In this document: positions 1 to 64,000 of the stretch, piece after piece
Layout: every line of letters begins with the position of its first letter
How positions within the stretch are numbered: the stretch's first letter is position 1
From: Clostridia bacterium
GTDB lineage: Bacteria > CBDUZB01 > JAGLHV01
Assembly: GCA_030637025.1 (NCBI GenBank)
Contig: DAOVVV010000009.1
Coordinates: 268 to 64,267, forward strand
Reading direction: 5' to 3'
Length of the DNA: 64,000 nucleotides
Notes under the pieces: model-generated
Seen by the model: the letters and a program-made list of their open reading frames with translations, nothing else
Told to the model about the DNA's origin: nothing
Database searches by the model: none
Position numbers and translations under genes: made by a program

Positions 1-228
1 TAACTGAGCCGCATGATGATTAACCAGCTCAATTTTCTCCCTCTGAAAAATATCAGCTAAAGATGTATCCTGTATGTCCATCTTATAAAATTTAGCCTGT
101 TTATTAATATTCTCTTTCTTCCCGGAAGACAAATCATCCACAATTACTACTTCATCCCCTCTGGCAAGGTAAGCATCCACCAAGTGTGACCCAATAAATC
201 CCGCCCCTCCGGTTACCAAAACTTTCAT
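1..228 (-). CDS. NAD-dependent epimerase/dehydratase (GalE-like), N-terminal part; runs off the window edge
   Basis: Not in ORF track. Manual translation [36 protein letters not shown] has the GGAGFIG Rossmann motif; GGAGGGG RBS upstream. Confidence 0.9.
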
Positions 229-264
229 TAATTCCCCTCCCCAATCCTTAATTAATTTTGTTTG

Positions 265-1635
265 TTAATACGCTCCGTCAGCTAATAGTACCACCGGAAT
301 AGTTTTTAGTAATATTTTTAAATCAAAAATAAACGACCAGTTTTCCAAATAAAAAATATCCAAACGAATCATTTCTTCATAACTTAAATCACTTCTTCCG
401 CTAATTTGCCATAAACCGGTAATCCCGGGTAAAACCCGCAGCCGCTTTTTTGCCCACTCATCATAATGAGATGCCTCCCAGAGTACCTGCGGACGGGGAC
501 CTACCAAACTCATATCTCCGCGCAAAACATTAATTACTTGCGGTAATTCATCCAGACTATACCGTCTTAAGATTTTTCCGCAAAAGGTAATACGAGGGTC
601 ATTTTTCATTTTAAACACGGGACCCTGCCGTTCACTTAAGTGTTTTATTTTTTCTAAAATTAAATCCGCATCCTGAACCATTGTTCTAAATTTGAAAAAT
701 GGAAACATTTTTTCTTTATGACCTAAGCGAGGCTGGCAATACAAAATAGGCCCGGGGGTATCCAATTTTATCATAATAATAATAATTAGTAAAGGAACAA
801 AAAATATAGACAAGACTAAAATAGAAATTAAAATATCTAAACACCGTTTAATAAAAAAATTTATACCATGCAATGAAATAGGTTTTAATTGAATTAAAGG
901 AAGCCCTAAATAATCATCAATAATTACTTCTCCCATCCGTAATTCCACTAAATCAGGTACAAATTTAAAATCCAGATTTAAGTTTTCACACTGCCGGGAA
1001 ATATTTAATATTTCCGTATGAACAGTGGGAAATTTTCCTACAATAACTTCTGCAATTTTATTTTTTTCTACAAAATTACTTAATTTTTCCCCTTCTATTA
1101 AATCAGTAAAATAATATTCACTTTTTTGTTTTTCCAATATCTTTTTAAGCTGGTCAAAAATCTTACCTTCTCCCATTATTAATGTCTTTTGGGAAGTAAA
1201 AAAATTTTTATCTAAACTTTTTTCCAAAATCCTTACTATCCAGCGTGAAAAAGAAAGGGAAAAAAGACTAAACAACCAGGCATAAGCAATAACCATACGG
1301 GAATATGAGAAATTACGATATAAAAATGTCCCGGCCATAATTACTATTGTCCCTATGCTGACAGCCAAAAACGACCGTAAAAATTCATCAAAACTATCTT
1401 TTCTCTTTTTATAATTATACAATCCATAATGCATAAAAATTAAAATCCAAATTAAAATAACAAAAGGGAGTGCTTGTTGGTAGGCAAAAAGCGAAGGAGT
1501 ACCTTTAGTTACCGGTACTATCTTAATACTAAACCTCACCCAATAAGCTAAAATAAAAGAAAAATAAATCAAAATAATATCGACTGCTACAAGCAAACCA
1601 GTAAAAAATATAATCTTTTCCCGTTTTTTAAGCAC
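265..1635 (-). CDS. Priming polyprenyl-phosphate glycosylphosphotransferase (WcaJ/CpsE-like sugar transferase)
   Basis: N-terminal TM helices; C-terminal FKFRTM, SLDELPQ, GDMSLVGPRP, PGITGLWQISGR motifs. Confidence 0.93.
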   Translation of the reverse strand: MLKKREKIIFFTGLLVAVDIILIYFSFILAYWVRFSIKIVPVTKGTPSLFAYQQALPFVILIWILIFMHYGLYNYKKRKDSFDEFLRSFLAVSIGTIVIMAGTFLYRNFSYSRMVIAYAWLFSLFSLSFSRWIVRILEKSLDKNFFTSQKTLIMGEGKIFDQLKKILEKQKSEYYFTDLIEGEKLSNFVEKNKIAEVIVGKFPTVHTEILNISRQCENLNLDFKFVPDLVELRMGEVIIDDYLGLPLIQLKPISLHGINFFIKRCLDILISILVLSIFFVPLLIIIIMIKLDTPGPILYCQPRLGHKEKMFPFFKFRTMVQDADLILEKIKHLSERQGPVFKMKNDPRITFCGKILRRYSLDELPQVINVLRGDMSLVGPRPQVLWEASHYDEWAKKRLRVLPGITGLWQISGRSDLSYEEMIRLDIFYLENWSFIFDLKILLKTIPVVLLADGAY

Positions 1636-1702
1636 TTTTAAACATCCTTAATATTAATAAATTTTAACTATTTCAAAGACTCCAATAATAATAATACAGA
1701 AA

Positions 1703-1731
1703 ATTCTAACAAATTTTCGACTAAAAAGCAA
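1703..1731 (-). promoter_or_regulatory. Putative sigma70 promoter for the sugar transferase
   Basis: Minus strand TTGCTT-N17-TAGAAT with TG extended -10. Confidence 0.5.
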
Positions 1732-1759
1732 ATATTAAAAATTTAAATTACTTTACGCC

Positions 1760-2866
1760 TTAAGCAAATTTCTTCTCTTTTGTTTTTTCATCTATAAATT
1801 CTTTAATTTCTTTTTTAAATCTTTCTCTTCCGAATTTTTGTGCACAACGACAAATAGACTTAGAATCAAAACCCTTTTCTATCTCTATAAATTTTCTTAT
1901 GCCTTCTATCAACCCCAAAGCAGTTTGTGGATGAAAAAAAATACCGGTTTTCTCATTAATTACTGTTTCCAGAACTCCACCCTTAGCATAAGCAATCACC
2001 GGCCTACCGGCAGCCATTGCCTCTACAGGAACAATACCAAAATCCTCTTCCCCTGGAAAAATAAGAGCTTTACTCCTGCAATAATAATCTTCCAGTTCTT
2101 CATCCGACTTCCAACCTAAAAATTCGATATTAGATTTAGCAATTTTTTTTAATCTTTTTTCTTCCTGTCCGACTCCGATAATTTTCAGAGAATAACCTAA
2201 AACATTAAATGCTTCTATAGCTAAATCTATCCTTTTATAAGGAGCAAAAGCAGAAACAATGAGATAAAAATCCTCTGCTATCCGATCATTGTTAAATTTG
2301 GCAACATCCACAGGAGGATAAATAACTGCGGACTCACGATGATAATGGTGTTCAATCCTTTTCCCTACATTTTTAGAATTAGCAATGAAATAGTCTACCC
2401 GGGAAACAGTAAGAATATCCCATTTCCTTAAATAAGAAACAAAAACAGACATAACTATTCTAACCAGAATATTAGATTTTTTCTTTCCAAAATACTGGTC
2501 ATACATATCCCAGATATACCGCATAGGAGTATGGCAATAACAAATATGCAAACTATCTCTTTTTACTTTAACCCCCTTGGCTACGCAATGGCTTGAAGAA
2601 ACAACTAAGTCATAATTATTTAAATTAAACTGCTCAATAGCTTTAGGCATTAGCGACAAATAATAACGGTATTTTTTTTTAACCGCGGGTAATTTTTGGA
2701 TAAACGAAGTAAAAATTTTGTGGCCTTCAATCACAGGGGAAACACTCCCCTTTATATGCACCAGGGTATAAATATCCGCATCGGGGAAAATCTCACAAAG
2801 AGATTCTAATACCTTCTCCCCCCCTCGCATCCCGGTAAGCCAATCATGTACTAATGCAACTTTCAT
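1760..2866 (-). CDS. Glycosyltransferase family 4 (WbaZ-like mannosyltransferase)
   Basis: MKVALVHDWLTGMRGGEKVL start; EDFGIVPVEAMAAG motif. Start moved to ATG 2866 because the longer ORF runs into a repeat. Confidence 0.9.
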   Translation of the reverse strand: MKVALVHDWLTGMRGGEKVLESLCEIFPDADIYTLVHIKGSVSPVIEGHKIFTSFIQKLPAVKKKYRYYLSLMPKAIEQFNLNNYDLVVSSSHCVAKGVKVKRDSLHICYCHTPMRYIWDMYDQYFGKKKSNILVRIVMSVFVSYLRKWDILTVSRVDYFIANSKNVGKRIEHHYHRESAVIYPPVDVAKFNNDRIAEDFYLIVSAFAPYKRIDLAIEAFNVLGYSLKIIGVGQEEKRLKKIAKSNIEFLGWKSDEELEDYYCRSKALIFPGEEDFGIVPVEAMAAGRPVIAYAKGGVLETVINEKTGIFFHPQTALGLIEGIRKFIEIEKGFDSKSICRCAQKFGRERFKKEIKEFIDEKTKEKKFA

Positions 2867-2905
2867 TATTGTATCCTTTTCAATAATATCATTTAACGGC
2901 AAAAT

Positions 2906-3167
2906 GAACCTCACCGTAGCAAGCTACGGGGGGTCAATCAATGTCATTCCTGCAAAAACAGGAGTCTATTCCTGTAGATTCCCGCTTTGCAAACTTTGTC
3001 ATAATTCTACTTTAGGTAGCCGCAGGCTTTAGCCTGCGTAATTTTTCCGACGATAACGAAACCTTCCTCCAAAGACGGACAAGAAAGGTTGCAACTACCT
3101 CATAAAAATATGAGTTATGACACAGTGTATTCGCAGGACTGACGCAGCAAGCTGAGGGAATTAGACA
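2906..3167. mobile_element. Nested cluster of non-autonomous palindromic elements (REP doublets, MITE-like ends, micro-insert)
   Basis: ccgtagcaagctacgg hairpin 2914-2929; gtcattcctgc arm 2943-2968; ends actttgtcataa 2993-3004 / ttatgacacagt 3115-3126; GTAG-REP doublet 3016-3098; 19-nt insert 3065-3083. Confidence 0.8.
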
Positions 3168-4148
3168 CTAAGCCCCTGACCTTTTAATTTCCTTTAAATC
3201 TGAATCAACCATCATTTTAACTAATTCTTTAAAATTAACTTTTGGATACCAACCTAATATTTTATTTGCCTTACTATAATCTCCTATAAGTTGATTAACC
3301 TCTGCCGGGCGATAAAACTTTTCGTCAATAATTACATATTTTTTCCAATTTAAATCAACATAACTAAATGCCAATTCTACAAATTCTTCAACCGAATGTG
3401 TTTCGTTTGTAGCAATCACATAATCATCACACTTTTCCTGCTGAAGCATAATCCACATTGCCTCAACATAATCTCCGGCATAACCCCAATCTCTCTTTGC
3501 TTCCAGGTTCCCTAACTTTAACTCCTTTTCTAATCCTAATTTAATTTTAGCTACAGTATTAGTTATTTTCCTGGTAACAAATTCAAATCCCCTCCGTGGG
3601 GATTCATGATTGAAAAGAATCCCACTACAGGAAAAAAGGCCATACGCTTCACGATAATTTCGAGTTAAATCAAACCCTGCAACCTTAGATATTCCGTAAG
3701 GAGAACGGGGATGAAAAGGCGTATCTTCCTTTTGAGGAATTTCTTTTACTTTACCAAACATCTCACTTGAAGCAGCAAAGTAAAACTTGCATTTTGGTGT
3801 TTTTTTCCTAATTGCCGATAAAACATGAAGGGTCCCATTTATATTAGTATCTATTGTAGAAAATTCATCGTCAAAAGAATAACTAACAAAACTCTGTGCA
3901 GCTAAGTGATAACATTCATCCGGCTTTACTTTTTCAACGACATTAAACACGCTGGCATAGCTTTCTAAAGAACCGGAATGTAAAATAATCTTATCTAACA
4001 GATGCTTTATCCTCCAAAGCCGGTGCTCAGGATCTTCAAGTGCTACACGCCTCACTAAGCCATTAACCTCGTAACCTTTTTTCAGAAGAAGTTCTGCCAA
4101 ATATGAACCATCCTGCCCTGTTATTCCGGTAATTAAAGCTTTCTTCAT
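3168..4148 (-). CDS. gmd: GDP-mannose 4,6-dehydratase
   Basis: ALITGITGQDGSYLAE, PRSPYG, FNHESPRRG, RDWGYAGDYV motifs. Confidence 0.97.
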   Translation of the reverse strand: MKKALITGITGQDGSYLAELLLKKGYEVNGLVRRVALEDPEHRLWRIKHLLDKIILHSGSLESYASVFNVVEKVKPDECYHLAAQSFVSYSFDDEFSTIDTNINGTLHVLSAIRKKTPKCKFYFAASSEMFGKVKEIPQKEDTPFHPRSPYGISKVAGFDLTRNYREAYGLFSCSGILFNHESPRRGFEFVTRKITNTVAKIKLGLEKELKLGNLEAKRDWGYAGDYVEAMWIMLQQEKCDDYVIATNETHSVEEFVELAFSYVDLNWKKYVIIDEKFYRPAEVNQLIGDYSKANKILGWYPKVNFKELVKMMVDSDLKEIKRSGA

Positions 4149-4184
4149 CGTCTTCTCTCCTTTTTAAATTTCTTATATTTTTAT

Positions 4185-4922
4185 TCAACAAACATCCCTA
4201 TTCTTTCTTTTAAAATACTTTTCAAATCTTAAACTAAATAATTTAGGAAAAAATTTAAATAATTCTTTAGCTGCTTTGAAAATTACCTTTAAATTTGCTC
4301 CCGTCGATTTACCTCCAAAACGGGAAAAATGATCCACCCCTATTTCTCTAATGCGATAACCTTTACTTTTAATCTTCACTAAAATCTCTGCACTGGCTAA
4401 AGCACCCTGTGCTTCTATCTCTATATCATCAATAACTTTTTTTCGAAATAATTTAAACCCACAATCAACATCCCTTACTTTTAATCCAAAAAACAACCTG
4501 ATTACCAAACCATAAATTTTAGCATTTACCAAACGATAAAAAGCATCTTTTCTCTTCCTGCGATATCCGATAATCACCTCTGCATCCCCGATTAAAGGCA
4601 ACATTTCCCTTATTTGGCTAAAATCAAATTGTCCGTCAGCATCAGTAAAACAAATTAAATCATAGCGGGCATTTTTTAATCCTGTCCTTAAAACCGCTCC
4701 ATATCCCTTATTCTGTGGGTGTTGAATTAGTTTTATTCTTTTATCCTCATTAATCAATCTTTTTACTATTTTTTCCGTTTGGTCCCGGCTTCCGTCATCA
4801 ACTACAATTATCTCGAAAGTGTCAGTCAAACTCTTCAAAACCTTCAAGGCTTTTCTTATCGTTACCTCAATATTATCCTCTTCATTATAACAAGGAAAAA
4901 ACAAAGAAATATTATAATTCAT
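4185..4922 (-). CDS. Glycosyltransferase family 2 (polyprenol-phosphate glycosyltransferase, DPM/GtrB-like)
   Basis: PCYNEE, VDDGSRD, NKGYG, DADGQ, DVDCGFKL motifs. Confidence 0.9.
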   Translation of the reverse strand: MNYNISLFFPCYNEEDNIEVTIRKALKVLKSLTDTFEIIVVDDGSRDQTEKIVKRLINEDKRIKLIQHPQNKGYGAVLRTGLKNARYDLICFTDADGQFDFSQIREMLPLIGDAEVIIGYRRKRKDAFYRLVNAKIYGLVIRLFFGLKVRDVDCGFKLFRKKVIDDIEIEAQGALASAEILVKIKSKGYRIREIGVDHFSRFGGKSTGANLKVIFKAAKELFKFFPKLFSLRFEKYFKRKNRDVC

Positions 4923-7200
4923 ATAAAACCCTTTCTGCTTTTATGATTAATTTTTCATTTTCTATTGTTTCCAACACATTAATCATTGTCTCTACCGGCC
5001 AATCTGCAGTGGGCAGAAGAGAAAAATTCTGATTGGTACTGGAAGCATAGATAAAATGCGGTATCCGAAAAAATCCGCATTTTATTTTATCTATTTGAGT
5101 ATAAAAATATTTATTCTTCGAATCTAATTTAATTTCCCCTTTAATTACTGTTTTAAAATACCGGTTCAAAATTCTTAATTTACCTGTTATCTCCAAAGAA
5201 ACTATCGAGGAAAAACTTTTTTTAACCGGTTTATTCTGAAACTTAATCTGCACATCTTTTATCCCCGGTACTTTTTCATAAATAAATTTCTCTAAAGATT
5301 GGCTGGAAATAATTACTTCCGGTTTAATTTTTTCTAAACTTAAAATCACTAATTTTTTTTCTAACCACATCTTATAAAGGTTAATATGAATATCATCCAG
5401 TTCAACCCTCATTTCTGTTGCTTCGATTCCTTCTATATTTAATAATTTACCTGTAATAATAATTTTTTCAAAATGCCCTTTTAATGATTCTTCATCGTTA
5501 TAAGGAACAATCCGCACCTGAAAATTTTCTGAAGTTAAAATACCGGCTAAAAAGAATGATTCTTTTATCTTTTCTCCTAATTTAGATAAACTAAATTCTT
5601 CTTTCAATTCCCATGCAGGCAATGCCTCCCTTTTATATACAATCGCTTCAGAACCATCAGGCAAAGGAAAAGTTTTCCTGACAGTAAAAACTTTGTTAAA
5701 GGAAAAGAATTGCTTTTCTATCTCCCTTAGAGGTTTTAAATATCTACCTGTAGTATAAGCGGGCCCTAAATTCCCGGTTTTTAAAATAAGATAATCACTA
5801 AATTCCCCTAATGGTTTGCTATATCCTTTAGGCATTATCGGTAAATGATTAGACAGAGTATAAAACCTAAAAATCGAACTGGAAAAAGCTTTATGATTAA
5901 CAAAAACCCTGGCAATAATAAGATTCTTTTTTCCCTTATTTGTTTGCATTATAAAATCAAAAATTTCTTTATGTTTCCAGTTTTCCCGGCAAGGCGGATA
6001 AGATAAACTCAAGTGCAATTTATTAAAGGGTACGATACCAGGAAAAACACCATAAGTAAAAATAACATATTGGAATAACCCTATTATTATTACACTATAG
6101 ATTAACCTCTTTTGCCAAATTACTTTTTTTAAAGCAGGAATCCAAAAAACAGAAATAATACTAACCGCAGGTAAAAACGGCAGAGTATATCTTCCATCCT
6201 TATTTCCTATTAAAGTAAAAATAAAATAAGGAACAACTATCCACCCAATCAGTATTATCAAATTATCTCTCTTTTGATAATTTATTTTCCATTCCTTTAC
6301 CAATTTTATTGTTCCTACTAAAAAAAGAATAAAAAATAAAAATTGTACCTGCTTTTCTAAATTACGGAAATAAAATAAAAAAGAACCCAGGGATAAAAAA
6401 TAAGGATCTCCTTCAGCCGTACCGATAGTAGCCGCCTGAATACACCGTTGAATTATAGGCAGCAAATTATATAAATACCACGGACCGGCAATAATAAAAA
6501 AAGAAAACAGCACAAATAAAAAATTTTTTATTCCTTTTTTATCTATTTCTTTAATTGCTTTAAATACAGCAAAAGAAACCGGAAAAAATATAAAAAACAA
6601 ATAAGTCCATTTAACCAGTAAACCTATGCCGGAAACTACGCCAAAAGCAATTGCATATTTTTTTTCTTTAAAATATCTGCTCCGCAACAGAAAATATACT
6701 GCCCACGTTACCACGGTAGTAAGGGGTAAATCCAAAAGAGGAAAACGGGACATATAAATTATACTCTGATACATCGAGACTAAAAAAGCAGCCAGCATTC
6801 CTACTTTACGGCAATAAAGAAAACTTCCCAGCTTATAAACTCCGATAATTAAAAAAGCAAAATACCCAACCAAACTCATTGTTGCCCAATCAGCAGAAAT
6901 ACCAAATAAAAGGTGAACAGGAATTAAAGAAAGATGAAAAAAAGGAGGATAATAATACGACACCTTTATCAGATTTAAAACTAAGTCTCTGGTGGGATGA
7001 AGCAATAATTCTAAATAACGTAAACTTAAACAGAGATGTGCAGACTCATCCCAGGCAGGAGGACAAGTATCCCTGATTAACCATATCGCATTATTTATCA
7101 GATGGAATAAAATAAGTCCACTCAAGAATAAATAATCAAAAAACATATTCTTCTTTTGTGATATCTCCTCTACATATTCTTTTAAATTAATTTTATACAT
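4912..7200 (-). CDS. Multi-pass GT-C glycosyltransferase (ArnT/PMT-like) with a C-terminal soluble domain resembling DUF2993/LmeA
   Basis: PAWDESAH early loop, YYPPFF, about 11 TM segments, NKDGRY motif; beta-rich C-terminal ~230 aa. Confidence 0.75.
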   Translation of the reverse strand: MYKINLKEYVEEISQKKNMFFDYLFLSGLILFHLINNAIWLIRDTCPPAWDESAHLCLSLRYLELLLHPTRDLVLNLIKVSYYYPPFFHLSLIPVHLLFGISADWATMSLVGYFAFLIIGVYKLGSFLYCRKVGMLAAFLVSMYQSIIYMSRFPLLDLPLTTVVTWAVYFLLRSRYFKEKKYAIAFGVVSGIGLLVKWTYLFFIFFPVSFAVFKAIKEIDKKGIKNFLFVLFSFFIIAGPWYLYNLLPIIQRCIQAATIGTAEGDPYFLSLGSFLFYFRNLEKQVQFLFFILFLVGTIKLVKEWKINYQKRDNLIILIGWIVVPYFIFTLIGNKDGRYTLPFLPAVSIISVFWIPALKKVIWQKRLIYSVIIIGLFQYVIFTYGVFPGIVPFNKLHLSLSYPPCRENWKHKEIFDFIMQTNKGKKNLIIARVFVNHKAFSSSIFRFYTLSNHLPIMPKGYSKPLGEFSDYLILKTGNLGPAYTTGRYLKPLREIEKQFFSFNKVFTVRKTFPLPDGSEAIVYKREALPAWELKEEFSLSKLGEKIKESFFLAGILTSENFQVRIVPYNDEESLKGHFEKIIITGKLLNIEGIEATEMRVELDDIHINLYKMWLEKKLVILSLEKIKPEVIISSQSLEKFIYEKVPGIKDVQIKFQNKPVKKSFSSIVSLEITGKLRILNRYFKTVIKGEIKLDSKNKYFYTQIDKIKCGFFRIPHFIYASSTNQNFSLLPTADWPVETMINVLETIENEKLIIKAERVLYEL

Positions 7201-7204
7201 TGTT

Positions 7205-7360
7205 TTATTTTTCTGCTTCCTCCACTAACATTATAGGTATTCCATCTTTAATCGGATATTTCCTTCCACACTCCGTGCATATAATTTTATCATCTTTTAG
7301 TTCTACACTTTTTTTACAAGCCGGACAGGCTAAAATTTCCAGCAATTCTTTATCTATCAT
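7205..7360 (-). CDS. Trm112/YcaR-family small zinc-knuckle protein (51 aa)
   Basis: Missed by ORF track. MIDKELLEILACPACKKSVELKDDKIICTECGRKYPIKDGIPIMLVEEAEK; GGAG RBS upstream. Confidence 0.92.
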   Translation of the reverse strand: MIDKELLEILACPACKKSVELKDDKIICTECGRKYPIKDGIPIMLVEEAEK

Positions 7361-7395
7361 CTTTCGCTCCTATTATTTATAGCGTTCGTAACTCC

Positions 7396-9408
7396 TTATC
7401 CTACTTCCTCATAGATTTTACGGGTCTGATAAGCTGCCTTTTCCCAGGAAAAGACTTTAGCTTGTTTAAGGCCTTGTTTAATCATTTTTTCTCTAAGGTC
7501 ATTATTTGACAAAACTTCATACATAGCTTCGGTTAAAGCATCCACATCATTTGGATCCACTATAATACCCGCTTTTCCAACCACTTCCGGTAAAGAAGCA
7601 GCCTTCGAACTAACTACCGGCACCCCACAAGCCATTGCTTCTAAAGGCGGAATACCAAATCCTTCATAAAAAGACGGAAAAACAAACAAATCAGATGCAT
7701 TATAAAACAATGGTAATTCACTTGAAGAAACATAACCGGTAAAAATCACCTCTTTTTCTATATTTAATTCTTTTACCAGACTATATATGTCAGGATAACG
7801 GGGATCTTTTTTTCCTACAATGACTAAACAACAATCCATTTGTTTGTTTTTTCGCAAATTAGCAAAGGCATAAATTAACCCGGTAATGTTTTTAGAAGGA
7901 TCCTGTCTCCCAACATAAAGAATACGTTTTTTAACCGGCAAAGAAAAAGATAAATTATATTCTTTACGCGGATAAAATTCATTTCCTACTCCGACATAAA
8001 CCATTGCTGTTTTTTTGCTAAAACCAGGAAACGCTTGTATAATATCACGGAAAGTTGCTTTAGAACAAGCAATTATTTTATCTGCCCGCTTTAAAATTAA
8101 AGCAACGATAAATCTATAGAATGAATAATATTTTGTTGTTTTCTTTCCCGGACAAAGATGCGGATAAAGATAAGGAATCAAGTCATAAACATTAATAATT
8201 GTCTTGTGTCCAAATGATAGAAACGGAATTGTAAAAAAAGGCAAATGCAAGACACTAATCTTTTTCCACCACAAAAACACCGGCAACCATATATAATTTT
8301 TCCAGGAAGTTGAACTATACGGTATTAAATGAAAAGAAAAATTTTTTCCTGTATTCAATTTGCATTTTTCTTTAATTTCCTTTTTTAAATTAGTATTATT
8401 AACTAATAATAGGTATTCATTATGGATATCAACCTTTGATAAATTTGTTACCAAGTTTAAAATATATTGTCTAATTCCTCCCGTATCAACAGCAATCCAA
8501 CGCATATCAATCGCAATACGAAAAACTCTCTTTCCAAATCGTCTGCAATGATAATCATATACCGCCTGAAAAATACAATTCCAATTCTTTTTCTTAACCA
8601 TCAAATATATAAAATTTTTTATTATAACGAAGGGGAAAACAAAAACCAGAAAAACCCAATGCTCAAACCGGTGTGCATGTTTTTGTAACAATAATAACCG
8701 ATTACGAATACCATAATAAATACTCTGAACTGAAGACTTTCCAAGGCTGGAAGATATTTTATGCCACACTCTCGCCTGAGGAACGAACATTAATCGATAA
8801 CCGGCTTTTCTTGCACGAAGAGACCAATCAACATCTTCATAGTAAAGAAAAAATCTATTATCCAATAATCCAATTTTTTCTATTACTTCTTTTTTTATTA
8901 AAAGAGCACAACCGGAAATATAATCACTTTGTTTAACTTTCTCTAATTTCCCTTTATCAACAACACCCTCCCCAATATGGACAGGACGCCACCATCGAAT
9001 TTTTCCACCTCCAAACCAAACTTTATCCAACGGATTTTGATAATAAATTTTCGGACCGGCCATTCCTATTTTTTTATTACTTTCGATAACCTTGACCAAT
9101 TCTTTTAATAAAGAGCTCTCTACAATCGTATCATTGTTTAATAATAAAATATAATCTGCACCGCAATTTAGAGCATATTTTATTCCAACATTGTTACCTC
9201 CGGCAAAACCTAAATTTTCTTTGTTTACAATTAATTCTACCCATGGATACTTTTGTGTAATTAAACATACTTCCTGTTTATCTTCAGAACCATTATCTAC
9301 TATAACGACTTTAAACAAAGAATAATCCAGTTTCTCCAATGATTTTAAACATTCCAATGTATCTTTAAGGCCATTCCAATTTAAAATAACAATATAAACT
9401 TTTTTCAT
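7396..9408 (-). CDS. Bifunctional glycosyltransferase, GT2 (N-terminal) fused to GT4 (C-terminal)
   Basis: ILNWNG, ENLGFAGGNN, LLNNDT, FLYYEDVD in the N-half; EGFGIPPLEAMACG in the C-half. Confidence 0.9.
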   Translation of the reverse strand: MKKVYIVILNWNGLKDTLECLKSLEKLDYSLFKVVIVDNGSEDKQEVCLITQKYPWVELIVNKENLGFAGGNNVGIKYALNCGADYILLLNNDTIVESSLLKELVKVIESNKKIGMAGPKIYYQNPLDKVWFGGGKIRWWRPVHIGEGVVDKGKLEKVKQSDYISGCALLIKKEVIEKIGLLDNRFFLYYEDVDWSLRARKAGYRLMFVPQARVWHKISSSLGKSSVQSIYYGIRNRLLLLQKHAHRFEHWVFLVFVFPFVIIKNFIYLMVKKKNWNCIFQAVYDYHCRRFGKRVFRIAIDMRWIAVDTGGIRQYILNLVTNLSKVDIHNEYLLLVNNTNLKKEIKEKCKLNTGKNFSFHLIPYSSTSWKNYIWLPVFLWWKKISVLHLPFFTIPFLSFGHKTIINVYDLIPYLYPHLCPGKKTTKYYSFYRFIVALILKRADKIIACSKATFRDIIQAFPGFSKKTAMVYVGVGNEFYPRKEYNLSFSLPVKKRILYVGRQDPSKNITGLIYAFANLRKNKQMDCCLVIVGKKDPRYPDIYSLVKELNIEKEVIFTGYVSSSELPLFYNASDLFVFPSFYEGFGIPPLEAMACGVPVVSSKAASLPEVVGKAGIIVDPNDVDALTEAMYEVLSNNDLREKMIKQGLKQAKVFSWEKAAYQTRKIYEEVG

Positions 9409-9484
9409 TATCAGTATTACCTTTTTCCTCACTATAAATCCTTAAGATAAAATGTCTGTCATCGCCCCATTCTTTAGGACAAAT

Positions 9485-9616
9485 TAGAGTTCTGCAAAAT
9501 AGACTAAAATACACCCTGTCATTCCCCTACTTGACAGGGGAATCCAGTAAAATTAATGTGTTTGGATTGTCCGATCAAGTCGAACAATGACATTTTTCTT
9601 GTTTTGCATAACTCTA
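9485..9616. mobile_element. MITE-like element with TIRs carrying an internal REP doublet
   Basis: TIRs agagttctgcaaaa / ttttgcataactct (13/14); flanking near-direct repeat taggacaaat 9475-9484 / tgggacaaat 9617-9626; internal gtcattcccct...ggggaatcc and ggattgtccgatcaagtcgaacaatgac. Confidence 0.8.
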
Positions 9617-9651
9617 TGGGACAAATAGTAGCCCGGCAATCCTTAATCTTT

Positions 9652-11100
9652 TTATGTTATTATTTTACGAAAAAGTACTTTGTCTTCTTCCGTAAATGAT
9701 TTACTTAGCCACAACAAAAGAAAATATATTACCATACCGATAATTATCAAAATAAAGAGATTCCACGCTCGTAAATAGTAAATTACACTACTCATTATTA
9801 TTCCGCTAAAAATGGGTCTCCAAATTATCTTTAATAAAGATATACGATAAAAGTGTTTAGATATCAACCAAAAACCTATTCCAAAAAAAGCTATCTGAGT
9901 AATCACAGTAGCTATTGCCGCTCCCAAATAACCCCAGCAGGGAATAAGAATTAAATTTAATCCGATATTAAGCAAAACACAGACCAATGCATTATATGCA
10001 TTTAAACGCTGTTTATCCAGAGAAATTAAAATATACATAATATTTATACTTAAAAACAAAAAAGCTACTGCCCAAATCAATATTCGTAAAGCTAAAATAG
10101 AATTTAAAAAATCAGGGGTAAATAAAAAAGAAATTATTTTCCCTGAAAGCACTGCCCCACCCATAGCAAAAGGAATTCCCAAATAAAGTAAAAATCGAAA
10201 ACTTTCCTGATATGCTCTCTTTAAATTATCTAATGAATTTTTAGAATAATCCGAAAAAACAGGGAAAAACACTGCTGTCATCGCTAAAGGGATAAAAATC
10301 AATACCTCAAAAGGACGATAAGCAGCATTGTACCACCCTACTTCAGCATCTCCTCTCATAAATGAAAGCATTACTGTATCTATGCGGAAAAAAATTATCA
10401 TGAACATTGAGGTAATTCCTATAGGAATAGCTTCCTTAAATAAGGATTTCCATAAAGGAAAATCAACTTCCAATCGCGGTCGTATAAAATTTTTAAAAAC
10501 AAGAAAAAAACTAAAGCCGGCAGCTAAAATAATAGCCAATAACTGCATAAAAAGAACACCCAAAATCCGATAACCATAAAGCAATACACCCAAGGTTAAA
10601 ATAAATGTTATTGCCCTATTGATTATGCTTACCAAAGCAGCATAATCAAACCGCTCATATGCGTTAAAAATTCCCTTAAATACTTCATTAAAAGTCTTAA
10701 TTATGATAACCAACCCGGCTATATACACTACCATACGAGTAGAAGAAGGCACAGGAATAAAATTAATAACCAAAACAATCAAGCTATAAATCAAAATTGA
10801 CAAAAACAATTTAATAGTAATGACATTTCCCAGATATTTACCCGCTATTTTTTTATTCCGCGCAACATTTTTAATCACTACCGTAGTAAAACCTAAGTCT
10901 GCCAGAAACATAAAAATTTCAACAAAAGCAAAAGCAAAAGCATATTTCCCATACTCTACATCCCCTAAATGCCTAATAACAACAACAATAAATAGCCAGA
11001 AAAACCCTCCGGCAATAATATGGGAAAGAATTTTATATATTATATTCTTACTGATTTTTTTAATTCTTGGAATATTATCTTTAATTCTCTTGTTTTTCAA
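9652..11100 (-). CDS. wzx: Wzx-type polysaccharide flippase (MOP superfamily)
   Basis: About 13-14 TM segments; LGDVEYGKY, RIDTVML, VGWYNAA, GAAIAT motifs. Confidence 0.9.
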   Translation of the reverse strand: MKNKRIKDNIPRIKKISKNIIYKILSHIIAGGFFWLFIVVVIRHLGDVEYGKYAFAFAFVEIFMFLADLGFTTVVIKNVARNKKIAGKYLGNVITIKLFLSILIYSLIVLVINFIPVPSSTRMVVYIAGLVIIIKTFNEVFKGIFNAYERFDYAALVSIINRAITFILTLGVLLYGYRILGVLFMQLLAIILAAGFSFFLVFKNFIRPRLEVDFPLWKSLFKEAIPIGITSMFMIIFFRIDTVMLSFMRGDAEVGWYNAAYRPFEVLIFIPLAMTAVFFPVFSDYSKNSLDNLKRAYQESFRFLLYLGIPFAMGGAVLSGKIISFLFTPDFLNSILALRILIWAVAFLFLSINIMYILISLDKQRLNAYNALVCVLLNIGLNLILIPCWGYLGAAIATVITQIAFFGIGFWLISKHFYRISLLKIIWRPIFSGIIMSSVIYYLRAWNLFILIIIGMVIYFLLLWLSKSFTEEDKVLFRKIIT

Positions 11101-12413
11101 TTTTTTACGTTTCCTTTAACTATTGCTCTGGTTAACCCAATTAGCATCCAGAATGAAATTTGAATAGGGACCCAAAATAAAGCATCAACAGTAACCATAT
11201 TTATAAAAAAACCTATAAAAACAGCCGTTAATGCCCATAATAATTCTTTTATATATTTATCCTTTGTTTTTTTATAAGCTTTTATCAAATCTTTAAAAAA
11301 AACAAGAAACAATCCAATTAGAACTCCACAACCAACAATTCCTACCTCAGATAAAAAACACAGATACATATTATCAGGTGTAGGAAATTCTACTGCAGCC
11401 CCCGGTGCAATGTATTTTAAATAAACCACAGAAAAATTACCATACCCAACTCCAAAAAATGGTTTATCTTTAAGAATATTAAACGTAGTTTTATAAGACG
11501 CAGCACGGTGAGAATAAAAAATATCAGAAATTAGACGTTGATAATGAAGCCTTTCGTTAAAAGTTACTTTGGTTCGTTCAGAAAAAGAAAAAAATAATAA
11601 TATTGTTATAAAAAATATTAAAGCAGCCAAAATTATTTTTTTAAAATTTTTTCGCGAAAAATAGAAAATAGTACTAATTATTACTGCTATCCAACTACCT
11701 CGGGAAAAAGATAACATAATACTTGCTAAAAGAGATACCCCTGCAAAAATGGAAAAAATATTTATAATGCTATATCGTTTCCCAACACCAAATCCTGCCT
11801 TGTAATAAGCAAACGGTAAAAACAATACCAAATATATTGCTAATGAAACCGGGTGTCCAATTGAACTCCCAATCCGACCAGAACCATCATGTAAATACCA
11901 ATCGTAATATAAATTATAAGAACTATACAAATTATGATATATAGGACTTTTTTGTTTAATAAATTCAAGGAACCCTATAAGTGCTACTATCATACTTATT
12001 CCTAATAATAGGAAGATACCTCTTTCTATCATTTTTTTCTCTACAAACAATCTTTTACTCACAATATATACAATTATTCCGGTTAAAAAGAAATTTCCTA
12101 CTTTCGCTATCGTTTTTAAAGGGGATATACTCCCAAAAGCACTTATTAACATTACAAAAAACAACACACCAATTACTCGATCAAATAAATCTATTTTACA
12201 CAAAGATTGAAGAGAACTTTCCCATATTAATAATAAGAAAATTATTCCTAAAAAAATATGGTGCAAACAAAATGACAGCCCTAAAAAATTAATCTTTAAA
12301 AAAGGCATAAAACTAAGAGGTAAAAGGGAAACTACAATAAACAATGAACACATTAACCAAAAAAAAATCTGTTTTAAGTTTTTGATATGATATTTTTCAT
12401 TTAAAATAAACAT
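11097..12413 (-). CDS. O-antigen ligase / Wzy_C family membrane protein
   Basis: Multi-TM; SFSRGSW, PFFGVGYGNF, PDNMYL motifs. Confidence 0.85.
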   Translation of the reverse strand: MFILNEKYHIKNLKQIFFWLMCSLFIVVSLLPLSFMPFLKINFLGLSFCLHHIFLGIIFLLLIWESSLQSLCKIDLFDRVIGVLFFVMLISAFGSISPLKTIAKVGNFFLTGIIVYIVSKRLFVEKKMIERGIFLLLGISMIVALIGFLEFIKQKSPIYHNLYSSYNLYYDWYLHDGSGRIGSSIGHPVSLAIYLVLFLPFAYYKAGFGVGKRYSIINIFSIFAGVSLLASIMLSFSRGSWIAVIISTIFYFSRKNFKKIILAALIFFITILLFFSFSERTKVTFNERLHYQRLISDIFYSHRAASYKTTFNILKDKPFFGVGYGNFSVVYLKYIAPGAAVEFPTPDNMYLCFLSEVGIVGCGVLIGLFLVFFKDLIKAYKKTKDKYIKELLWALTAVFIGFFINMVTVDALFWVPIQISFWMLIGLTRAIVKGNVKN

Positions 12414-12479
12414 CTTTTTTACCTATCTTTTAAAAATAATATCTTAAAAAATTTACTACTTCTATATTTTTTGTACTTT

Positions 12480-13256
12480 TTAAAACTTCCACCCATGTTT
12501 ATCAAAAAATCTAATTGCACTTTGAATATGCCAAATTGTCTTTTTTGAAAATCTTTGTGCACTTTCTCTCCGATGATAGTGAATCACATCTGCATCAGAA
12601 TAATAATATATTTTATACCCTGCTTTCTTGACGCGATAACATAAATCCACATCTTCGAAATACATTTTATATTTTTCATCAAGTAGTCCAATTTGATTAA
12701 TCAATTCTCGCCGTATCATTAAGCATGCCCCAAGAAGCCAATCAACTTCGTGAATTTCATTATGATCCCAATCTGTCATTAGATGATTTTTTAAACTTTT
12801 AGAATATGGAAATATTTTACCCAGGAAAGTGCGACGCATAAGGATTGCTCTTAAAGTATAAAACCTTCGACAAGATAACTGTAGGGAACCATTAGGATAC
12901 AATAATTTTGGACCTACTATTCCAGCCTCCGGATGCAAACCCATAAATTCGACCATTTTATCAAAAACATTATTTTTAACAACCGTATCTGGATTTAAAA
13001 ATAAAATATAATTACCTCGACTAATTCTTATCCCTTGATTATTCGCTTTAGTAAATCCTTTGTTATCGGCATTCTCCACCAATCTAACTCGAGGAAACTC
13101 CTGTTTTATCATCCCACAAGTTGCATCAGAAGAATTATTATCAACCACAATTACTTCAAAAATGGACTTAATTATATTCTCTTTATATATAGATTTCAAA
13201 CATTGCAACAATAAGTCTTTTGTATTATAACTTACTATTATGATAGATAAATTCAT
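12480..13256 (-). CDS. Glycosyltransferase family 2 (WbbL-like, probable rhamnosyltransferase)
   Basis: SIIIVSYNT, NKGFTKANNQG, LNPDT, GACLM, YFEDVDLC motifs. Confidence 0.88.
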   Translation of the reverse strand: MNLSIIIVSYNTKDLLLQCLKSIYKENIIKSIFEVIVVDNNSSDATCGMIKQEFPRVRLVENADNKGFTKANNQGIRISRGNYILFLNPDTVVKNNVFDKMVEFMGLHPEAGIVGPKLLYPNGSLQLSCRRFYTLRAILMRRTFLGKIFPYSKSLKNHLMTDWDHNEIHEVDWLLGACLMIRRELINQIGLLDEKYKMYFEDVDLCYRVKKAGYKIYYYSDADVIHYHRRESAQRFSKKTIWHIQSAIRFFDKHGWKF

Positions 13257-14391
13257 TATTTATTCCCAATAATTTTTTATAAACCTTCAAAGTTTTTTTG
13301 GCGGCTCTTTTCCAGCTTAGATCTAAAGATTCAATATGTTGTTTTAAACATTTATCTCCCCGTGGAGAATAATATGCTGATAAAACAGCTTTACGAATAG
13401 AAGAAAGACTATCCGGATCGCAATACCAAACAAAATCGCGAAAATATTCTTTCGCATAACCCCTATTAGTTATTACTACATTACAATCTTTTATTCCACC
13501 TTCTAAACCAACTAGACCTGTCGTTTCAAACCAGCTTGGCAATACAACAACTTTTGCCGCAGCATATCCAGAAAACAAAATTTTTCTTGATAAATGCCCT
13601 ATCCATAAAGTATTCTTACGTTTTTTAACTAGTAATAAAAACTTTTTAACGTATTTACAATGTTTCTTAGACAAATTACCTGCAAATACTATTGGTATAT
13701 TATCATTCATTAGCGACTTTATTAAATTTATTTGATTCTTAAGAGGTTCTATTCTTGCAGGAAAAAAAATAAATTCTTTAACTTTAAATGTGTTGACAAA
13801 ATCATTCTCGTTTATAGAAAAAACCTCTGACTCGGTTTCTACTCCATTTGGTATTATTTCGTAATTAAATTTAGATAAAGCAAAATTCTCCCTAATAGAT
13901 CTTGCTTCTAACTCTGAATTTGGAAGACAACAGTCGGCATTATTCAAAATTTCAATTTGCTCATTTGTGTAACCTTTCAAAAAAAGCACCGCTAGAGATT
14001 TAATCTGTCGTATATCTTTCATTACAGAATAAACTACTTTTAAAGTCTGATATCTGTGATTCTTCCTCAAAATTTTAAACATATAACGGGGAAATCCATT
14101 CATTCCTTCTTTGTAGTATCGTAAAAGAAAATTTTGAGAATGATAAATTGGAGAAACTACTATAGGAATACCGTATTTCCTGGCATTTTTATATTTAAGA
14201 TAAGTCCCTTCAATCCTTGTTATATTAAACAGGTGCACTAAATCATATTTTCGCAGGGATACTGAAAAGTCTAAATTAATTTCCACCTTAATTCCTGCTT
14301 TCTCCAAATATTCCTTTGTTTTAAGCATTTGAAGAGTATCCCCTCCAAAATTTTTAAAAGAGTCTTTACGATTTTGCATTAAAATTTTCAT
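13225..14391 (-). CDS. Glycosyltransferase family 4
   Basis: GGDTLQM N-terminus; RIEPLKNQ; PSWFETTGLVGLE. Confidence 0.85.
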   Translation of the reverse strand: MKILMQNRKDSFKNFGGDTLQMLKTKEYLEKAGIKVEINLDFSVSLRKYDLVHLFNITRIEGTYLKYKNARKYGIPIVVSPIYHSQNFLLRYYKEGMNGFPRYMFKILRKNHRYQTLKVVYSVMKDIRQIKSLAVLFLKGYTNEQIEILNNADCCLPNSELEARSIRENFALSKFNYEIIPNGVETESEVFSINENDFVNTFKVKEFIFFPARIEPLKNQINLIKSLMNDNIPIVFAGNLSKKHCKYVKKFLLLVKKRKNTLWIGHLSRKILFSGYAAAKVVVLPSWFETTGLVGLEGGIKDCNVVITNRGYAKEYFRDFVWYCDPDSLSSIRKAVLSAYYSPRGDKCLKQHIESLDLSWKRAAKKTLKVYKKLLGINNEFIYHNSKL

Positions 14392-15707
14392 ATTTTTTTC
14401 TCTTTAAATTTTGTATTCTGGTAAATATTCGGCAAAACTGCAATTAAAGCCAACAAAAACCAAGTATAAGAAAAATTATAACCTGGTAAATTCATCCAGA
14501 TAAATAAAATCGAAATATAAGATAATTTTAAAGCCAATAATAAATCCCCCCATTTTCTCTCTTCACCAGAAAACTTTATTCTTTTTTCAAAAACTTTCAA
14601 TTTGTTCCATATTTTAAAAAGAAAAAACACAAAAACAGAAAAACCCACAACTCCCGTTTCTAATAATAATTGCAAATATAAGTTATGTGTTACCTGACTA
14701 TTTATAAAAAAGGGTGTATTACCAAATCCAATCCCTAAAATAGGATTTTTCAAAAATGCTTGAAAAGCCATCTTCTGTGTTCTAAATCTCTCAATTGCGG
14801 ATAGGTCACTAAACGCGCTCAATCTTTGAAAAAGAACTTCTCTATCAGGAATAAAATACATTAAAAGAATGAAAATTAAACATACCATTGTAAAAACAAT
14901 TGCTATTGTTCTAAATATTTTTTTTTCGTATACAAGTTTATACAAAATAAAACATATAAAAACAAATATGAATCCAAACCAGGAGGAACGCGAAAAAGTT
15001 AAAAACTGAGCAATTACAAAAACTACAAGAAAAAATCGTGTTGTTATTTGTTTTTTTTCAAACGCAACTGGTAAAATCAGACTAAACGGTATTAGCAAAA
15101 ATGTGCCCCAGAACGAAGGCTCTGGCATAAATGCCCTTGCTCTTGGCAAACCAATCCAACTAGATAATTCCACTCCTCTGGTAATTGAATAACTTTTTGA
15201 TATACGTAATATATCTGTAAAAGGTAAATTATACAGAAAACCAAAAAATTGATAAATCGAATATAAAGATACCAACAACGACACAAAAACAAAAAAATTA
15301 ACAAGCTTTTGAATTTTTTCTGTATTATAATTTTTTAAAATATTTCGCAGAACAATAAAATGCAAAATCATCAAAAAAAACATTAGTAACTGTTTAAAAT
15401 TTTTAACACATATCGTTTCACTGTTATAAAAAACAGGATTAACATCCCATAACAAATTATTATATACAGATAGAGATGCTATAATAAAAAAAATAAATAA
15501 CCATCTTGTTATATTATCTATAGTTATGAGGTATCCACTCACTAAAAGATCCATCGTTAATATAAACAATATTAGAAAGGATAAAGGTAAAGTATCATTT
15601 CTAAAAGTCAAACCGAAAGCAATAAATAAAAGTGAAACAATAAATGATTGTAAGATTTTTGTTGTTCGGTTTTTTAAACTCATTTTTATAATTCTGATTA
15701 ACTCCAA
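14388..15707 (-). CDS. Wzy polymerase / O-antigen ligase family protein
   Basis: Multi-TM; RARAFMPEPS, TFSRSSW, PILGIGFG, THNLYLQLL motifs. Confidence 0.85.
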   Translation of the reverse strand: MELIRIIKMSLKNRTTKILQSFIVSLLFIAFGLTFRNDTLPLSFLILFILTMDLLVSGYLITIDNITRWLFIFFIIASLSVYNNLLWDVNPVFYNSETICVKNFKQLLMFFLMILHFIVLRNILKNYNTEKIQKLVNFFVFVSLLVSLYSIYQFFGFLYNLPFTDILRISKSYSITRGVELSSWIGLPRARAFMPEPSFWGTFLLIPFSLILPVAFEKKQITTRFFLVVFVIAQFLTFSRSSWFGFIFVFICFILYKLVYEKKIFRTIAIVFTMVCLIFILLMYFIPDREVLFQRLSAFSDLSAIERFRTQKMAFQAFLKNPILGIGFGNTPFFINSQVTHNLYLQLLLETGVVGFSVFVFFLFKIWNKLKVFEKRIKFSGEERKWGDLLLALKLSYISILFIWMNLPGYNFSYTWFLLALIAVLPNIYQNTKFKEKKI

Positions 15708-15789
15708 GGTATATTTTTCACTTTACTCTAATAATTATGTTATGCCCTACAAATATAGTCTAATTGCTATTTTTATAATTATTCTCACT

Positions 15790-16941
15790 TTATCCAGAAT
15801 TTAACCATATTGTATTTATTTTTCTATAACTTTCTTTCCAAGTATTGTGCTTAGCAAACTGTATATATTTATTCTTATTTTTCTCTTGTAATGCCGATCT
15901 CAATCCATTCACAAAATCATCAGAATCTCTTGCCAAATAAGCTGGACTATTTATAACTTCTAACTCTTCCCATTTTGTAGTAACCACAGGCAATCCACAA
16001 GCCATATATTCATACAATTTCAAAGGATTAATAGATTTTACAATAGGGTGTTTAACATTAAAAGGGATAATACCGATATCAGAATTATGCAGATACCTTG
16101 GTATTTCATTATATTTTCTTGGCCCTAATATAAAAATGTTAGGTTCTTCTCTTAGTTTTGAAATATCAACATCCTCTTTACCTATAAGCACAAAAGAAAT
16201 ATTTCTACAATTTCGAACAACTTTATGCAAAAAATCCACTCCAAACCATTCACTTATAGCACCCACATATATTGCTATTGGTTTAGGTATTTTATTTAAA
16301 TCCTCCGGTATTTCTCTATTCGAATTTAGAAAATGTTCAATCTCAACACCATTTGGAACATAATTTAATTTACTCTTATACTCACAAAGATAAGCCTCCA
16401 AAGTTGTTGCTGTATATATTATGCGATTTACTTTATTCATCAATTTTTTCTCTAACTTTTTTAAATGTAAGTTTACTTTCTTAAAAGCATCATTTCTGTC
16501 TGCAACCCTCAATATAGATTTTTTATATTCTATCTCATCAATCCAAAAATGTTGAACAAATGAATCAAACCATAAAAGATCAACCTTACCAAAACCAGCT
16601 TGCTTGACATATTTAATAATGTTAGGCATAGTAAACTTGTGCCAATAATTAGCAACAACACCCATGTTAAATAATGGCTTTTCATTAGGAGTAAATAAAG
16701 CCATCGGCACATATGTATTTAAATTTTTATAACCACTATCAATACGATTTTTATAAATAGCATACCTATTTAAAACCTCTCCCCTTTTATTCTTCATTAA
16801 AAAATGGAAAGGGGATATCGGATCAGAAATAAATAAAACTTCCCACCCATCTTTTACAAACAGCTTAGCAATTTGGTGACTACCAACATGATAAGGAGAT
16901 GTCCAATAATTACCTGTAGCCATTAATATTTTTTTACTCAT
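15790..16941 (-). CDS. Glycosyltransferase (GT-B, TuaH-like)
   Basis: VPNGVE, YVGAISEW, NPLKLYEYMACGLPVV motifs. Confidence 0.85.
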   Translation of the reverse strand: MSKKILMATGNYWTSPYHVGSHQIAKLFVKDGWEVLFISDPISPFHFLMKNKRGEVLNRYAIYKNRIDSGYKNLNTYVPMALFTPNEKPLFNMGVVANYWHKFTMPNIIKYVKQAGFGKVDLLWFDSFVQHFWIDEIEYKKSILRVADRNDAFKKVNLHLKKLEKKLMNKVNRIIYTATTLEAYLCEYKSKLNYVPNGVEIEHFLNSNREIPEDLNKIPKPIAIYVGAISEWFGVDFLHKVVRNCRNISFVLIGKEDVDISKLREEPNIFILGPRKYNEIPRYLHNSDIGIIPFNVKHPIVKSINPLKLYEYMACGLPVVTTKWEELEVINSPAYLARDSDDFVNGLRSALQEKNKNKYIQFAKHNTWKESYRKINTIWLNSG

Positions 16942-16952
16942 TTATCTATCCT

Positions 16953-18959
16953 CTATCTATCTATACAAAATTCTATTTCTACCGGAACAACTGTATTTAA
17001 AATAGCACTAACCTTTTCTGTTTTTGCTACTATACCATATTCAGGAGAATAGAACCCGCTATCTCTCTTCAACTGAAGTTTATCAGAATTAATTTTTAAC
17101 TGTTGTTTGAAATCTGGCGACAAAATAAAATTCCATTCCAAATAATGATTTCCAGTTCCTTTTAATCTGTCTATTATTTTTAATTTACCTTCTTTTTTGT
17201 AAAATTGTATTTTTCTTTGATGGACAACAGGTTGTCGTGAATAATCATATCCATAATGTTCTCCTATAAATATATCCACTTTACTATCTGTTTCCCATTT
17301 TAAACATTTTGGCACAACATTATTATCCATTTGAAATAATCTTTTTTTATTAAATTTGTTCTGTTCTTTCCCATCAATTTTTATTGTATTATGATAAGCT
17401 GTACTTCTGAATTTATTTCTCCATTCCGGGTTAGAAGTATAAACATAAGTACCAGAGTCAACAATCACATCTCTCCCTTCTTTACATAGCACAAAACTTA
17501 ACTTATCACAGTGACAATGTCCACCATACCCATTCTGCCCATTGGGCCCACAGGAAATTACACAATAATTTTTATCATTACGCATCACATACCAACCAAC
17601 ATCAGAAAATGCTTTTGATTCTATATTTTTTAAAAAATTCCATTCTAAAGAATCCCATATTTCCCTACCTTTTTTGCCATAAATAATTAGAGATTCAGCA
17701 ATATCTTCATCCGTATCAAAAAATTCCTTTATTTTCCATTTTTGTTCTTTAAAAAACACAGCACCCAAAGCAAGTAAATATCGCATATCTTGAATTTTTC
17801 TCGGAAACAAATTAAAGAATCGTCCAGAATCATTGTCTCCTATCTGAGGCATTTTCCCATTCGGTTTTAATAAATAAGCGACAACATCAAACATTTTATA
17901 AAGCTTTTCAGTGTATTTATCGCCAAAAATTTTTCTCGTAATTTTTTCAAAATTAACCCTTTCAAAATCATCATCATTTATTACTACTATTAATGTACTA
18001 AAAAACAACAATTCCAAAGCCAAACGATGATAACAAGTCGATGCTTCAAAACTACACCCATCCGGATACACCTGTTTTTCCATTTCCTTTATGAGTTCTT
18101 CAATCCCCAATTTCACCCAGTTTCCTGACTCTTTAAATTCAGGAAACATTACACCCAGATAAATTAAACCTGTTATATCAGCAAGGTAATGATTTGTAGT
18201 TAAATTTTTACTATATTCTAAGTTCTTTGCTATATGTTTGCCGTGTTGATAAAGAGATTTCAAATACTTAAATAAAAATTCACTTGTTATTTCAGATGAT
18301 TTTTTAAAATAATAATATCCCAAAATCCAATTACATGATCTAATCGCCACATCCATTGTACAGTGCCAGTTAACCCCAAACCCTGGTTTATTTTTATCTA
18401 TCCAATCAGTGATTTGATTAACAAATTCTTTGGTATACCCCTCATCATTGGTTAACCAATAGGCCTCACCCAATATAAATAAATGTTGAAACCGTGAAAG
18501 TTCCCAGGGGATTTTTATATCTGCCTTTCCATAAGGTATTTCAATTCCTTTATAATACTTTTTAGGATTCCATTTATAACTTGTCTTAAAATCACAATGC
18601 CAATCAATACTTTTACCTAAATTTACATCACCTGACCCAAGAATATTGAAAACATGATTACAAATTCTGTTAGCTTCAAAAATTATTTTATCTTGTATAT
18701 TTGACACGGAATTACGATAAACAATGTCATTTTTTAATGATAAATTGATAAAAAATGTTGGTTTTTTTCTGTTAATAAAATATTTATTCAATTCGTCTAA
18801 ATTTTTAACTTTATAATTATGATCCCAAATTTTTTTAAAAAAATATTCATCTGTAATTTCATTTTTCAATAAATTAATATATATTTTTCCAAAAATAGAT
18901 AGGATTATATTTTTAATTTTGTAAAAAAAAAATTTTATTATACTCATTTCAAAACCCAA
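16953..18959 (-). CDS. Heparinase II/III-family (alginate lyase-like) protein
   Basis: DIKIPWELSRFQHL, EASTCYH, GDNDSG, GGHCHCDKLSF, DSGTYVY, RSTAYHNT motifs. Confidence 0.88.
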   Translation of the reverse strand: MGFEMSIIKFFFYKIKNIILSIFGKIYINLLKNEITDEYFFKKIWDHNYKVKNLDELNKYFINRKKPTFFINLSLKNDIVYRNSVSNIQDKIIFEANRICNHVFNILGSGDVNLGKSIDWHCDFKTSYKWNPKKYYKGIEIPYGKADIKIPWELSRFQHLFILGEAYWLTNDEGYTKEFVNQITDWIDKNKPGFGVNWHCTMDVAIRSCNWILGYYYFKKSSEITSEFLFKYLKSLYQHGKHIAKNLEYSKNLTTNHYLADITGLIYLGVMFPEFKESGNWVKLGIEELIKEMEKQVYPDGCSFEASTCYHRLALELLFFSTLIVVINDDDFERVNFEKITRKIFGDKYTEKLYKMFDVVAYLLKPNGKMPQIGDNDSGRFFNLFPRKIQDMRYLLALGAVFFKEQKWKIKEFFDTDEDIAESLIIYGKKGREIWDSLEWNFLKNIESKAFSDVGWYVMRNDKNYCVISCGPNGQNGYGGHCHCDKLSFVLCKEGRDVIVDSGTYVYTSNPEWRNKFRSTAYHNTIKIDGKEQNKFNKKRLFQMDNNVVPKCLKWETDSKVDIFIGEHYGYDYSRQPVVHQRKIQFYKKEGKLKIIDRLKGTGNHYLEWNFILSPDFKQQLKINSDKLQLKRDSGFYSPEYGIVAKTEKVSAILNTVVPVEIEFCIDR

Positions 18960-18992
18960 TTTTCACTTTCTATAAAAACAACAAATTTAAAT

Positions 18993-19649
18993 TTATTTTT
19001 TAAATTTCCAATATTCATTAGTTTTATCAACTATCGGTAAATCTTCTAAATTTAATCTTTTCAACTCATTTCCACGTGCTTCTTTTATCATTATCGCTTC
19101 GCTGATATCTTTGCCAAGTTTGACTAAATGATCAACAAGCACATCATCCTCAAAAATCATTTTAACAGGTCTGCATGGATTACCTACAGCTACAACGTAA
19201 GAAGGTATATCATTAACAACAACACTCCCTGCTCCAATAACGCTTCCAATACCTATATGCACTCCGCCTAATATTATCACAGAGGAACCACACCAAACTT
19301 CTTCATTTATAACAATTTGTTTTGAATTTTCTCGCTTCTTCGGATACAAAAATCTAACACTTTCACCTCTAATACCAAAATAATGATTTCCTCCAACAAT
19401 GATAGGTCGGGGACCGAACATGACATTATGCCCTATTTTAATTTCGGCTGAAATATACGCATACTCTCCGATAAAAACATTATCCCCTATTTCCATGAGT
19501 TCAGGTTTTAAAAAACTACTTCTGGGATCAAAAATAAAATTATCTCCGTATTTTTTTATCTTTTTCAAAATGTTTTTCTTTTTAATAAAATAATACCAAA
19601 ATAAAGGATTTATAATTTTTTTAAATATCATACCCTCGTTCCTTTTCAC
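18993..19649 (-). CDS. Hexapeptide-repeat O-acyltransferase
   Basis: IGDNVFIG, IGAGSVV, VAVGNPCR left-handed beta-helix motifs. Confidence 0.88.
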   Translation of the reverse strand: MKRNEGMIFKKIINPLFWYYFIKKKNILKKIKKYGDNFIFDPRSSFLKPELMEIGDNVFIGEYAYISAEIKIGHNVMFGPRPIIVGGNHYFGIRGESVRFLYPKKRENSKQIVINEEVWCGSSVIILGGVHIGIGSVIGAGSVVVNDIPSYVVAVGNPCRPVKMIFEDDVLVDHLVKLGKDISEAIMIKEARGNELKRLNLEDLPIVDKTNEYWKFKK

Positions 19650-20925
19650 ATTTTTTTTTAAAATATCTTTTTAGTATATAGATAGTTATCAATATCACGA
19701 AAATTGATGTAATAAAATAAGTAATTCCCTGTGCTACCGCAGCACCTATCATTCCATAGCGAATTATAAAAATATAATTTAGAACACCAGAAATAGTAAT
19801 TGAACCGCAAGCTGAAAAAAAATTATATTTAATCATCCCTAAAGAAAATATTGCAACACCAAGCAAAGAATAGCAACTCCAAAAAAAATATTTTACCAGT
19901 AATATTCTAAAATAAAGACCTGCTACATTATAACTATCACCATATACAATCCTAATAAAGGGGGGAACGACTAAAAATGAAATAACAACTATACCCAAAG
20001 TAAGTAATATCATCAATTTTTCATATTTTTTTAGAACCCTTAAAAATTCCAACTTATCATTACTTTTCTCGGAAAAATACGGTGTAGCAATACTTTGAAC
20101 AGTTGTGGTTATATAATTCAATCCCAGAATAAAAATAGTTGAAAGACTATAATACCCAAAACTTACTCTATCTTTTATGAGATAATTTAACATAAAAATA
20201 TCCATATATTGCCCAATACTTCCAACTACATTACCAGCTACGCTCCATTTAGCATAAAAAAAACTTTGAGAAAAAAAACTACTTGTCTTAACTTTCTTTT
20301 TAAAATCACCTTTGACTAAATTAAGTAAAGGCACTAATGCAAAATATCCAACAATTATTGTTGCTAAAATAAAACCAACGAAACCATAAAAATAAGTTGA
20401 CACAATTAAACCAACAAAACTAAAAAGGCGTATAATTACCTGCACTTTTGCCATAAGTTGTATCTTTTTAAGCGCCTGCAAATAAACCATGATAAGTAAA
20501 GTATAGGTCATCGCAGGAATAACCAGCATATAAAGTGGAAACCATTTATTAACAGTTTTATCCGGTGATAAAAAACCTGTTTTTGCTAAAACAAAAAAAA
20601 TTCCAAGCACAAACATTATAGGAACAATCGTATAATAAAAATTTTGTTTAAATATTACTGAACGCTCTTCAAAAGATCTTTTTTCCGAACAAAGTTTTAA
20701 AACCGCTGTATTAAACCCAAATCCAGCTAAAATTATACCCACCCCAACAAATGACTGTATTGTCTTAATTTGTCCTAATTCTAGCGGCGTAAGAAATTTA
20801 GCTACTATTAATTGTGAACCAAAACCAAGAAAACCTATAATAAAATTAGCAAAAAGAAGGTGAAAAAAACCTTTATTGAAAATATTTTCAAATAATCGTA
20901 AAATCCGACTCAACTTAATAGTCAT
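19621..20925 (-). CDS. Second Wzx-type flippase
   Basis: About 12 TM segments; LTPLELG, MDIFML, GYYS, GMIGAAVA motifs. Confidence 0.85.
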   Translation of the reverse strand: MTIKLSRILRLFENIFNKGFFHLLFANFIIGFLGFGSQLIVAKFLTPLELGQIKTIQSFVGVGIILAGFGFNTAVLKLCSEKRSFEERSVIFKQNFYYTIVPIMFVLGIFFVLAKTGFLSPDKTVNKWFPLYMLVIPAMTYTLLIMVYLQALKKIQLMAKVQVIIRLFSFVGLIVSTYFYGFVGFILATIIVGYFALVPLLNLVKGDFKKKVKTSSFFSQSFFYAKWSVAGNVVGSIGQYMDIFMLNYLIKDRVSFGYYSLSTIFILGLNYITTTVQSIATPYFSEKSNDKLEFLRVLKKYEKLMILLTLGIVVISFLVVPPFIRIVYGDSYNVAGLYFRILLVKYFFWSCYSLLGVAIFSLGMIKYNFFSACGSITISGVLNYIFIIRYGMIGAAVAQGITYFITSIFVILITIYILKRYFKKKCEKERGYDI

Positions 20926-20930
20926 TAAAC

Positions 20931-21782
20931 TTATCCATTCTTAACATAATAAGAATAAAGATGATCAAAAAAAGCAAACTTATTTAGAGAAGTGCATTCA
21001 TCTATTAAAGTCATTATTTTTCCAAAAAAACAGTTGGCAAAAGGGATATTTTTAAAAGGATTAAACATTCCACCCGATGTCCAATATCTATATTGTAAAT
21101 TAAAACCTTTGCTTGAGAGATATGAATCCAAAAATTTTTTAGAATAAAAATTTAAATGCTCAGGGGGTGAATACATATGCCACCTCATTGATGTAAAAGC
21201 ATCTATTATCCAACGTTTAATAGATTGATGCGTTGGTATCATAACAACCATAATCCCATCAGGAGTCACTATCCTGGCTAGTTTATCTAACGAAACTACC
21301 GGATTTACTAAATGTTCAATAAGAGCGTAACAAGTAACTACTTCATATTTTTTATTAAACTTTATGTTTTCAAAAAACCCATTGTAAACAGTCAAACCCC
21401 TTTTCCTTGCAATTTGTATGTTGTTTCTGTCTAATTCAACTCCTTCCACAGCAATCCCACTATCCCAATGCATCAGAAAATCACCAGTTCTACACCCTAC
21501 ATCCAAAACACTCACCGGTTTTCGCCCTAATAGTCTCATTATTATTTTAACTTGATTAGCCCAATACCTATTTTCCCTAAATTCTTCGGAATAACTTAAC
21601 TTTCCTCCCTCTGTCACTTTTTCATAAATTTTAGACAGATCAACTTCATCGTGTTCCTTAATATTAAAAAATCGAGAGTCACAATTTTTACATTCAAATA
21701 GCGTATACAAGTGATTAACATGTGGACTTTCAATTTGTTTAATAATACTAATTCTGTCTGATTTACAAAATTTACAATTCAA
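20931..21782 (-). CDS. Class I SAM-dependent methyltransferase with N-terminal Zn-binding CxxC pairs
   Basis: CKFC...CKNC; VLDVGCRTG; IEHLVNP; PPEHL. Confidence 0.88.
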   Translation of the reverse strand: MNCKFCKSDRISIIKQIESPHVNHLYTLFECKNCDSRFFNIKEHDEVDLSKIYEKVTEGGKLSYSEEFRENRYWANQVKIIMRLLGRKPVSVLDVGCRTGDFLMHWDSGIAVEGVELDRNNIQIARKRGLTVYNGFFENIKFNKKYEVVTCYALIEHLVNPVVSLDKLARIVTPDGIMVVMIPTHQSIKRWIIDAFTSMRWHMYSPPEHLNFYSKKFLDSYLSSKGFNLQYRYWTSGGMFNPFKNIPFANCFFGKIMTLIDECTSLNKFAFFDHLYSYYVKNG

Positions 21783-21783
21783 T

Positions 21784-22839
21784 TTATTTAACCTCTATCC
21801 CTTGATAAATTTTTAAAATTTCCCCAACATTATCTTCTAATTCCATATCACACAATTTGTTTTGGTAGTACTCATAATTATTTAATACGCCCTTTACTTT
21901 CAAGATAAACTCATTAATATCTCTCTTCTTGAATAAAATTGTAGATTCTGCCCTCCGACACACATCACTTGCCACAGTAGGAACTTTAAAATATATTGCC
22001 TCTGCAACAGAAACTCCGTAGCTATCTGTATTCGTTGGCCTTACAAACACATCACTTTTCATAAGAATAGGATATAACTGGCAAGCTTTAGTTTGAAATA
22101 GAAAGTTACTTTCTATCCCTTTTTCCCTGATTTTTTGTTTCATTTCATCAAAGTAATCATAATCCCCAATATCTGGTAAACAGAAGATAAAACCTATTTC
22201 AGGATATTTGGTTTTTAAATTAGCACACAAATCTATGCACATATCAAGGCCATAAAGATCCTCGTCATTGTAAAAAACTATCTTGAAGGCATTTGCTGAA
22301 ATTATAGGTTTGTGATTCTTTATGAAATCCCATATTTTTTTAGGCACTGCTGCAATTTCTTGTTTTTTCACAATAAAAGGAATAAATGCGGAAATAACTT
22401 TAATTTTTTTTTTATTAATACCTATCTTGACAAAATTATCTTTAATATGTGAGTTAACAGCAATAATATAGAAATTTAATTTAGATATTAAATTAATTAA
22501 AAGCTTACTTATTTGTTCAGTGATTTCATTTTTTTCTCTTAAACTATGATAAGTTATTACTACTTTTTTACCTAAAATCAAACAAAATAATGATTTTATT
22601 AGCATAGCAAAGTTGTACCCTGAAGAATGAAAATGTATAATTTTTTCTTTTGGTAATAAAAAAATTTGGGTAACCCATTTTTTTATTTTTTTTACACTTA
22701 TATTTCTATCTTGCATATTTTTTACATCATAAACCGTACACTTAATTCCACGCTCTATTAAACGCTCTTTTAATCTCTGAATATGAATAGAAACTCCTCC
22801 AAAAGGAGGAGGATATGGGCCTACTAATGCTATCTTCAC
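21784..22839 (-). CDS. Glycosyltransferase family 4
   Basis: GPYPPPFGGVSIH; RPTNTDSYGVSVAEA. Confidence 0.85.
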   Translation of the reverse strand: MKIALVGPYPPPFGGVSIHIQRLKERLIERGIKCTVYDVKNMQDRNISVKKIKKWVTQIFLLPKEKIIHFHSSGYNFAMLIKSLFCLILGKKVVITYHSLREKNEITEQISKLLINLISKLNFYIIAVNSHIKDNFVKIGINKKKIKVISAFIPFIVKKQEIAAVPKKIWDFIKNHKPIISANAFKIVFYNDEDLYGLDMCIDLCANLKTKYPEIGFIFCLPDIGDYDYFDEMKQKIREKGIESNFLFQTKACQLYPILMKSDVFVRPTNTDSYGVSVAEAIYFKVPTVASDVCRRAESTILFKKRDINEFILKVKGVLNNYEYYQNKLCDMELEDNVGEILKIYQGIEVK

Positions 22840-22877
22840 TCTTATTTTAGTTCCTCATTTTCCATAATATAAAATGC

Positions 22878-25001
22878 TTATATTTTTATAATTTTTTCTT
22901 CTACTTCAAAACTTATCTCTGTCGCTTGAATTAATTGCCATAAAGGTATAGGATACCCATTACTTTCTTTGATGCTTTTAGCAAATTCCATCAATTCTTC
23001 ATAATGTCCTTTTTGAGAAATATTCGTTTTTGTTTTATTTGTTTTCATCCCATAAATTTCTATTTTTTTATAATCGTCTAAACAAATAATCTTTCCATCA
23101 ACATAAATATCCATTTGTTCTTTTGAAATTTTTTTCGTTCCTAAAGCAGTATAAATTAAATTACATACTGAACCATCCTTATATTTAATGCTTGCATTAA
23201 AATTATCATTATTACAATATTGTTCTGTTTTTGAATTTATAGAAAAAGCAGAAACTTCCTTCACTTCACTTTCAGTAAAAAAGTTGAAAAGGTCATAGAT
23301 ATGGCAGGCTTCTCCTATATTCCTGCCTCCTCCCTCTTCTAAATGAACCCAATGCTCTTTGGGAATATAACCAGCGTTCATTCTATAATTTATAATCATT
23401 GGATTTACTCTATTTTTTATTATTTCTTTTATTTTTCCAGCATAAGAAGAAAATCTTCGATTAAACCCAACCATAAAGGGAACCTTTGTTTCCTCTAAGA
23501 TTTGACATAATTTCTTCAATTCCTCTTGATTTAAAGCCATCGGCTTTTCTACAAAGACTGCTTTATCTGTTTTTGCCGCTTCCATTGCTATTTGGGCATG
23601 CAAATTATGTCTAGTACTAATAACGACCATATCCACATTTTTATCTTTTAACATTTCTTTATAATCTGTACTAGCATAAGAAGCACCATATTGTTTTGCC
23701 AATATTTTAGCATTATTACCTTTTCTGGTAATAATAGCATAGATATTATATAAATTAGCTAATTTCTTAAGATTAACTAAATGCACCCCTTTTACAAATT
23801 CACCAGCCCCTATTAATGCTACATTTATTTTATTTTTCTGAAATTTTGCATTAGAAACAATTATCGTTCTTTTAACCACCGGTTCATCATTGTATTTTAG
23901 AAGAATTATTAAATACTTGTCTTTTACTGTTTTTAATTCTTCATAAATTTTAGGCGCCTCTTCAATAGGACACACTTTATTAATAAGTGATTTAATATTT
24001 ATTTTTTCATCTCTTAAAAGCCTTAAATATTCTTGCATATTTCTATTTTCTGTCCAACGAACATAAGCATATGGATAATCTTTCCCTTTCTGCTCATATT
24101 TTTCATCATACCTTCCAGGGCCATACGAAGTAGAAATAAAAATATCTAATTCTTTTTTATAAAATTCATCCCTTTTAATATCCAGGCCTACTGCCCCGAC
24201 AATAACTACCTTCCCTTTTTTCCGGCACATTTCTATAGCTTGATTTATTACTTCACTATTCTCTGTAGAGGCAGCTATAACAACAGAATCTACACCATAT
24301 CCATCAGAAAAGTTTATTACTTCTCTAACAATATCATCTTGGGTAACATTTAACCCTTTATCCATACCCAAAGAAAGGGCAAGATCTATTCGTTTTTGAT
24401 TTATATCTATTCCAACGACTCTACATCCATTCGCTTTTAACATTTGGGAAATTAATTGTCCTAAAATGCCAAGTCCAATAACCGCAATAAAATCTCCCAA
24501 TTTTGGATTTGTACGACGTATGCCTTGAAGAGCAATACTTCCTATTGTCATTGTAGATGCTATATCAAGTGATAAATTATCCGGAACTTTAACCAAAAGA
24601 TTCCTGGGAACAATAATAAATTCTGCGTGATTAGCAATCCCTGCCCCAGCGCAAGCAACCCTATCTCCTTGTTTAATATCATTTATACTTCCCCCTACAT
24701 TCATTACCACACCCGAAGCAGAATAACCTATGGCATTTACTGTGTCAAATTTATTTTTTACCTGAGCAACTGTTTTTGCCAAACCATGTGTTTTTATCAT
24801 CTCAAAAACTTTTTTAATATTTTGTGGCTGCTTCAAAGTTCTTTTATACAAACCTTCTCCTGAACTTTTAAGCCCGGATATTTCTGTGCCTGTTGAAATA
24901 CAAGAATAATGAACCTGAACTAAAACTTCATTTTCCCCAGCAATAACTACCGGTACCTCTTCAACTATTATCTGCCCTTTTTTATTCATAATTTGCTTCA
25001 T
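22878..25001 (-). CDS. Bi-domain oxidoreductase (MDR/alcohol dehydrogenase-like + Gfo/Idh/MocA)
   Basis: ISTGTE, GLGILGQ, SYGPGRYD, VRWTENRN in the N-domain; IGAG, VEKPMA, VGFNRRF, GEACH in the C-domain. Confidence 0.9.
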   Translation of the reverse strand: MKQIMNKKGQIIVEEVPVVIAGENEVLVQVHYSCISTGTEISGLKSSGEGLYKRTLKQPQNIKKVFEMIKTHGLAKTVAQVKNKFDTVNAIGYSASGVVMNVGGSINDIKQGDRVACAGAGIANHAEFIIVPRNLLVKVPDNLSLDIASTMTIGSIALQGIRRTNPKLGDFIAVIGLGILGQLISQMLKANGCRVVGIDINQKRIDLALSLGMDKGLNVTQDDIVREVINFSDGYGVDSVVIAASTENSEVINQAIEMCRKKGKVVIVGAVGLDIKRDEFYKKELDIFISTSYGPGRYDEKYEQKGKDYPYAYVRWTENRNMQEYLRLLRDEKINIKSLINKVCPIEEAPKIYEELKTVKDKYLIILLKYNDEPVVKRTIIVSNAKFQKNKINVALIGAGEFVKGVHLVNLKKLANLYNIYAIITRKGNNAKILAKQYGASYASTDYKEMLKDKNVDMVVISTRHNLHAQIAMEAAKTDKAVFVEKPMALNQEELKKLCQILEETKVPFMVGFNRRFSSYAGKIKEIIKNRVNPMIINYRMNAGYIPKEHWVHLEEGGGRNIGEACHIYDLFNFFTESEVKEVSAFSINSKTEQYCNNDNFNASIKYKDGSVCNLIYTALGTKKISKEQMDIYVDGKIICLDDYKKIEIYGMKTNKTKTNISQKGHYEELMEFAKSIKESNGYPIPLWQLIQATEISFEVEEKIIKI

Positions 25002-26143
25002 AATATTTCTCCTACAATCTTAACTATCCTTTGAGCAGCTTTACCATCCCAAAACTTAGGGCGTTTCACTTTTTTAAAATTACCCTTTAATATTTTCTTG
25101 GTTTCTTTGATTATTAAATTTGCGTCACTTCCTACTAAAACATTTGTACCTTCTTTAATTGTAATTGGCCTTTCCGTGTTTTCTCTAAGAGTTAAACATG
25201 GAATACCTAAATAAGTAGTTTCTTCCTGAATACCACCTGAATCTGTTAAAACAAATTTAGCATTCATATATAATTGCAAGAAATCAATATAAGCTAAAGG
25301 ATCTAATAATTTCATGCTCTTCTTATACTTATTCAATCCAAATTTTTCTATTTGCTTTATAGTCCTTGGATGAACAGGAAACACAATTTCAATGTGCTCG
25401 TTTATTTTTTTAATCGCTTCCAATATCTTTTGTAATGTCTTTTTATTATCAACATTGCTTGGCCTATGTAGTGTCAAGACAGCATAATTTTTTCTTTTTA
25501 ATCTTAATTTCTGTAATATTTTTGATTTTTGAGCTTTCTCTTTTAACCTTATTAAAGTATCAATCATAACGTTTCCTACAAAAAAAATATTTTTTTGGAA
25601 TATTCCTTCTTTTTTTAAATTTACATTTGCATCACTGCAAGTTGTAAAAAGATAGTCGGATAAAGAATCAGTGATTATTCTATTTATTTCCTCCGGCATC
25701 GTCCGATCAAAACTTCTCAAACCCGATTCGATATGAGCAACTGGAACCAAAAGTTTTGCTGCGACCACAGAACAAGCAAGAGTAGAATTTATATCTCCTA
25801 CGACTACAATTAAATCCGGTTTTTTTTCCAAACATATTTTTTCGAATTTAACCATAACATTTGCCGTTTGTACAGCATGAGACCCAGAACCCACACCAAG
25901 ATAAATATCCGGTTTGGGTAATCCCAAATCCCGGAAAAAAAAATCGGACATATTTTTATCATAATGCTGACCGGTATGAATAATAATAGCATTTATTGAA
26001 TTATTCGGATTTATTCTATTGTAACATCTAATTTCATGATAAATGGGAGCTATTTTCATGAAATTAGGTCGAGCTCCAGCAACTAAAAATATTTTTCTTT
26101 TATAATTATTTCTATATTTTGAAAAACAGTTATTTTTTTTCAT
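24998..26143 (-). CDS. wecB: UDP-N-acetylglucosamine 2-epimerase (non-hydrolysing)
   Basis: GARPNFMK, HTGQHYD, GLRSFD, PEEINR, TDSGGIQEE, TERP motifs. Confidence 0.95.
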   Translation of the reverse strand: MKKNNCFSKYRNNYKRKIFLVAGARPNFMKIAPIYHEIRCYNRINPNNSINAIIIHTGQHYDKNMSDFFFRDLGLPKPDIYLGVGSGSHAVQTANVMVKFEKICLEKKPDLIVVVGDINSTLACSVVAAKLLVPVAHIESGLRSFDRTMPEEINRIITDSLSDYLFTTCSDANVNLKKEGIFQKNIFFVGNVMIDTLIRLKEKAQKSKILQKLRLKRKNYAVLTLHRPSNVDNKKTLQKILEAIKKINEHIEIVFPVHPRTIKQIEKFGLNKYKKSMKLLDPLAYIDFLQLYMNAKFVLTDSGGIQEETTYLGIPCLTLRENTERPITIKEGTNVLVGSDANLIIKETKKILKGNFKKVKRPKFWDGKAAQRIVKIVGEIL

Positions 26144-26238
26144 TTTTCCTTTTTCATTTTTCCTTACTTAAAACGATAAAATAAATCATTCACTAATATC
26201 ATTTAAATAACAAGTATCCAAATACCTATGCTCACCTA

Positions 26239-26775
26239 TCATTTTTCACTCAACATTGAAATAACATCTATACCTCTGATATCGTTGGTTCTATTTTGTT
26301 CAGTTAATAATATAATAGTATCTCTCTCTTGTAAAGCAATTTCATCCTTTCCATTTATTCTCGCACAAACCAAATCTTGCTTTCCTAAATCACGAATAGC
26401 TATTTCTACTAACCAGGCAAGTTCTCCTTTACCATAAATAATAAATTTTATATGTCCTTTCTTGTATTCTTTAAGAACTACAGCTTGTATTTTTAATTTC
26501 ATTGTTTTCAATATTTCCATTGTTTTTAAAGTATAATAATAAGATTTCTTTGCTTTTTCGGTAAAACCTTTGGGGGTTAGAAAATACTGGACTTTTTTCT
26601 TGTTTAACTGTTTCACTTTTACATAACCTTTATTTATCAATTTTTTTAAAATAATATTGGTTATCCCCAAAGACATACCCGAGTTTTTAGAAATTTCTCT
26701 CTGGGTAACATTCAAATCTTTGTCTATTTCATTTATTATTTTTAATTCTTTTTCTCTGGATTCTAAAATAATCAT
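26239..26775 (-). CDS. Winged-helix regulator, EPS-associated MarR-like family, with a short C-terminal Rossmann-like domain
   Basis: TQREISKNSGMSLGITN...YFLTPKGFTEK; C-terminal FIIYGKGELA. Confidence 0.85.
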   Translation of the reverse strand: MIILESREKELKIINEIDKDLNVTQREISKNSGMSLGITNIILKKLINKGYVKVKQLNKKKVQYFLTPKGFTEKAKKSYYYTLKTMEILKTMKLKIQAVVLKEYKKGHIKFIIYGKGELAWLVEIAIRDLGKQDLVCARINGKDEIALQERDTIILLTEQNRTNDIRGIDVISMLSEK

Positions 26776-26797
26776 TATTTAACCACTTTCTTCCATT

Positions 26798-26814
26798 TGT
26801 TCAATATTTGAACA
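26798..26814. promoter_or_regulatory. Candidate operator palindrome TGTTCAA-N3-TTGAACA
   Basis: Perfect 7-3-7 inverted repeat between the -10 box and the regulator start. Confidence 0.65.
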
Positions 26815-26842
26815 TTATAAAAAACTATAAGTTTTATGTCAA
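26814..26842 (-). promoter_or_regulatory. Consensus sigma70 promoter
   Basis: Exact TTGACA (26842-26837), 17 bp spacer, TATAAT (26819-26814) on the minus strand. Confidence 0.85.
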
Positions 26843-26860
26843 GTATTTTTTATTGAAAAA

Positions 26861-26897
26861 CAATGTGGGTTTGGATATATATTCCAAACCCACATTG
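26861..26897 (-). terminator. 15-bp perfect hairpin, probable intrinsic terminator of the upstream nucleotide-sugar transcript
   Basis: caatgtgggtttgga-N7-tccaaacccacattg, followed on the minus strand by TTTTT. Confidence 0.6.
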
Positions 26898-27043
26898 AAT
26901 GAAACTACTTTAAATATTATAATAGCATTACAATATATTGAACAAAATATTACAATACTAAAATAATATATTTTGATTTCTTAACTATTTTCTTTTTTAA
27001 TCTTATTATAAATATTTTCTATTTTTTTACAATCTTCGTTCAC

Positions 27044-28024
27044 TTAAATTTTTATATCTTTCACCCAATGCCAGTTTGTTCGAAACCATTCCACTGTCCG
27101 TTTGATTCCTTCTTCTATATTTATTTCCGGTTTCCATGAAAAAAATTCCCCGGCTTTTTTAATCTCTGCCCAGGTAGCTGTAACATCTGCCGGATGTTTG
27201 GGTAAATATTTTATTTTAGCTTTTTTCCCTAAAGCTTCTTCGATAAGACCAATCACATAATCTAACCTTACAGGATGATTATTACCTAGATTAACAATTT
27301 GATAACCTATCGGTTTTAACATTTTAATCGTACCCATGGCTATATCATCGATGTAAGTAAAATCCCTGCTTTGTTTTCCATCCCCGAAAACAGGCATTTC
27401 TTCCCCGTTATAAATTTTTTTAACAAAAATAAAAATACTCATATCAGGCCTTCCTGCCGGGCCGTATACTGTAAAAAAACGGGGAATAGAAACATCTATT
27501 CCATAAAGATAATGATAGGTATAACATAATGCTTCCGCTCCCTTTTTAGAAGCAGCATAAGGAGAAAGCGGTAAATCCGTTTTTTTATCTTCACTGAAAG
27601 GAAGGTCGGTATTGCCATAAAGGCTGGAAGTAGAAGCTAAAATAAATTTCTTTATTTTGTGTTTTCTACAAAGCTCTAAAAGATTTAACGTCCCCACTAC
27701 ATTTGTATCCACATATACCCAGGGATTTTCCACACTGACCCTTACTCCTGCTCTGGCAGCAAGATTAATTATTGCCTCAATCTGTCCATGTTTAGCTATA
27801 ATTTCATCGAATGACGATTCAATAGAAGAACGATTAGCAATATCCGCAAGGTAAAAAGAAAAGTTTTCAAACTGCTTTAATTGGTCCAACCTCCATTCTT
27901 TAAGCCGCACATCATAAGCATCATTTAAATCATCTACGGCAATTACATTATCCCCTCTTTTTAAAAGCAGTTCCACAATTTTAGAACCGATAAAACCTGC
28001 TGCACCTGTGACTAATAAATTCAT
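27044..28024 (-). CDS. NAD-dependent epimerase (UDP-glucuronate 4-epimerase-like)
   Basis: GAAGFIG, LAARAGVR, SPYAASK, RFFTVYGPAGRPDM motifs. Confidence 0.88.
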   Translation of the reverse strand: MNLLVTGAAGFIGSKIVELLLKRGDNVIAVDDLNDAYDVRLKEWRLDQLKQFENFSFYLADIANRSSIESSFDEIIAKHGQIEAIINLAARAGVRVSVENPWVYVDTNVVGTLNLLELCRKHKIKKFILASTSSLYGNTDLPFSEDKKTDLPLSPYAASKKGAEALCYTYHYLYGIDVSIPRFFTVYGPAGRPDMSIFIFVKKIYNGEEMPVFGDGKQSRDFTYIDDIAMGTIKMLKPIGYQIVNLGNNHPVRLDYVIGLIEEALGKKAKIKYLPKHPADVTATWAEIKKAGEFFSWKPEINIEEGIKRTVEWFRTNWHWVKDIKI

Positions 28025-28070
28025 TTCTTTCCTCTTTCTATTTTTTAATTCTGAAATATGTCACCTTTAA

Positions 28071-28340
28071 ACTCCTGCTTCCCTGACTATGTAACCATCC
28101 CCTTTTTGGATTTATCATTCCCGAAATCTTTTATCGAAAATCCACTTCCCGACAATAATGTTTTTCTAGATCTCCGGATCAAGCCCGAAGATGACAGAAA
28201 AAAACAATTGTGATACAGTAATGTTGATGCGGAATCTAAAATGTTCTTAAAATATCAATAGATTCCTGCTTTCGCAGGAATGACAACAAAAAGGCACAAA
28301 AATAACAATAAAAAGGCGTAAAAATAACAACAACAGTGAA
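28071..28340. repeat. Degenerate nested REP/MITE cluster
   Basis: Decayed ends actatgtaacca 28086 / ttgtgatacagt 28208-28219 around a REP doublet; 28226-28284 is a near reverse complement of 35918-35975; short tandem repeats follow. Confidence 0.7.
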
Positions 28341-28351
28341 CAAAAATATTA

Positions 28352-29305
28352 TTATATAATTTTGTTGTTCTTTTTTTTATCTATTTTTTGGAACCATTCA
28401 ATTGTTTTCTTTAATCCTGTTTCTATATTTACCTGCGGTGTCCAGCCTAATAATTTTTTTGCTTTGTCTATATCAGGTTGGCGAACCTTAGGGTCATCCG
28501 TAGGTAAAGGCAAATATTTAATTTTGCTTTTGCTTCCAGTAAAATTTATTATGCGTTCAGCCATTTCATTAAGCGGCATCTCGTGTGGATTACCAATATT
28601 TACCGGTTCATTTATTTTGGAATTTAATAATTTATAAATTCCTTCTATTAAATCAGAAACATAACAAAAACTTCTTGTTTGTTTCCCGTCACCAAAAACA
28701 GTTACCGGTTTATTTTCCAACGCCTGTGTAACAAAAGCAGGAATTGCCCTTCCATCGTTCTTACGCATTCTTTCACCAAAGGTATTAAAAATACGGACAA
28801 TTCTTATCTCTACTTTATGGTAACGGTGATAAGCCATAGTCATTGCTTCGGCAAATCTCTTGGCTTCATCATAACAACCCCTCACTCCTACCGGATTTAC
28901 GTTTCCCCAATAAGTTTCCGGCTGAGGATGAATTAAAGGATCTCCATAAACCTCAGAAGTTGATGCCAGCAAAAAAATAGCTTTTTTCTCTTTAGCCAAT
29001 CCTAAAGCCTTATGTGTTCCCAAAGAACCTACTTTTAAGGTCTGAATAGGAATCTGTAAATAATCAATGGGACTGGCAGGAGAAGCAAAATGAAGCACGG
29101 CATCTATTTTTCCCTCTATATAGATATAATTAGTTACATCATATTTTACAAATTTAAAATTTTCATTTTCCAATAAATGAGCAATATTATCCGTACTACC
29201 GGTAATTAGATTATCCAGACAAACTACCTTGTGGTTATCTTTTAGAAGACGGTCACACAAATGAGAACCTAAAAATCCTGCTCCTCCTGTTACTAATATT
29301 CGCAT
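28352..29305 (-). CDS. UDP-glucuronate decarboxylase (UDP-xylose synthase) family
   Basis: [42 protein letters not shown] motifs; start set at MRILVTGG. Confidence 0.92.
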
Positions 29306-29376
29306 ATAATTAGTCCTTTCTTCTTTTTGATAGTCGAGAGATAATTTAAATTTTTCTACATTAAACGACACAATAA

Positions 29377-29401
29377 CGGGATTGATAAATCAATCCCCTA
29401 C
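29377..29401 (-). repeat. Single GTAG-type REP hairpin
   Basis: Minus strand gtaggggattgatttatcaatccccg; same family as 31876-31899. Confidence 0.75.
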
Positions 29402-29445
29402 AACCCAACTGTTAAACTTGGACTAAGACAGATGACATATCGAGT

Positions 29446-30738
29446 TTATTTTGTTCCTATTCCTTCATAGGTAAATCCCTGCTTACGCATTAAAGCAGGA
29501 TTATAAATATTCCTTCCGTCTATTATCACCGGTGTCTTCAATTTTTTCTTAATTTTCTTAAAATCCAGGTTTTTAAATTCTTTCCACTCGGTTAAAACAA
29601 GCAACGCATCACTATCTTGCGCTGTTGAGTACGAATCTTTACAAAAAACAACATTTTTTAATATACTTTTTGCTTTTTCCATAGCCTGGGGGTCATAAAC
29701 CTTTATTTTCGCTCCTTCTTTTTGTAGCATTTCAATTATGGAAATAGCCGGGGCATTACGCAAATCATCTGTATTGGATTTAAAAGCCAATCCCAGAATA
29801 CCTATGGTTTTATCTTTTAAATTCCATATAGCCCTGGTTAACTTTTTTATCAGGAGATTTTTTTGTTCCTGGTTGATTTTTTTTACGACCTTTAATAATT
29901 CGAAATTATAACCATTTTTCTCTGCAATTCTAATAAAAGCAGAAAGATCTTTGGGAAAACAACTTCCGCCAAAACCTGCTCCTGCTGAAAGAAACTCAGA
30001 CCCGATTCTCCGGTCAAGGCCCATTCCTCTGGCTACCTGAGTAATATCAGCCCCCACCCGCTCACAAATATTAGCCACCGCATTAATATAAGATATCTTC
30101 ATCGCCAAAAAGGAATTTGCCGCATGCTTTATTATCTCCGCACTTTCAATATCAGTAACAATTATCGGGGAACCCAAAGGTTTATATAACTTTTTCATAA
30201 TCGTTTCCGCTTTTTTACTGTTTACCCCGATTACTATTCTATCCGGATGCATAAAATCACCAATGGCTGAACCTTCCCTCAAAAATTCAGGATTAGACAC
30301 TATATCAAAGGATACCTTTTGCTTGTTATATATCTTTACCGTCTGAGCAATTTTTTTTCCCGTTTCTACAGGAACAGTGCTTTTACTTACAATAACCTTG
30401 TACCTTTTCATTTGCTGGGCTACTTCCCGGGAAACTGCCTCTACATAACATAAATCCGCTTCACCATTTTTTCTGGGAGGGGTATTTACAGCAATAAAAA
30501 TAATTTCCGAATTAGTTACCCCATCTTTAATGTCGGTAGTAAAACAAAGAAATTTTTTCTGCATTGTTTTCTTTACTAATTCCGTAAGGCCCGGTTCATA
30601 AATGGGAATTTTTCCTTTTTTTAACAAGTCAATTTTTTCTTTATTATTATCAACACAAATAACCTTATTACCCATACCGGCTAAACACGCTCCGGTAACT
30701 AACCCCACATATCCTGCCCCAATAACACAAACTTTCAT
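29446..30738 (-). CDS. ugd: UDP-glucose 6-dehydrogenase
   Basis: GAGYVG, PIYEPG, NPEFLREG, GFGGSCFPKD motifs. Confidence 0.95.
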   Translation of the reverse strand: MKVCVIGAGYVGLVTGACLAGMGNKVICVDNNKEKIDLLKKGKIPIYEPGLTELVKKTMQKKFLCFTTDIKDGVTNSEIIFIAVNTPPRKNGEADLCYVEAVSREVAQQMKRYKVIVSKSTVPVETGKKIAQTVKIYNKQKVSFDIVSNPEFLREGSAIGDFMHPDRIVIGVNSKKAETIMKKLYKPLGSPIIVTDIESAEIIKHAANSFLAMKISYINAVANICERVGADITQVARGMGLDRRIGSEFLSAGAGFGGSCFPKDLSAFIRIAEKNGYNFELLKVVKKINQEQKNLLIKKLTRAIWNLKDKTIGILGLAFKSNTDDLRNAPAISIIEMLQKEGAKIKVYDPQAMEKAKSILKNVVFCKDSYSTAQDSDALLVLTEWKEFKNLDFKKIKKKLKTPVIIDGRNIYNPALMRKQGFTYEGIGTK

Positions 30739-30792
30739 TATTTCAAAAACCCCTTTCTGTTTTTATCTTTTTAACCAAGCAATTATTTACTC

Positions 30793-31698
30793 TTATTGCA
30801 AATAATCACTCAGTGCTTCTTTCCAGCTTCTCAATTTATCCCACCCCTCTAAGTTCCAGCAAAAATTATTCAGACTTGAAAATTCAGGACGCTTAGCCGG
30901 ACGATTTAATTTTTCACTCTTGATAGGTTTTATCTCTTTTACTTTTAAATTATTATCTTTAATTTTTAATTGATTAACAATTTCCCGGGCAAAATCATAC
31001 CATGAACAATATTCACTATTAGTAATATGCCAGATACCATAAGAACCGCTATTTTCTGATTGGGAAAAAGTAATAAGTTTTTCAATAGCAGCAGCCAAAT
31101 CCTTAGTATAAGTAGGAGAACCGATTTGGTCATTAACTACCTCTAAGTATTCTTTCTCTTTGGCCAAATTTGTAATAGTATCTACAAAATTTTTTCCTTC
31201 TTTACCGTATAACCACGACGTGCGCACAATGTAAAACTTAGTAAGCAGTTTCTGGACGTATAATTCACCGTAATATTTTGACTTACCATAGACACTTAAA
31301 GGTTTGGTTAAATCCAATTCCACATAAGGACACCCTTTTTTTCCGTCAAAAACAAAATCCGAACTAATATATAAAAGAGCAGCATCAAATCTTTGACAGG
31401 CTAAAGCTATATTTCTGGTCCCCAGCATATTTACTCTGAAAGCCAACTCCTTATTGGTTTCACACCCATCTACATCGGTATAAGCTGCTGTATGTATTAC
31501 TAACTGGGGATTTACTTTGGTAATCAACTCATAGGTTTTATTCATATCGGTGATATCAAGTTGTTGAAATTTGTCCCCGGTTAAACTTATATTATTATTA
31601 TTTTTTATATCCATCCCGTATAATTCGTGTTTAGCTTCCAACTGCCTCCACAAATCCATACCCAGCATCCCGCACACACCTGTAATTAAAATCCGCAA
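30793..31698 (-). CDS. rmlD: dTDP-4-dehydrorhamnose reductase
   Basis: AAYTDVD, SDFVFDG, YGKSK, DQIGSPT, AKRP motifs. Confidence 0.95.
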   Translation of the reverse strand: MRILITGVCGMLGMDLWRQLEAKHELYGMDIKNNNNISLTGDKFQQLDITDMNKTYELITKVNPQLVIHTAAYTDVDGCETNKELAFRVNMLGTRNIALACQRFDAALLYISSDFVFDGKKGCPYVELDLTKPLSVYGKSKYYGELYVQKLLTKFYIVRTSWLYGKEGKNFVDTITNLAKEKEYLEVVNDQIGSPTYTKDLAAAIEKLITFSQSENSGSYGIWHITNSEYCSWYDFAREIVNQLKIKDNNLKVKEIKPIKSEKLNRPAKRPEFSSLNNFCWNLEGWDKLRSWKEALSDYLQ

Positions 31699-31816
31699 AT
31701 CCCGTCACTCTCCTTTTTAAGTCCTCATTATCTTTTTATATTTTATCACTTCTGTCCACTAAAAAACCAGAAAACAAAACAATTATCTAAACACTAATTC
31801 TCATCTAAAAATTCGG

Positions 31817-31899
31817 GTAGGAAATAACATGAACTTGTCCTGAACATAGTCGAAAGATGTCACCCGAAAATAGAAGGGTTTGATAAATCAAACCCCTAC
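31817..31899. repeat. GTAG...CTAC REP doublet with a 24-nt insert in the first hairpin
   Basis: gtagg-aaataacatgaa[cttgtcctgaacatagtcgaaaga]tgtcaccc ... gggtttgataaatcaaacccctac. Confidence 0.7.
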
Positions 31900-31967
31900 A
31901 AATATATTGAAAACACAATATAACCAAATTGATGCAAACTGAAAATCTTTAGTGATCAAGGTATATA

Positions 31968-32924
31968 TTATTTAAGTTTTTTCCACCACTCTTCATTTAT
32001 TTTATACCATTCGATCGTTTCTGCTAAAAGCTGCTGAAAATTTTCCTGCGGCTGCCAGCCCAATTCTTTTTTTATCTTTGTACAATCTACTGCATATCTT
32101 CTATCATGGCCTAAACGGTCTTCAACCGGCTTAATTAATTCTGTCGGCTTATTTAATATATCCAAAATCATTTTGGTCAATTGAATATTGGTTACTTCAT
32201 TATCTCCTCCGATATTATAAGTCTCACCTATCCTACCTTTGTGCAAAACTAAATCTATGGCCCGGCAATGGTCCAAAACATACAACCAATCTCTTACATT
32301 CATTCCGTCGCCATAAAGAGGCAGGGATTGATTATTTAGAGCATTAGTAACAAACAGAGGAATAACTTTTTCCGGAAATTGATAAGGACCGAAATTATTA
32401 GAAGAACGGGTAATAATAGCCGGAAGATTAAAAGTAACCCAGTAAGAATAGGCCAATAAATCAGCACTTGCTTTACTGGAAGAATAAGGACTGGAAGGTT
32501 TTAAATTATCTGATTCTTTAAAAGAACCTTTCTCAATAGAACCATATACTTCATCCGTTGAGATTTGAATATAGCGATTGATTTTATGCCTTTTTGCTGC
32601 CTCTAAAAGGCAAAAAGTACCGTAAATATTAGTCGTAATAAAATCTTTTGCCTCGTTTATTGATTTGTCAACAAAACTTTCTGCTGCAAAATTAACTACA
32701 ACATCAACTTGATTAACCAATTCATTTACTATATTTTCATCGCTAATATCACCTTTAACAAATCGGTAACGGGAATTATCTTCTAAATCTCTTAAATTAT
32801 CCAGATTACCGCAATAAGTAAGTTTATCCAGATTAATAATTTTATAATCAGGATATTTATTCAATATAAGTCTTATAAAATTAGACCCAATAAAACCCGC
32901 TCCTCCGGTAACTAACATTTTCAT
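31968..32924 (-). CDS. rmlB: dTDP-glucose 4,6-dehydratase
   Basis: [41 protein letters not shown] motifs. Confidence 0.96.
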   Translation of the reverse strand: MKMLVTGGAGFIGSNFIRLILNKYPDYKIINLDKLTYCGNLDNLRDLEDNSRYRFVKGDISDENIVNELVNQVDVVVNFAAESFVDKSINEAKDFITTNIYGTFCLLEAAKRHKINRYIQISTDEVYGSIEKGSFKESDNLKPSSPYSSSKASADLLAYSYWVTFNLPAIITRSSNNFGPYQFPEKVIPLFVTNALNNQSLPLYGDGMNVRDWLYVLDHCRAIDLVLHKGRIGETYNIGGDNEVTNIQLTKMILDILNKPTELIKPVEDRLGHDRRYAVDCTKIKKELGWQPQENFQQLLAETIEWYKINEEWWKKLK

Positions 32925-32944
32925 TGTTTTTTCTCCAGATTTTT

Positions 32945-33400
32945 TTATCTGTCTTTCCTATTCCAGTCGTAAGGTATCTGATTACTATGAGCCGGAATTC
33001 TAAATTCATCCGGTTGGTTATAATTAAACAATTGTGTGGGACAATTTATACAAATAGCTTCCTGTTCACTAATACACTTAAAACCATGATACACCAAAAG
33101 AGGAATTTGCAAGAGAATAGGATTTTGTTCTCCCATAAAAAATTCATTTACTTCCCCTTTAGTACGAGAATTATCCCTCTCATCGTACAACACGACTTTC
33201 ATCATTCCTTTTACCACGACAAAATTATCAACTTGTTTTTTGTGATAATGCCATCCTTTTACTACGCCCGGATAAGCAGTAGTCATATAAATCTGTCCAA
33301 ATTTAATAAATAACTCATCATCACTACGCAGCATTTCCATCAGTCTTCCCCGTTCATCAGGAATAACTTTTAATTTTTTTATTTTCACACTCTCAATCAT
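32945..33400 (-). CDS. rmlC: dTDP-4-dehydrorhamnose 3,5-epimerase (short cupin type)
   Basis: DERGRLME, PGVVKGWHYH, HGF motifs; lies between rmlA and rmlB. Confidence 0.9.
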   Translation of the reverse strand: MIESVKIKKLKVIPDERGRLMEMLRSDDELFIKFGQIYMTTAYPGVVKGWHYHKKQVDNFVVVKGMMKVVLYDERDNSRTKGEVNEFFMGEQNPILLQIPLLVYHGFKCISEQEAICINCPTQLFNYNQPDEFRIPAHSNQIPYDWNRKDR

Positions 33401-33420
33401 ATTCCCCTCCTATTTTTTTA

Positions 33421-33452
33421 AACTCCCAACTTCAAATTTCAAACTCCAAACT
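33421..33452 (+). repeat. Heptamer tandem array AA(C/T)T(C/T)C(C/A)
   Basis: aactccc aacttca aatttca aactcca. Confidence 0.7.
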
Positions 33453-33472
33453 TTTTTATATCATCTAAAAAC

Positions 33473-33630
33473 AAAGGTGAAATATGTTTTGAACGACTTA
33501 GCAAATTTTAGCAAAAATAAGCGTTAAAAAAATGAGCTTGTCTGAGCAAAGCGAGTTGCTCATTTTTAGCTTGTTTTTGCGTGCCCGAAGGGTAAAATTA
33601 TGCGTCCAGAGAAAAACATGTTTTGCCTTG
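33473..33630 (+). mobile_element. 158-bp long-hairpin element, solitary copy
   Basis: Near-identical to 46578-46735; 18-bp imperfect terminal inverted repeats; internal stems. Confidence 0.85.
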
Positions 33631-33811
33631 ATTTCCCTTATTCTAGACACTAACTCATAAATACTATGTCACAAATAGTCATATACTCACTTCGTTCGCG
33701 TCATATATTGTCATAAACTATGAGCTATTTGGTCTATGGACTATAAATTATTCTTTGTCTTTTGTTTTGAATTTAGTTTTTTGTATTTAGTATTTGTCTT
33801 TTATCTGTTGC

Positions 33812-33843
33812 CTATGGACTATCGACTGTGGACTATGGACTGT
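33812..33843 (+). repeat. Heptamer array CT(A/G)T(G/C)GA
   Basis: ctatgga ctatcga ctgtgga ctatgga; also at 50985 and 53773. Confidence 0.9.
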
Positions 33844-33863
33844 CTGTTGTCTTCCAACTGTCT

Positions 33864-34925
33864 CTATATCACCTCTACTCTTGAACCATCTCCTACCATT
33901 ATTCGATAAGCTATAGGTTTTGTTGTAGACCTTAAAATTTCCACATTTTGTCCGATCAAACTATCTTCAATTCTTTTTATATCTTTTATTTTACTCTTTT
34001 GTAAAACAATACTATGTTCTATTTCGCTATTTTCTATTGTCACTTCATAATAAACAGAACTAAAAGGGCCAACATAAGAATGAACTATTTTCGTATCTTT
34101 ACCAATAATTACCGGGCCCCGAATTACACTATTAATTATTTCTGCACCTTTTTCTACTACAACCTTACCATATATTTTAGAGTTTTCGTCTATTTTACCT
34201 TCTATCTTCTCTGATAAACTATCCAGAATGATTCTATTTGCTTCCAGGATGTCTTCCAATTTACCCGTATCCTTCCACCAACCATCAATAATATGCGGAT
34301 GAACAGTAAATTTATGGTCAATTAAATATTGAATCGCATCGGTAATTTCTAACTCTCCACGATTAGAGGGTTTAATGTTTTCTACTGCCTCAAAAATAGA
34401 TTTATCAAACATATACACGCCAACCAGAGCTAAATCACTGCGGGGGTTTTCAGGTTTTTCTACAAGTTTTAACACTTTCCCTTCTTTTAATTCCGCTACT
34501 CCAAATTGTTCCGGGTGAGCAACCCGGGCTAACAAAATTTGCGAAGCAGGACGAATCTTTCTGAATCTATCAACTAAAGAAACAATACCGTCTTTAATTA
34601 AATTATCTCCCAGAAACATAACAAAGTCATCCCCGTTGATAAATCCTTTAGAAATCTTTACTGCATGAGCTAAACCCAAAGGTGCTTCCTGCTCAATATA
34701 GGTTATTTTTACGCCCCACTTAGAACCATTCCCCAATGCCGCTTTAATCTCTTCTTTGGTATCACCAACTACCACCCCGATATCTTTAATACCTGCTTCT
34801 TTAATTGATTCTATGGCATAAAAAAGAATCGGTTTATTAGCTATAGGAACAAGTTGTTTAGCATTGGTATGGGTAATTGGCCGTAAACGAGTTCCTTTCC
34901 CACCGCTTAAAACTAAAGCTTTCAT
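33864..34925 (-). CDS. rmlA: Glucose-1-phosphate thymidylyltransferase (long form)
   Basis: LSGGKGTRLRPIT, KQLVP, PLGLAHA, RGELEITDA, WKDTG motifs plus a beta-helix tail. Confidence 0.94.
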   Translation of the reverse strand: MKALVLSGGKGTRLRPITHTNAKQLVPIANKPILFYAIESIKEAGIKDIGVVVGDTKEEIKAALGNGSKWGVKITYIEQEAPLGLAHAVKISKGFINGDDFVMFLGDNLIKDGIVSLVDRFRKIRPASQILLARVAHPEQFGVAELKEGKVLKLVEKPENPRSDLALVGVYMFDKSIFEAVENIKPSNRGELEITDAIQYLIDHKFTVHPHIIDGWWKDTGKLEDILEANRIILDSLSEKIEGKIDENSKIYGKVVVEKGAEIINSVIRGPVIIGKDTKIVHSYVGPFSSVYYEVTIENSEIEHSIVLQKSKIKDIKRIEDSLIGQNVEILRSTTKPIAYRIMVGDGSRVEVI

Positions 34926-34992
34926 CTCATACCCTTCCGGTATTTATTTTACAAGTTCAACTTTATGATTACTATTTTTAAAATTCTAATCT

Positions 34993-35805
34993 TTATCTTT
35001 TTTGAGTATTAGAACGCTCCAAATAATCAACAAAAGCAGCTACTCCCAGTCCAACAATTAATCCAATAAAAGCAGCAAGCAAAACATTTATTTTTTTTCT
35101 CGGTAATATTGGTTTATCATTTTTTAAAGGAACTACAATTATACGGGTAGGTTCTGCCGCATAAGATTCCTCCAGGTTTTTTTCATAGAACTGCTCTTTT
35201 AACTCATTATATCTATCCAGACTATTTTCCAAACTTTCTACATATCCCTGAACTATATAAGCTTTTGCCTGGGAATCTGTTTGTTCATTTCTCTTTATTT
35301 TATCTCTAATGTTTTTTATGTCTTTTTCCATTTCTACCAATTGATTTTCCACACCGGCATTATATTCCTTTAAAATTTCTTTCCTTTTGTCAAAAAAACG
35401 TTGGTGTCTTTCTAAAATAACTTTTCCTGCAGAATCTACTAATTCCAGAGCGATAGAAGGCGTCTTTCCTCTCCCTTTCACTTCCAAAATATCCTCAGAT
35501 CCCGATATAATAATTTTTCCTCTTATTCCTTCAATTTCCTTTTCTGTTACAGGTAAATTAAGTTTTTTAACTACTTTTTCTAAAATCGAATTTGTCTGGA
35601 AAATTTTTATAACAGTATTTCCCGTTTCCAGATATTCCTCTCTCACCTTTCCCATCCTAAGCATTCCCCTTGCTTCATAAACTTTAGGCAAAGAAAAAGA
35701 AATTATTACACTAACTATAACACTGCTTAAAAATACACCTAAAATAATTTTCCACCTTTTTTTAATCATATTTAAATAATCTTTTAAATCAATTTCTTCT
35801 TCCAT
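34993..35805 (-). CDS. wzz: Wzz-family chain-length determinant
   Basis: EEIDL N-terminus, two terminal TM helices, central coiled coil, PILPRK. Confidence 0.85.
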   Translation of the reverse strand: MEEEIDLKDYLNMIKKRWKIILGVFLSSVIVSVIISFSLPKVYEARGMLRMGKVREEYLETGNTVIKIFQTNSILEKVVKKLNLPVTEKEIEGIRGKIIISGSEDILEVKGRGKTPSIALELVDSAGKVILERHQRFFDKRKEILKEYNAGVENQLVEMEKDIKNIRDKIKRNEQTDSQAKAYIVQGYVESLENSLDRYNELKEQFYEKNLEESYAAEPTRIIVVPLKNDKPILPRKKINVLLAAFIGLIVGLGVAAFVDYLERSNTQKR

Positions 35806-35840
35806 TTTTATTTATCCCCCTTCATTTAAAATTGTCCTTA

Positions 35841-36025
35841 TAGACTTCTGCAAAATAACCTTTTTGCCTGCCCGCTCCGCCTCAGGCGCTTGTCCGCCTC
35901 TGGAGGAGATAAGGTGGGTCATTCCTGCGAAAGCAGGAATCTATTGATATTTAAAAACATTATAGATTCCGCATCGTCCGCCTCAGGCGGAGCGGAATGA
36001 CAGAATATTGTATTTTTCAAAACTC
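35841..36025. mobile_element. MITE-like element with a 15-bp target-site duplication, carrying a REP doublet and micro-hairpins
   Basis: Exact direct repeat ttaaaattgtcctta at 35826-35840 and 36026-36040; TIRs agacttctgcaaaata / tatttttcaaaactct (13/16). Confidence 0.88.
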
Positions 36026-36066
36026 TTAAAATTGTCCTTAATTTCACTCCAAATTAATAATTTTTA

Positions 36067-36095
36067 ATTGTAACAAAAACAGGTTTAAATTGCAA
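36067..36095 (-). promoter_or_regulatory. Putative sigma70 promoter of the wzz-rml operon
   Basis: TTGCAA-N17-TACAAT with TG extended -10 on the minus strand. Confidence 0.6.
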
Positions 36096-36117
36096 ATGAA
36101 ATTTAAAAAGGAATTAT

Positions 36118-38157
36118 TTAATAACTTTTTGTCCTAAAATCCCATTCTTTTTGCTCAACATTACGGTGTATTCCTATCTTTCGGGAAGGAAATACTTTAA
36201 GATTTAACATAAGCCAGATTTCTTCTTCATTTGTCCTTTTCTTCCAGGAAATCCATCCTTCCCAGCAATGTAAATCTTTCCAGATAATAATTTCCCTTTC
36301 AATCGGCTTGGAATAATTTATTACACTAAAACAAAAGTCGTAACGGAAATTTCCCTCTAATTTTAATTTTTTAGGAATCAACCAAAAACCTATTCCTGTA
36401 TTTATATCTATCATATCCGGACGGGATGATACATAATTACATCTTTCTTTAAAATACCATCTCTCATTCTTTTCCCACAAAAATTCTCCCTGCAAAGATT
36501 GATTTTCTCCTTTGTCTATATTATAAATTTCTTTAAGATAAACTCTTTTAAGTAAACCTTCTTCCTGAGGGGAAACAAATTGCAATTCACTTATTAAATT
36601 ATCCATTTTCCCTTTCCGTATTCCCCTAAAATTATAACCGGTAGAAACAATGAAATTCATATAAGGGTTAAACCTAAAAATATTTCTAGTAGACAATTTA
36701 CTTAAAGGATCCAGATTCGGCCAATCCCCCTTTTCGTATAATATATCTTTTAAATTATAGGTTAAGTCTGTATCCAGCCACCAGACAGGACGAATTCTTA
36801 AATTAGTTTTGGTATTATACTGGTTTTGATGGGATTCTTCTTCTAAAAATTGATGAAAATCTACTTTCGGAGTCAATCGCATATATTTATTTAAAGAAAA
36901 ACCGCCGGTCAATCCGAATTTCCCATCGGAAGAAAATAAATAATCACCTCTTACTGCCGTATAATGATTTTGAGCATTTAAAGACCCGAACCAGTAAATA
37001 GGATTATTTTTAATAGAAATCAATTTATGGGGAAAAAGTGAAAAACTAAATTCAGGAGCATAAACATATTCTTTCTGAAAAGAATCATCCTCCCACTGGT
37101 CTTTTCGCTTCCCTGCGATTGTAGACTGATATACACCTTTATTTAAAGTTAAAGATACATGCGATTTTAATTCCTCTGTTACCCTTGCTTCATTATAACC
37201 ATAATTAAAAAATTCACCCTCGGAAGAGGAAATTTCACTCGGGGTATTAGCAAACTTATACTTATCATTAAATAAGCGGTCACTCATAAAATTTACATTT
37301 GCCGTCCCGGTTAGATATTGATTAAATTTTTGCCAATGCGAAACCCTGTTATTCCATCTTTCTATCTGCTTATCTTTTTCTTTAATATAATAAGTATAAA
37401 CCGACCCCTTTGTCTTATCAGGCACATCATAATCAAATTCTAAACCAACCCCCACTCCTTTATTACTCATACAATCCAGATATAATTTACCATAAGTATA
37501 TAAACTTAAAGGATAACCAAATTTAATCTTAACAAATTGTCCCTGTTCACTATTAGAACCTATACGTATATCTAATTTATATTTTTGTTTTTTCAACGGT
37601 TGGATATAAAACGGTAAATATAAAATCGGGACTTTTCCTACATAAAAAAGTACATTATAAGCAATAATTTTTTTTTTGGGATAAATAATAATTTTCCGGG
37701 CATGTAAAGAATAATGGGGGGCATCTAAATCACAAGTACTAAAAAAACCTCTATGAATTATAATTTTCTCCGGTCCTTCTTTTTGTATTTTCGGCCCTCC
37801 GCAAAACCAGGGAGGACTGGAAAATCTTGCCTTTTCAATCAGGCCTTCTTTAGTTTTTAAATCATAATCCATCCTTTCACCTGAATATGTTCCTCGCTCA
37901 TCTTTTAAAATTACTTCTCCTTTAGCCTGTATTTTCCTATTTTCAGTATTAAAAGCAGCTTCGTTACAATTAAGCTGCACATCCCCATAATTAATTTTCA
38001 CATTTCCCCGGGTATAAATATTTTTTGATTCTTCGTCATATTCCACATAATCAGCACGAAAATGAAGAACATTGTTTTCTTCTCCATAAATATTTATTCC
38101 CGGTCTAAAAATAAAAAAAGCCATTAAAAAAATGGCCGTGTATACTTTTCTTTTCAT
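36118..38157 (-). CDS. LptD-like LPS-assembly outer-membrane protein (OstA N-domain + beta-barrel)
   Basis: Signal peptide; ADYVEYD, FSTCD, PHY, PILYLP; aromatic-rich beta strands; DLHCWEG near the C-terminus. Confidence 0.8.
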   Translation of the reverse strand: MKRKVYTAIFLMAFFIFRPGINIYGEENNVLHFRADYVEYDEESKNIYTRGNVKINYGDVQLNCNEAAFNTENRKIQAKGEVILKDERGTYSGERMDYDLKTKEGLIEKARFSSPPWFCGGPKIQKEGPEKIIIHRGFFSTCDLDAPHYSLHARKIIIYPKKKIIAYNVLFYVGKVPILYLPFYIQPLKKQKYKLDIRIGSNSEQGQFVKIKFGYPLSLYTYGKLYLDCMSNKGVGVGLEFDYDVPDKTKGSVYTYYIKEKDKQIERWNNRVSHWQKFNQYLTGTANVNFMSDRLFNDKYKFANTPSEISSSEGEFFNYGYNEARVTEELKSHVSLTLNKGVYQSTIAGKRKDQWEDDSFQKEYVYAPEFSFSLFPHKLISIKNNPIYWFGSLNAQNHYTAVRGDYLFSSDGKFGLTGGFSLNKYMRLTPKVDFHQFLEEESHQNQYNTKTNLRIRPVWWLDTDLTYNLKDILYEKGDWPNLDPLSKLSTRNIFRFNPYMNFIVSTGYNFRGIRKGKMDNLISELQFVSPQEEGLLKRVYLKEIYNIDKGENQSLQGEFLWEKNERWYFKERCNYVSSRPDMIDINTGIGFWLIPKKLKLEGNFRYDFCFSVINYSKPIEREIIIWKDLHCWEGWISWKKRTNEEEIWLMLNLKVFPSRKIGIHRNVEQKEWDFRTKSY

Positions 38158-38200
38158 TTAAAATTTCCTTAAATCAATATTTTAAATTAAAAGTATCTTA

Positions 38201-39148
38201 TCAATAATAAAGCAACGAAGCCCCTATTACTCCGGCATCTTCTTTCAATTTACCATGGACCAACCTTACCATTCCGGGTGACTTACCAAAAACCCTTTTC
38301 TTTAAAGTATCCTTTAAAGAATCGAATAACACCTCTCCTGCCTTAGAAATTCCGCCGCAAATCACAATCATCTCTAAATCTAAAAGGGTACTTACACTGG
38401 CTAAAATAATCCCTAAATACTCTCCTGTTTCTGCCCAGATTTCTTTAGACAATTTATCTCCCTGCCTTGCTGCTTTTTCTAAAAGCCGGGGAGTTACTTT
38501 TGACCAATCCCCTGATACTTTATCCTTAATAATAGACTTCTCCCCTTTTTTTATTTTCTTAACAGCTCTCTCCACAATATACGACGCTCCCACATATCTT
38601 TCCAAACAGCCGTAATTACCGCAATTACATTTTAAACCTTTAGAAAATAAAGTCATATGCCCGATTTCTCCGGCTTTCCCCTTCCAACCGTGATAAATTT
38701 TATTATTAATAATAATTCCTCCGCCCACTCCTGTTCCTAAAGTTACACAGATTAAATTATCTACTCCTTTAGCCGGTCCTAATTGATGCATATACCAGGC
38801 TGCAGCATTAGCATCATTTTCTAAGATTACCGGCAAGTTAATTTTCTTTTTTATCTTAGCCACCAGAGGAACATTTTTCCAGAATAAATTAGGCGAAAAC
38901 CAAATTTTTCCCTCTTGATGATCAACTTCACCCGCTGCTCCGATTCCTATACCATTTAATTTATCCGGAGAAACACTTTTCATAAGTTCCGTAATTAATA
39001 TAATTACCCGATCGATTATTTTATCAGGACCGTCTGCAACCCTGGTCGGGGCTTTTATTTTATTTATAATATTTCCTTGATTATCCACTAAAGCAACTTT
39101 AATATTGGTACCTCCTAAATCTACACCAATAGTATACTTTTTCTTCAT
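38201..39148 (-). CDS. ROK-family sugar kinase (glucokinase-like)
   Basis: GVDLGGT, ENDANAAA, LGTGVGGG, GEIGH, CNCGNYGCLE motifs. Confidence 0.93.
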   Translation of the reverse strand: MKKKYTIGVDLGGTNIKVALVDNQGNIINKIKAPTRVADGPDKIIDRVIILITELMKSVSPDKLNGIGIGAAGEVDHQEGKIWFSPNLFWKNVPLVAKIKKKINLPVILENDANAAAWYMHQLGPAKGVDNLICVTLGTGVGGGIIINNKIYHGWKGKAGEIGHMTLFSKGLKCNCGNYGCLERYVGASYIVERAVKKIKKGEKSIIKDKVSGDWSKVTPRLLEKAARQGDKLSKEIWAETGEYLGIILASVSTLLDLEMIVICGGISKAGEVLFDSLKDTLKKRVFGKSPGMVRLVHGKLKEDAGVIGASLLYY

Positions 39149-39211
39149 TTGTCCCCTTTCTCCCCTTTCATCCTTTGTTAAAAATTTTTTTATATATTTT
39201 TACGCTTTTTT

Positions 39212-40393
39212 TTATATAATTGTTACAGCTTTCTCTGTTTCCTTGTCAGTGATATCTTTTAGTTTATCCATATCGAAAATATGGATTTTTTTCATATCAA
39301 ACACCAATTCAATTTTTTGTGCCAATTTAGCTTTATTATTAGCATCTACCCTGCTAATAAAAAAATCTTTCCCCGGACTCGTGCGCATATGCAGATAAAT
39401 TTCCGCCCCCAGCGGTTCTATTAACTCTACAGTAGCAATAATGGTATTATCTTTCGTTGCATTCCGGGCATAAAGCTTATCATAAATATCCTCCGCTCTT
39501 ATACCCAACACAACTTTTTTATTCAAGTACGGACGAATAGTTTCTTCCATTTCTTCTATTATTTTAACTTTAAACATCCCTTCATCTAAATAAAGTCCCT
39601 CTTTCCCTTTTATTACCGTACACTCCATAAAATTCATAGGAGGACTGCCGATAAATCCTGCTACAAATTTATTTTCCGGGTTTTTATATAAAGACATTGG
39701 CACATCTACCTGCTGAATTAACCCACTTTTCATTACCACAATTTTATCTCCCATGGTCATTGCTTCTACCTGGTCATGAGTAACATAAATCATTGTAGTT
39801 TTTAGAGCCTCATGTAATTTAACTATCTCCGCTCTCATTTCCATTCTGAGTTTTGCATCTAAATTAGATAACGGTTCATCAAAAAGAAATACCTTGGGTT
39901 TTCTAACAATGGCTCTTCCTACGGCTACTCTTTGTTTTTCTCCTCCTGAAAGAGCCGCAGGTTTTCTATCCAATAAATGAAAAATACCTAAAATCTTTGC
40001 TGCCTCTTCTACCCTCTGTTTTATTTCTTCCTTTGGAAATTTTTTTAATCTTAAAGCAAAAGACATATTTTCATAGGCATTCATATGCGGATAAAGGGCA
40101 TAATTTTGAAATACCATAGCAATATTCCTGTCCTTAGGCGGAACATCATTAATCAATTGATCTCCTATGTAAATTTCTCCCTCGGTAATTTCTTCCAATC
40201 CTGCTACCATCCGTAAACTGGTGGATTTTCCGCATCCCGACGGACCTACCAGCACACAAAATTCTTTATCTTTAACTTCTAAATTAATATTTCTACATCC
40301 TACAACATCTTTTATTTCTGTTTCACCATTTTCATTTTTTACGCGTTTTTTAGGATAAATTTTGGTTACATTCCTGAAGGTTACACCAGCCAT
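39212..40393 (-). CDS. MalK/MsmX-type sugar ABC transporter ATPase
   Basis: GPSGCGKST, FQNYALYPHM, LSGGEKQR, DEPLSNLDAKLR; TOBE tail. Confidence 0.95.
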   Translation of the reverse strand: MAGVTFRNVTKIYPKKRVKNENGETEIKDVVGCRNINLEVKDKEFCVLVGPSGCGKSTSLRMVAGLEEITEGEIYIGDQLINDVPPKDRNIAMVFQNYALYPHMNAYENMSFALRLKKFPKEEIKQRVEEAAKILGIFHLLDRKPAALSGGEKQRVAVGRAIVRKPKVFLFDEPLSNLDAKLRMEMRAEIVKLHEALKTTMIYVTHDQVEAMTMGDKIVVMKSGLIQQVDVPMSLYKNPENKFVAGFIGSPPMNFMECTVIKGKEGLYLDEGMFKVKIIEEMEETIRPYLNKKVVLGIRAEDIYDKLYARNATKDNTIIATVELIEPLGAEIYLHMRTSPGKDFFISRVDANNKAKLAQKIELVFDMKKIHIFDMDKLKDITDKETEKAVTII

Positions 40394-41799
40394 TGTTTTA
40401 CTCCTCCTCTTTCTCTATTCTTCTCCAATATTTTTTTTACTTCTCCTACCAAATATAAAGACCCTGTTACTAAAATTAAAACATCCTCTTCTATTTTATT
40501 AAATTTATTTCTTTTTTGTTTATTATAATTATAAAATAAAAAAATTTCCCTGAACATCATTTTTATGTCTCTTCCAACCTCTCCCCCTATTATTATTTTT
40601 TCTTCCGGTAAAAATTTAACTGCGTAAGAATAAATTTCCTTCGGCTCAAGAGCTCTTTCAGTAAATGGTTTAGTGATTATAAGTTTATCTACTAAAGGAG
40701 ATAATATTTTTAACATTTTTTTTGTTTCTTTATCCTTTAATACTCCCAACAAAACAAAAAGTTTACTGTAAATCACCCCCTGTCCTCTAAGAGCATCCCG
40801 CAAAGCACAAAAAGCCGACGGATTATGAGCTCCATCCAGTAAAATTTTTATTTTATGATTCTTAAAAAAAGGTACTTCCAACAGTTCCAACCTGCCCGGC
40901 CAAAAACTCTCATACAAACCTTTATAAATTTGCTTTTTATTTATTTGAACATTATAAAAATGTTGCAATATTTCAATACAGGCTAAAGACAAAAGAGCAT
41001 TTTCTATCTGGTGTTTTCCAATAAAGCGTATTTTTATTTTTTTATAATTATTAAAAATACCTTGATAATCAAACTGCTGATAAGTTAATATCCTTTTAAC
41101 CAAACAAATTTTTTCTTTCTTTCTAATTGACCTAAAATCATTATCCCGGCAAAACAATCTTGCTTCTTTCGTTTTACAAATTTTTCTAATCCGTTCAAAA
41201 GAACTTTTATGCTTTGCGCCGGTAATGACCATCCCTTTTTCTTTAATAATTCCTGCTTTTTCTCCGGCAATCTTAGCTAAAGTATCACCAAGATAATCTT
41301 TATGTTCATATTCAATATTAGTAATTATAGAAACCAAAGAACCCGACAAAACATTAGTAGCATCCAACCGGCCGCCCATCCCGACTTCCAGCACTACAAA
41401 ATCTACTTTTTTCCGGTAAAAATAACAAAATGCCGCTATTGTAATAAATTCAAAATAAGTTAATTTTATCGACAGGTGCTTACAGATACTATCAATTTTT
41501 TTAATTAAATTAACAATTTCACTTTTACCAATCCATTTCTCATTTACCCGAATTCTCTCCCTAAAATCAATTAAATGAGGTGAACTGTAAACCCCTACCT
41601 TATATCCGGCTTCTCTCAAAACAGAATAAACAAAAGCAGTAACAGACCCTTTCCCATTAGTGCCGGCAACATGAATGACAGAAAGGGTATTTTGAGGATC
41701 TCCTAATTCCCTTAAAACCTTCCTTACCCGCTCAAGCCCAAATTTTATCTTTTTACTTTTTAAAAGAAATAAATACTCCAGAGTTTCTTTATAAGTCAT
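40381..41799 (-). CDS. folC: Folylpolyglutamate synthase / dihydrofolate synthase
   Basis: HVAGTNGKGS, SPHL, EVGMGGRLDATN, WPGRLE, LDGAHNP motifs. Confidence 0.96.
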   Translation of the reverse strand: MTYKETLEYLFLLKSKKIKFGLERVRKVLRELGDPQNTLSVIHVAGTNGKGSVTAFVYSVLREAGYKVGVYSSPHLIDFRERIRVNEKWIGKSEIVNLIKKIDSICKHLSIKLTYFEFITIAAFCYFYRKKVDFVVLEVGMGGRLDATNVLSGSLVSIITNIEYEHKDYLGDTLAKIAGEKAGIIKEKGMVITGAKHKSSFERIRKICKTKEARLFCRDNDFRSIRKKEKICLVKRILTYQQFDYQGIFNNYKKIKIRFIGKHQIENALLSLACIEILQHFYNVQINKKQIYKGLYESFWPGRLELLEVPFFKNHKIKILLDGAHNPSAFCALRDALRGQGVIYSKLFVLLGVLKDKETKKMLKILSPLVDKLIITKPFTERALEPKEIYSYAVKFLPEEKIIIGGEVGRDIKMMFREIFLFYNYNKQKRNKFNKIEEDVLILVTGSLYLVGEVKKILEKNRERGGVKQWLV

Positions 41800-41857
41800 A
41801 TTTTACCGTAAATAAATTATCTTAACCTCAAAATCTTACATCTTTCATGAAAACAAA

Positions 41858-42694
41858 TTAGACCCGGAATTTATCTTTATTTTCGAAAAATTCTAAAAGC
41901 TTAATTATTGTATTTCTCATATCTTTTCTTTCTACTATTAAATCAACTATGCCATGTTCTAAAAGAAATTCTGCACTTTGAAATCCTTCCGGAAGTTTTT
42001 GTTGTATCGTTTGTTCAATCACCCGCGGCCCGGCAAAACCAATCAATGCTTTAGGCTCAGAAATTATAACATCCCCTAACATAGCAAAACTCGCACTTAC
42101 CCCCGCCGTAGTAGGATCGGTCAATACAGAGATGAAAGGCAACTTCTTCTTATTTAATTTTGATAAAGCAGCACTTGTCTTAGCCATTTGCATCAGGGAA
42201 AACATTCCCTCTTGCATCCTTGCCCCTCCGGAAGTAGAAACAATAATCACCACCGTCTTTTTTTCAATTGCTCTTTCTATTGCCCGGGTAATCTTTTCTC
42301 CTACTACTGATCCCATACTTCCACCCATAAATCTAAAATCCATAACCCCTATACTTACATTATGTTTTCCAATCTGTCCTTCACCGGTAAGAATGGCATC
42401 AAAAAGATTTGTTTTTTTTCTTGCATCTTTGAGCCTTTCTACATATTTACGGGTATCATGAAAAGAAAGAGGGTCATTGGATTTCATACTAACATCACAT
42501 TCTTTAAAAGAGTCTTTATCCAAAAGAAAACCAATTCTTTCATACGCAGATAATCTAAAATAATATCCGCACTTCGGACAAATTTTAAAATTCTTTTCTA
42601 AATCTTTATTATATATTATCTCTTTACATTTCTTACATTCAGTCCATACCCCTTCAGGAACACTTTTTTTCCCTTTTGGACGTTCTACAGCCAT
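41858..42694 (-). CDS. accD: Acetyl-CoA carboxylase carboxyltransferase beta subunit
   Basis: Zn ribbon CKKC...CPKC; FMGGSMG, SGGARMQEG, GFAGPRVI motifs. Confidence 0.97.
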   Translation of the reverse strand: MAVERPKGKKSVPEGVWTECKKCKEIIYNKDLEKNFKICPKCGYYFRLSAYERIGFLLDKDSFKECDVSMKSNDPLSFHDTRKYVERLKDARKKTNLFDAILTGEGQIGKHNVSIGVMDFRFMGGSMGSVVGEKITRAIERAIEKKTVVIIVSTSGGARMQEGMFSLMQMAKTSAALSKLNKKKLPFISVLTDPTTAGVSASFAMLGDVIISEPKALIGFAGPRVIEQTIQQKLPEGFQSAEFLLEHGIVDLIVERKDMRNTIIKLLEFFENKDKFRV

Positions 42695-42720
42695 TTTTTA
42701 TTCCCCCTTCTTTAAAACTT

Positions 42721-42924
42721 CCCGCCTTATCCGCCTAAGGCGGAGCGAACAAGCAAACTCCCAATTTTTTTTAAAACTCATTTTTTTATCTTTTCTAACC
42801 AATAAAACTGTCTTTTAACCGTCTTTATCTTTTCTCTTCGTTTTTGACTTCGTTGTTGTATTTATCCTTTAACTAATGTAACCAATTTAAACTAATTCAA
42901 CTATCTTTTAACTGTCTTTATCTT
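42721..42924 (+). repeat. Mosaic spacer: micro-hairpin (42721-42754) and nonamer array (42871-42907)
   Basis: cccgcctta-tccgcctaaggcgga-gcgaacaagc; aactaatgt aaccaattt a aactaattc aactatctt. Confidence 0.75.
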
Positions 42925-43728
42925 TTATCTCTTATCCATCTCCCGACGCACTTGACTAACAAAACGCCCTACTTTACTTAATATTTCCTGCGGGTTCTTA
43001 CCTTCTTCTATGATTTCCACTATAGCACTACCAATAATAACCCCGTCACAATATTCAGAAATTTCTCTCGCTTGTTTATCATTAGAAATACCAAATCCGC
43101 ACACTACCGGCATTTTCCCGCTTACTTTTTTAGCTAAAAATAATTCTTCTTTTATTTTTTTATTTATTTTTTCCCTGGTCCCGGTAACACCTGTCCGGGA
43201 AACATAATAAAGAAAACCCTCCGTATCAGCAGCAATTTTTCTCATCCGCTTTAATGAAGTAGTAGGTGTTGCTAAAAATACATTAGCTAAACCGATATCC
43301 GAGGATATTTTTTTCCATTGCTGTGCTTCCTCTAAAATAAGGTCCGGAATTATTACTCCGTCTAATCCTTTTTCTTGACACTCTTTGGAAAATTTTACCA
43401 GCCCAAAGTTGTATATCGGATTGAAATAACTCATTAAAAGCAAAGGTATTTCCGTGTTTTTTCTTGTTTCCTTTATTAAAGATAAAATCTTTTTCAAATT
43501 AACTTTTTTCTTCAATGCCTGATGGGATGATTTCTGAATAACAGGCCCATCTGCCATAGGGTCGGAAAAAGGAACACCTAACTCAATAATATCCGCTCCT
43601 TTACTTTCCATTTCCAGAATTAATTTACCTGTAATTTGCAAAGACGGATGTCCTGCAGTAATAAAAATAATTAATGCTTTCCTTTTTTCCCTTTTTAATT
43701 GCTCAAATTTTTTTTCAATCCGGTTCAT
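42925..43728 (-). CDS. trpA: Tryptophan synthase alpha chain
   Basis: ELGVPFSDPMADGPVIQ, SRTGVTG, GFGIS; start set at MNRIEKKF. Confidence 0.97.
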   Translation of the reverse strand: MNRIEKKFEQLKREKRKALIIFITAGHPSLQITGKLILEMESKGADIIELGVPFSDPMADGPVIQKSSHQALKKKVNLKKILSLIKETRKNTEIPLLLMSYFNPIYNFGLVKFSKECQEKGLDGVIIPDLILEEAQQWKKISSDIGLANVFLATPTTSLKRMRKIAADTEGFLYYVSRTGVTGTREKINKKIKEELFLAKKVSGKMPVVCGFGISNDKQAREISEYCDGVIIGSAIVEIIEEGKNPQEILSKVGRFVSQVRREMDKR

Positions 43729-43762
43729 AAATTTAACCTTTGACAACATTTTACAAAGAAAT

Positions 43763-44935
43763 CTAAAATATTTTAGCAACCTCTTCCATATCTTTATCAC
43801 CCCGGCCTGAAAGGCATATAACTACATTCTTATTCTTTCCCCATTTTTTAGCCATTTTTATTACATAAGCCAGGGCATGAGCAGACTCTAAAGCAGGAAT
43901 AATCCCCTCAATTTGGGAAAGCATACAAAATGCTTTTAACGCTTCCCGGTCATTAATTGCTGTATATTGGGCTCTTTTAGTTTTTTTATAAAAACTATGC
44001 TCAGGTCCTACTCCGGGATAATCCAACCCAGCCGATACCGAATGAGTAGAAGAAATTTGCCCGTCTTCATCCTGAAGAACATAACTTTTAGCCCCGTGCA
44101 AAATCCCTACTTTTCCGGCACACAAAGGCGCAGCATGTCTCCCGCTACTAATACTCTCTCCCGCCGCTTCTACTCCTATAAACTTTACTTTTTCTTTATA
44201 AAAAGGATAAAACATACCCAGAGAATTACTACCGCCGCCAACACAAGCAACTAAATAATCAGGTAATCTGCCTATTGCTTTTACTGCTTGTTTTTTTGTT
44301 TCCCTGCCAATTACCGACTGAAAATCTCTAACTATCATTGGATAGGGATGAGGACCTACTGTTGAACCCAATAAATAATGTGTTGTTTCAACATTAGTGA
44401 CCCAGTCACGAATTGCCTCATTAATAGCATCTTTTAAGGTTTTAGTTCCAGTCTCTACAGAAATCACCTTTGCACCTAACAAATTCATACGAAAAACATT
44501 TAAGCGTTGTCTTTTTATGTCTTCACTGCCCATATAGATTTCACACTTTAAATCAAACAAACTTGCTGCAGTAGCTACTGCTACTCCGTGCTGACCTGCT
44601 CCGGTTTCGGCAATAATTCTCTTCTTTCCCATTTCTTTAGCTAATAAAATTTGCCCCAGAGTATTGTTTATTTTATGGGCACCGGTGTGACAAAGATCCT
44701 CCCTTTTCAAAAATATCCTTGCCCCCTGCAGCTTTTCAGTTAATCTGCCGGCATAATACAAAGGTGTAGGCCTTCCCACATAATGAGTAAGATAATAATT
44801 AAATTCATTCTTAAATTTTTTGCTTTTGATTACCTTATAATAAATTGTTTCTAATTCAGAAAGAGCAAAAAACAAAGTTTCAGGAATAAATTTCCCTCCG
44901 AATTCACCAAAATAACCATTTTTACCCGGTAGCAT
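43763..44935 (-). CDS. trpB: Tryptophan synthase beta chain
   Basis: [40 protein letters not shown] motifs. Confidence 0.98.
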
Positions 44936-45037
44936 ATACTCTTTTCCCTCTCTCTGATAAAAAGATATTTAACAAATTATAAACACCCTGTTCGATAAAT
45001 TAAAAGACAAACACATCCTAAATTCATAAAACCGATG

Positions 45038-45682
45038 TTAATTCCGATTAAAATCTGTACTTTTAACAATTTCTATAAACTTTTTCATTTTTTTGTAATC
45101 TTTACGCCCGGGAGAAATTTCTATCCCGCTGGCCACATCCAGAACATCCGGATTTACTTTAATAAGTGCTTCTTTTACATTCTCTAAAGTAAGTCCTCCT
45201 GATAAAAAAAGCGGTTTACCTGTCTCTTTTACTTTTACTGCCCACTCCCAGTTAAAAATCTTCCCTGTTCCCCCATATTGCCCGGAAACAAAAGAATCTA
45301 AAAGATAGTAATCTACTTTAAAATTCAGTAATTCTTCCAAATGAAATTTTTCTTTTATTCTAAAAGCTTTTATTATTTTTAAATCCTGTTTTCTTTGCAT
45401 AAGATTCATACAATATTCAGGGCTTTCGTCCCCATGCAATTGAACTACGGATAAACCACAATTTTTTGTTATTTCTAAAATTATTTCTATCTGTTCGTTA
45501 ACAAAAACACCTACTTTTATCAAAGAAAGCGGTAAACCTTTTGTTATTTCTTTTACCGTCTGAGGTAAAACCCGCCGCAAACTTTTTTTATAAAAATTAA
45601 ATCCTAAAAAATCCGCTCCCAGCTCAGCCGCTGAATGTGCATCTTCGCTGTTGGTAATACCACAAATTTTTACTTTATTCAT
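45038..45682 (-). CDS. trpF: Phosphoribosylanthranilate isomerase
   Basis: KICGIT, VGVFV, QLHGDE, GGTG, SGGL motifs. Confidence 0.97.
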   Translation of the reverse strand: MNKVKICGITNSEDAHSAAELGADFLGFNFYKKSLRRVLPQTVKEITKGLPLSLIKVGVFVNEQIEIILEITKNCGLSVVQLHGDESPEYCMNLMQRKQDLKIIKAFRIKEKFHLEELLNFKVDYYLLDSFVSGQYGGTGKIFNWEWAVKVKETGKPLFLSGGLTLENVKEALIKVNPDVLDVASGIEISPGRKDYKKMKKFIEIVKSTDFNRN

Positions 45683-45684
45683 TT

Positions 45685-46473
45685 CTATAATATTTCCAGT
45701 CCTAATTCCTTCATCTTTTGGGCAGGATTTTTACTTTCCAGAAAACTTTGCCCAATTAATATAGCATTTATCTTTGCCTTTTGCAATAATAAAACATCTT
45801 CTCTATTCTTAATTCCGCTTTCTGAAACAATCACTTTATCATCAGGAATCATTTGCCTTAATTCCAAAGTAGTCTCTATGTTTACTGAAAAATCACGTAA
45901 ATTACGGTTATTTATACCAATAATTTCTGCTCCGCTATTTAATACTTTTTTTATTTCATCGGCCTGATGTACTTCCACCAAACAATCCAATCCCAACTTT
46001 TTCCCCAGGGTTAAAAACTGAATAAGTTCTTCTTCTTTAAGAATACCGGCAATCAAAAGTATCGCATCAGCACCATAATATCTTGCCTGATAAAATTGAT
46101 ACTCATCAACAACAAAATCTTTACACAACAAAGGAAGAGATGAACATTTCCTTACCTCTTCAAGATAATTAATCTTTCCCTCAAAATACTTTTCCTCAGT
46201 TAAAACAGAAATAGCCGCTGCTCCGTTTTCTTCATAAATAACTGCTAATTTAGACGGATTAAAATCCATACAAATATGTCCGGCTGATGGAGAAGACTTT
46301 TTAATTTCAGCAATTAAATTAAGCTTTCCCTCCTTAGAAATAGCATCCTTGAAATTACGAATTGGGGATAAAGATAAAAGAGAATTTTTTAATTTATCAA
46401 TAGATATAAGTGCTTTTCTTTTTTTTAACTCAATTTTCTTGTTTTCTACAATCTCCTGCAATATATTCTGCAT
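45685..46473 (-). CDS. trpC: Indole-3-glycerol phosphate synthase
   Basis: IAEIKKSSPSAG, ISVLTE, GINNRNL, VSESGI; start set at MQNILQEI. Confidence 0.97.
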   Translation of the reverse strand: MQNILQEIVENKKIELKKRKALISIDKLKNSLLSLSPIRNFKDAISKEGKLNLIAEIKKSSPSAGHICMDFNPSKLAVIYEENGAAAISVLTEEKYFEGKINYLEEVRKCSSLPLLCKDFVVDEYQFYQARYYGADAILLIAGILKEEELIQFLTLGKKLGLDCLVEVHQADEIKKVLNSGAEIIGINNRNLRDFSVNIETTLELRQMIPDDKVIVSESGIKNREDVLLLQKAKINAILIGQSFLESKNPAQKMKELGLEIL

Positions 46474-46529
46474 AAAATATACCCTCAAATTCCCAATTTC
46501 CCGACTTAAAGATTGGCGAACAAGCAATC

Positions 46530-46563
46530 AAATCCAAAATCCAAAATTCAAAATACTAAATTT
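46530..46563 (+). repeat. Heptamer array AAAT(C/T/A)C(A/T)
   Basis: aaatcca aaatcca aaattca aaatact. Confidence 0.75.
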
Positions 46564-46577
46564 AAAACAAAAAAAAT

Positions 46578-47057
46578 AAAGGTAAAATATGTTTTGAACG
46601 ACTTAGCAAATTTTAGCAAAAATTAGCGTTAAAAAAATAAGCTTGTCTGAGCAAAGCGAGTTGCTTATTTTTAGCTTGTTTTTGCGTGCCCGAAGGGTAA
46701 AATTACGCGTCCAGAGAAAAACATATTTTGCCTTTGTTCTCCCCCCTTAATTCTTTAGAATAAAGGTAAAATGTGTTTTGAACGACTTAGCAAATTTTAG
46801 CAAAAATTAGCGTTAAAAAAATAAACTTGTCTGAGCAAAGCGAGTTGCTTATTTTTAGCTTGTTTTTGCGTGCCCGAAGGATAAAATTATGCGTCCAGAG
46901 AAAAACATATTTTGCCTTTGTTCTCCCCCCTTAATTCTTTAGAATAAAGGTAAAATGTGTTTTGAACGACTTAGCAAATTTTAGCAAAAATTAGCGTTAA
47001 AAAAATAAGCTTGTCTGAGCAAAGCGAGTTGCTTATTTTTAGCTTGTTTTTGCCTTT
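46578..47057 (+). repeat. Tandem array of the 158-bp hairpin element (184-bp period): 46578-46735, 46762-46919 and internally deleted 46946-47057
   Basis: Direct comparison; identical 26-bp linkers; the third copy lacks 46 bp between ttttgc microhomologies. Confidence 0.95.
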
Positions 47058-47170
47058 GTTCTCCCCCCCTGCCCCCTGAATACTTTAATTCGCCATTTGC
47101 AGTCTTCTTATGAACTACAAATTATTCTTTGTCTTTTGTTTTTAATTTAGTATTTGTTTTTTTCTATGAA

Positions 47171-48211
47171 CTATTTATTTGTATATTCTTTCAATAATTC
47201 CAACTTTTTCAAAGCAGCCCCTGAATCTATTGATTTTCTGGCTAAAATTAAAGATTCATTAATAAATCTTATCTTTTCAGCAACATTATCAGACTTTTTT
47301 TGCCCTCCTACGGTAATCGCAGCTGCTGCATTTAAAAGGACGATATCCAAAGCAGGCCCTGTTTTACCTTTCAAAACATCCAAAAGAATCTGAGCATTTT
47401 CCTGAATACTTCCTCCTTGTATATCAGAAAGTTTAACCCGGGGTAAACCAAAATCTTCCGGTTGAATATAAAAAGTAGTAACCTGTCCATCTTTTAACTC
47501 GGAAATCATTGTATCCCCGGTAGTAGTAATCTCATCCAACCCATCCACTCCATATACGACAAAAGCCTGCTTTACCCCCAGTTTTCCTAAAACCTTTGCC
47601 ATTGGTTCAGTCAAAGAAGAAGAATAAACCCCTAAAACCTGTGCTTGAGCATTTGCCGGATTAGTCAAAGGACCTAAAATATTAAAAACAGTTCTGATTC
47701 CTATTTCTCTTCGTGGTCCGATAGCATATTTCATTGATCCATGAAAAATAGGAGCAAAAAAGAAACCCAACCCTATTTCATTGACACATTTTTCCACTAT
47801 TTGGGGAGAAGCATCTACTTTTACCCCCAAAGATTCTAACACATCCGCACTTCCACAATGGCTGGACACAGACCTATTTCCATGTTTGGCTACAGCTAAT
47901 GATCCTACACCCGCTACAACAAAAGCAGCAGCAGTAGAAATATTAAAAGTGCCTTTTCTGTCTCCGCCTGTACCACAGGTATCTACTATTGTTTTCCCGT
48001 CAATATTTATTTTTTGTGCCTTGGTTCTCATTACTTTAGCACACCCGGTAATTTCCTCTACTGTTTCTCCTTTAACTCTCAAAGCAGTAATAAAGGCAGC
48101 AATCTGTGCCGGGGTAGCTGCCCCTTCCATAATTTCCTTCATTACTTCCTGAATTTCTGTTTCCGAAAGATTTTTTTGTTCAACCAGATTAGCAATAGCT
48201 TCCTTAATCAT
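47171..48211 (-). CDS. trpD: Anthranilate phosphoribosyltransferase
   Basis: [32 protein letters not shown] motifs. Confidence 0.98.
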
Positions 48212-48276
48212 CTTTCCTGCTCCTTTCTAAAAGTAAATATTTTTCTCAATAAAACATGCTACCAAATCAAATCTGT

Positions 48277-48846
48277 CTAATTTTTTATGTCTAAAAAATT
48301 TTTCAATATCTTTTTACCAACTTCCGTTAGTATCGATTCCGGATGGAACTGTACTCCATAAACCTTATATTTTTTATGCCGGATACCCATAATTTCATCA
48401 TCTTTTGTCCAGGCAGTAATTTCAAGACAGGCAGGCAGCTTTTTTTTCTCTATAATCAAAGAATGATAGCGGGCAGCAGTGAAAGGATTTTCTATCCCCT
48501 TAAAAACATCCCGCCCATTATGAAAAACAGAAGAGGTCTTTCCATGCATAATTTTTGTTGCTCCCTTTATTTCCCCCCCAAATACATAACCGATACATTG
48601 ATGTCCTAAACAAACACCCAGAATAGGAATTTTATGGCTAAACTCTTTAATCAATTCACAGCTTATACCTGCTTCTTGAGGACGGCCGGGACCCGGGGAA
48701 ATAATAATCCGGGTTGGTTTCAATTCTTTAATTCTGCCGATAGAAATTTTATCGTTACGATAAACAATGATTTCTTTTTCTATCTCGCCGATATACTGAA
48801 CAAGATTATAAACAAAAGAATCATAATTATCAATCATCAAAATCAT
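48277..48846 (-). CDS. trpG: Anthranilate synthase component II (glutamine amidotransferase)
   Basis: IDNYDSF, SPGPG, GVCLGHQ, QFHPES motifs. Confidence 0.96.
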   Translation of the reverse strand: MILMIDNYDSFVYNLVQYIGEIEKEIIVYRNDKISIGRIKELKPTRIIISPGPGRPQEAGISCELIKEFSHKIPILGVCLGHQCIGYVFGGEIKGATKIMHGKTSSVFHNGRDVFKGIENPFTAARYHSLIIEKKKLPACLEITAWTKDDEIMGIRHKKYKVYGVQFHPESILTEVGKKILKNFLDIKN

Positions 48847-48875
48847 TTTTATTCCTTCCTCATCCCGCTTTCTTT

Positions 48876-50396
48876 TTATTCAAAACCTTCTTCTGCCATT
48901 TGAACAGCTTTAATCATTGCTTTTGCTTTATTTAAAGTTTCTTTATACTCTTTTTGCGGTAAAGAATCATAAACGATACCTGCACCTGCCTGAATATAGG
49001 CAACCCTATCTTTAATCAATATAGTACGAATAGTAATAGCCATATCCATATTCCCCTGAAAGCTAAAATACCCCACCGCTCCGGCATATGTTCCCCTTCT
49101 TACATTTTCTAATTGGTCAATAATTTCCATAGCCCTGATTTTGGGAGCACCGGAAACCGTCCCGGCAGGAAAACAGGCACAAAACAGGTCAAAACTATCT
49201 ACATCCTTTTTTAATCGTCCTTTAATATCTGAAACAATATGCATTACATGGGAATATTTCTCAATAGTCATTAATTCCGTTACATTAACAGTATCATATT
49301 TACAAACCCGACCCAAATCATTCCTTCCTAGATCTACCAGCATTATATGTTCTGCCCGTTCTTTGGGATCAGCAAGTAAACTTTTAATTAATTCCAAATC
49401 CTCCTGTTCATTTACCCCTCTCTTACGGGTTCCGGCAATGGGCCGTAATTCAGCCGTCCGTTCTTCCTTGCGCACAAGAATTTCCGGAGAAGACCCTACT
49501 AAACAATATTTATCCATCTTAAGATAAAACATATAAGGAGATGGATTTATTACCCTTAATGCCCTATAAATATTAAACGAATCAGTATTTATTTTTACCG
49601 ATAACCTTTGAGATAATACCGTTTGAATAATTTCGCCTGCTTTTATATGCTTTTTTGCTTTTTTTACAATATCTTCAAATTCTTTTTTATTAAAATTGGA
49701 CTTTATTTTAAGTTTTATCTTTTTAGATAATTTTTTCTTTTTTAATAACGGAACATTCTTCCTTAATTTTTTAATAATCTCGTCTATCTGTTGACAGGCA
49801 ACTGTATATTTTTTTTGTATACTCTCGCGATTTTTTTTATCCCCCTTAATTAAAAAATCATCCAAATGAACGCAGGAAACAACTTTTATCATATGAGATA
49901 TGTGATCAAAAACAAGAATATTATTGGTGAAAAGAAAAAGACAATCCGGAAGATTGAGGCTATCGGGATTAACATCCGGAATATCCTCTACAAAACGAAC
50001 TAAATCATAACCAACAAATCCCACCGCTCCCCCGTAAAAAAGCGGCAATCCCTTTATTTCAACCGGCTTATATATTTTCATAAGCCTTCTAAGTTCATCT
50101 ATCGGATTTCCCTTTATCTTTTTTTGGTACTTACCTCCCGGAGAATAACACTTAATTTGTTTACCTTTACTTTCAAAAACAAATGAAGGATGGGTAGATA
50201 AAAAAGAATAACGGCCTAAACGTTCTCCGTTTTCTACACTTTCTAACAAATAGCAATATTTTTCTTTGAAATTACCTGAAATTTTGGCTAAGGCGGAAAC
50301 AGGGGTTTCTAAATCAGCTAGAATCTCTTTATAAACAGGGATTAAATTTCCCTTTTTAGATAAACGTTTGAATTCTTTAAAATCGGGATAAAACAT
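48876..50396 (-). CDS. trpE: Anthranilate synthase component I
   Basis: LLES, NPSPYM, PIAGTR, EHIMLVDLGRND, GTVSGAPK motifs. Confidence 0.97.
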   Translation of the reverse strand: MFYPDFKEFKRLSKKGNLIPVYKEILADLETPVSALAKISGNFKEKYCYLLESVENGERLGRYSFLSTHPSFVFESKGKQIKCYSPGGKYQKKIKGNPIDELRRLMKIYKPVEIKGLPLFYGGAVGFVGYDLVRFVEDIPDVNPDSLNLPDCLFLFTNNILVFDHISHMIKVVSCVHLDDFLIKGDKKNRESIQKKYTVACQQIDEIIKKLRKNVPLLKKKKLSKKIKLKIKSNFNKKEFEDIVKKAKKHIKAGEIIQTVLSQRLSVKINTDSFNIYRALRVINPSPYMFYLKMDKYCLVGSSPEILVRKEERTAELRPIAGTRKRGVNEQEDLELIKSLLADPKERAEHIMLVDLGRNDLGRVCKYDTVNVTELMTIEKYSHVMHIVSDIKGRLKKDVDSFDLFCACFPAGTVSGAPKIRAMEIIDQLENVRRGTYAGAVGYFSFQGNMDMAITIRTILIKDRVAYIQAGAGIVYDSLPQKEYKETLNKAKAMIKAVQMAEEGFE

Positions 50397-50457
50397 TGCT
50401 CCTCTTCATTATTACTTATTATTTTATTAAAAAATCATATTTAGCTGGTAATAAATC

Positions 50458-50874
50458 TTATTTTTTATATATTTTTTCCGGTTCAAAAATCTTCTCTCCT
50501 GTAATTTCCAATTCCCCTGCTTCATTAAGTTTGCGATAAAAACAAGAGCGATAACCCATATGACATGCCCCACCTGTTTGTTCAACTTTAATTAAAAGAG
50601 TATCCTTATCACAATCAACGAAAATTTCCTTTACTTTTTGAACATGACCCGAGGTTTCCCCCTTTATCCAGAATTTTTGTCTGGAACGGGACCAAAAACA
50701 AGTTTTTTTCTCTTCGATAGTTTTCCTTAGTGATTCTTTATTCATATACCCAACCATTAACACCTCTTTCGTTTTCTCATCTTGAACTATGGCCGGAATT
50801 AACCCTTTATCATCAAATTTTAACCCGTCAAAAAAACCCATCCCTTTTTCCTCCGTTTTTTTACTATTCATCAC
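50458..50874 (-). CDS. hisI: Phosphoribosyl-AMP cyclohydrolase (monofunctional)
   Basis: [27 protein letters not shown]; no HisE domain. Confidence 0.96.
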
Positions 50875-50877
50875 TTA

Positions 50878-51040
50878 CAGTCTTTTATCTTTTGACTTTG
50901 TGCCTGTCTTTATCCTTTATTTTTTAACCAATCTAACCAATCTAAACCAATTCAACTGTCTTTTTTTTGTCTGTTATCTGTAATCTATGGACTGTGGACT
51001 GTCGACTATGGACTATTTTTTTTGCTTTTGCCAGGAACTA
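50878..51040 (+). repeat. Mosaic spacer: nonamer array 50926-50962, then heptamer array 50985-51016
   Basis: aaccaatct aaccaatct a aaccaattc aactg; ctatgga ctgtgga ctgtcga ctatgga. Confidence 0.88.
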
Positions 51041-51041
51041 T

Positions 51042-51788
51042 TTACCCCTTAAACTCTTTACCCTCTGCTATCTTTATTGCCTCTTCTATTTTTATGTTTT
51101 CAGTATAAAGAGCTTTTCCAATAATTACTCCCGTTACTCCCAAATCTTCCATTTTCTTTATTTTGCTTACGTCTTCTAAACTTGCCATTCCACCGGCAAT
51201 AATTATAGAAATATTCGCTTTTAATTTCTGCAGCGTCTTTTTTATAACTTTAATATTAGGACCTTCCAATGTGCCATCTTTACTTACATCAGTAAAAATT
51301 ATTTCTGAAACCCCTACCTGTATTAACTGCTCAGCTAAAGAAAAAGCTGATTGAGAAGTTATATCCTTCCATCCGCCGATGGCTACTTTTCCATCCTGAG
51401 AATCGATACTAACAATAATTTTTTCTCCAAATTCAGCAACGCTTTTTTCTACCAGATCAGGATTAGAAATTGTTACCGTTCCTAAAATCACCTTATCCAC
51501 ACCCATGGACAAAATTTTTTTAATTGTTTTTAAATCCCTTATTCCTCCTCCTACCTGCATCGGAATAGTAATCTTCTTTCTTATTTCTTTAATAATCTTT
51601 AAATTTTGCATTACACCGGTAAATGCCCCGTCTAAATCCACCACATGCAATCTCTTAGCCCCCTTGACTTGCCAGAGATTAGCCATAAAACAAGGGTCTT
51701 TAGAAAATACAGTTTCGTTTTCCATTTTCCCCTGGGTCAAACGAACACACTGCCCTTTTCTTAAATCTACTGCCGGAATAATCTGCAT
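51042..51788 (-). CDS. hisA: ProFAR isomerase
   Basis: IIPAVDL, CVRLTQG, HVVDLDGA, QVGGGIR, DGTLEG motifs. Confidence 0.96.
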   Translation of the reverse strand: MQIIPAVDLRKGQCVRLTQGKMENETVFSKDPCFMANLWQVKGAKRLHVVDLDGAFTGVMQNLKIIKEIRKKITIPMQVGGGIRDLKTIKKILSMGVDKVILGTVTISNPDLVEKSVAEFGEKIIVSIDSQDGKVAIGGWKDITSQSAFSLAEQLIQVGVSEIIFTDVSKDGTLEGPNIKVIKKTLQKLKANISIIIAGGMASLEDVSKIKKMEDLGVTGVIIGKALYTENIKIEEAIKIAEGKEFKG

Positions 51789-51825
51789 ATATGCTTTTCC
51801 CCTTTTACTAATTTATTTCTTATAT

Positions 51826-52449
51826 TTAAAGCTTCCCTTTGGTCGAAGGAATGCCCTTTATTTTAGGATTATAAGCAACCGCTTTGGACAAAACCCGGCC
51901 AAAAGCTTTAAAAATCGCTTCCAACAAATGATGCATATTGTTGCCGGATCTGATTACTCTAATATGCAAAGAAACCTTTGCATTATCACAAAAAGCTTTA
52001 AAAAATTCTTCTATTAATTGAGGATCGAATTTCATAATCCGTATATTTTCTGATTCATAAAAATCTCTCAAAGAATCTATTACACACCTTGACCTTCCAC
52101 TAATATCTATTACTACCTGTGCTAAAACCTCATCCATCGGCACAAAAGAAGAAGCAAACCGCTCAATCCCTTTTTTATCTCCCAATGCTTTTGCTGCTGC
52201 CTCGCCCAATACTATTCCGATATCTTCTACTGTATGGTGGTCATCTACTTTTATATCCCCTGAAGCTTTAATCTGCAAATCAAACAAGCCATGTTTAGTA
52301 AATAATTCTAACATATGATTGAGAAAATGAATAGGAGTTTCTATTCTGTATTTACCTTCACCATCCAGATTCAGAATTAAATTTATCTGGGTTTCTTTAG
52401 TTATTCTTTTTATTCTTGCCAATCTTTTTGTTTTTGTTTTGCTCACCAT
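51826..52449 (-). CDS. hisB: Imidazoleglycerol-phosphate dehydratase
   Basis: DDHHTVED, NMHHLLEAIFKAF, PSTKG motifs. Confidence 0.97.
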   Translation of the reverse strand: MVSKTKTKRLARIKRITKETQINLILNLDGEGKYRIETPIHFLNHMLELFTKHGLFDLQIKASGDIKVDDHHTVEDIGIVLGEAAAKALGDKKGIERFASSFVPMDEVLAQVVIDISGRSRCVIDSLRDFYESENIRIMKFDPQLIEEFFKAFCDNAKVSLHIRVIRSGNNMHHLLEAIFKAFGRVLSKAVAYNPKIKGIPSTKGKL

Positions 52450-53671
52450 TCCCTCCCTTTGTTTGCTTTGTTTTCAATCTTATCCCCCGCACAGAACCAA
52501 TTAGTCTTTGCTTCACAGAATTCACATGTTCCTTTAATCCTTCCATTTCTGCCAATTTAATGATATCCCGACTGCATCTTTTAAATGCTTCTTCGCTGTA
52601 AAAAATAAGGCTGGTTCTCCTTATAAAATCATACACGGAAAGCCCTGAAGAAAATCTTGCCGTTTTCCCGGTAGGAAGGGTATGGGAAGGGCCCGCAAAA
52701 TAATCCCCCAAAGCTACCGGAGAATAATCACCTAAAAATATTGCCCCTGCATTTTTTATTTTAATCAACATTTTCTCCGGATTTTTAGTTAAAATTTCTA
52801 AATGTTCCGGGGCCTCTTGATTAATAATCTTAATTGCTTCCCCTAAATCTTTTACTTTAAAAAATTTAATTTGTTTTAAATTAAATCCTTTCTTGATTTT
52901 TTTAAGTTTAATTTTTATTTTTTTTATTAAATCCCCGGAAGTAGTGACCAAACCTGCTTTAGCCTTTTGGTCATGTTCCAATTGGGCCAAAAAATCCGAA
53001 ATAATATAATCAATATTTGATGATTGGTCGGCAAGAATCATTACCTCACTGGGCCCGGCCAACATGTCAATTCCTACTTCACCAAAAAGCAATTTTTTAG
53101 CACAGGTTACATAAACATTTCCCGGGCCTACAATTTTATCTACCCTGGGTAAAGTCTTTGTTCCATAAGCAAGTGCAGCAATTGCCGGAACCCCGCCAAC
53201 CCTATAAATTTTATCCACCCCACAAATATCTGCTGCTACTAATACCTCCGAAGTTAAATTATTCGGGGGAGAAACCATAATCACCTGCGTAACCCCGGCA
53301 ACCTTCGCCGGTAAAACATTCATTAATACACATGAGGAATAAGGATATTTTCCTCCGGGAATATAGACTCCCACCCTTTCCAATGGCTGCCAGATGTCCC
53401 CCAAAAGAATTCCTTTTTCATTACTGTACCAGCTTTTTATTTTCTGTTTTTTATGAAAATTTTCAATATTCAACTTTGCTTTTTTCAGCGCTATGACAAA
53501 ATCCTTATCTACTTTCTTATAAGCATTTTCAATTTCTTTCTTTTTCACTAACAATATTTCCGGACGCAGTTTTACCCCATCAAATTTTTGAGTATAAAAA
53601 CAAACCGCTTTATCACCTTTTATTTTCACTTCTTCAATAATTTTTTTAACCTGTCTTTCTATTTTATCCAT
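52397..53671 (-). CDS. hisD: Histidinol dehydrogenase
   Basis: GVYIPGG, IVGPGN, IDMLAGPSE, APEHLE, GDYFAGPSHTLPT motifs. Confidence 0.96.
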   Translation of the reverse strand: MDKIERQVKKIIEEVKIKGDKAVCFYTQKFDGVKLRPEILLVKKKEIENAYKKVDKDFVIALKKAKLNIENFHKKQKIKSWYSNEKGILLGDIWQPLERVGVYIPGGKYPYSSCVLMNVLPAKVAGVTQVIMVSPPNNLTSEVLVAADICGVDKIYRVGGVPAIAALAYGTKTLPRVDKIVGPGNVYVTCAKKLLFGEVGIDMLAGPSEVMILADQSSNIDYIISDFLAQLEHDQKAKAGLVTTSGDLIKKIKIKLKKIKKGFNLKQIKFFKVKDLGEAIKIINQEAPEHLEILTKNPEKMLIKIKNAGAIFLGDYSPVALGDYFAGPSHTLPTGKTARFSSGLSVYDFIRRTSLIFYSEEAFKRCSRDIIKLAEMEGLKEHVNSVKQRLIGSVRGIRLKTKQTKGGNGEQNKNKKIGKNKKNN

Positions 53672-53694
53672 AAAAAAACTCTCTAAATTTTAAT

Positions 53695-53856
53695 TTTTTG
53701 CCTTTATCTTCTTTCTTTAGCTATAAGCCATTTGCCATTCACAGTCTTTTGTCTTTGTCTGTTATCCGTAATCTATGGACTATCGACTGTGGACTGTCTT
53801 TTGTTTTTTTCTTTTAACTAATATAACTAATAAAACCAATCTAAACCAACTAACTG
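53695..53856 (+). repeat. Mosaic spacer: heptamer array 53773-53798, then nonamer array 53816-53856
   Basis: ctatgga ctatcga ctgtgga; aactaatat aactaataa aaccaatct a aaccaact aactg. Confidence 0.88.
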
Positions 53857-55115
53857 TTTTTATCTCCTTCTCTCCTTATTTGAGCTCCCAATTGACTTAA
53901 CTTACTTTCTATTGATTCATATCCCCTATCTAAATGGTAAATATCACTAATAGAGGTTTCTCCCTCAGCAATTAACCCGGCTAAAACTAAAGCTGCAGAA
54001 GCACGTAAATCCGTAGCTCTCACCGGAACCCCGCTTAATTTATGAACCCCATTAATCACCGCTAAATTTCCTCTGACTTGAATATCAGCACCCATCCGCT
54101 GTAATTCCCCTACATGCATGAACCTATTTTCAAAAACAGTTTCAGAAATGATACTTTCACCTGAAATGACACTCATAAAAGCCATCCATTGTGCCTGCAT
54201 ATCCGTAGGAAATCCCGGATAAGGAGAAGTATTAATACCTATTGATTTCAAACCTTCGGGTACGCTTACCTCCATTGTGTTTTTATCAATTTTTATTTCT
54301 ACCCCTGCTTCCTTCGCCCTGGCTATTACTATTTCTAAATGCGTTGGATTTACATTTAATATTTTTACTCTACCCCGCGTAAGTGCTACTGCCAGCAAAT
54401 AAGTTCCCGTTTCAATTCTATCGGGAATTACCGAATGCTCAGTTCCTTTCAACTCCTTTACCCCATGAATTTCTATAATATTTGTTCCTGCATTAAAAAT
54501 CCTCGCCCCCATTTTATTTAAAAAAGAAGCTAAATCTACAATTTCCGGTTCACAAGCTACATTTTCTAAAAGGGTCTTTCCTTTAGCCAAAACAGCAGCC
54601 ATCATCAGATTTTCTGTTGCTCCGACACTGGGAAAATCTAAAAATATTTTTTCTCCTTTAAGCCCTTTTTTAGCCGATAAATGAATAAAACCTTCATGAA
54701 TATTTATCTGTGCACCCAATTTTTTAAATCCATCTAAATGTAAGTTTATCGGCCGGGAACCTATAGCACAACCCCCGGGTAAAGAAACCTTAACCTCTCT
54801 ATAACGGGCTAGAAGCGGTCCCATTACCAAAACAGAGGCTCTCATTCTACTTACCAGGTCATATGGCGCTTCCAAACAAATATTACCTGAAGAAGATATC
54901 CATACGTGATCATTCTCTCTTTTTATTGTTTTCCCTAAATGTGTCAGCAAAGAAATAATAGTCTTTACATCATACAAATGAGGAACACTAGCTACAGAAC
55001 ACAGTTCATCGGTTAATAAAGTAGCCATCAGGATTGGTAAAGAAGCATTTTTTGAACCACTTATTGTTAGGGTTCCTTCTAATTTTTTTCCACCATTAAT
55101 AATTATTTTATTCAT
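53850..55115 (-). CDS. murA: UDP-N-acetylglucosamine 1-carboxyvinyltransferase
   Basis: SGSKNA, MRAS, LPGGCAIG, PGFPTDMQ, DLRA, HLDRGYE motifs. Confidence 0.98.
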   Translation of the reverse strand: MNKIIINGGKKLEGTLTISGSKNASLPILMATLLTDELCSVASVPHLYDVKTIISLLTHLGKTIKRENDHVWISSSGNICLEAPYDLVSRMRASVLVMGPLLARYREVKVSLPGGCAIGSRPINLHLDGFKKLGAQINIHEGFIHLSAKKGLKGEKIFLDFPSVGATENLMMAAVLAKGKTLLENVACEPEIVDLASFLNKMGARIFNAGTNIIEIHGVKELKGTEHSVIPDRIETGTYLLAVALTRGRVKILNVNPTHLEIVIARAKEAGVEIKIDKNTMEVSVPEGLKSIGINTSPYPGFPTDMQAQWMAFMSVISGESIISETVFENRFMHVGELQRMGADIQVRGNLAVINGVHKLSGVPVRATDLRASAALVLAGLIAEGETSISDIYHLDRGYESIESKLSQLGAQIRREGDKNS

Positions 55116-55150
55116 TTTCTTTTTAATGCTTTTTGTTTTTATTTAAAAAA

Positions 55151-56128
55151 TTAATTTATTTTTCCTTTTAATATTTTTTTTTGTGCTAATATTATTCTAT
55201 CTATTCCGGAATAATCCTTAACCACCTGAACAAAACACAAATCTTCCTTTTTTATTAAATCGGTAACTTCTTCCTTTTGTCCATCTCCTATTTCTAAGAT
55301 TAAATATCCCCCTTCTTTAAGATAAATTAATGATTGGGAAATAATTCGATTATAAAAATCTAAACCATCTTTTCCCCCGTTTAAAGCAAGATACGGTTCC
55401 TGCCTAACTTCCAGCGGTAAATTATCAAATTCCGTATCCTTTATATAAGGAGGGTTAGAAACAATAAAGTCTATTTTATTCCTTAAATCATATCCTTCCA
55501 GAGAATAGAATAAATCACCTAATAGAAACGTGATTTTATCCTCAATTTTATTTGTTTTACTATTCTGAAAAGCTACTTCTAAACATTTCCTGCTTACATC
55601 TAGAGCATAAACTTTACAATTTTTAACATATTTAGCAATACTTACTGCAATATTGCCGCACCCAACCCCTAAATCCACTATTTGTGGAATTGTTTCTTCA
55701 ACTATTTTTTCCTCTTCCGTTTTCTTCCCGGCACTACAAAAAAAACCCTCTTTTATTTTATTAATTACTGTTTCCACTAATAATTCTGTTTCCGGACGGG
55801 GAATTAAAACATGTTTATTTACAAAAAAATCCAACCCCATAAATTCTTTTTGCCCAACCAGGTAAGCCACAGGAATAAATTCTAATCTTTTTTTAATTAA
55901 CCTTTTATACCTGTCCAGGACCTCCTTTTCTAAAATACGGTCAAATTCCAAATAAAGTTTTAACCGTTCTAAACTTAAAACAGAAGACAACAAAGCTTCG
56001 GCATCTAAGCGCGCCTCACTAATATTATTTTTACAAAAATATTGAGTAGTCCATTTTAACACTTCGGAAATAGTCCATTCTTTTTCTTTCTCACCTTTTT
56101 TTTCCGGTTTTGCTTTTGCAAGATTCAT
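55151..56128 (-). CDS. prmC: Release factor glutamine methyltransferase
   Basis: [21 protein letters not shown]; follows prfA. Confidence 0.96.
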
Positions 56129-57192
56129 ACTGTTAATTCCTTATTAAACTCTTTTTGCTGTGCTTCAAAAAGAGCTTTAATTATTGGTTGTAAATTTCCA
56201 TCTAAAACACCCACCAAATTACGCACTGTTAACCCAATACGGTGATCAGAGATTCGGTCTTGCGGAAAATTATAAGTGCGAATTTTTTCGCTTCTATCCC
56301 CGCTCCCTACCTGGGTTTTTCTCTTTTGTGCTATTTCCCGTTCCTGTTTATTAATCATTTTCTCCAGTATTCGGGCACGCAGAATTTTCATAGCCTTTGC
56401 TTTATTTTTATATTGTGAACGTTCATCCTGACATTGTGCTATTATACCTGAAGGAAGATGAGTAATTCTTATTGCCGAAGATGTTTTATTAACATGCTGC
56501 CCTCCCGGGGCAGAAGAACAAAAAGTATCAATTTTAAGATCTTTAGGATTTATATCCAATTCCACTTCTTCGGCTTCCGGTAAAACAGCTACACTAACAG
56601 CTGAAGTATGAATTCTTCCTCCTGATTCAGTTAAAGGAACTCGTTGCACCCGGTGTATTCCCCGTTCATACTTAAGATGCTGATATACATTGCCTCCCCG
56701 AACAGAAAAAATTATTTCTTTAAATCCTTTCAACTCCGTAGCATGGCTGTATAAAATTTCCACAGACCATCCTTTTTGCTCTGCATAACGATTATACATG
56801 CGAAACAAATCCCCGGCAAAAAGACAGGCTTCTTCCCCCCCTGTCCCCGCTCTAATTTCCATAATAATATTTTTGCTATCATAAGGTTCTTTAGGTATCA
56901 ATAAAACATTTAATTCTTCTTCTGTTTTTTTTAAAGTTTCCCTTAATTGTTCTATCTCTTTTTGCGCCAACTCTTTCATTTCTTGATTTTCTTCCGTTCT
57001 CACCATTTCCTCAGTATCGGCAATATTTTTACATATCTTTCTATGTTCCTGAATTTTAAAAAAAATTTTAGACAGTTGAGCATGTTCTTTAGCACATTCT
57101 TTAAATTTATTAGGCTGAGCAATAATATCCGGATTGGACAAACAGCACTCTAACTCTTTATATCTTTCTTCTATCTCTTGCAATTTTTTCAT
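56125..57192 (-). CDS. prfA: Peptide chain release factor 1
   Basis: [18 protein letters not shown] (PxT), [11 protein letters not shown] motifs. Confidence 0.97.
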
Positions 57193-57217
57193 TATAATTT
57201 TTATCCTTAATTCTATC

Positions 57218-58177
57218 CTAATCCTGTTTTTGTCTATTTTGCTCTAAATCCAACACTTCATTCAAGGCCGTTAAAGCTACCTCTATTTGACCGTCATCAG
57301 GAGCAGAAGTAGTTAATTTTTGCAAAAAGAGTCCGGGAAACATAAGAATTTTCACCAGACGATTTGACCTTGCTTTAAACGAATACTTGATAATTTCATA
57401 AGAAATACCGGCAATAAAAGGGATTAAAACCAATCTAATTAATAACTTTTCTAAAAAAGAAGCAGGTGTAAACAAAGAAAAAAGAAAAATACTCATTACC
57501 ATTACGACGATTAAAAAAGCTGTTCCACAACGAGGATGGAGGGTAGAAAATTTTCTTGCTTTTTCTATTGTCAGTTCTTCTTTTGCCTCATAAGTATAAA
57601 CGGCCTTATGCTCTGCCCCATGATATTGAAATACTCTACGTATATCTTTTATGAAAGAAATAGCTACCACATAAATTAAAAAAATACTAATTCGCAAAAA
57701 ACCGTCCATTAAATTAAAGGCAACTTTACTTTCAAACTCAAAAACATTCATTTTTAAATACTGAGTAAGCATTAAAGGCAATATAATAAAAAGAAAAATA
57801 CCAAACAAAAAAGAAAATAAAACTGTTAGAATTAACATAAAAAAAGACAAAGTATTCTTTTTATTTTTTTTGGCATCTTTCTCTTCTGCGGATATTTCTG
57901 TTTCCTCCTTCTCTTCCGTATCACCGGCAAACACATCTGCGGAATAAGTAAGCGTTTTAACTCCAATGACTAAAGATTCTATCAACACTACTATTCCGCG
58001 CAAAAAAGGTAATTTAAAAAAAGACCATTTTTGGGAAAGAGAATTTATCGGCTGTTTATCTACTGTTATTTCTCCATTACTGCGACGTAATGCTACGACA
58101 TAAAAATGGGAAGACCTCATCATAACCCCTTCAATAACCGCCTGTCCGCCTACAGTCATGTTTTCTTTTTTACCCAT
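57218..58177 (-). CDS. DUF1385-family membrane protein
   Basis: [25 protein letters not shown] motifs; usual rpmE-prfA context. Confidence 0.92.
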
Positions 58178-58222
58178 TCATTCTACCTTCCTTATTATTT
58201 ATATCTCAGAGTAATATTATAT

Positions 58223-58255
58223 AAAAAAAGCAGAACATACAACATGTTCTGCTTT
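58223..58255 (-). terminator. Intrinsic terminator after rpmE
   Basis: gcagaacat-N5-atgttctgc stem followed by 7 T on the minus strand. Confidence 0.8.
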
Positions 58256-58276
58256 CTTCTTCATAATATAATAGCC

Positions 58277-58591
58277 CTACTTCTTTTCTTTTGCCTTAGT
58301 TGTTTTCTTTATTTCTTTTACTTCTTTTTTGACTTTCACTTCCCCTTTAACTTTTTTTACCGTTTTTTTTGTTTCTTTCCTTACTGTTTTTCCTTCGGTA
58401 TTTTTATAACGGGTTTTAAATTTTTCCACCCGTCCTGCTGTATCCACAAATTTCTGTTGTCCTGTATAAAAAGGATGACATTGGGAACAAATATCCAAAC
58501 GGATTTTTGGATTTGTAGACCTGGTCTTAAAACTATGGCCACAGATACAAGTTATTGTTAGTTCCTCATACTTAGGATGTGCTTTTTTCAT
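58277..58591 (-). CDS. rpmE: 50S ribosomal protein L31 (Zn-binding type) with Lys-rich tail
   Basis: [24 protein letters not shown] motifs. Confidence 0.97.
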
Positions 58592-58683
58592 TTTCCACCT
58601 CTTCCTTCATCCGAATACAATAAAATAATTACTGATTACAATTACTTTTTTATTATTTTCGATAAAATTTAAAATTAATTTTT

Positions 58684-59031
58684 TTACACTAAACCTTCTA
58701 ATTCTACTCTTGCTTTTTTAGTACTAATTCTTACTAACCCCAAATTTGCACTATTTCCGGCTATTACTGCTAAAAAGGATTCTTTTATGGAAAGAACAAT
58801 AATAATCCCTTTTTCATATTCTAACATCGACTGAACCAACTTTCCCATTGCTAATCGTTCACCTATAACTTCCGAAGGGCCTGTAGCCCCGGAAAAAACA
58901 GCACCTATCTCTTCTGCATCCATATCTTTAGTAGTCGCACTATCAATAACAAAGCCATCCTTACTTACCAATACTGCCCCCTCCATCCCCGGTGTACGCA
59001 CTAATTCCTCTAAAATATCCTTTATTACCAC
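58684..59031 (-). CDS. Roadblock/LC7 (MglB-like) domain protein
   Basis: GAVLVSKDGFVI, ANLGLVR pattern; 115 aa; GAGGAGG RBS. Confidence 0.85.
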   Translation of the reverse strand: MVIKDILEELVRTPGMEGAVLVSKDGFVIDSATTKDMDAEEIGAVFSGATGPSEVIGERLAMGKLVQSMLEYEKGIIIVLSIKESFLAVIAGNSANLGLVRISTKKARVELEGLV

Positions 59032-59064
59032 TGATACCCCTCCTCTTCTATTTTTATTTGGTAT

Positions 59065-59094
59065 ATTAAAGCATAAAAATATCTATTCTGTCAA
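59065..59094 (-). promoter_or_regulatory. Putative sigma70 promoter of the roadblock-rpmE unit
   Basis: TTGACA-N18-TTTAAT with TG extended -10. Confidence 0.6.
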
Positions 59095-59164
59095 GAGAAA
59101 AACTGTTTTGTATTCTTTTATTATCATACAGGGGACAAACCAAAAATTTGTATAATCAAAATAT

Positions 59165-59290
59165 GAGGCTGTTGCCGAACAAGGCAAAAACTTCCTATTT
59201 CTTTTTCAATGACCCTCCCCACAGTAAGCTACGGGGAATTAGACCCAAAAAGAAATCAAATCATCTCTTTTAATATGGTCAGCAACTGAT
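59165..59290. repeat. Degenerate palindromic element, same family as 2914/3144
   Basis: ccccacagtaagctacggggaattagaccc matches gcagcaagctgagggaattagacac (3144-3168); gaggctgttgc at the left resembles an IS end. Confidence 0.55.
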
Positions 59291-59343
59291 TTATTTTTCT
59301 TCTATGCTCTATTTCTGTCTCACATCGCAAATAGAACACTTTC

Positions 59344-60393
59344 TTATTCATCTTCTAAATAGTTAGACGAAGTAAAATATTCATCTATAATATTAAAAAC
59401 CTTAGAGCGTATTGCTCTCTTTTCATTTACTAAATGATGCCTGGCATTATTAACCATTTTTATTTTTATCGGTTTAATTTTTTTCTTTAGAAAGGGAATA
59501 TTATATTTCCAATCAACAACTTTGTCCAAATCCCCCTGAATCACCAAAACAGGTTTGGTAATGATGGAATAATCTTTTATTTGTTCATTCCACATAAAAA
59601 GAGCTTCTACAAATTTCAAAGATACATGTCTGTCCTGTAATGGATCTTTTTTTACAAATTCAAGAAAATCATCATCAGAGGAATTTTTATTAAATATTCT
59701 GGGAACCCTTCTTAAGAATGGACTAACTACATGGTAAGCACTCCCGGATATCTTCCAATATGAACTACGCACCAGAGGAGCTAAAAAGATGATTTTAGTA
59801 AATATCCCTTCTCCGGTATTATTTAGATAATCAAAGGAAATAGCACTGCCTGTACTATGACTGATCAAATGAAACGGTCTGGGTAAATAATCCTGAGAAA
59901 GGTTAATAAAATCATTTAAAACCGTAACATATTCAGAAAATTTATTGATGGCAACCCGTTCACCGCCGGAAAGGCCGTGCCCGGGTAAATCATAAACTGC
60001 AACCGCTAATTGCTTTTCTAAACAATAAGCAATCAGATTTTTCAACATTCCGGCATGATCATAATAACCATGCAATAAAAATACAGTTCCACGGGCATTA
60101 GGAGGAATAAATACGTGACCGGCAATCATCCGTCCTCCGGAATTAAAAGAGCCGAAAAAATGAGTAATATCTTCATAATGAATGCCATAATACTGAAAAT
60201 AAGCAATCATCGAAGATAAATGCACCGGTTTTTGGGAAAAATCCAGTGATTTCATCTCTTTTTTCACTTGTTCTATCTGTTGCTTAATCTCTTCCTGAGC
60301 CAAGGACAATGATTCTGCAGCTGCAGAATCAGAAACAGTAAAACCTGCTCCTAAAAATATTCCTAATAACAGTAAATTATTAACCTTCTTCAT
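59344..60393 (-). CDS. Secreted alpha/beta hydrolase (lysophospholipase/Hydrolase_4-like)
   Basis: Signal peptide; LLHGYYDH, DLPGHG, SHSTG nucleophile elbow, QGDLDKVV, RHHL. Confidence 0.88.
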   Translation of the reverse strand: MKKVNNLLLLGIFLGAGFTVSDSAAAESLSLAQEEIKQQIEQVKKEMKSLDFSQKPVHLSSMIAYFQYYGIHYEDITHFFGSFNSGGRMIAGHVFIPPNARGTVFLLHGYYDHAGMLKNLIAYCLEKQLAVAVYDLPGHGLSGGERVAINKFSEYVTVLNDFINLSQDYLPRPFHLISHSTGSAISFDYLNNTGEGIFTKIIFLAPLVRSSYWKISGSAYHVVSPFLRRVPRIFNKNSSDDDFLEFVKKDPLQDRHVSLKFVEALFMWNEQIKDYSIITKPVLVIQGDLDKVVDWKYNIPFLKKKIKPIKIKMVNNARHHLVNEKRAIRSKVFNIIDEYFTSSNYLEDE

Positions 60394-61739
60394 TTTTCAC
60401 TACCTTGCATTTTTTTCATTAAAGAGTAGAGAAAAAAACTTATGCCTGAAACCAACAATATTACTATACTCATAAGTATAATTTTTTCAATTCGTTCTTT
60501 CGTCCCTTTTGATAGCTGAGGATTAAAATTCTCATTAGATAAAATATCAGATTTTGATAGTTTTGTATAGTTCTGTTTATACCAGTTATTTCTATGAATA
60601 AACCTGGATAAATCGTACTCCGGTTTATTAACATTGGTATTACCAAAACATAAAAGGTGTTGGGTATCATCATTAAGGGCAACAAAATAAAGATTTTTCT
60701 GAACCCATTTAAAAGTGATACTTTTAATCTCCAGAGGAGGATTATTTTTGTTTTCTATAACCAATTTATAAAAATTATGTTTTAATGATGAAAAGCAAAG
60801 ATAATTCTTCACCTCTGTTACTTCGGATAAATTAAATGTATATATCACTCCGTTAGTCAGTACTCTATAAGAATCAGGCTTTCCTGTATCACTACCGTAT
60901 ACTTTTACCCGGCGATAATAATAGGCATTACCGATATCAAAGTATATTTTCTTCACCGGTAATCCTGCCTCTATTTTAATAATTGTATCCCCTTTTTTGT
61001 CAAGAGAGGAATCAATACCGGCAAATACATTCCTATCATAAATTATACTTCTTTCTGTATTGAATTTTCCGATAATAGAATTTATCTGTAATTTTTTGTT
61101 TTTTAGATTATCAACGCTGAATTCAAGCTGCTCATATTTCAATTTTATAGATTGCCGGCCGCCTTTTTGTTTTTTGCAGTCAGTAAGAACAATACGATAA
61201 AAAGGATAACTCACATTTTTAAATTTTATCTCTGTCTTTCGCAAATTAACCTGAGAGGAGAAATCATAGATAGTATCTTTTTTAATTAATACCCACTTTT
61301 TACCGTCATCGCTTCCGCTTACTTTGACTCTTTTATTAAAATCACGCTCTCTTATATTCAGGTAAAGGGTATTAATTCGGATGTTTTTCTCCTCTTTTAA
61401 AGTCGACAGGGTAATCACGGCAGAACTTTCATCATAATAGTACTTTTTAATTTTAAGCTGGTGTGTTTTATCCTGGTCCAAGATATAATTATAATCTAAA
61501 ATTACATACGGAATTTCATCACTATTGGAATTAAATACCCTGATGTCTTTACAATCCGGGGTACATTTTTGCAAAATATCACCGGTTAAATGAACCTGAT
61601 AAATATTGTCCCTGGTTACTACTTCTTCAAGCCCAAGATAATACTCAAAATTTTTAGGCTTTAAAGATGTCGAAACATCAGCTGAAAAAACAATCCCGGG
61701 GAAAAACAAAAAACAAACCCAGACAATTAAATTTTTCAT
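60390..61739 (-). CDS. DUF3999-like exported protein with C-terminal membrane anchor
   Basis: Signal peptide; DIRVFN..EIPY, NNPPL, FGN...PEYDL; adjacent to DUF2339. Confidence 0.7.
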   Translation of the reverse strand: MKNLIVWVCFLFFPGIVFSADVSTSLKPKNFEYYLGLEEVVTRDNIYQVHLTGDILQKCTPDCKDIRVFNSNSDEIPYVILDYNYILDQDKTHQLKIKKYYYDESSAVITLSTLKEEKNIRINTLYLNIRERDFNKRVKVSGSDDGKKWVLIKKDTIYDFSSQVNLRKTEIKFKNVSYPFYRIVLTDCKKQKGGRQSIKLKYEQLEFSVDNLKNKKLQINSIIGKFNTERSIIYDRNVFAGIDSSLDKKGDTIIKIEAGLPVKKIYFDIGNAYYYRRVKVYGSDTGKPDSYRVLTNGVIYTFNLSEVTEVKNYLCFSSLKHNFYKLVIENKNNPPLEIKSITFKWVQKNLYFVALNDDTQHLLCFGNTNVNKPEYDLSRFIHRNNWYKQNYTKLSKSDILSNENFNPQLSKGTKERIEKIILMSIVILLVSGISFFLYSLMKKMQGSEK

Positions 61740-63688
61740 TACTTTTCCTCCTTTTCTTTATTATTGGAAATGGCCTCAATCAACTTGTTTTTATATTTAT
61801 AATATAAAAAAGATACATGGATAAGCACCATGCCCAAAATAATAAACGATAGGACTCTATACGGAGTACTAATATTGGAAATATCGACAAAGAATACTTT
61901 CATAATAGTAATGATAAATAAAACAATAGCAATTCTCCTAAACATAGAATTATTTTCTTTAAATCCCTTGACCATTAACACTACCGAAAAAACTGTCCAT
62001 AAAACCGATATTGCCGCAAACCGGGCAACCAATAAATAATCATGAAAAAAGGCAGCTGTTTCAATATTCAGCACAATAAAAAGCATTGCACCCCAGACGG
62101 CATATATTCCGGAAGAATTTCTTATGCTTAACTTTGGCGCTAATTGCGATAAAGATTTTCCTGATACATATTGATCTCCAATTTTTTTTATCATACAGGC
62201 AAACAAATATGCACCACCCAACAAAAAGAATAAGGTTAAATAACGCTCAATAATCATATACCCATAGGAAGGTTTTATATACCATCCATATACGCGAAGT
62301 TTAAAAATTGACCCGTAATCATAAAATAAGAATTTATATAATGTCATTACAAAAAGTAAATATGACCCTTTAACCAGACTGCTCCGTTTTAATTTACTGC
62401 CTAACCAGAACAACATCATTACCTGAGCCATCCAGAAAATACTAATCCAGTGTTCTGAAAATATTATGGGAACGGTAATAACTAAAAAAAATGCCGATTT
62501 TGCAACAAGGATAACAAAACCGTCTATACGATGCATATTTTTTTTATATAGGTAATTAGCCATCAAGAGAAAAATAGCAGCATAGATAATGGTTACCACG
62601 CTAACCCACTCTACGGCAAAACGCTGTTTAATCATAAAAAAACTATAAGCAAAAACGATAAAAGAATTAAACATCATTATATAAAACCCATTCATCTTTT
62701 CTGTAATATTTTCTCTGAGTTGATAAGCAAAAGGAATAAGAGTATACATCAGATAAAAAATATTAAGGAAAATCATGGTAATCCAGAATTTGTCTAAAGA
62801 ATAATAATTCATACACCAGATACTAAATAAAAGATAGGTGAAACTAAAACCCAATACATTAAGCAATTCCCATTTTTTTTGAAAAGCTATTACCAATAAC
62901 CCACTGTTAAGAACTACCATATAGACCATCAAGGCCACCTGATTATCCTGTCCTGTAGTGAGTAAAATCGGAGTTAGGAATCCTCCCACCAGCCCTAATA
63001 CCGCCAGCCATTTGGTATTGTAAAAAATAGACAAAGCAGACACTAACAGCGTAACCAAAATCATCAATACCATGGATAAGGTGGAATTGAATAAGCGATA
63101 AAGCTGAAAACCGGCAAAGGTAGCAGAATAGAGTATTGCTATTCCACCTCCGTATATATATAAACCTAACCTTCTAAAATTTTTTTGTATTAATTTATTA
63201 GCAGTAAAAAGAAAACCTATACCAAACAAATAACTCATCGCTACCCGGCCGGAAGGGCCAATCCATCCTCTTTCAAATGAATATTTAAGATAATAACCAA
63301 CACCGAAAATAGTCAATACTATTCCTATAATGAGCAGCCACTTCTGTCCAAAACGGATTTCCAGATTAGAATGGGCAGTCTTTTTATCAAACTTAACCTG
63401 TTCTACTGTTTCAACCTTCTGTTTAATCTCTTCTTTTTCCTCAGGAACAATCATTGCCAGATTTTTTAAATCACTGTTCAACATCTCTTCATACTGTTTT
63501 ATTTTAGTATCAAGAATTTCCAATTCCTGCTGGAAGTCACGCTTAAGCAGCCATAGTTTATTAAACTGATTTTTTAAACCAAAATAAACAGAAAGCTTAT
63601 TAAAAATATCCTTGTTAAAGACATACCCGCAAACCTTACAAGAATTCTCGGAAACGACCATTTCCTTCTTACATTTAGGACATTTCAT
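61739..63688 (-). CDS. DUF2339-family polytopic membrane protein with N-terminal zinc ribbon
   Basis: CPKC...CKVC; LEIRFGQKWL, GWIGP.GR, GGFLTPIL, KVFFVD motifs. Confidence 0.85.
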   Translation of the reverse strand: MKCPKCKKEMVVSENSCKVCGYVFNKDIFNKLSVYFGLKNQFNKLWLLKRDFQQELEILDTKIKQYEEMLNSDLKNLAMIVPEEKEEIKQKVETVEQVKFDKKTAHSNLEIRFGQKWLLIIGIVLTIFGVGYYLKYSFERGWIGPSGRVAMSYLFGIGFLFTANKLIQKNFRRLGLYIYGGGIAILYSATFAGFQLYRLFNSTLSMVLMILVTLLVSALSIFYNTKWLAVLGLVGGFLTPILLTTGQDNQVALMVYMVVLNSGLLVIAFQKKWELLNVLGFSFTYLLFSIWCMNYYSLDKFWITMIFLNIFYLMYTLIPFAYQLRENITEKMNGFYIMMFNSFIVFAYSFFMIKQRFAVEWVSVVTIIYAAIFLLMANYLYKKNMHRIDGFVILVAKSAFFLVITVPIIFSEHWISIFWMAQVMMLFWLGSKLKRSSLVKGSYLLFVMTLYKFLFYDYGSIFKLRVYGWYIKPSYGYMIIERYLTLFFLLGGAYLFACMIKKIGDQYVSGKSLSQLAPKLSIRNSSGIYAVWGAMLFIVLNIETAAFFHDYLLVARFAAISVLWTVFSVVLMVKGFKENNSMFRRIAIVLFIITIMKVFFVDISNISTPYRVLSFIILGMVLIHVSFLYYKYKNKLIEAISNNKEKEEK

Positions 63689-63713
63689 AATTTATTCTCC
63701 CTCCTTTTATTTA

Positions 63714-63826
63714 GTAATGTCAAAAATGTTTGACATTATGACACAGTCTGTTCGCAGAAATGACAATAAGTGTATTTTAATGTAATCTTGTGTTTTCATT
63801 TTCTTTCATTCATTTTTTGACATTAC
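63714..63826. repeat. Palindrome plus relic MITE/REP junction upstream of DUF2339
   Basis: aatgtcaaa-N4-tttgacatt 63716-63737; ttatgacacagtct-g-ttcgcagaaatgac 63736-63764; cattttttgacattac 63811-63826. Confidence 0.6.
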
Positions 63827-63865
63827 CTTTTATTTTTCAATAAAATATAATAATTATAAATTTCT

Positions 63866-64000
63866 TTATTGAACAGCATTACTAATTAGGGTAATAAACT
63901 TATCCAGCTCTTTTAAATCCGAAGAGCTAAAATCTCTGATCAGTGTTCCTACCTTTTTAAAATATTCCTTTTCAACCTTTTCCACCAAGTCCTTTCCTTT
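63866..64000 (-). CDS. C-terminal fragment of a probable MarR-family regulator (window edge)
   Basis: KGKDLVEKVEKEYFKKVGTLIRDFSSSDLKELDKFITLISNAVQ*, matching the MarR C-terminal helices. Confidence 0.6.
   Translation of the reverse strand, partial: KGKDLVEKVEKEYFKKVGTLIRDFSSSDLKELDKFITLISNAVQ

Follow-up and report, generated by a model that had tools for sequence, protein, structure and literature searches.

The window analysed here, a stretch of 64,000 nucleotides (C35:268-64267), belongs to a contig of a 2.36-Mb draft genome with 33.5% G+C in 77 contigs (G000), which was compared with the congeners G001-G003; the phylum is represented in the genome library by the species of G000 and these three only. 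Within a co-directional gene row, a spacer of about 300 bp separates gmd (3168-4148, minus strand) from a family-4 glycosyltransferase gene (called at 1760-2914, with a likely ATG at 2868). BLAST of 2880-3200 against the genome returned 172 matches, which split the region into separate repeat families. A sequence-only reading had placed five nested features here: two short palindromic hairpins, a REP doublet, an element with terminal repeats, a doublet of GTAG hairpins and a 19-nt insert. All five were located by sequence inspection and repeat finding, the insert exactly at 3065-3083 as claimed; the terminal-repeat element is present as well, but its ends, given as 2993-3126, are here placed at 2990 and 3129. 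With the reversed genome as control, the five layers are beyond chance, their motif counts lying far above the control counts.

Read from left to right, the spacer opens with the head of a repeat that we call D (2903-2942), made up of AATGAACCTC, a first D hairpin (2914-2929) and the linker GGGGTCAATCAAT; the same head and linker occur in 10 composite copies. An intact Ssn-type hairpin, S1 (GTCATTCCTGCAAAAACAGGAGTC, 2943-2966), follows on the plus strand and occupies 2943-2976 together with a 10-nt doublet spacer. Its minus-strand partner S2 is split: the left half GATTCCCGCT and a left target-duplication copy TTG (2987-2989) fill 2977-2989, and a right copy TTC (3130-3132) with the right half GCAGGACTGAC fills 3130-3143. 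Between the halves lies MITE E of subtype 2, 140 bp long (2990-3129), with terminal repeats at 2990-3005 and 3114-3129 and a length equal to the canonical 121 bp plus 19 nt. The core of E (3015-3099) is an inverted doublet of GTAG hairpins, F (3016-3098), around the spacer TAATTTTTCCGACGATAAC, and the loop of the second GTAG hairpin holds the 19-nt unit G (3065-3083), which reads CTTGTCCGTCTTTGGAGGA on the minus strand. The nest closes at 3144-3180 with a second, decayed D hairpin GCAGCAAGCTGAGGG (3144-3158) and the D tail AATTAGACACTAAGCCCCTGACC, the remainder of D being missing. The called gmd frame overruns by about four codons into this tail (window 3168-3180), its stop being taken there at 3168, and alignments to the congener gmd genes start only at 3179-3181.

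The outer hairpins, of the ccgYagcaagctRcgg type, are copies of the head hairpin of D, a repeat of about 130-170 bp whose full form, from 17 aligned copies, is AATCAACTACCC-CGCAGCAAGCTGCGG-GGAATTAAACCCGAGACCCTTCGACTCCCT...GACTACAGAGTTTTTGTCAGC-ATA-GCTGACAAAAACTCTAAGTCTCATTGAA. The D motif occurs 39 times in the genome and 0 times in the reversed control, counted as strand hits, D being palindromic; its hairpin 15-mer gives 69 strand hits in the genome at up to three mismatches. Only the head and 22 nt of the tail are retained in the window. Elsewhere D occurs with a single hairpin or as D-X-D, in which the filler X is 29 nt long in 7 copies and consists of TATCAATCAAT plus an S doublet in about 10. 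The doubling of D may have been made when X inserted, or the single-hairpin forms may be deletions between two copies. Composites of the D-S-D kind, all with the same linker, number 10, of which 3 are uninterrupted, 1 is truncated and 6 carry E. With 10 occurrences of this arrangement as a unit, separate events for D and S are not required at this locus.

The S motif GTCAYTCCTGCGAAAGCAGGARTC is found at 86 sites (24-mer, up to four mismatches) and at none in the reversed genome, and the uninterrupted form of S2, GATTCCCGCTTTCGCGGGAATGAC, is present in the C7 and C53 copies. The REP doublet of the sequence-only reading is thus real, but the genes partnered with it are small GIY-YIG (Ssn-like) genes and not RAYT genes: perfect inverted S copies frame two of the four small GIY-YIG genes in the genome (C23:2109-2327 and C4:17059-17277), the third being framed by another hairpin type and the fourth by none. 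A search of PDB sequences with one of these small GIY-YIG proteins gave no match. In the parts of PMC11893778 that deal with them, the NTS/dRS3 repeats of Neisseria and their Ssn GIY-YIG nucleases show a similar picture: S resembles the NTS consensus CGTCATTCCCGCGMAVGCGGGAATCYRG, and the NTS-ssnA-NTS layout is matched by the inverted S copies that frame small GIY-YIG genes here. The main S variant differs in carrying a T-A pair at an NTS C-G position, and its TCCTGC stem fails the strict SRM pattern of that source at this one position; the pattern accordingly has 9 matches in the genome against 4 in the control, and the S2-type variant TCCCGC, which would fit it, is split in the window. By analogy, S resembles the Neisseria NTS or Ssn-related kind of hairpin, and Ssn-like cleavage is predicted for it. 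Beside the Ssn-like gene on C23, at G000:C23:2330-2460, lies a tandem array with four or more copies of the 20-nt unit GTCATTCCTTTTTTCATTCT, which begins like the 5' half of the S hairpin.

The consensus terminal repeat of E, CAGACTGTGTCAYAAY, has 66 matches in the genome against 4 in the reversed control, and each terminal repeat of the window copy differs from it at two positions. Paired ends define 16 gene-less copies with lengths of 85, 121, 140, 141 and 145 bp, and 15 of these 16 interrupt hairpins of the type ..TCCTGC-GAAA-GCAGGA.. in the loop, where the same three bases flank the element at both ends. Canonical S halves adjoin 35 of the 56 E ends that were found at up to two mismatches, compared with 167 of 20,000 random positions (0.8%), and at least 7 of the other 21 ends adjoin variant S halves when judged by eye. 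The triplets next to the ends are GAA (15), TTC (13), TTG (2), GGA (2) and others (3); the flanking triplet changes with the site, as in a true target duplication. The flanks of the window copy are unequal (TTG and TTC) and its ends are decayed, one copy of the target duplication having decayed. The six E-filled composites hold three different core subtypes of E, four of them in S2 and two in S1, so the composite has been struck repeatedly and independently. Subtype 1 has two S-like hairpins around nearly the same central spacer and subtype 3 has other GTAG hairpins; the E frame seems to exchange its hairpins. A solo E end is also present near the right edge of the window, at 63735-63750.

Once 2990-3132 is peeled off, the remaining 122 bp can be aligned over their full length with uninterrupted copies, at 103/122 identities to C4:25274-25400, 98/111 to the C7 copy and 98/116 to the C53 copy. 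Removal of the inner layers therefore rebuilds canonical forms, both the outer composite and, as set out below for G, the 121-bp E; and all the layers belong to repeat families with further members in the genome. Layers occur empty as well as filled, a check that the sequence-only reading had proposed. A join of 2983 to 3130 in runs X2 and X4 was considered as an allele of the locus and rejected, as it equals the paralogous empty copy at C4. With Rfam, 2700-3400 yielded no match but isrK, which at 15.6 bits fell below the gathering score of 50. Elsewhere, a motif, AATACTGTGTCACAAATAG, lies about 60 nt upstream of members of a 16-member gene family encoding proteins of about 580 aa with signal-peptide-like starts (sites beyond the window at G000:C35:68190, C11:1527, C12:802 and 2773, C36:11623, C58:3295, C60:622 and C75:25808). 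It shares ACTGTGTCACAA with the E ends, and since this core is a nearly perfect palindrome it could be the relic of an E end or else serve as promoter or operator.

The GTAG hairpin F occurs 34 times in the genome and 0 times in the reversed control. Its 48 strand hits comprise 24 beside an E end, 6 partner arms of decayed E copies, 9 solo hairpins and 4 that form two doublets lacking E ends; the remaining 5 look unrelated. Every subtype-2 E has the same core, a GGTAG-hairpin followed by TTATCGTCGGAG.. and then by a hairpin-CTACC. With the doublet and its spacer forming the fixed core of this subtype, F came in with E, and what had been read as an insertion layer of its own is the ordinary core of one E subtype that travelled with it.

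In its GTAG 5' end, its GC-rich hairpin and its occurrence as singlets and inverted doublets, F has the form of a REP, and it had been proposed as a RAYT substrate. REP/REPIN-RAYT systems are reportedly the subject of work by Bertels and Rainey. No RAYT gene flanked by F was found in G000: none of its three Y1_Tnp genes has an F site near it, two having terminal repeats of their own and one, on C73, being flanked by a different GTAG hairpin, GTAGGGACAGGGCTTGTCCCTGTCC. The accounts of REP/REPIN-RAYT systems and BIMEs in PMC2817692 and PMC3333891, so far as they go into structure, describe the same GTAG start, GC-rich hairpin and singlet or inverted-doublet arrangement, and F, like BIMEs and REPs, builds mosaics with other repeats. 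Unlike the REPINs of those accounts, F mostly rides inside a DDE-type MITE, and the link of F to a RAYT stays a resemblance. The C73 gene itself, a 178-aa Y1 (RAYT-like) gene at G000:C73:1825-2813 (L003:1081-2069), has GTAGGGACAGGGCTTGTCCCTGTCC hairpins on both sides, and after each of them about 150 nt of its own coding sequence recur as a near-duplicate.

Removal of G (3065-3083) restores the loop GAAACCT-AA-AGGTTGC and leaves 121 bp, which is both the canonical length of the E family and the length of the orthologous copy in G001. That copy lies in the same nest, lacks G and has its loop GCAACCT-AA-AGGTTGC intact. The G 19-mer (consensus CTTGTCCGCCTSTGGAGGA) has 14, 28, 11 and 5 matches in G000, G001, G002 and G003, respectively, at up to three mismatches, and 0 in all controls. 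An adapter or assembly artefact was considered and rejected, G having point variants and orthologous places in four species; contigs of runs X2 and X4, from the same study, also cover G without differences. A second copy in the window, at 35889-35907, lies inside a CCGCCTCAGGCG^GATAAGG repeat and adjoins an S hairpin. At L172 (G003) and L184 (G002), a 24-nt unit, CCTGTCCGCC..AAGGCGG, sits inside G inside an F loop. The G 19-mer has no match in the searchable literature text.

Whether G moves by itself bears on how the innermost layer arose. Tentatively, and at less than even confidence, we read G as a free-standing mobile unit, smaller than any described transposable element, that is copied letter-perfect into single-stranded spots (hairpin loops, repeats and IS91-family reading frames) across very different base compositions, the likely agent being an HUH-kind strand-transferase that recognises the small imperfect hairpin of G and an end-like target. 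The alternative is that G is not mobile alone, and that F with a 19-nt loop is a second F allele which spread with F and by gene conversion. This would suit the congeners, in which 15 of the 21 contexts listed are F loops (the others being three copies of a CCGCC repeat and three other hairpin loops), with G at one point in almost every case and usually in a single orientation; it would also suit the E copies of the window, C39 and C40, all with G in one and the same arm; inheritance or gene conversion, as opposed to repeated insertion, could explain their common site and orientation. An F allele sits less easily with G in F loops in both orientations and in 19-, 24- and 33-nt forms, without target duplication, with G in three other hairpin types, the loops of GCCCAAT and GGGTGGGC hairpins among them, or with G in the stem region of another repeat, ..CCGCCTCAGGCG^GATAAGG... 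Nor does it readily account for the metagenomes, where the exact 19-mer occurs in at least 121 contigs and at least 90 unrelated flank contexts with flank G+C from 0.29 to 0.63; hairpin-forming flanks were seen in 9 of the 121 contigs among the matches listed, and some contigs carry tandem arrays.

Reading frames also bear on this question. Among the matches listed, 10 G loci, which represent 8 distinct sequences, interrupt IS91-family transposase genes; the unit lies in the C-terminal tail at the same codon every time (..VIKKIL[19 nt]KHLGLWEV..) and breaks the frame. Only in these 10 loci, again among the matches listed, does the flank end like the unit itself (GAGGA). Pfam found no match for the 41-aa fragment upstream of G in L300, and the interrupted protein was identified by its homologues, which carry Zn_Tnp_IS91 and Y2_Tnp domains. 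Protein P0002 is identical to L300 on both sides of G and runs through uninterrupted, and thus represents an empty allele of the G site, a further point against an F allele, which we regard as doubtful. Among 397 genomes of other families there were 0 exact matches to G and 10 one-mismatch matches in 7 genomes, against 3 in the control; the lack of exact matches in this set argues against very wide spread. If G is the free-standing unit, it would move as single-stranded DNA through an HUH-kind strand-transferase, or be copied by templated repair; a link from G to a particular enzyme was not found.

The source of E was sought by scanning a 596-Gb genome collection, one genome per species, for exact E ends, which gave at least 128 loci. 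About 1,100 chance singletons are expected by arithmetic, so single terminal-repeat matches are uninformative, and the evidence used was confined to paired ends, ends beside S halves and multi-copy genomes. Among the matches listed, 56 of 135 ends have an inverted partner within 51-227 bp and 31 abut an S-type half hairpin; such ends occur in MAGs labelled Planctomycetota (Scalindua), Nitrospirota, Elusimicrobiota, Firestonebacteria, SAR324, Atribacterota, Omnitrophota and others. Pfam analysis of 19 ORFs beside unpaired ends produced one transposase lead, the DUF772 ORF at L061 in genome G041, which has 32 E-end matches against 1 in the control. All nine copies fetched from G041 are insertion sequences of 1,627-1,630 bp with ends CAGACTGTGTCATAAT / CTTATGACACAGTCTG, encoding a 486-aa protein, and E and this insertion sequence have the same 16-bp ends. 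The transposase matches NF033551 (IS1182 family) with 367.8 bits against a cut-off of 270, as well as DUF772, DDE_Tnp_1 and DDE_Tnp_1_6. At least seven of the nine copies lie in the centre of a palindrome (CCACGGGC..GCCCGTGG; CCTCCGAC..GTCGGAGG), and the flanks comprise direct 3-bp duplications at five of the nine, one match at two of three positions and three reverse-complementary triplets.

An IS1182-family partner with the same ends, which the sequence-only reading had proposed to look for, thus exists in G041, but none was found in G000-G003. The G041-type transposase has no match in these four drafts, in which repeats assemble poorly, nor by tblastn against G000. Within G000, a search for rve found none, PF01609 (DDE_Tnp_1) detected nothing but an unrelated IS4-like element, with an end unlike that of E, and a search for multi-copy ORFs returned the 16-member secreted-protein family and no transposases. 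Kilobase-spaced pairs of terminal repeats gave nothing convincing in G000, and none was seen among those listed for G001-G003. With no IS1182-family transposase found in the four genomes, E would have been mobilised in this lineage by an enzyme from an insertion sequence since lost or unassembled, or from outside. The IS4-like element is a second hairpin-seeking insertion sequence in G000: at C60:1-600 it lies inside the hairpin CCCCCTAACCCCC..GGGGG of another repeat, and it breaks the assembly at contig ends, also at C75:28151-28292, C71:1-136, C40:1-136 and C74:2-98.

Judged by its ends, E is apparently a MITE derived from an IS1182-family insertion sequence, and hairpin targeting by this family is already known: according to the portions of PMC4923244 and PMC5678879 that treat target choice, IS1272/TnSha1, of the IS1182 family in staphylococci, targets hairpins. 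As in the former account, E and the G041 insertion sequence land in hairpins or palindromes with little sequence requirement. Insertion of IS1272/TnSha1 is described there (PMC4923244; PMC5678879) as cutting the stem, with partial deletion of the target and no duplication, whereas E and the G041 element leave both arms in place, being inserted at the loop or centre, and usually show a 3-bp duplication; in addition, E is gene-less and its partner was not found in its own genus. Other insertion sequences that target REPs, among them IS1397/ISKpn1 (IS3 family), IS621 and ISPpu9/10 (IS110 family), likewise insert into repeated extragenic palindromes as harmless landing pads (PMC1525189). The families named in the relevant part of that source are IS3, IS110, IS4, IS256 and IS5, not IS1182; unlike those cases, the targets here are hairpins of the Ssn type, and what invades them is a MITE with REPs of its own. 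Use as MITE targets is absent from the description of Ssn-related hairpins in the pertinent sections of PMC11893778, and the 12-mer of the E terminal repeat matched only unrelated primers in the literature text.

With the layers identified, the number of events can be considered. The sequence-only reading held that five separate families had inserted serially at this spot, each into the hairpin of its predecessor, and all five types do exist separately: solo D, the 86 S sites, E with other cores, nine solo F and two F doublets lacking E ends, and G in several kinds of host. However, the F doublet with its spacer is fixed in every subtype-2 E, with which it came, and the D-S-D composite recurs 10 times with the same linker; about three events are left as supportable, and we consider five serial insertions improbable. 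The other part of that proposal, that non-autonomous elements insert into each other's hairpin loops by means of enzymes encoded elsewhere, holds up.

The congeners and a close strain record something of the age and fate of the nest. In G001-G003 a sugar-transferase gene and the spacer precede gmd, and the glycosyltransferase gene follows it; the window instead has the glycosyltransferase gene placed after the sugar-transferase and before the nest. One breakpoint of this gene's move (window 1756-2933, compared with L004, L005, L006 and L009) coincides with the left edge of the nest at about 2880-2934. In G001 the same S doublet is present, and the corresponding loop is filled in matching orientation by a subtype-2 E of 121 bp that lacks G; the E copies of the window and G001 are identical at 96 of 120 positions. 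G003 has a full-length single-hairpin D at the orthologous site and G002 a plain spacer of 125 bp. A local tree of two flanking gene fragments has the form (G000,(G001,(G002,G003))), with identities of 81-82%, 90-91% and 95.4%; as it places G000 outside, the 'empty' G002 spacer and the 'D-only' G003 spacer are explained more simply by loss than as earlier stages. A stepwise-gain series from G002 through G003 and G001 to G000 was rejected, G000 falling outside the other three. This comparison of sequences suggests that the nest is old and was later lost by deletion between repeats, as opposed to a recent build-up; the single D hairpin may arise by deletion between two D copies. A contig from run X5, from another study, has the gene order of the window; its flanks show 3 differences in 64 positions and 8 in 342, and in place of 2899-3158 it has 36 other letters. 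The existence of this strain shows that the nest is dispensable and variable among close strains.

Some enterobacterial REPs act as mRNA stabilisers or attenuators. That the nest is kept for such a function, as a compound hairpin in a gmd-glycosyltransferase transcript, would agree with its place in a co-directional gene row, with a single-strand fold of -40 kcal/mol against -26.8 for shuffles (z -3.65) and with the same nest at the 3' end of gmd in G001, whose neighbouring genes are about 19% diverged, but is very improbable given the close strain with 36 other letters in its place, the plain spacer of G002, the lone D element of G003, the good folding of any inverted-repeat pile, the divergence of E from its G001 copy at the neutral-looking rate of the flanks and a single terminator-like site that lies on the non-coding strand. 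A promoter and terminator scan of the nest gave nothing above shuffle level. In view of the close strain without the nest and the two congeners that lack it in whole or part, the nest is probably without selected function.

The reading that we prefer, and consider likely, is that the spacer is a pile-up of gene-less selfish repeats in which newcomers landed in earlier hairpins, with about three traceable events in an inferred order. The first would have been the outer composite, a D head with its hairpin doubled around an inverted S pair, which may have arrived as a unit or formed early. In the second, a transposase acting in trans would have put the 121-bp E, presumably cut down from an IS1182-family insertion sequence and already with the F doublet as its core, into the 4-nt loop of the second S hairpin, duplicating 3 bp; the IS1182 lineage of E would recognise the structure of a hairpin or palindrome more than its sequence. 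In the third, G would have gone into one of the GTAG hairpins of E, at its loop and with no target duplication. In plant genomes, MITEs insert into other MITEs. Those nested plant MITEs form Russian-doll structures of the same MITE-in-MITE kind, but they prefer certain sequences or open chromatin, whereas here hairpin loops are the target and the units go down to 19 nt.

The spacer offers a compact and well-controlled example of hairpin repeats serving as safe landing pads for other selfish DNA. Within 260 bp it links three enzyme worlds, those of Ssn-type hairpins, of an IS1182-type DDE transposase and of GTAG REPs, with Ssn-type hairpins as a preferred target of one widespread IS1182 lineage, whose 16-bp E-type ends also bound MITEs of 51-227 bp in MAGs that carry the labels of several phyla among the matches listed. 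Nests of this kind also matter for annotation, as they account for contig breaks, odd gene ends and local rearrangements. The main nesting mechanism is already known, and it is G that could change thinking. If G moves alone, it would set a new lower size limit for mobile DNA and give a handle on the unsolved spread of REP-like hairpins; if our reading of G is true, nesting would be the signature of a whole class of loop-invading mini-elements.

What the first reader, a model, noticed from the sequence alone, without database searches (positions are those of the whole stretch)
3065..3083. A 19-nt 'CTTG + hairpin' unit inserted precisely into two unrelated hosts: candidate ultra-small mobile element family
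Seen: cttgtccgtctttggagga (minus strand of 3065-3083) and cttgtccgcctctggagga (35889-35907) match 17/19 but sit in different hosts. Deleting the first restores cgaaacct-aaaggttgcaactac, with the same taaa loop as its partner REP. Deleting the second restores tccgcctcaggcgga, exactly as found uninterrupted at 35977-35991. Neither has a target duplication. The same layout (C[T/C/G]TG then a short hairpin) recurs at 31834-31857 (cttg-tcctgaacatagtcgaaaga, in a REP loop), 35866-35918, 42721-42754, 46500-46525, and as cgtg-cccgaaggg inside the 158-bp element. Established: IS200/IS605 and RAYT HUH enzymes recognise a tetranucleotide beside an ssDNA hairpin, and IS200/IS605 insert without a TSD. Inference: these are 13-34 nt mobile units moved in trans by an HUH-type enzyme with a CYTG guide instead of GTAG. 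This is my best candidate for an undescribed system here.
Basis: partly seen in the sequence, partly recalled or inferred. Interest (0 to 1): 0.85.

Follow-up and report, generated by a model that had tools for sequence, protein, structure and literature searches.

The report
Tiny 19-base insertion module in repeats
A 19-base DNA unit sits as an exact, scar-free insertion inside the hairpin loops of other small repeats in this genome and, with the same sequence, in bacteria of many other phyla, so it may be one of the smallest mobile DNA units known; the enzyme that moves it is not identified.

Summary
Window 3065-3083(-) and 35889-35907(+) match 17/19, against 4e-5 such matches expected per window. 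Removing each copy restores a repeat that exists uninterrupted elsewhere. Host 1 is a GTAG-tagged REP in a REPIN doublet. Host 2 is a hairpin inside a ~190-bp MITE.

The unit CTTGTCCGCCTNTGGAGGA is a real family. At <=2 mismatches it has 8, 23, 6 and 4 copies in the four genomes of the genus, and 0 for the reversed control. It occurs in either orientation, in several unrelated hosts, and in 19-, 24-25- and 33-nt size classes.

The same 19-mer is also a multi-copy repeat in other phyla, with 5-32 copies in five genomes against a control of 0-1. Exact empty/filled pairs occur there too, as do head-to-tail 19-nt arrays.

So it is a discrete insertion module, closest to the small dispersed repeats (SDR) of Nostocaceae. 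Movement was not caught in the act.

The proposed HUH enzyme with a CYTG guide is unsupported: 0 of 33 Y1 loci carry the unit nearby.

The parts
3065..3083 (-). 19-nt unit, copy 1 (CTTGTCCGTCTTTGGAGGA; 2 mismatches to the genus consensus)
   Evidence: It sits at ttt^a in the loop of the REP at 3057-3098(-). 9 ungapped empty paralogues span the junction.
3016..3098 (+). Host 1: a REPIN-like doublet of two inverted GTAG-tagged REPs. REP-a is 3016-3038(+), with an empty loop ttta. REP-b is 3057-3098(-), GTAGTTGCAACCttt[unit]aGGTTTCG.
   Evidence: In the four genomes of the genus, 26/112/22/3 empty GTAGNNGCAGGCTTTAGCCTGC REPs compare with 2/6/1/1 rows (2/5/1/1 places) carrying a 20-24-nt loop. All of those loops are the unit.
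35889..35907 (+). 19-nt unit, copy 2 (CTTGTCCGCCTCTGGAGGA; the consensus)
   Evidence: 12 ungapped empty paralogues span the junction; the best is 95.6% identical over 68 nt.
35866..35918 (+). Nested host 2: GCCTGCCCGC-TCCGCCTCAGGCG^GATAAG-GTGGG. This is a module of the 25-nt family whose loop holds a TCCGCC hairpin, and that hairpin in turn holds the 19-nt unit.
   Evidence: By my count of the rows, the same MITE position is empty in about 30 copies, holds the plain 25-nt module in about 20, and holds the nested form in about 12.
35841..36028 (+). MITE-like element (~190 bp) that carries host 2. It is flanked by the direct repeat TTAAAATTGTCCTTA (35826-35840 and 36026-36040).
   Evidence: The orthologous site in G002:C32 and G003:C7 lacks window 35836-36022 altogether.
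35977..35991 (+). Uninterrupted TCCGCCTCAGGCGGA hairpin, itself lying inside the hairpin ATTCCGC...GCGGAAT of the same MITE
42719..42753 (-). Family member, nested form: CTTGTTCGC-TCCGCCTTAGGCGGATAAG-GCGGGAA on the minus strand
   Evidence: It has the same 5' part as the 33-nt form found in REP loops.
46500..46524 (-). Family member, degenerate 25-nt form: CTTGTTCGCCAATCTTTAAGTCGGG on the minus strand

Best explanation
The 19-mer is the shortest size class of a family of very small GC-rich modules. Their layout is 5'-C[C/T]TG, then [T/C]CCGCC, a loop, then GG[A/C/T]GG[A/G]-3', in 19, 24-25 or 33 nt. They behave as discrete insertion units.

Shown:
- The ends are fixed.
- Exact empty/filled pairs exist, with no target duplication.
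- Both orientations occur.
- There are several unrelated hosts: two REP types, a third REP with a CTTG loop, a MITE-internal hairpin and a GCCCAA hairpin.
- The modules nest in one another.
- Head-to-tail arrays have a period of exactly 19 nt.
- The identical unit is a multi-copy repeat in distant phyla.

Inferred: the unit is, or recently was, copied by a sequence-specific cut-and-join reaction into DNA that is transiently single-stranded, above all hairpin loops. The preferred junction has a purine before the unit and T or A after it. Once inside a REPIN or MITE, the unit is multiplied passively when that host repeat amplifies.

Not identified: the enzyme, which acts in trans. A Y1/HUH-type single-strand nuclease-ligase is the leading guess, on analogy alone.
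For: Family is real:
- Copies at <=2 mismatches in G000-G003 are 8/23/6/4; the reversed control gives 0.

Precise insertion:
- 12 of 18 candidate members in G000 have at least one ungapped empty paralogue across the junction, 83-98% identical over 25-80 nt.
- In the GTAG..GCAGGC REP, all 10 rows (9 places) with a 20-24-nt loop in four genomes are this unit, against 163 empty copies.

Both orientations and size classes in REP loops:
- Forward is ttt^a and reverse is tt^ta.
- 19-, 24- and 33-nt forms occur.
- The census of 44 members gives 33 of 25 nt, 6 of 19, 4 of 24 and 1 of 21.

Other phyla:
- My estimate of chance for 18 fixed bases in 596 Gb, both strands, is about 17.
- Five genomes reached from these stretches, whose record titles name five different orders or classes, hold 9/11/5/15/32 copies, against a control of 0/0/0/0/1.
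- Viral contigs hold only 2.

Exact empty/filled pairs elsewhere:
- G401: GTCATTCCCA^AATGTTTTTATTGGGAAT is empty in 2 copies (plus 1 variant). It is filled once with the same flanks and once in a copy whose loop differs on the right.
- G403: CGCAGGGTTGCA^AACCCTGCG is empty once and filled twice.

Unit boundaries confirmed by head-to-tail arrays:
- 7 copies in L121 and 3 in L160.
- 2-3 copies in four metagenome contigs.

Flanks over 120 distinct contexts:
- Position -1 is A 64, G 36.
- Position +1 is T 56, A 36.
Against: - No insertion polymorphism at one orthologous site was seen. The genus genomes are only 75-88% identical. The public runs are kept as contigs that break at repeats. A metagenome scan for the allele found nothing.
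- Many copies clearly spread with their host. Examples are the G001 sub-family sharing 'cagggc' and the CTG loop, and 10 of 10 filled copies in one context in G404.
- A nearest-neighbour test of eight REP-hosted copies was inconclusive. The closest flank relative was an empty copy in 5, another filled copy in 2, and a tie in 1, with 63 empty and 7 filled comparators.
- No enzyme is linked to the unit.
- The hairpin is thermodynamically weak.
- Outside the carrier genomes the unit is rare: 13 hits in 9 of 397 genomes, against 5 control hits in 5 genomes. Part of the single hits must therefore be chance.
Confidence: 0.6

Rival explanations
1. The unit is not mobile on its own. It is a long-loop variant of REP and MITE hairpins that arose a few times by template switching, gene conversion or recombination between similar GC-rich palindromes, and then spread only by amplification of its host repeats. 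The cross-phylum similarity reflects horizontally shared REP and RAYT-type repeat families.
For: - REP families with short and long self-complementary loop variants side by side, and REP families shared by distant organisms, are described in passages of PMC3733652.
- Host-linked sub-families exist.
- Locus L049 is a chimera. Its left flank is the MITE host and its right flank is the REP host, joined at the unit.
- Variants are reticulate: the 33-nt form shares its 5' half with the element at window 42719-42753.
- The unit is 3 mismatches from the reverse complement of its own host 2.
Against: - The same 19 nt with the same two ends lies in hosts with no sequence likeness, in at least three distant lineages. 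Flanks are identical to the base in empty and filled copies.
- Head-to-tail arrays of exactly 19 nt occur.
- Both orientations occur in one REP loop.
- No flanking microhomology exists that could drive slippage.
Confidence: 0.22
2. The 19-mer is a functional site kept by selection and recruited repeatedly. It could be a binding site for a widespread protein, or an RNA hairpin that pairs a GGAGGA Shine-Dalgarno-like run with an imperfect partner.
For: The sequence is conserved exactly across phyla, including the G.A mismatch in the stem and the GGAGGA run.
Against: - Both orientations occur, the unit lies inside the loops of other repeats, and tandem arrays exist.
- The window copies lie about 150 nt or more from the nearest start codon.
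- No Rfam family matches.
- No recurrent neighbouring gene was found in 119 loci.
Confidence: 0.08
3. Chance resemblance or an assembly artefact.
For: Most carriers are metagenome-assembled genomes. Some single hits lie in apparent coding sequence.
Against: - Expected chance matches are 1.5e-3 per genome, against 8 observed.
- Reversed controls are 0 or 1 in all nine genomes that carry the family.
- Several copies per genome lie in genome-specific contexts, including a record titled as a finished chromosome (L062, L133) and a single-cell genome (L075, L084).
Confidence: 0.02

Closest known systems
Small dispersed repeats (SDR4-6, notably SDR5) of Nostocaceae (Elhai et al. 2008, Genome Res 18:1484). 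The paper is not held here. It is known to me from recall and from what PMC4390886, PMC13756078 and PMC5861425 say of it.
   Same: - Size of about 20 nt (SDR5 is 21 nt).
- Dispersed, multi-copy and non-coding.
- Precise insertion into a palindrome (SDR5 lies between the 3rd and 4th base of HIP1).
- Function and enzyme unknown.
- Recalled only: nesting, and company of tandem heptamer repeats, which this genome also has in plenty.
   Different: - SDRs were reported only in Nostocaceae (PMC5861425 passage). This unit is in a non-cyanobacterial lineage (HIP1 count 1) and in many phyla.
- It targets loops of GTAG REPs and MITE hairpins, not HIP1.
- Sequence likeness to the SDRs could not be tested, as no SDR sequence is at hand.
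REP / REPIN elements with their RAYT (Y1) transposases
   Same: - The hosts of the unit are such elements: GTAG tag, 6-7-bp stem, inverted doublets and a RAYT-like gene in the genome.
- The unit has the layout 'four bases plus imperfect hairpin'.
- REP families with long self-complementary loop variants are described (PMC3733652 passages).
   Different: - The unit has no GTAG or CGTC tag.
- It does not form inverted doublets.
- It does not flank any Y1 gene examined (0 of 33 loci).
- Its junctions do not fit C^T cleavage (PMC3479197 passages).
IS200/IS605 family and its palindrome-associated miniature derivatives
   Same: Insertion without target duplication; an imperfect hairpin beside a short conserved run; likely single-strand targets.
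   Different: - Those elements insert next to a fixed target tetra- or pentanucleotide and have two different ends.
- Here the left flank is variable and there is a single hairpin of 15 nt.
Rolling-circle (IS91 / Helitron-type) elements (features recalled)
   Same: No target duplication. In the reverse orientation the unit tends to lie between A and T, with a hairpin before a fixed 3' tetranucleotide.
   Different: It is orders of magnitude smaller. Y2_Tnp (PF04986) was not found in 4 of 5 carrier genomes searched.

Membership tests
REP/REPIN (RAYT-associated) | Conserved 5' GTAG (or CGTC) tetranucleotide at the hairpin foot | tested here: not met
   The unit starts with CTTG or CCTG. Its hosts do carry GTAG.
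REP/REPIN (RAYT-associated) | Inverted doublets (REPIN) as the replicative unit | tested here: not met
   The unit occurs singly, nested or head-to-tail, not as inverted pairs.
REP/REPIN (RAYT-associated) | Copies flank the cognate RAYT gene | tested here: not met
   0 of 13 loci and 0 of 20 loci hold the unit at <=4 mismatches. There is one hit of the related perfect-hairpin type in each of L002 and L203.
IS200/IS605-derived miniature elements | Insertion 3' of a fixed target tetra- or pentanucleotide | tested here: not met
   Positions -8 to -2 are near-random. Only -1 is biased, towards purine, in 100 of 120 contexts.
IS200/IS605-derived miniature elements | No target-site duplication | tested here: met
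   Exact empty/filled pairs.
IS200/IS605-derived miniature elements | Two distinct subterminal hairpins (left and right end) | tested here: not met
   There is one imperfect 6-bp stem in 19 nt.
Small dispersed repeats (SDR) of Nostocaceae | About 21-27 nt, dispersed, inserted precisely into other repeats or palindromes | tested here: met
   Forms of 19, 24-25 and 33 nt; precise insertion; nesting.
Small dispersed repeats (SDR) of Nostocaceae | Sequence likeness to SDR4-6 | not testable with these tools
   The paper is not held and no SDR sequence is available to me.
MITE | 70-300 bp with terminal inverted repeats and a target duplication | tested here: not met
   The unit is 19 nt with no TIR and no duplication. 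Host 2 is MITE-like: about 190 bp, flanked by a 15-nt direct repeat.
IS91 / rolling-circle elements | Y2 transposase present in carrier genomes | tested here: not met
   PF04986 was found in 1 of 5 carrier genomes, G405 only.

The most novel reading that the evidence does not exclude
CTTGTCCGCCTNTGGAGGA is a pan-bacterial selfish DNA of only 19 nt that spreads horizontally. It copies itself into single-stranded hairpin loops and next to itself, forming 19-nt arrays, by means of a trans-acting strand-transfer enzyme not yet recognised or by hijacked host replication and repair enzymes. It would be the smallest mobile element with a cross-phylum range, and a natural reporter of where bacterial DNA is single-stranded.
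Probability: 0.35. Interest if true: 0.9.

Novelty: new variant of a known kind. Interest (0 to 1): 0.7.

Why it matters
How REPs, REPINs and other very small repeats move is still unsettled. The only described repeats of about 20 nt that insert precisely (SDRs) were known from one cyanobacterial family and have no known mechanism. This finding offers:
- a unit with exact ends, many empty/filled pairs and tandem arrays;
- a distribution across phyla.

That distribution makes the problem directly testable in three ways. A phylogenetic profile over carrier and non-carrier genomes could name the enzyme. Oligonucleotide assays could test strand transfer into REP loops. The unit's preference for loops could report extruded or single-stranded DNA in vivo.

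It also shows that REP 'long-loop variants' can be insertions of a separate element.

Tried and rejected
Read and strain evidence:
- The four runs laid (X1, X3, X5, X6; kept as contigs) break at every repeat. The joints around 35865-35918 are paralogues of the MITE, not alleles. No polymorphism could be read.
- A metagenome scan for either allele of the 35889 locus found 0 stretches.

Orthology:
- The genus genomes are too diverged. The whole MITE is missing at the orthologous site in G002 and G003, and G001 has other repeats there.
- The three copies in the 'gggtgggca^agcc' REP (G000, G001, G002) lie in a shared ~180-bp repeat with unrelated outer flanks. They are paralogues, not orthologues.

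Enzyme hunt:
- tblastn of the three Y1 proteins against the 119 loci hit 2 loci.
- Clustering 3413 ORFs of those loci gave no family in more than 10 loci.
- Y1+DnaA_C genes are bounded by their own 23-32-bp inverted repeats, not by the unit.
- Y1+DnaA_C homologues were found in 4 of 5 carrier genomes. They were full-length only in G402 and G405, and none was found in G401.
- The PF01797 background is 126 of 197 genomes.
- PF04986 was found in 1 of 5.

Other tests:
- A generic 'tag + hairpin' census was run.
- Deleting the unit restores no tRNA in 0 of 124 hits. 6 hits have a tRNA gene within 150 nt.
- Rfam gave nothing at gathering level in the window, and only two chance-level rows at E<=1.
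- The nearest-neighbour test of independent insertion was inconclusive. One search used a faulty pattern and is void.

Literature:
- A sequence-word search gave only unrelated primer hits.
- A search for REPIN/RAYT/nested/loop found nothing relevant.
- Elhai 2008 is not held, so its details here are recalled or second-hand.
- Supplements were not consulted. Additional files of PMC3733652 may list loop variants that bear on the rival reading.
- I found no description of this 19-mer.

Full report
OBSERVATION

Such a match is expected 4e-5 times per window and 1.5e-3 times per genome, and 200 simulated windows gave none. The 2.36-Mb genome (77 contigs, 33.5% G+C) holds 4 exact copies of CTTGTCCGCCTCTGGAGGA and 8 copies at <=2 mismatches. 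Both window copies are intergenic.

THE TWO HOSTS

Host 1 (window 3016-3098) is a doublet of inverted GTAG-tagged REPs:
- GTAGCCGCAGGCtttaGCCTGCG on the plus strand.
- GTAGTTGCAACCttt[unit]aGGTTTCG on the minus strand.

Host 2 is a hairpin inside a ~190-bp MITE-like element (35841-36028). That element is missing as a whole from the orthologous site of two sister genomes.

By my count of the rows, the position before GTCATTCC in this MITE family is:
- empty in about 30 copies;
- filled by a 25-nt module (CCTGCCCGCCAGTCCTTAAGGCGGG) in about 20 copies;
- filled by a nested form with a TCCGCC hairpin in its loop in about 12 copies.

The window copy carries the nested form with the 19-mer inside it. 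That makes four levels of nesting.

EMPTY AND FILLED SITES

Counts for the REP GTAGNNGCAGGC...GCCTGC in G000/G001/G002/G003:
- Plain ttta loop: 26/112/22/3 copies.
- Loop of 20-24 nt: 2/6/1/1 rows.

All 10 rows (9 places, one matched on both strands) are this unit, always at ttt^a.

Of 18 candidate members in G000, 12 have at least one paralogue that aligns without a gap across the junction once the unit is removed. For the window copy at 35889 there are 12 such paralogues (best 95.6% over 68 nt), and for the copy at 3065 there are 9.

Further points:
- The unit also sits in a third REP type. The empty form is GTAGGGGTAGGCT^TGCCCACCC, so the insertion is in a CTTG loop.
- It sits in a GCCCAAttta^TTGGGC hairpin.
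- It occurs in the opposite orientation in the same REP loop, at tt^ta.
- No junction has a duplicated base or flanking microhomology.

THE FAMILY

The 19-mer is one size class. REP loops also hold:
- a 24-nt form, CTTGTCCGCCATCTGTTTGGAGGA;
- a 33-nt form with a TCCGCC hairpin nested in its loop.

A loose pattern finds 44 members in G000: 33 of 25 nt, 6 of 19 nt, 4 of 24 nt and 1 of 21 nt.

The sites 'cgtg-cccgaaggg' and the 31834 loop are not supported.

CTTG is not a general hairpin tag in this genome, and the unit's own hairpin is weak.

SPREAD IN THE GENUS

Copies at <=2 mismatches are 8, 23, 6 and 4 in the four genomes, against 0 for the reversed control. Most copies in G001 lie in one REPIN sub-family that shares 'cagggc' and a CTG loop. 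Much of the copy number therefore comes from amplification of filled hosts.

A nearest-neighbour test on eight REP-hosted copies of G000 did not separate the two readings.

BEYOND THE GENUS

I estimate about 17 hits by chance. Viral contigs give 2, which is about chance.

By my hand count, the 119 stretches come from about 86 records, 17 of which have two or more stretches. The record titles name:
- Ignavibacteriales;
- Flavobacteriales and other Bacteroidota;
- Desulfobacterales;
- Gammaproteobacteria;
- Lentisphaerota, Verrucomicrobiota and Kiritimatiellia;
- Bacillota;
- several Patescibacteria.

Five stretches (L066, L094, L144, L149, L168) show the REP context of the window's genus.

Five carrier genomes hold 9, 11, 5, 15 and 32 copies, against 0, 0, 0, 0 and 1 for the control. 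In a sample of 397 unrelated genomes the unit is rare: 13 hits in 9 genomes, against 5 control hits. The distribution is therefore patchy.

In two carriers the insertion is again exact:
- G401: GTCATTCCCA^AATGTTTTTATTGGGAAT, empty or with the unit.
- G403: CGCAGGGTTGCA^AACCCTGCG, empty or with the unit.

In G404 all 10 copies of one context are filled.

Head-to-tail arrays with a period of exactly 19 nt occur in:
- L121, with 7 copies, next to a heptamer tract;
- L160, with 3 copies, inside a GTAG-tagged hairpin;
- four metagenome contigs.

These arrays give the same unit boundaries as the empty/filled pairs.

Over 120 distinct contexts the base before the unit is A or G in 100, and the base after it is T or A in 92. 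The flanks pair with each other (>=5 bp) in 6.7%, against 1.7% for shuffled pairs.

THE ENZYME

G000 has three Y1_Tnp genes:
- A 178-aa RAYT-like gene, whose coding sequence contains two GTAG REPs with CTTG loops.
- Two 315-329-aa genes that fuse Y1 to a DnaA_C-like helix-turn-helix. The copy on C6 is bounded by its own inverted repeats, as are the four homologues examined in G402 and G405.

None of 33 Y1 loci in nine genomes has the unit within about 1.5 kb. Other negative results:
- Y1_Tnp is in 126 of 197 unrelated genomes.
- Y2_Tnp is in 1 of 5 carriers.
- No neighbouring gene recurs.

The E. coli REP transposase needs GTAG and cuts between C and T (passages of PMC3479197). The unit's junctions, before its first C and after its last A, do not fit that rule. 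The HUH model is therefore an analogy, not a result.

READING

Best-supported reading (0.6): a discrete, very small insertion module that has entered different single-stranded loops several times, in several lineages, and is then carried along by its host repeats.

The steps from 'inserted' to 'mobile by a dedicated enzyme' are inferred.

Main rival (0.22): loop variants made by recombination among similar palindromes and spread only with their hosts. In its favour:
- the described REP loop variants (PMC3733652);
- the chimera L049;
- the host-linked sub-families.

Against it:
- identical ends in unrelated hosts in three lineages;
- both orientations;
- the 19-nt arrays.

COMPARISON WITH WHAT IS KNOWN

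The closest known thing is the SDR family of Nostocaceae. SDR5 is 21 nt, is inserted precisely into HIP1, has no known function, and was not found outside that family. The original paper is not held and I recall it only in outline.

This unit differs in taxon, target and range. It is not a REP, not an IS200/IS605 derivative and not a MITE by their defining features (see the membership table).

I found no description of this 19-mer in the searches.

LIMITS

- Most carriers are metagenome-assembled genomes.
- No orthologous polymorphism and no enzyme were found.
- The public runs that hold the window (X1-X4, share 0.95-0.97, labelled cold seep metagenome) may include its source and are no independent support.

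Noticed in passing
G000 genome-wide, e.g. C11:3378-3450, C26:43926-44150; window 26402-26430, 46816, 54025-54100: Intergenic DNA is full of degenerate tandem heptamers (TAGTCCA, AGTTATR/TAACTYA, AAGACAA, AGGCACA, ATTGGTT). Similar heptamer tracts lie next to the 19-mer in other phyla (L068 and L111 'aaaggcacaaag'; L121). They recall the TAACTGA repeats of Beggiatoaceae (PMC4679880; I saw only the search listing and the start of the abstract).
   Followed up: partly
G000:C73:745-4035 (L003 1080-2060): The 178-aa RAYT-like gene contains two GTAG REPs with CTTG loops inside its reading frame. The ~190-bp stretch between them is repeated just upstream and downstream of the gene.
   Followed up: no
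L001 1410-1432 and 2400-2422; L181, L182, L186: Genes that fuse Y1_Tnp to a DnaA_C-like helix-turn-helix (315-343 aa) are bounded by 23-32-bp terminal inverted repeats about 1.05-1.09 kb apart. They have many copies in G402.
   Followed up: partly
window 35826-35840 and 36026-36040: The MITE that carries copy 2 is flanked by the 15-nt direct repeat TTAAAATTGTCCTTA, and it is absent from the orthologous site of G002 and G003. This looks like a target duplication of unusual length.
   Followed up: partly
L049 (G001:C165) around 2000: This is a chimeric element. Left of the unit is the MITE-type host and right of it is the REP-type host, as if two filled elements had recombined at the unit.
   Followed up: no
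window 35919-35945; G401:C19:30168-30195: Hairpins of the type GTCATTCC...GGAAT are hosts of the unit both in this genome (GTCATTCCTGCgaaaGCAGGAAT, 70 copies of its 12-mer) and in the Ignavibacteriales carrier (GTCATTCCCA...TGGGAAT).
   Followed up: no
G000:C4:2872-2930, C14:18791, C45:5817: The 25-nt module occurs with 21-nt tandem partial duplications of its hairpin part (rows for d=21).
   Followed up: no
L086, L090, L103, L173, L174, L179: 6 of 124 cross-phylum copies lie within 150 nt of a tRNA gene. The flanks of L179 look like a split tRNA D-arm, but ARAGORN calls no tRNA across the junction after the unit is deleted.
   Followed up: partly

What the first reader, a model, noticed from the sequence alone, without database searches (positions are those of the whole stretch)
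33473..33630. 158-bp element folds into one long branched hairpin with covariation, preferentially on the strand antisense to all genes
Seen: the termini pair over 18 bp. Inner stems are aatttta/taaaatt, gcaaaaatWagc/gcttgtttttgc and aaaaatRagc/gctYattttt, with mini-hairpins gc-aaa-gc and ccc-gaa-ggg. Between this copy and 46578 one pair changes on both sides (aatGagc/gctCatt vs aatAagc/gctTatt). Internal differences in the terminal stem give G.T/U wobbles on the + strand (three here, one or two in the trp copies), which would be A.C mismatches on the mRNA strand. Caveat: copy 46762 has two pair-breaking changes. Inference: selection on a + strand ssRNA or ssDNA structure, either an undescribed structured ncRNA or a single-strand-mobilised element; C-GAA-G type loops are known to be very stable in DNA.
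Basis: partly seen in the sequence, partly recalled or inferred. Interest (0 to 1): 0.8.

Follow-up and report, generated by a model that had tools for sequence, protein, structure and literature searches.

The report
Strand-specific hairpin repeat with universal tip
A 158-base hairpin repeat, present about a hundred times in this genome and always facing one way, is under selection to fold on one DNA strand only and carries at its tip a 19-base motif also found on unrelated hairpins in many bacterial phyla and resembling plasmid single-strand replication origins.

Summary
Window 33473-33630 is one copy of a 158-nt imperfect palindrome: 49 near-full and 58 partial matches in the 2.36-Mb assembly, found only in the four species of this genus among 41 genomes searched.

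In 51 aligned copies, 13 of 53 pairs show compensatory changes. G.T wobbles outnumber A.C mismatches 249 to 16, so only the + strand is kept foldable. None of the 107 matches lies in the sense of both flanking ORFs, and 106 lie on the locally C-rich strand. There is no Rfam match.

New here: the tip, TGTYTGAGC-RNA-GCGAGTT, caps long hairpins with unrelated stems in at least nine phyla. Their motif strand also folds better (78 of 94), but their orientation to genes is mixed. The tip resembles the CS-6 region of ssoA/palA single-strand origins of rolling-circle plasmids (pT181, pE194). Both small hairpins carry R-N-A triloops, a pattern I recall as typical of stable DNA minihairpins.

Best reading (0.45): a non-autonomous element that acts as single-stranded DNA with an sso-like tip. 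Copies persist where the active strand is the leading-strand template, as reported for chromosomal integron attC sites. A structured RNA is not excluded; no RNA data were found. No mobilising enzyme or empty site was found.

The parts
33473..33630 (+). The element: a 158-nt imperfect palindrome (AAAGG...CCTT[G/T]). The folded, selected strand is +.
   Evidence: folds; 107 matches in the genome; alignment, covariation, G.T excess.
33474..33490 (+). 5' arm of the 17-bp terminal stem. It pairs with 33613-33629 and contains G.T pairs.
   Evidence: structure. pairs 2-18 with 143-159, e.g. pair 18/143: UA 29, CG 12, UG 10.
33613..33629 (+). 3' arm of the terminal stem.
33491..33500 (+). Conserved unpaired 5' strand of a large internal loop (GAACGAYWTA). 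Together with the preceding TT it reads TTGAAC.
   Evidence: invariant columns T15-T17, A20-C22, A24, T27, A28; unpaired in the consensus.
33511..33581 (+). Inner long hairpin that carries the universal tip. This is the module shared with other phyla (model positions about 39-109).
   Evidence: the model matches Lachnospiraceae and other loci at up to 61.6 bits; variants of the same outer chassis that lack this module or carry others.
33539..33557 (+). Universal apex motif TGTCTGAGCAAAGCGAGTT. It comprises a GC-AAA-GC minihairpin, possible tandem G.A pairs, and AAGCGAGTT, which resembles CS-6 plus flank of ssoA.
   Evidence: 40 of 51 genome hits identical; other phyla; pT181, pLr2-1, pE194 apices; C-G to T-A swap of the closing pair.
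33584..33592 (+). Second minihairpin, CCC-GAA-GGG. The loop is always R-N-A.
   Evidence: GAA 16, GCA 13, ATA 10, AAA 5, ACA 3, GTA 2, AGA 1; 50 of 50 copies with letters.
33598..33617 (+). TTATGC-GTCCA-GAGAAAAAC, a conserved word on the 3' arm that resembles RS_B of plasmid sso (TTATGCCGAGAAAATTT) with 5 extra bases. It sits on the opposite arm from RS_B in the plasmids.
   Evidence: conserved columns 126-145; RS_B sequence from PMC4598088; pT181 comparison. It may be chance.
46578..46735 (+). Copy 1 of a head-to-tail array with period 184 (158-nt element plus 26-nt spacer).
46762..46919 (+). Copy 2 of the array. It has two pair-breaking changes.
46946..47057 (+). Copy 3 of the array, with an internal deletion between two TTTTGC words that removes the side hairpin and most of the 3' arm.
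46736..46761 (+). 26-nt array spacer GTTCTCCCCCCTTAATTCTTTAGAAT, repeated at 46920-46945. Its ends extend the inverted repeat with a G.T pair on the + strand.

Best explanation
The 158-bp unit is a non-autonomous repeat that proliferated within this genus. Its active form is the + strand as single-stranded DNA.

Shown:
- It is a long imperfect hairpin kept foldable on one strand only.
- It has amplified separately in each species.
- Its central module belongs to a cross-phylum class of strand-specific hairpins with a near-invariant tip.
- That tip resembles the apical CS-6 region of ssoA/palA single-strand origins.

Inferred:
- The tip is read in single-stranded form by a conserved host machine, as RNA polymerase reads an sso. 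This would let a single-stranded intermediate be recognised or converted to duplex.
- The one-way orientation is a survivorship effect of replication. Where the foldable strand is the lagging-strand template it extrudes often, and the copy is excised, deleted or harmful. Where it is the leading-strand template it rarely folds, so copies accumulate. The same logic is reported for attC sites of sedentary chromosomal integrons.

Unknown: the enzyme that moves the element.
For: One-strand selection:
- 249 G.T against 16 A.C cells, and 13 of 53 pairs with double changes.
- The + strand of the element is G>C (0.208 against 0.134), although it lies on the C-rich strand. This is opposite to what the local composition bias would produce.

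Recent, lineage-specific amplification:
- G000 copies carry GAGC/GCTC or AAGC/GCTT central stems, while G001-G003 copies carry GGAA/TTYY.
- The orthologous spacer in G001 lacks the element.
- Summed contig depth over the element is about 100-190 times that of the flanks, counting all organisms in those runs.

Orientation: 106 of 107 matches on the C-rich strand, and 0 in the sense of both flanking ORFs.

Class membership:
- The apex occurs at hairpin tips in at least 9 phyla by record titles. More than 101 stretches were found where about 1 is expected by chance (my estimate).
- 29 non-genus instances fit the genus model with 91.6% of cells paired, against 38.5-48.2% when slid, and 49 of 53 pairs have double changes. 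That alignment is fitted to the model.
- The motif strand folds better in 78 of 94 instances.

ssDNA rather than RNA:
- Both minihairpins have R-N-A triloops closed by C-G, 50 of 50 for the side hairpin.
- The repeat unit begins at the hairpin base, with varied flanks and no shared upstream promoter.
- Orientation to genes is mixed in other taxa: 20 opposite to both flanking ORFs, 17 in the sense of both, 12 with both flanking ORFs ending toward the element (convergent), 8 with both leading away from it (divergent). In the Fusobacterium-like genomes it is 4 sense, 5 antisense, 5 between convergent genes.

Likeness to sso:
- pT181 palA apex TGTGTTAGC...TAGCGAGTTGG, pLr2-1 TGTGTTAGCCAAAGCTTTGGCGAGTTGG and pE194 GAGCGTAAGCGAAAG...TAGCGAC, against TGTYTGAGC-RNA-GCGAGTTK.
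- ssoA is an approximately 160-nt single-stranded structure primed by RNA polymerase and works in one orientation only (PMC5703833, passages).

Against: - No mobilising enzyme was identified. No DDE_3 and no OrfB_IS605 were found. The three Y1_Tnp genes are not flanked by the element. The Y1+DnaA_C type was found in none of the 6 apex-bearing genomes outside the genus, though it is present in 67 of the 197 non-genus genomes searched.
- No empty site or target duplication was defined.
- The ssoA signature is incomplete. The window has AAGCGA, not TAGCGW. RS_B is absent from the 5' base. GCCGAG lies upstream of the tip in only 12 of 93 other instances.
- The genus model does not hit pT181 (best 10.7 bits).
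- The exact apex was found in chromosome-sized records, not small rolling-circle plasmids.
- The survivorship explanation predicts a bias in other strand-biased genomes too. The Fusobacterium-like copies show none: 6 on the C-rich strand, 4 on the G-rich strand and 4 unclear, my reading.
- Leading and lagging strands are inferred from GC skew and gene bias, not from a mapped origin.
- G.T tolerance fits RNA at least as well as DNA.
- About 5 of 49 copies have a TTGACA-N-TAAAAT-like word just upstream.
Confidence: 0.45

Rival explanations
1. It is a structured RNA. Each copy, or many of them, is transcribed on the + strand, antisense to the genes, giving a multicopy small RNA or antisense regulator. 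The universal tip, with possible tandem G.A pairs of K-turn type, would then be a protein- or RNA-binding site.
For: - G.U-tolerant covariation on the + strand. The RNA fold is far more stable on + than on -: -51.4 against -35.6.
- A T-run follows the hairpin on the + strand. In proteobacterial members a GC-rich hairpin plus T-rich tract follows the main hairpin on the motif strand.
- A promoter-like word lies before about 5 of 49 copies, and there is a 9-of-12 promoter match at 46561-46588.
- The closing pair of the tip covaries, C-G to U-A.
Against: - No promoter lies within the conserved unit. The promoter scan around the window copy found 0 sites against 2.7 expected.
- The promoter-like word that exists would start transcription inside the terminal stem, yet that stem covaries.
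- Triloops of R-N-A type are unusual for stable RNA hairpins (recalled).
- No Rfam family matches this element or 18 loci from other phyla.
- Fifty to a hundred small-RNA genes all transcribed head-on to replication would be odd.
- In other taxa orientation to genes is random, so a cis role in mRNA is unlikely.
Confidence: 0.25
2. It is an ordinary double-strand MITE or REP-like repeat, possibly with a TA target, that serves or is tolerated as an intergenic transcription terminator for the co-directional genes. On this view the strand asymmetry and orientation are by-products.
For: - Terminal inverted repeats, small size, intergenic location and many copies.
- Most copies are flanked by ...T|AAAGG and CCTTT|A..., compatible with a TA duplication. 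Fusobacterium-like copies look similar.
- On the gene strand the hairpin is followed by A-T8-G-T4, a terminator-like tail.
- Tandem and mosaic arrangements resemble those of REP/BIME clusters.
Against: - A terminator on the mRNA strand should keep that strand paired, but the wobble positions are A.C mismatches there.
- The local composition bias, with the + strand losing G, predicts A.C rather than G.T on the + strand.
- Inverted-repeat elements moved by DDE transposases are not expected to show 106 of 107 one-way orientation.
- No IS630-type DDE_3 gene was found.
- The flanking TA is not universal. The window copy has C...G/A, and array copies have TA...TG.
Confidence: 0.12
3. It is a relative of IS200/IS605 (a PATE) or a REP/RAYT-type element, cut and joined by one of the genome's Y1 HUH transposases.
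For: - Three Y1_Tnp genes are present, two fused to a DnaA C-terminal domain. There are 10 matches in sister genome G001.
- The single-strand, strand-specific hairpin and the replication-linked orientation are hallmarks of this chemistry (recalled).
- The left flank usually ends in AAT.
Against: - The active strand of IS608-type elements lies on the lagging-strand template (recalled). Here the foldable strand is on the other strand.
- The Y1 genes are not flanked by the element.
- The apex does not co-occur with Y1+DnaA_C genes outside the genus: 0 of 6.
- No TnpB was found.
Confidence: 0.1

Closest known systems
ssoA / palA single-strand origins of rolling-circle plasmids (pT181, pE194, pC194 families)
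   Same: - A roughly 160-nt imperfect hairpin that works only as one single strand and in one orientation (PMC5703833).
- The apical region has the same frame: TGTNT-NAGC, a small hairpin, then GCGAGTTG (pT181, pLr2-1), or GAGCGTAAGCGA (pE194).
- CS-6 TAGCGA is present as such in the Fusobacterium-like copies.
- An RS_B-like word is present in the window element.
   Different: - Chromosomal, intergenic and in tens to hundreds of copies, not one per replicon beside a Rep gene.
- The window has AAGCGA, not TAGCGW.
- RS_B is missing at the 5' base; the RS_B-like word is on the 3' arm.
- The genus covariance model does not detect pT181.
- The exact apex was seen only in chromosome-sized records of the plasmid collection.
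- Priming by RNA polymerase is untested.
attC sites of sedentary chromosomal integrons
   Same: Imperfect palindromes that act as one folded single strand. In large stable arrays the active strand lies on the leading-strand template, which limits folding and loss (PMC5371416). This is the same orientation logic as proposed here.
   Different: There are no cassette ORFs and no array beside an integrase. The conserved sequence is at the tip, not the R/L boxes at the base. I did not search for IntI.
Long palindromic MITE/REP-like repeats (Correia, ERIC, RUP, bcr1, REP/BIME; all recalled, not checked here)
   Same: Intergenic, 100-170 bp, hairpin-forming, multicopy, in mosaic or tandem arrangements, with possible TA targets. 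For bcr1 a strand-specific fold with compensatory changes has been reported (recalled).
   Different: None of these is known to me to share a tip sequence across phyla or to show complete one-way orientation. E. coli genomes do not hold the apex.
IS200/IS605-derived PATEs and REP/RAYT systems
   Same: Single-strand DNA hairpins, strand specificity, coupling to replication, and Y1 transposase genes in the genome.
   Different: Opposite strand relative to replication (the rule itself is recalled). The whole element is one hairpin rather than two subterminal ones. There is no linkage to the Y1 genes.

Membership tests
ssoA-type single-strand origin | Imperfect palindrome of about 130-160 nt that folds as single-stranded DNA | tested here: met
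   158 nt. DNA-parameter fold of the + strand is -29.7 kcal/mol, z -4.88.
ssoA-type single-strand origin | Function or structure confined to one strand and orientation | tested here: met
   Structure only: 249 G.T against 16 A.C cells, and + more stable than -. Function was not tested.
ssoA-type single-strand origin | CS-6 (TAGCGT/A) in the apical region | tested here: inconclusive
   The window has AAGCGA (5 of 6) but shares GCGAGTT(G) with pT181 and pLr2-1. Fusobacterium-like members have TAGCGA. CS-6 sequence from PMC4598088.
ssoA-type single-strand origin | RS_B (TTATGCCGAGAAAATTT) at the 5' base of the hairpin | tested here: not met
   Absent from the 5' arm. A split look-alike, TTATGC-N5-GAGAAAAAC, lies on the 3' arm. 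GCCGAG lies upstream in 12 of 93 members elsewhere.
ssoA-type single-strand origin | Located on a rolling-circle replicon or conjugative element, with a Rep/relaxase and a double-strand origin | tested here: not met
   49 full copies in chromosomal spacers between housekeeping genes.
ssoA-type single-strand origin | RNA polymerase makes a primer RNA on the folded single strand | not testable with these tools
   Needs an in vitro priming assay or a plasmid ssDNA-accumulation assay.
MITE (DDE-transposase dependent) | Terminal inverted repeats, under about 300 bp, many copies | tested here: met
MITE (DDE-transposase dependent) | Target-site duplication | tested here: inconclusive
   T...A flanks in most copies, but not in the window or array copies. 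No empty site was found.
MITE (DDE-transposase dependent) | Autonomous IS with the same ends in the genome or its relatives | tested here: not met
   No ORF overlaps any match. No DDE_3 gene. Other DDE families were not searched, and the assembly has 77 contigs.
IS200/IS605 PATE or REP/RAYT | Y1 HUH transposase present and flanked by, or associated with, the repeats | tested here: not met
   Y1 genes are present but not flanked by the element. No co-occurrence with the apex elsewhere.
IS200/IS605 PATE or REP/RAYT | Active strand on the lagging-strand template (recalled rule) | tested here: not met
   The foldable strand is on the C-rich strand opposite the genes in 106 of 107 matches. The strand assignment is inferred from skew.
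Any Rfam RNA family | Covariance-model match at the gathering score | tested here: not met
   0 matches in the window. Only chance-level hits at E up to 10. None on the hairpins in 18 loci from other phyla.
Integron attC | R''/L''-L'/R' boxes at the base, an adjacent cassette ORF and an integrase | not tested
   Used only as a precedent for the orientation logic.

The most novel reading that the evidence does not exclude
The elements are dispersed chromosomal single-strand origins. When the leading-strand template becomes single-stranded, for example after the replisome stalls or runs into RNA polymerase in this almost fully co-oriented genome, the hairpin extrudes. Host RNA polymerase reads its sso-like tip and lays down a primer that restarts leading-strand synthesis. 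More widely, the universal tip would mark a class of RNA-polymerase-read ssDNA signals shared by chromosomes of many phyla and by plasmid sso.
Probability: 0.1. Interest if true: 0.95.

Novelty: new variant of a known kind. Interest (0 to 1): 0.75.

Why it matters
If the reading is right, three things follow.

- A family of selfish or domesticated hairpins is read as single-stranded DNA in bacteria from Fusobacteria to Proteobacteria, Bacteroidota and candidate phyla. All use one 19-base tip, which points to a universal host partner.
- Plasmid single-strand origins, long treated as plasmid-specific and host-restricted, would have chromosomal relatives.
- The complete one-way orientation in this genus gives a clean natural system for asking how replication exposes hairpins and shapes which repeats a genome can keep. 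So far that question has been answered mainly for integron attC sites.

Practically, these repeats break assemblies of this lineage: many copies lie at contig ends. They are absent from Rfam.

Tried and rejected
- Rfam: nothing found at the gathering score or at E up to 10.
- Y1_Tnp+DnaA_C transposase as partner of the universal tip: rejected. It was found in none of the 6 apex-bearing genomes outside the genus, though it is present in 71 of 201 genomes searched. The backwards control pattern also hit 4 genomes, so the two single-hit genomes (G147, G169) are weak.
- Conserved neighbouring gene: none. Clustering of ORFs within 2.5-3 kb gave no shared family in 80 genome loci. In 80 viral loci it gave only prophage-specific clusters, where the 19-mer is often not at a hairpin tip.
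- Orthologous empty site: the spacer in G001 is rebuilt, with a DUF559-like ORF (my reading of the sequence) and other repeats. In G002 and G003 the contigs end at the repeats.
- Paralogous empty site: the right-flank word is always attached to the element.
- RNA evidence: no RNA holder listed.
- Laying DNA contigs of 4 runs from one study: no joint skipping the element.
- Similarity searches: nothing useful in phages or E. coli genomes. In plasmids, only short tip matches.
- Genus model on pT181: no hit.
- FopS sRNAs of Bacteroides: unrelated family.
- Literature: searches by sequence string and by keywords found no description of the class. The library lacks most subscription journals. The primary ssoA papers were not held, and supplements were not seen.

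Full report
**What is there**

Window 33473-33630 reads AAAGG...CCTTG and folds on the + strand into one branched hairpin. It has a 17-bp terminal stem, a 10x10 internal loop, a second stem, and then a three-way junction. The junction bears a long inner hairpin tipped by GC-AAA-GC and a small CCC-GAA-GGG hairpin.
- As RNA the + strand reaches -51.4 kcal/mol (z -5.57; 0 of 200 shuffles as good). The - strand reaches -35.6 (z -3.43).
- With DNA parameters the values are -29.7 and -24.7.
- The element lies between two genes of the - strand that look like dTDP-sugar pathway genes (my reading of the translations).

**It is a repeat family**
- blastn against the 2.36-Mb, 77-contig assembly (33.5% G+C) gives 107 matches, 49 of them 140 bp or longer. 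Many lie at contig ends, and none overlaps a long ORF apart from one open-ended contig-edge ORF beside copy C22:1750.
- Three further copies lie in the window as a head-to-tail array of period 184. The third carries a deletion between two TTTTGC words.
- Summed contig depth over the element in four DNA runs of one study is roughly 100-190 times that of the flanking genes. That depth adds up all organisms in those samples, so it only suggests that the assembly undercounts copies.
- The family is modular. The same outer chassis occurs as 77-100-nt forms without the central hairpin, and as 200-240-nt forms with other inserts.
- By BLAST the family is present in all 4 species of the genus and in 0 of 37 other genomes sampled, all of which are only 'same domain' kin.

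**Selection on one strand**

I aligned 51 copies, 37 from G000 and 14 from G001-G003. Three 180-nt variants were left out, as were copies with truncated or diverged ends.
- RNAalifold predicts 53 pairs, 13 with compensatory double changes. Examples: pair 62/90 GC 26, AU 21; pair 65/87 CG 32, AU 18; pair 18/143 UA 29, CG 12, UG 10.
- Of 2703 pair cells, 2401 are Watson-Crick, 249 are G.T and 16 are A.C. G.T reaches 3 or more rows at 16 pairs; A.C does so at one.
- On the complementary strand every G.T would be an A.C mismatch. The element's + strand has G 0.208 and C 0.134, yet it sits on a strand whose local GC skew is about -0.25. Local mutation pressure should therefore remove G from this strand and create A.C, the opposite of what is seen.
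- I conclude that the + strand, as a single strand, is what selection sees. The rows are related copies, so the counts are not independent events.

**Orientation**

The genome is extremely asymmetric: 91.7% of ORF bases lie on the locally G-rich strand, and skew is about +/-0.25.
- Of 107 matches, 103 oppose both (or the only) flanking ORFs, 4 lie between ORFs of different strands, and none is in the sense of both.
- 106 lie on the C-rich strand. The four mixed cases follow the skew rule 3 to 1, too few to separate transcription from replication.
- By the usual rules (leading strand G-rich and gene-rich; established knowledge, not mapped here), the foldable strand is the template of leading-strand synthesis.

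**Recent amplification**
- Central-stem variants are species-specific: GAGC/GCTC and AAGC/GCTT in G000, and GGAA/TTYY in G001-G003.
- The spacer orthologous to the window's lacks the element in G001.
- I found no clean empty site and therefore no proven target duplication. Most copies are flanked by T and A.

**The unexpected part: a universal tip**

The apical 19-22 bases are nearly invariant within the genome: 40 of 51 hits are identical.
- In the 80 loci returned, 84 instances were seen, 5 loci being from the window's own genus. The hosts include Marinobacter, Reinekea, Polaribacter, Bacteroides, Anaerophaga, Lachnospiraceae, Megamonas, Fusobacterium, Leptotrichiaceae, Saccharibacteria, Gracilibacteria, Desulfuromonadales, Nitrospirota, Nitrospinota and Mucispirillum.
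- In almost every instance the motif caps a long hairpin whose stems differ from taxon to taxon and match the host's G+C.
- Among 197 diverse non-genus genomes, 6 hold the tip with at most 1 mismatch. Four of them have 2-12 copies. The backwards control pattern hit 4 genomes.
- The loop varies only as GC-RNA-GC: AAA, GAA, GTA, GCA, ATA. In a Fusobacterium record the closing C-G is swapped to T-A in 6 of 9 hits.
- The genus covariance model finds 29 non-genus elements at E up to 0.001. Most of these matches span the full length of the model, and two Lachnospiraceae loci score 61.6 and 58.8 bits. On that model-fitted alignment 91.6% of cells pair, against 38.5-48.2% when partners are slid. 49 of 53 pairs have double changes, and 0 of 500 shuffles reach the observed values.
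- An ungapped check gives 67-83% pairing for the nine positions next to the tip, with lower values in shifted registers.
- The motif strand folds better than its complement in 78 of 94 distinct non-genus instances. It is worse in 10, mostly Marinobacter, and tied in 6.
- Orientation to genes is mixed. Of 57 instances with both flanks called, 20 oppose both flanking ORFs, 17 lie in the sense of both, 12 sit where both flanking ORFs end toward the element (convergent) and 8 where both lead away from it (divergent). In Fusobacterium-like genomes the split is 4 sense, 5 antisense and 5 between convergent genes.
- No gene is a consistent neighbour, and no Rfam family covers these loci.
- In many Proteobacteria and Bacteroidota a taxon-specific set of T-rich direct repeats, followed by a pyrimidine-arm/purine-arm hairpin, lies 3' of the main hairpin. 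I did not explain this.

**Likeness to plasmid single-strand origins**

The tip contains N-AGCGA-GTT.
- Published motifs of sso are RS_B, TTATGCCGAGAAAATTT, and CS-6, TAGCGT (PMC4598088, passages).
- ssoA/palA is a roughly 160-nt single-stranded structure primed by RNA polymerase, functional in one orientation only (PMC5703833, passages).
- Reading real plasmids gave these apices:
  - pT181 palA: TGTGTTAGCTAACTTGTTAGCGAGTTGG
  - pLr2-1: TGTGTTAGCCAAAGCTTTGGCGAGTTGG
  - pE194: GAGCGTAAGCGAAAGTAGTAGCGAC
  - pC194: CATAGCGTGAGC
- The regular expression that captures the shared frame hits pT181 and pLr2-1 only at the sso apex. It hits the window's genome 46 times, against 1 in reversed sequence.
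- The Fusobacterium-like copies read TAGCGAGTTGGT, identical to pT181 over 12 bases.

The likeness is partial.
- The window has AAGCGA.
- RS_B is not at the 5' base; only a split look-alike sits on the 3' arm.
- GCCGAG precedes the tip in 12 of 93 other members.
- The genus model does not detect pT181.
- In the plasmid collection the exact tip occurs in chromosome-sized records, 128 of 136 being Ralstonia, rather than in small plasmids.

**RNA or DNA?**

In favour of DNA:
- Both minihairpins carry R-N-A triloops closed by C-G. In the side hairpin the first loop base is a purine (G 31, A 19), the second is any base, and the third is A in 50 of 50 copies. I recall this as the GNA signature of unusually stable DNA minihairpins; I did not check the source.
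- The repeat unit starts at the hairpin base, with several unrelated flank families and no shared promoter.
- Orientation to genes is random elsewhere.

In favour of RNA:
- G.U tolerance, T-runs after the hairpin, and a promoter-like word before a few copies.

No RNA run holding the locus was listed.

**Mechanism proposed**

The element is a non-autonomous, single-strand-active repeat whose sso-like tip is read by a conserved host factor.
- Its uniform orientation is best explained by replication. On the lagging-strand template hairpins extrude freely, and such copies are lost or harmful. On the leading-strand template they stay duplex and accumulate.
- This is what was shown for attC sites. 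In 25 of 30 sedentary chromosomal integrons the bottom strands are on the leading-strand template, which limits excision and allows large arrays (PMC5371416, passages).
- The steps involving the host factor, the intermediate and the loss of wrongly oriented copies are inferred.
- Weak points:
  - no enzyme was found;
  - there is no orientation bias in Fusobacterium-like genomes;
  - strand roles are inferred from skew.

**Novelty**

I found no description of the genus family or of the cross-phylum class. The library lacks most subscription journals, and I could not read the primary sso papers or any supplements. I rate it a new variant of known kinds (palindromic intergenic repeats, single-strand origins) rather than categorically new.

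Noticed in passing
window 33631-33860, and spacers throughout G000: The same spacer holds at least three other repeat families. One is a hairpin, ctcataaatactatgtcacaaatagtcat...ctatgag (33652-33722). One is a set of T-rich ttctttgtcttttgttttgaattt words. One is a run of GGACTAT direct repeats (about 33800-33845). Each matches dozens of places in the sister genomes, and the GGACTAT bin (33793-33839) shows very high summed contig depth.
   Followed up: partly
whole genome G000: Extreme strand asymmetry: GC skew of about +/-0.25 over 10-kb spans, and 91.7% of ORF bases on the G-rich strand. Contig C67 is an exception, with mostly + genes but negative skew.
   Followed up: partly
G000:C6:6450-7397 and C26:35962-36951 (L174, L175): Two proteins of 315 and 329 aa fuse an IS200-type Y1 transposase domain to a DnaA C-terminal helix-turn-helix domain. 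Relatives with open frames of similar length occur in 71 of 201 diverse genomes searched, often in several copies. Their DNA partner is unknown.
   Followed up: partly
loci L105, L111, L126, L189-L193, L323 (other phyla): In many taxa, 3' of the universal-tip hairpin there are two direct copies of a T-rich 9-11-mer. The second copy forms a hairpin with an A-rich inverted copy, e.g. CTTTCTTTG...CTTTCTTTGG-loop-CAAAGAAAG. The sequence is taxon-specific, like a protein-binding site set.
   Followed up: no
L201 1990-2560 (G001:C10) and L199: In the sister species the orthologous spacer holds a short reverse-strand ORF that looks like a DUF559-type endonuclease gene (my reading). It is bracketed by CCCCCTTT-GAAAAA-GGGGG hairpins and is duplicated on another contig.
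   Followed up: no
viral loci L209 group and L255 group: The 19-mer also occurs outside hairpins in two prophage groups. In one it lies between a cII-like gene and a replication gene of a lambdoid region. In the other it follows ...GCGCCAG at what may be an element end. These may be chance or a different use of the word.
   Followed up: partly
window 46946-47057: The third copy of the tandem array lost about 45 nt between two TTTTGC words. This is a slippage-type deletion of the kind expected for hairpin repeats.
   Followed up: yes
and tables: The genus has four species in the genome set, and every other genome offered as a relative is only 'same domain'. The lineage therefore appears very isolated in that collection.
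   Followed up: no

Follow-up and report, generated by a model that had tools for sequence, protein, structure and literature searches.

The short repeats that occupy several operon spacers in this uncultured cold-seep bacterium (genome of 2.4 Mb, 33.5% GC, 97.8% complete) are, in our judgment, probably lineage-specific members of a polar class of intergenic short tandem repeats: a dispensable filler, copied block by block, that sits at gene ends. As a class, they would fall with the heptamer simple-sequence repeats of the STRR (short tandemly repeated repetitive)/long-SSR type, to which they would add one family built of 9- to 10-nt units.

In the window (the 64,000-nt stretch of DNA that was analyzed, whose gene names are backed by NCBIfam matches), four heptamers, coded here as A (CTATGGA), B (CTGTGGA), C (CTATCGA), and D (CTGTCGA), make up block family H. 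An initial annotation of this DNA had placed CT(A/G)T(G/C)GA arrays with differing unit orders at 33812, 50985, and 53773, and the orders prove to be ACBA, ABDA, and ACB, respectively. The ABDA block (50985..51012, plus strand, as read on its T-rich strand) lies 29 nt past the hisA stop, and the minus-strand mRNA bears its AGTC-type complement. Adjoining it, the linker tttgtctgttatctgtaat (50966..50984, plus strand) amounts to two more heptamer units, CTGTTAT and CTGTAAT, and keeps the 7-nt register with the block. The same 19-nt string recurs with one change at 53754..53772 (plus strand) as tttgtctgttatccgtaat, with the heptamer units CTGTTAT and CCGTAAT; it adjoins the three strict units of the ACB block (53773..53793, plus strand), which are followed in register by CTGTCTT. 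The block at 33812..33839 (plus strand), 24 nt past the rmlA stop (33864), is the ACBA 28-mer, the dominant unit order.

The second repeat type of the initial annotation, consisting of AACYAAT-type arrays at 42871, 50926, and 53816, is also present at those positions, with units of 9 to 10 nt; we refer to it as the N-D element. At 50926..50963 (plus strand), it has three AACCAAT-type units and ends in CAACTGTCTTT; at 53816..53861 (plus strand), it encloses the murA stop codon TAG (53850-53852, minus strand), as had been proposed; and at 42871..42919 (plus strand), it lies 5 nt past the trpA stop (42925), in a spacer that also holds a short copy, aaccaataaaactgtcttttaaccgtcttt (42797..42826, plus strand). 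A second shared linker (ttttgacttt..tttatccttta) occupies 50890..50919 (plus strand), contains one TGTGCCT (P-type) unit, and has its other copy at 42842-42871. Both pairs of shared linkers had been noted before, as had the reversal of module order between the hisA-hisI and murA-hisD spacers, and our analysis bears them out. Two further heptamer arrays in the window precede start codons and have the opposite polarity: one (33420..33452, minus strand) is of the GTTTGGA/GTTTGAA type on the coding minus strand and lies ~20 nt upstream of the ribosome-binding site of a cupin gene; the other (46530..46567, minus strand) is of V type, is T-rich on the coding minus strand, and abuts a TTG start at 46527. 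In the window, the two-unit heptamer pattern is matched 8 times, versus never in 100 shuffles. The nonamer pattern is weaker there (3 matches versus 0.32 expected, with 1 of 100 shuffles reaching 3) and is secure genome-wide, where its 47 matches in co-directional spacers all share a single orientation.

Genome-wide, modules are present in 99 of 1,233 co-directional spacers, and the median length of spacers with a module is 322 nt, compared with 95 nt for those without. Each module groups about four diverged units of 7 nt, or units of 9 to 10 nt, into a block; GTCTTT-type heptamer filler joins the blocks, which are mostly in 7-nt register with it. Arrays of at least two strict heptamer units number 71, and only 5 of these lie inside called ORFs; since called ORFs cover ~89% of the genome, the arrays are strongly enriched in noncoding DNA. 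By length, the 71 runs comprise 23 of two units, 8 of three, 37 of four, 1 of five, and 2 of six. Among those with four units, ACBA accounts for 28, AADA for 5, BADA for 2, and ABDA and ACAA for 1 each, such that the four-unit preference in this genome arises because one 28-mer is copied. The two commonest four-unit orders also occur in the sister species G003, and distant loci share composites of 261 nt at 87% identity and of 198 nt at 89%, in both orientations. That local slippage does not suffice to explain sharing between spacers, as the initial annotation had argued, is upheld by the predominance of one four-unit order, by the orders common to G003, and by these composites. The large inverted composites do not mark the borders of inversions: the genes inside and outside them share one direction.

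The orientation of the arrays follows gene ends. Across the genome, their T-rich (GACT-type) strand runs 5′ to 3′ toward whichever gene end is closest: the nearest ORF lies 3′ rather than 5′ of this strand in 53 versus 11 H arrays (P = 1e-7), with corresponding ratios of 35:12, 72:25, 29:9, and 22:6 for the module families N, D, P, and Y. The nearest end is a stop codon in 45 H arrays and a start codon in 19 (43 and 4, respectively, for N). Post-stop arrays begin a median of 19 nt beyond the stop (n = 76), and pre-start arrays finish a median of 60 nt ahead of the start (n = 28), distances to start codons being approximate because the gene calls are crude (longest ORFs). Under such a nearest-gene-end rule, post-stop and pre-start arrays face opposite ways, and the window arrays listed in the initial annotation all face alike because all of them follow stop codons in one co-directional row of genes. 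The claim that orientation is always the same thus holds for those window families but not in general, as the two pre-start arrays of the window attest; in co-directional spacers genome-wide, 36 heptamer arrays run one way and 19 the other. The N-D element keeps one sense orientation in these spacers (0:47): its flipped, pre-start form is found in 0 of 47 cases, and that of family D alone in 3 of 77. Among the 55 spacers with at least two module matches, 50 have a single orientation; in all 5 of the mixed ones, the antisense-T-rich arm comes first. Solo arms make up the majority of this genome's arrays.

As to what underlies this orientation, the share of genes on one strand tracks GC skew on contigs of >15 kb (r = 0.98), with ~90% or more of the genes of most large contigs on a single strand, so that replication and transcription are inseparable as causes in this genome. 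Because heptamers flip between post-stop and pre-start positions, neither the direction of transcription nor that of replication alone sets their orientation. The genome-wide map of orientation relative to transcription versus replication that the initial annotation had called for therefore ties the arrays to the nearest gene end but leaves those two factors confounded. Base composition yields no common rule either. On the outward-running strand of the CTRTSGA family, C exceeds G, and the N-D family follows the G-carrying form of the polarity rule. The exiting strand of period-7 TRF arrays is poorer in G than in C in 74 cases and richer in 50, and none of the single rules considered, whether based on G over C, A over T, purine, or keto content, holds over all TRF arrays of periods 6 to 11 (G>C, 141:121; purine, 127:118; A>T, 156:118). 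A general A-rich-then-T-rich composition of spacers was looked for and not seen, and inspection of the module strands for backup stop codons, a candidate reason for the orientation, revealed no consistent pattern.

At the RNA level, the window spacers fold no better than shuffles (z of −0.09, −1.18, and −0.10), in line with their earlier description as unstructured on the mRNA. Their description as A/G-rich applies to the spacers (63 to 67% purine) but not to the heptamer blocks (46 to 48% purine); C makes up 29 to 32% of heptamer blocks, 8 to 13% of the host spacers, and 2 to 4% of N-D blocks. The dominant 28-mer block has only three GG runs, and, by their base sequence, H units would be unable to form canonical G-quadruplexes. 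A scan of the whole window against Rfam gave no matches at gathering scores, and, in the three spacers lying within a scanned stretch, no promoter- or terminator-like consensus was found on the coding strand. On the coding strand, the hisA-hisI spacer has no ATG and the murA-hisD spacer has two, and both have 4 to 5 stop codons in each frame.

Comparison with three congeneric species (coding DNA 81 to 87% identical) shows that all four species of the lineage carry arrays. Three orthologous spacers compared across these species range in length from 133 to 687 nt and differ in block families, with polarity kept, and they bear arrays in every species from which the spacer was recovered; after the trpA stop, for example, the orthologous spacers hold N-D, H, or Y-H. 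Block content is swapped between species at orthologous spacers and probably also between strains: on a contig from an independent run, 184 nt of the murA-hisD spacer are replaced by 95 other letters (one contig, depth 4.6). Outside the lineage, the dominant 28-mer occurs in a Ratteibacteria MAG (locus L023), and the CTRTSGA unit type occurs in cyanobacterial genomes (Anabaena azotica, Westiellopsis, and Leptolyngbyaceae). The arm order of the mixed spacers recurs in other phyla: among the CTRTSGA loci listed there, the complementary array is 5′ of the CTRTSGA array in 34 and 3′ of it in 1, is found on both sides in 1, and is absent in 89. In the same listing, the closer ORF-like stretch is on the 3′ side in 60 loci, versus 22.

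On the reading that we favor, whole blocks would move between spacers by non-allelic gene conversion or template switching over shared filler, would slip only now and then, and would be gained, lost, and swapped rapidly between species and strains. The nearest gene end, not transcription or replication as such, would set their orientation, with post-stop arrays putting the AGTC-type complement on the mRNA and pre-start arrays flipped; such filler would arise, or be tolerated, at gene ends in a single polarity and would have no locus-specific regulatory role. Several points weigh against this view. Block sequences are conserved at ~85% coding identity, which exceeds the expectation for neutral filler unless copying is continuous. 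The constant presence of arrays, in the same polarity, at three orthologous spacers could mean that some array is needed there, and the fact that N-D is never flipped is not predicted by a pure nearest-gene-end rule. In addition, no copying machinery for the blocks was identified.

An exactly equivalent form of the polarity rule is that every transcript exiting an ORF, whether sense past the stop or antisense past the start, carries the same array strand. An RNA-level signal on such transcripts, although unlikely, is the rival to which we give the most weight. Post-transcriptional binding has been proposed for the TAACTGA arrays, according to the available text of PMC4679880. Here, the heptamer block would offer an unstructured stretch, rich in C, in which UC or CC recurs at 7-nt intervals, and it could thereby load Rho (for which the genome has one gene) or another binder of single-stranded RNA, such as S1 or cold-shock proteins; the enrichment of C in heptamer blocks over host spacers and the lack of structure in the spacers are in keeping with such a role. 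The nearly C-free N-D element could do the opposite, shielding long untranslated operon spacers, and its constant sense orientation (0:47) is a reason that it may have an RNA-level role. Against a signal of this kind, block families are interchangeable at orthologous spacers, as after the trpA stop, and C-rich and C-free blocks co-occur in spacers. Rho does not prefer G-rich RNA, yet the exiting strand of the published families is G-rich; its usual loading site is longer than 28 nt, and the 28-nt block falls below that length. Neither CsrA, which might have recognized GGA motifs of blocks in sense orientation, nor a paralogue of the single NusG was found in the genome. The related proposal of the initial annotation, that these are protein-binding RNA arrays serving antitermination or stability, gains no positive support: it predicts one sense orientation, yet heptamers flip between post-stop and pre-start positions, block content is replaced at orthologous spacers, and there is one NusG and no paralogue.

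Three kinds of partner gene had been suggested for the arrays (four-helix-bundle, reverse transcriptase, and NusG-paralogue genes), and only the first is present, as two S23p (PF05635) genes. One has the dominant 28-mer 85 nt downstream; the other is bordered by imperfect inverted flanks of AGTCA type and TGACT type, whose alignment score of 50 compares with 28 ± 5 for shuffles (maximum, 46). These neighbors, along with the fixed block orders common to species and the recurrence of unit type and arm order in many phyla, are what one might expect if a dedicated trans-acting DNA enzyme or small mobile cassette, such as S23p between inverted arrays, moved or laid the blocks and left the scattered ones as footprints or solo arms. 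We regard this as improbable, and the link between S23p and the arrays is weak: there are two S23p genes versus ~100 module-bearing spacers, the adjacency of one of the two to a block could be due to chance (by our estimate, ~4% of spacers hold a block, for a P of about 0.08), and blocks merge in register into filler, with no target-site duplications or defined ends seen. Moreover, the 28-mer and the N-D junction have no matches in 2.9 million viral contigs. The single JGI metagenome match to the N-D junction, apparently in a coding stretch of an unrelated contig, looks like chance. The scattering of the repeats over intergenic DNA and the occurrence of long composites in either orientation might also suggest decayed insertion-sequence ends or MITE remnants, the contrary case named in the initial annotation, in which orientation would be random. 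Such an origin is very improbable: orientation relative to gene ends is strongly nonrandom, units repeat in tandem and keep register with filler, the window spacers have no terminal inverted repeats or hairpin, no insertion sequence in the DNA examined was seen to terminate in these arrays, and spacer comparisons (nonexhaustive) included no full-length copy bearing a transposase. We give even less credence to the addition of repeats from an RNA template by a reverse transcriptase or telomerase-like enzyme, as also put forward initially, which the fixed unit order within blocks would fit: the blocks are internal to spacers rather than at DNA ends, and RVT_1 (PF00078) has no match in this 97.8% complete genome, whereas control genomes were matched.

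To our knowledge, gene-end heptamer repeats, which have been known since 1990, are still without an explanation. In the best published account, as given in the available text of PMC4692102, G-quadruplex formation lies behind the four-unit preference and the polarity; the same preference, polarity, and arm order occur here without a canonical quadruplex, which argues that this account is not general. The C-richer leading strand is also seen, for the CTRTSGA unit type, in a sample of 123 loci listed from other phyla. A far-reaching and rather doubtful extension is that a common polar process, sequence-specific and independent of G-richness and G-quadruplexes, marks gene ends in many bacterial phyla, sets the AGTC-type strand outward in quanta of about four units, and rewrites arrays block-wise between strains; under that reading, the lineage may have at least eight block families, including the stop-codon-specific 9- to 10-nt element. 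If true, it would imply a conserved trans-acting factor, possibly S23p, that lays down or selects arrays at ORF borders or, alternatively, a factor acting on all transcripts that leave a gene, whichever way they run. With a 28-mer, an element of ~45 nt, four sister genomes, and fast turnover, this is a compact test system in which to ask whether such arrays represent filler of a selfish kind, signals on transcripts exiting genes, or traces of some novel DNA enzyme. For annotation, the arrays carry a warning: uniform orientation along a co-directional row of genes does not prove a link to transcription.

Short tandem repeats of this kind have several published counterparts. The STRR heptamers of heterocystous cyanobacteria were reportedly described by Mazel et al. 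in 1990. Like these and the long simple-sequence repeats of prokaryotes (Mrazek et al. 2007, as summarized in the available text of PMC4679880), the arrays studied here are dispersed heptanucleotide tandem arrays in noncoding DNA; they differ in having a noncyanobacterial host, short fixed blocks instead of long variable arrays, and an extra 9- to 10-nt family. In forming intergenic mosaics of a few short motif families and linkers in varying combinations, they resemble the BIMEs of enterobacteria, which, in the available text of PMC3333891 and PMC2817692, consist of palindromic REP hairpins in alternating orientation associated with RAYT transposases; unlike those, the modules here are nonpalindromic tandem units that are co-oriented within an arm. 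Mycobacterial MIRUs likewise lie between operon genes in one orientation but, as far as the available text of PMC12548453 goes, insert at start codons with a small ORF coupled to the downstream gene, whereas most of our blocks follow stops and the hisA-hisI spacer has no ATG.

The TAACTGA direct repeats of marine Beggiatoaceae, Cyanobacteria, and Bacteroidetes (MacGregor 2015, PMC4679880) are closer in kind: in the available text, they are heptamers scattered over phyla, with no known transfer mechanism, and 147 of 170 point toward a start codon. As in our arrays, they form heptamer sets of 2 to 6 units, strongly oriented to the adjacent gene and often without a canonical ribosome-binding site; TAACTGA sits mostly right before starts, whereas the blocks described here are mostly post-stop and combine many unit families. 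The nearest relatives, going by the available text of Rehm et al. (2015, PMC4692102), are the G-rich heptamers GGGAATC of Xanthomonas and GGGGA(C/T)T of Nostoc PCC 7120, which prefer four units, form convergent inverted pairs, lie ≤50 bp from stop and start codons, and have the nearest ORF on a fixed side whatever its orientation, with the G-rich strand running away from the gene and with G-quadruplex potential. Our arrays match them in their 7-nt tandem units, their intergenic position, mostly between aligned ORFs and near stops or starts, their four-unit preference, a strand set by the gene end, convergent pairs, and lengths that vary between related species; polarity, four-unit preference, and inverted pairs were thus already published. 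Compared with that description, the units here lack canonical G-quadruplex capacity, the exiting CTRTSGA strand is C-richer, internal unit order is fixed, copying is block-wise, and several families are joined in mosaics. What is new, then, is the fixed order of blocks, which the four species of the lineage have in common, with 28 of 37 four-unit arrays being one 28-mer and the top two orders recurring in G003; a lineage-specific 9- to 10-nt element that takes only the post-stop form in co-directional spacers; and a heptamer family in which the polarity holds but the leading strand is the C-richer one, contrary to the G-rich rule as published.

The heptamer CT(A/G)T(G/C)GA (CTRTSGA) forms plus-strand arrays at 33812-33839, 50985-51012, and 53773-53793 of the window, and AACYAAT-type units of 9 to 10 nt form plus-strand arrays at 42871, 50926, and 53816. 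A check of the sequence found both kinds as the initial annotation had described them, together with its two shared linkers, the reversal of module order between the hisA-hisI and murA-hisD spacers, and the position of the murA TAG within a 9- to 10-nt array of the latter spacer. Every gene in the row from 30 to 58 kb lies on the minus strand (NCBIfam supports the identities of hisI, hisA, hisB, hisD, murA, prmC, trpA, accD, and rmlA), and its spacers include hisA-hisI (167 nt), murA-hisD (178 nt), trpA-accD (230 nt), and rmlA-cupin (463 nt). The two-unit heptamer pattern has 8 matches in the window versus 0 in any of 100 shuffles; for the nonamer pattern, the window alone gives a marginal excess (3 matches versus 0.32 expected, with 3 reached by 1 of 100 shuffles). 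The linkers do not form a class of their own: they can be read as more heptamers (CTGTTAT, CTGTAAT, and CTGTCTT) that keep the 7-nt register of the CTATGGA units.

The genome holding the window (G000; 2.36 Mb, 33.5% GC, 77 contigs) comes, by its run labels, from an uncultured cold-seep bacterium whose phylum, in the GTDB species set searched, comprises just four species-level genomes belonging to a single genus. Genome-wide analysis covered G000, with modules defined by regular expressions and genes called crudely as the longest ORFs of at least 70 aa (1,985 ORFs, 88.7% coverage). There are 71 strict heptamer (H) arrays of at least two units, 5 of them inside called ORFs, and their flanks hold at least seven further short-unit families, the T-rich strand always being on the same side as CTATGGA: filler G (GTCTTT), D (AACYGTCTTT), N (AACCAAT arrays), and the blocks P (TGTGCCT), Y (ATAACT), W (TTGCCAT), and V (ATTTAG). 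Because N invariably terminates in ..CAAC(T/C)GTCTTT, N and D make up a single element (N-D) of ~40 to 60 nt. By these crude gene calls, 99 of 1,233 co-directional spacers contain at least one module, and module-bearing spacers are longer (median, 322 nt versus 95 nt).

Strict H runs have two (23 runs), three (8), four (37), five (1), or six (2) units. With A for CTATGGA, B for CTGTGGA, C for CTATCGA, and D (here a unit, not the module) for CTGTCGA, the four-unit runs read ACBA (28 runs, the dominant 28-mer), AADA (5), BADA (2), ACAA (1), and ABDA (1, the array at 50985). Each of the four genomes in the genus carries heptamer arrays (93, 299, 82, and 38 overlapping three-unit matches, versus 0 for a reversed-pattern control), and each also has N arrays; the commonest three-unit pieces among the matches listed for one sister species (G003) are those of the two most frequent orders. 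Larger composites recur kilobases apart (261 nt at 87% identity and 198 nt at 89%). Fixed four-unit orders, genus-wide sharing, and recurring composites are not what slippage alone would produce, so the argument that local slippage fails to explain the sharing was correct. A separate hairpin repeat with the core GTCATTCCTGCGAAAGCAGGAATC has ~45 copies genome-wide in both orientations (25:35), as a palindrome should.

Most large G000 contigs carry ~90% or more of their genes on a single strand, and contig GC skew (~±0.25) correlates with gene strand at r = 0.98; with genes so one-sided and skew tracking them, the directions of transcription and replication are confounded. In co-directional spacers, the T-rich (GACT-type) form is found in sense:antisense ratios of 19:36 for H, 0:47 for N, 3:74 for D, 3:15 for G, 11:40 for P, 5:14 for Y, 0:5 for W, and 13:4 for V. 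The claim that all arrays face the same way therefore stands for the window arrays that were listed but not for heptamer blocks genome-wide, which at 19:36 are not confined to one orientation, nor for arrays before start codons in the window itself (33420-33452 and 46530-46567), whose polarity is opposite. The heptamer split is due to position within the spacer: antisense-T-rich arrays directly follow the upstream stop codon, and sense-T-rich arrays lie at the far end, near the next start codon. For module arrays in general, the post-stop ones start a median of 19 nt past the stop (n = 76), and the pre-start ones end a median of 60 nt ahead of the start (n = 28). A single rule covers both positions, in that the T-rich strand runs 5′ to 3′ toward the nearest ORF (for:against, H 53:11 [p = 1e-7], N 35:12, D 72:25, P 29:9, Y 22:6), and the uniformity first seen arose because every listed array was of the post-stop type in one gene row. 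Of the 55 spacers with at least two module matches, 50 are uniform in orientation; in each of the other 5, which are mixed, the post-stop type comes first. N-D goes beyond what the rule demands, having no pre-start copy in co-directional spacers. No single composition measure, sought over all TRF arrays, predicts polarity.

At 46575-47053 of the window, a 184-nt unit stands in 2.6 tandem copies, and ~40 copies are scattered over the genome. The GGGTAAAATTAYGCG core of this unit keeps a strict orientation (0 sense:36 antisense in co-directional spacers) and is often followed by V and H arrays ahead of a start codon. On contig C56 (~29.6 to 29.8 kb), V and H arrays directly precede a tRNA gene (by ~40 nt) in the sense-T-rich orientation.

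The three sister species (G001 to G003) share 81 to 87% DNA identity with the his and trp regions of G000, and the spacers of the four genomes differ at all three orthologous places compared. Between hisA and hisI, G003 retains N-D without H, G001 has the linker plus the ACBA block, and G002, whose contigs break within the spacer, has P, Y, and a hairpin element. The murA-hisD spacer measures ~180 nt in G000, against several hundred in both G001 and G002 (stretches compared were 216 to 687 nt, including some flanking gene sequence), with the N-D adjoining the murA stop retained in three of four genomes. Downstream of the trpA stop, N-D is present in G000 and G003, an H-like block in G001, and Y plus H in G002. 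Across orthologous spacers, then, polarity stays constant and the block family changes. An independent run, from a cold seep or sediment, gave a single low-depth contig (depth, 4.6) that joins hisD to murA with 95 other letters in place of 184 nt.

We consider it probable, if well short of certain, that the arrays are dispensable filler that arises, or is tolerated, with a single polarity at the ends of genes and whose blocks would have been copied between spacers. A role as RNA in gene-exiting transcripts appears unlikely, and a dedicated DNA enzyme or cassette less likely still. As to signs of function, mRNA-sense folding of three spacers was no better than that of shuffles (z = −0.09, −1.18, and −0.10), an Rfam search of the window gave no match, and the coding strand showed no promoter-like or terminator-like consensus in the three spacers that the scan covered. 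Window spacers are 63 to 67% purine, with heptamer blocks the only C-rich patches (29 to 32% C) and N-D nearly C-free. G000 has one Rho gene and one NusG; CsrA was not found. Of the partners initially proposed, a NusG paralogue and a reverse transcriptase were not found in G000, and repeats made by the latter were rejected on that ground; four-helix-bundle proteins are present as two S23p (PF05635) genes on contig C7 (20574-20927 and ~11814-12125), weakly associated with arrays. The dominant 28-mer lies 85 nt downstream of one, and imperfect inverted heptamer-like sequence flanks the other on both sides. A TATGAC-type repeat element at 33650-33720 of the window (minus strand) is closely similar to the sequence flanking the second S23p gene on its right.

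Outside the lineage, arrays of three CTRTSGA units are present at more than 123 loci in many phyla (among the matches listed, Cyanobacteria, Bacteroidota, Acidobacteriota, Gemmatimonadota, Chloroflexota, Verrucomicrobiota, Chlamydiota, Omnitrophica, and Ratteibacteria, some in coding DNA), with 0 matches in 37 other genomes sampled as "relatives." Also among the matches listed, a complementary array within 300 nt lies on the 5′ side in 34 cases, the 3′ side in 1, both in 1, and neither in 89, and the nearer ORF-like stretch is 3′ of the CTRTSGA strand at 60 loci versus 22 (28 undecided), or 37 versus 16 for partnerless arrays. A Candidatus Ratteibacteria MAG (L023) has the exact ACBA 28-mer plus one further unit, with a complementary arm upstream. 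The N-D junction did not turn up beyond the lineage: it had 0 matches in viral contigs, and its single match in JGI metagenomes lies inside coding sequence and is apparently due to chance.

Readings as BIMEs and MIRUs were rejected, the former for absent palindromes and the latter for lack of a coupled ORF. According to Rehm et al. 2015 (PMC4692102), GGGAATC and GGGGA(C/T)T repeats favor four units, a preference ascribed to G-quadruplex formation; they lie between aligned ORFs, form 70 to 75 convergent pairs, and have a fixed side facing the nearest ORF whatever its orientation. MacGregor 2015 (PMC4679880) gives 147 of 170 TAACTGA sets as oriented toward a start codon, and a preprint (10.1101/2022.06.06.494920) describes heptamer repeats modestly affecting recF and recO expression in Nostoc. 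The present arrays therefore belong to a known class that is still without an explanation. The CTRTSGA family obeys the geometry of the rule, yet its leading strand is C-richer and allows no canonical quadruplexes, and the arrays here are mostly solo arms rather than hairpin pairs. What further sets them apart is a mosaic, shared across the genus and copied as blocks, in which eight or more block families of fixed internal order are combined, and a lineage-specific 9- to 10-nt element limited to the first nucleotides past stop codons.
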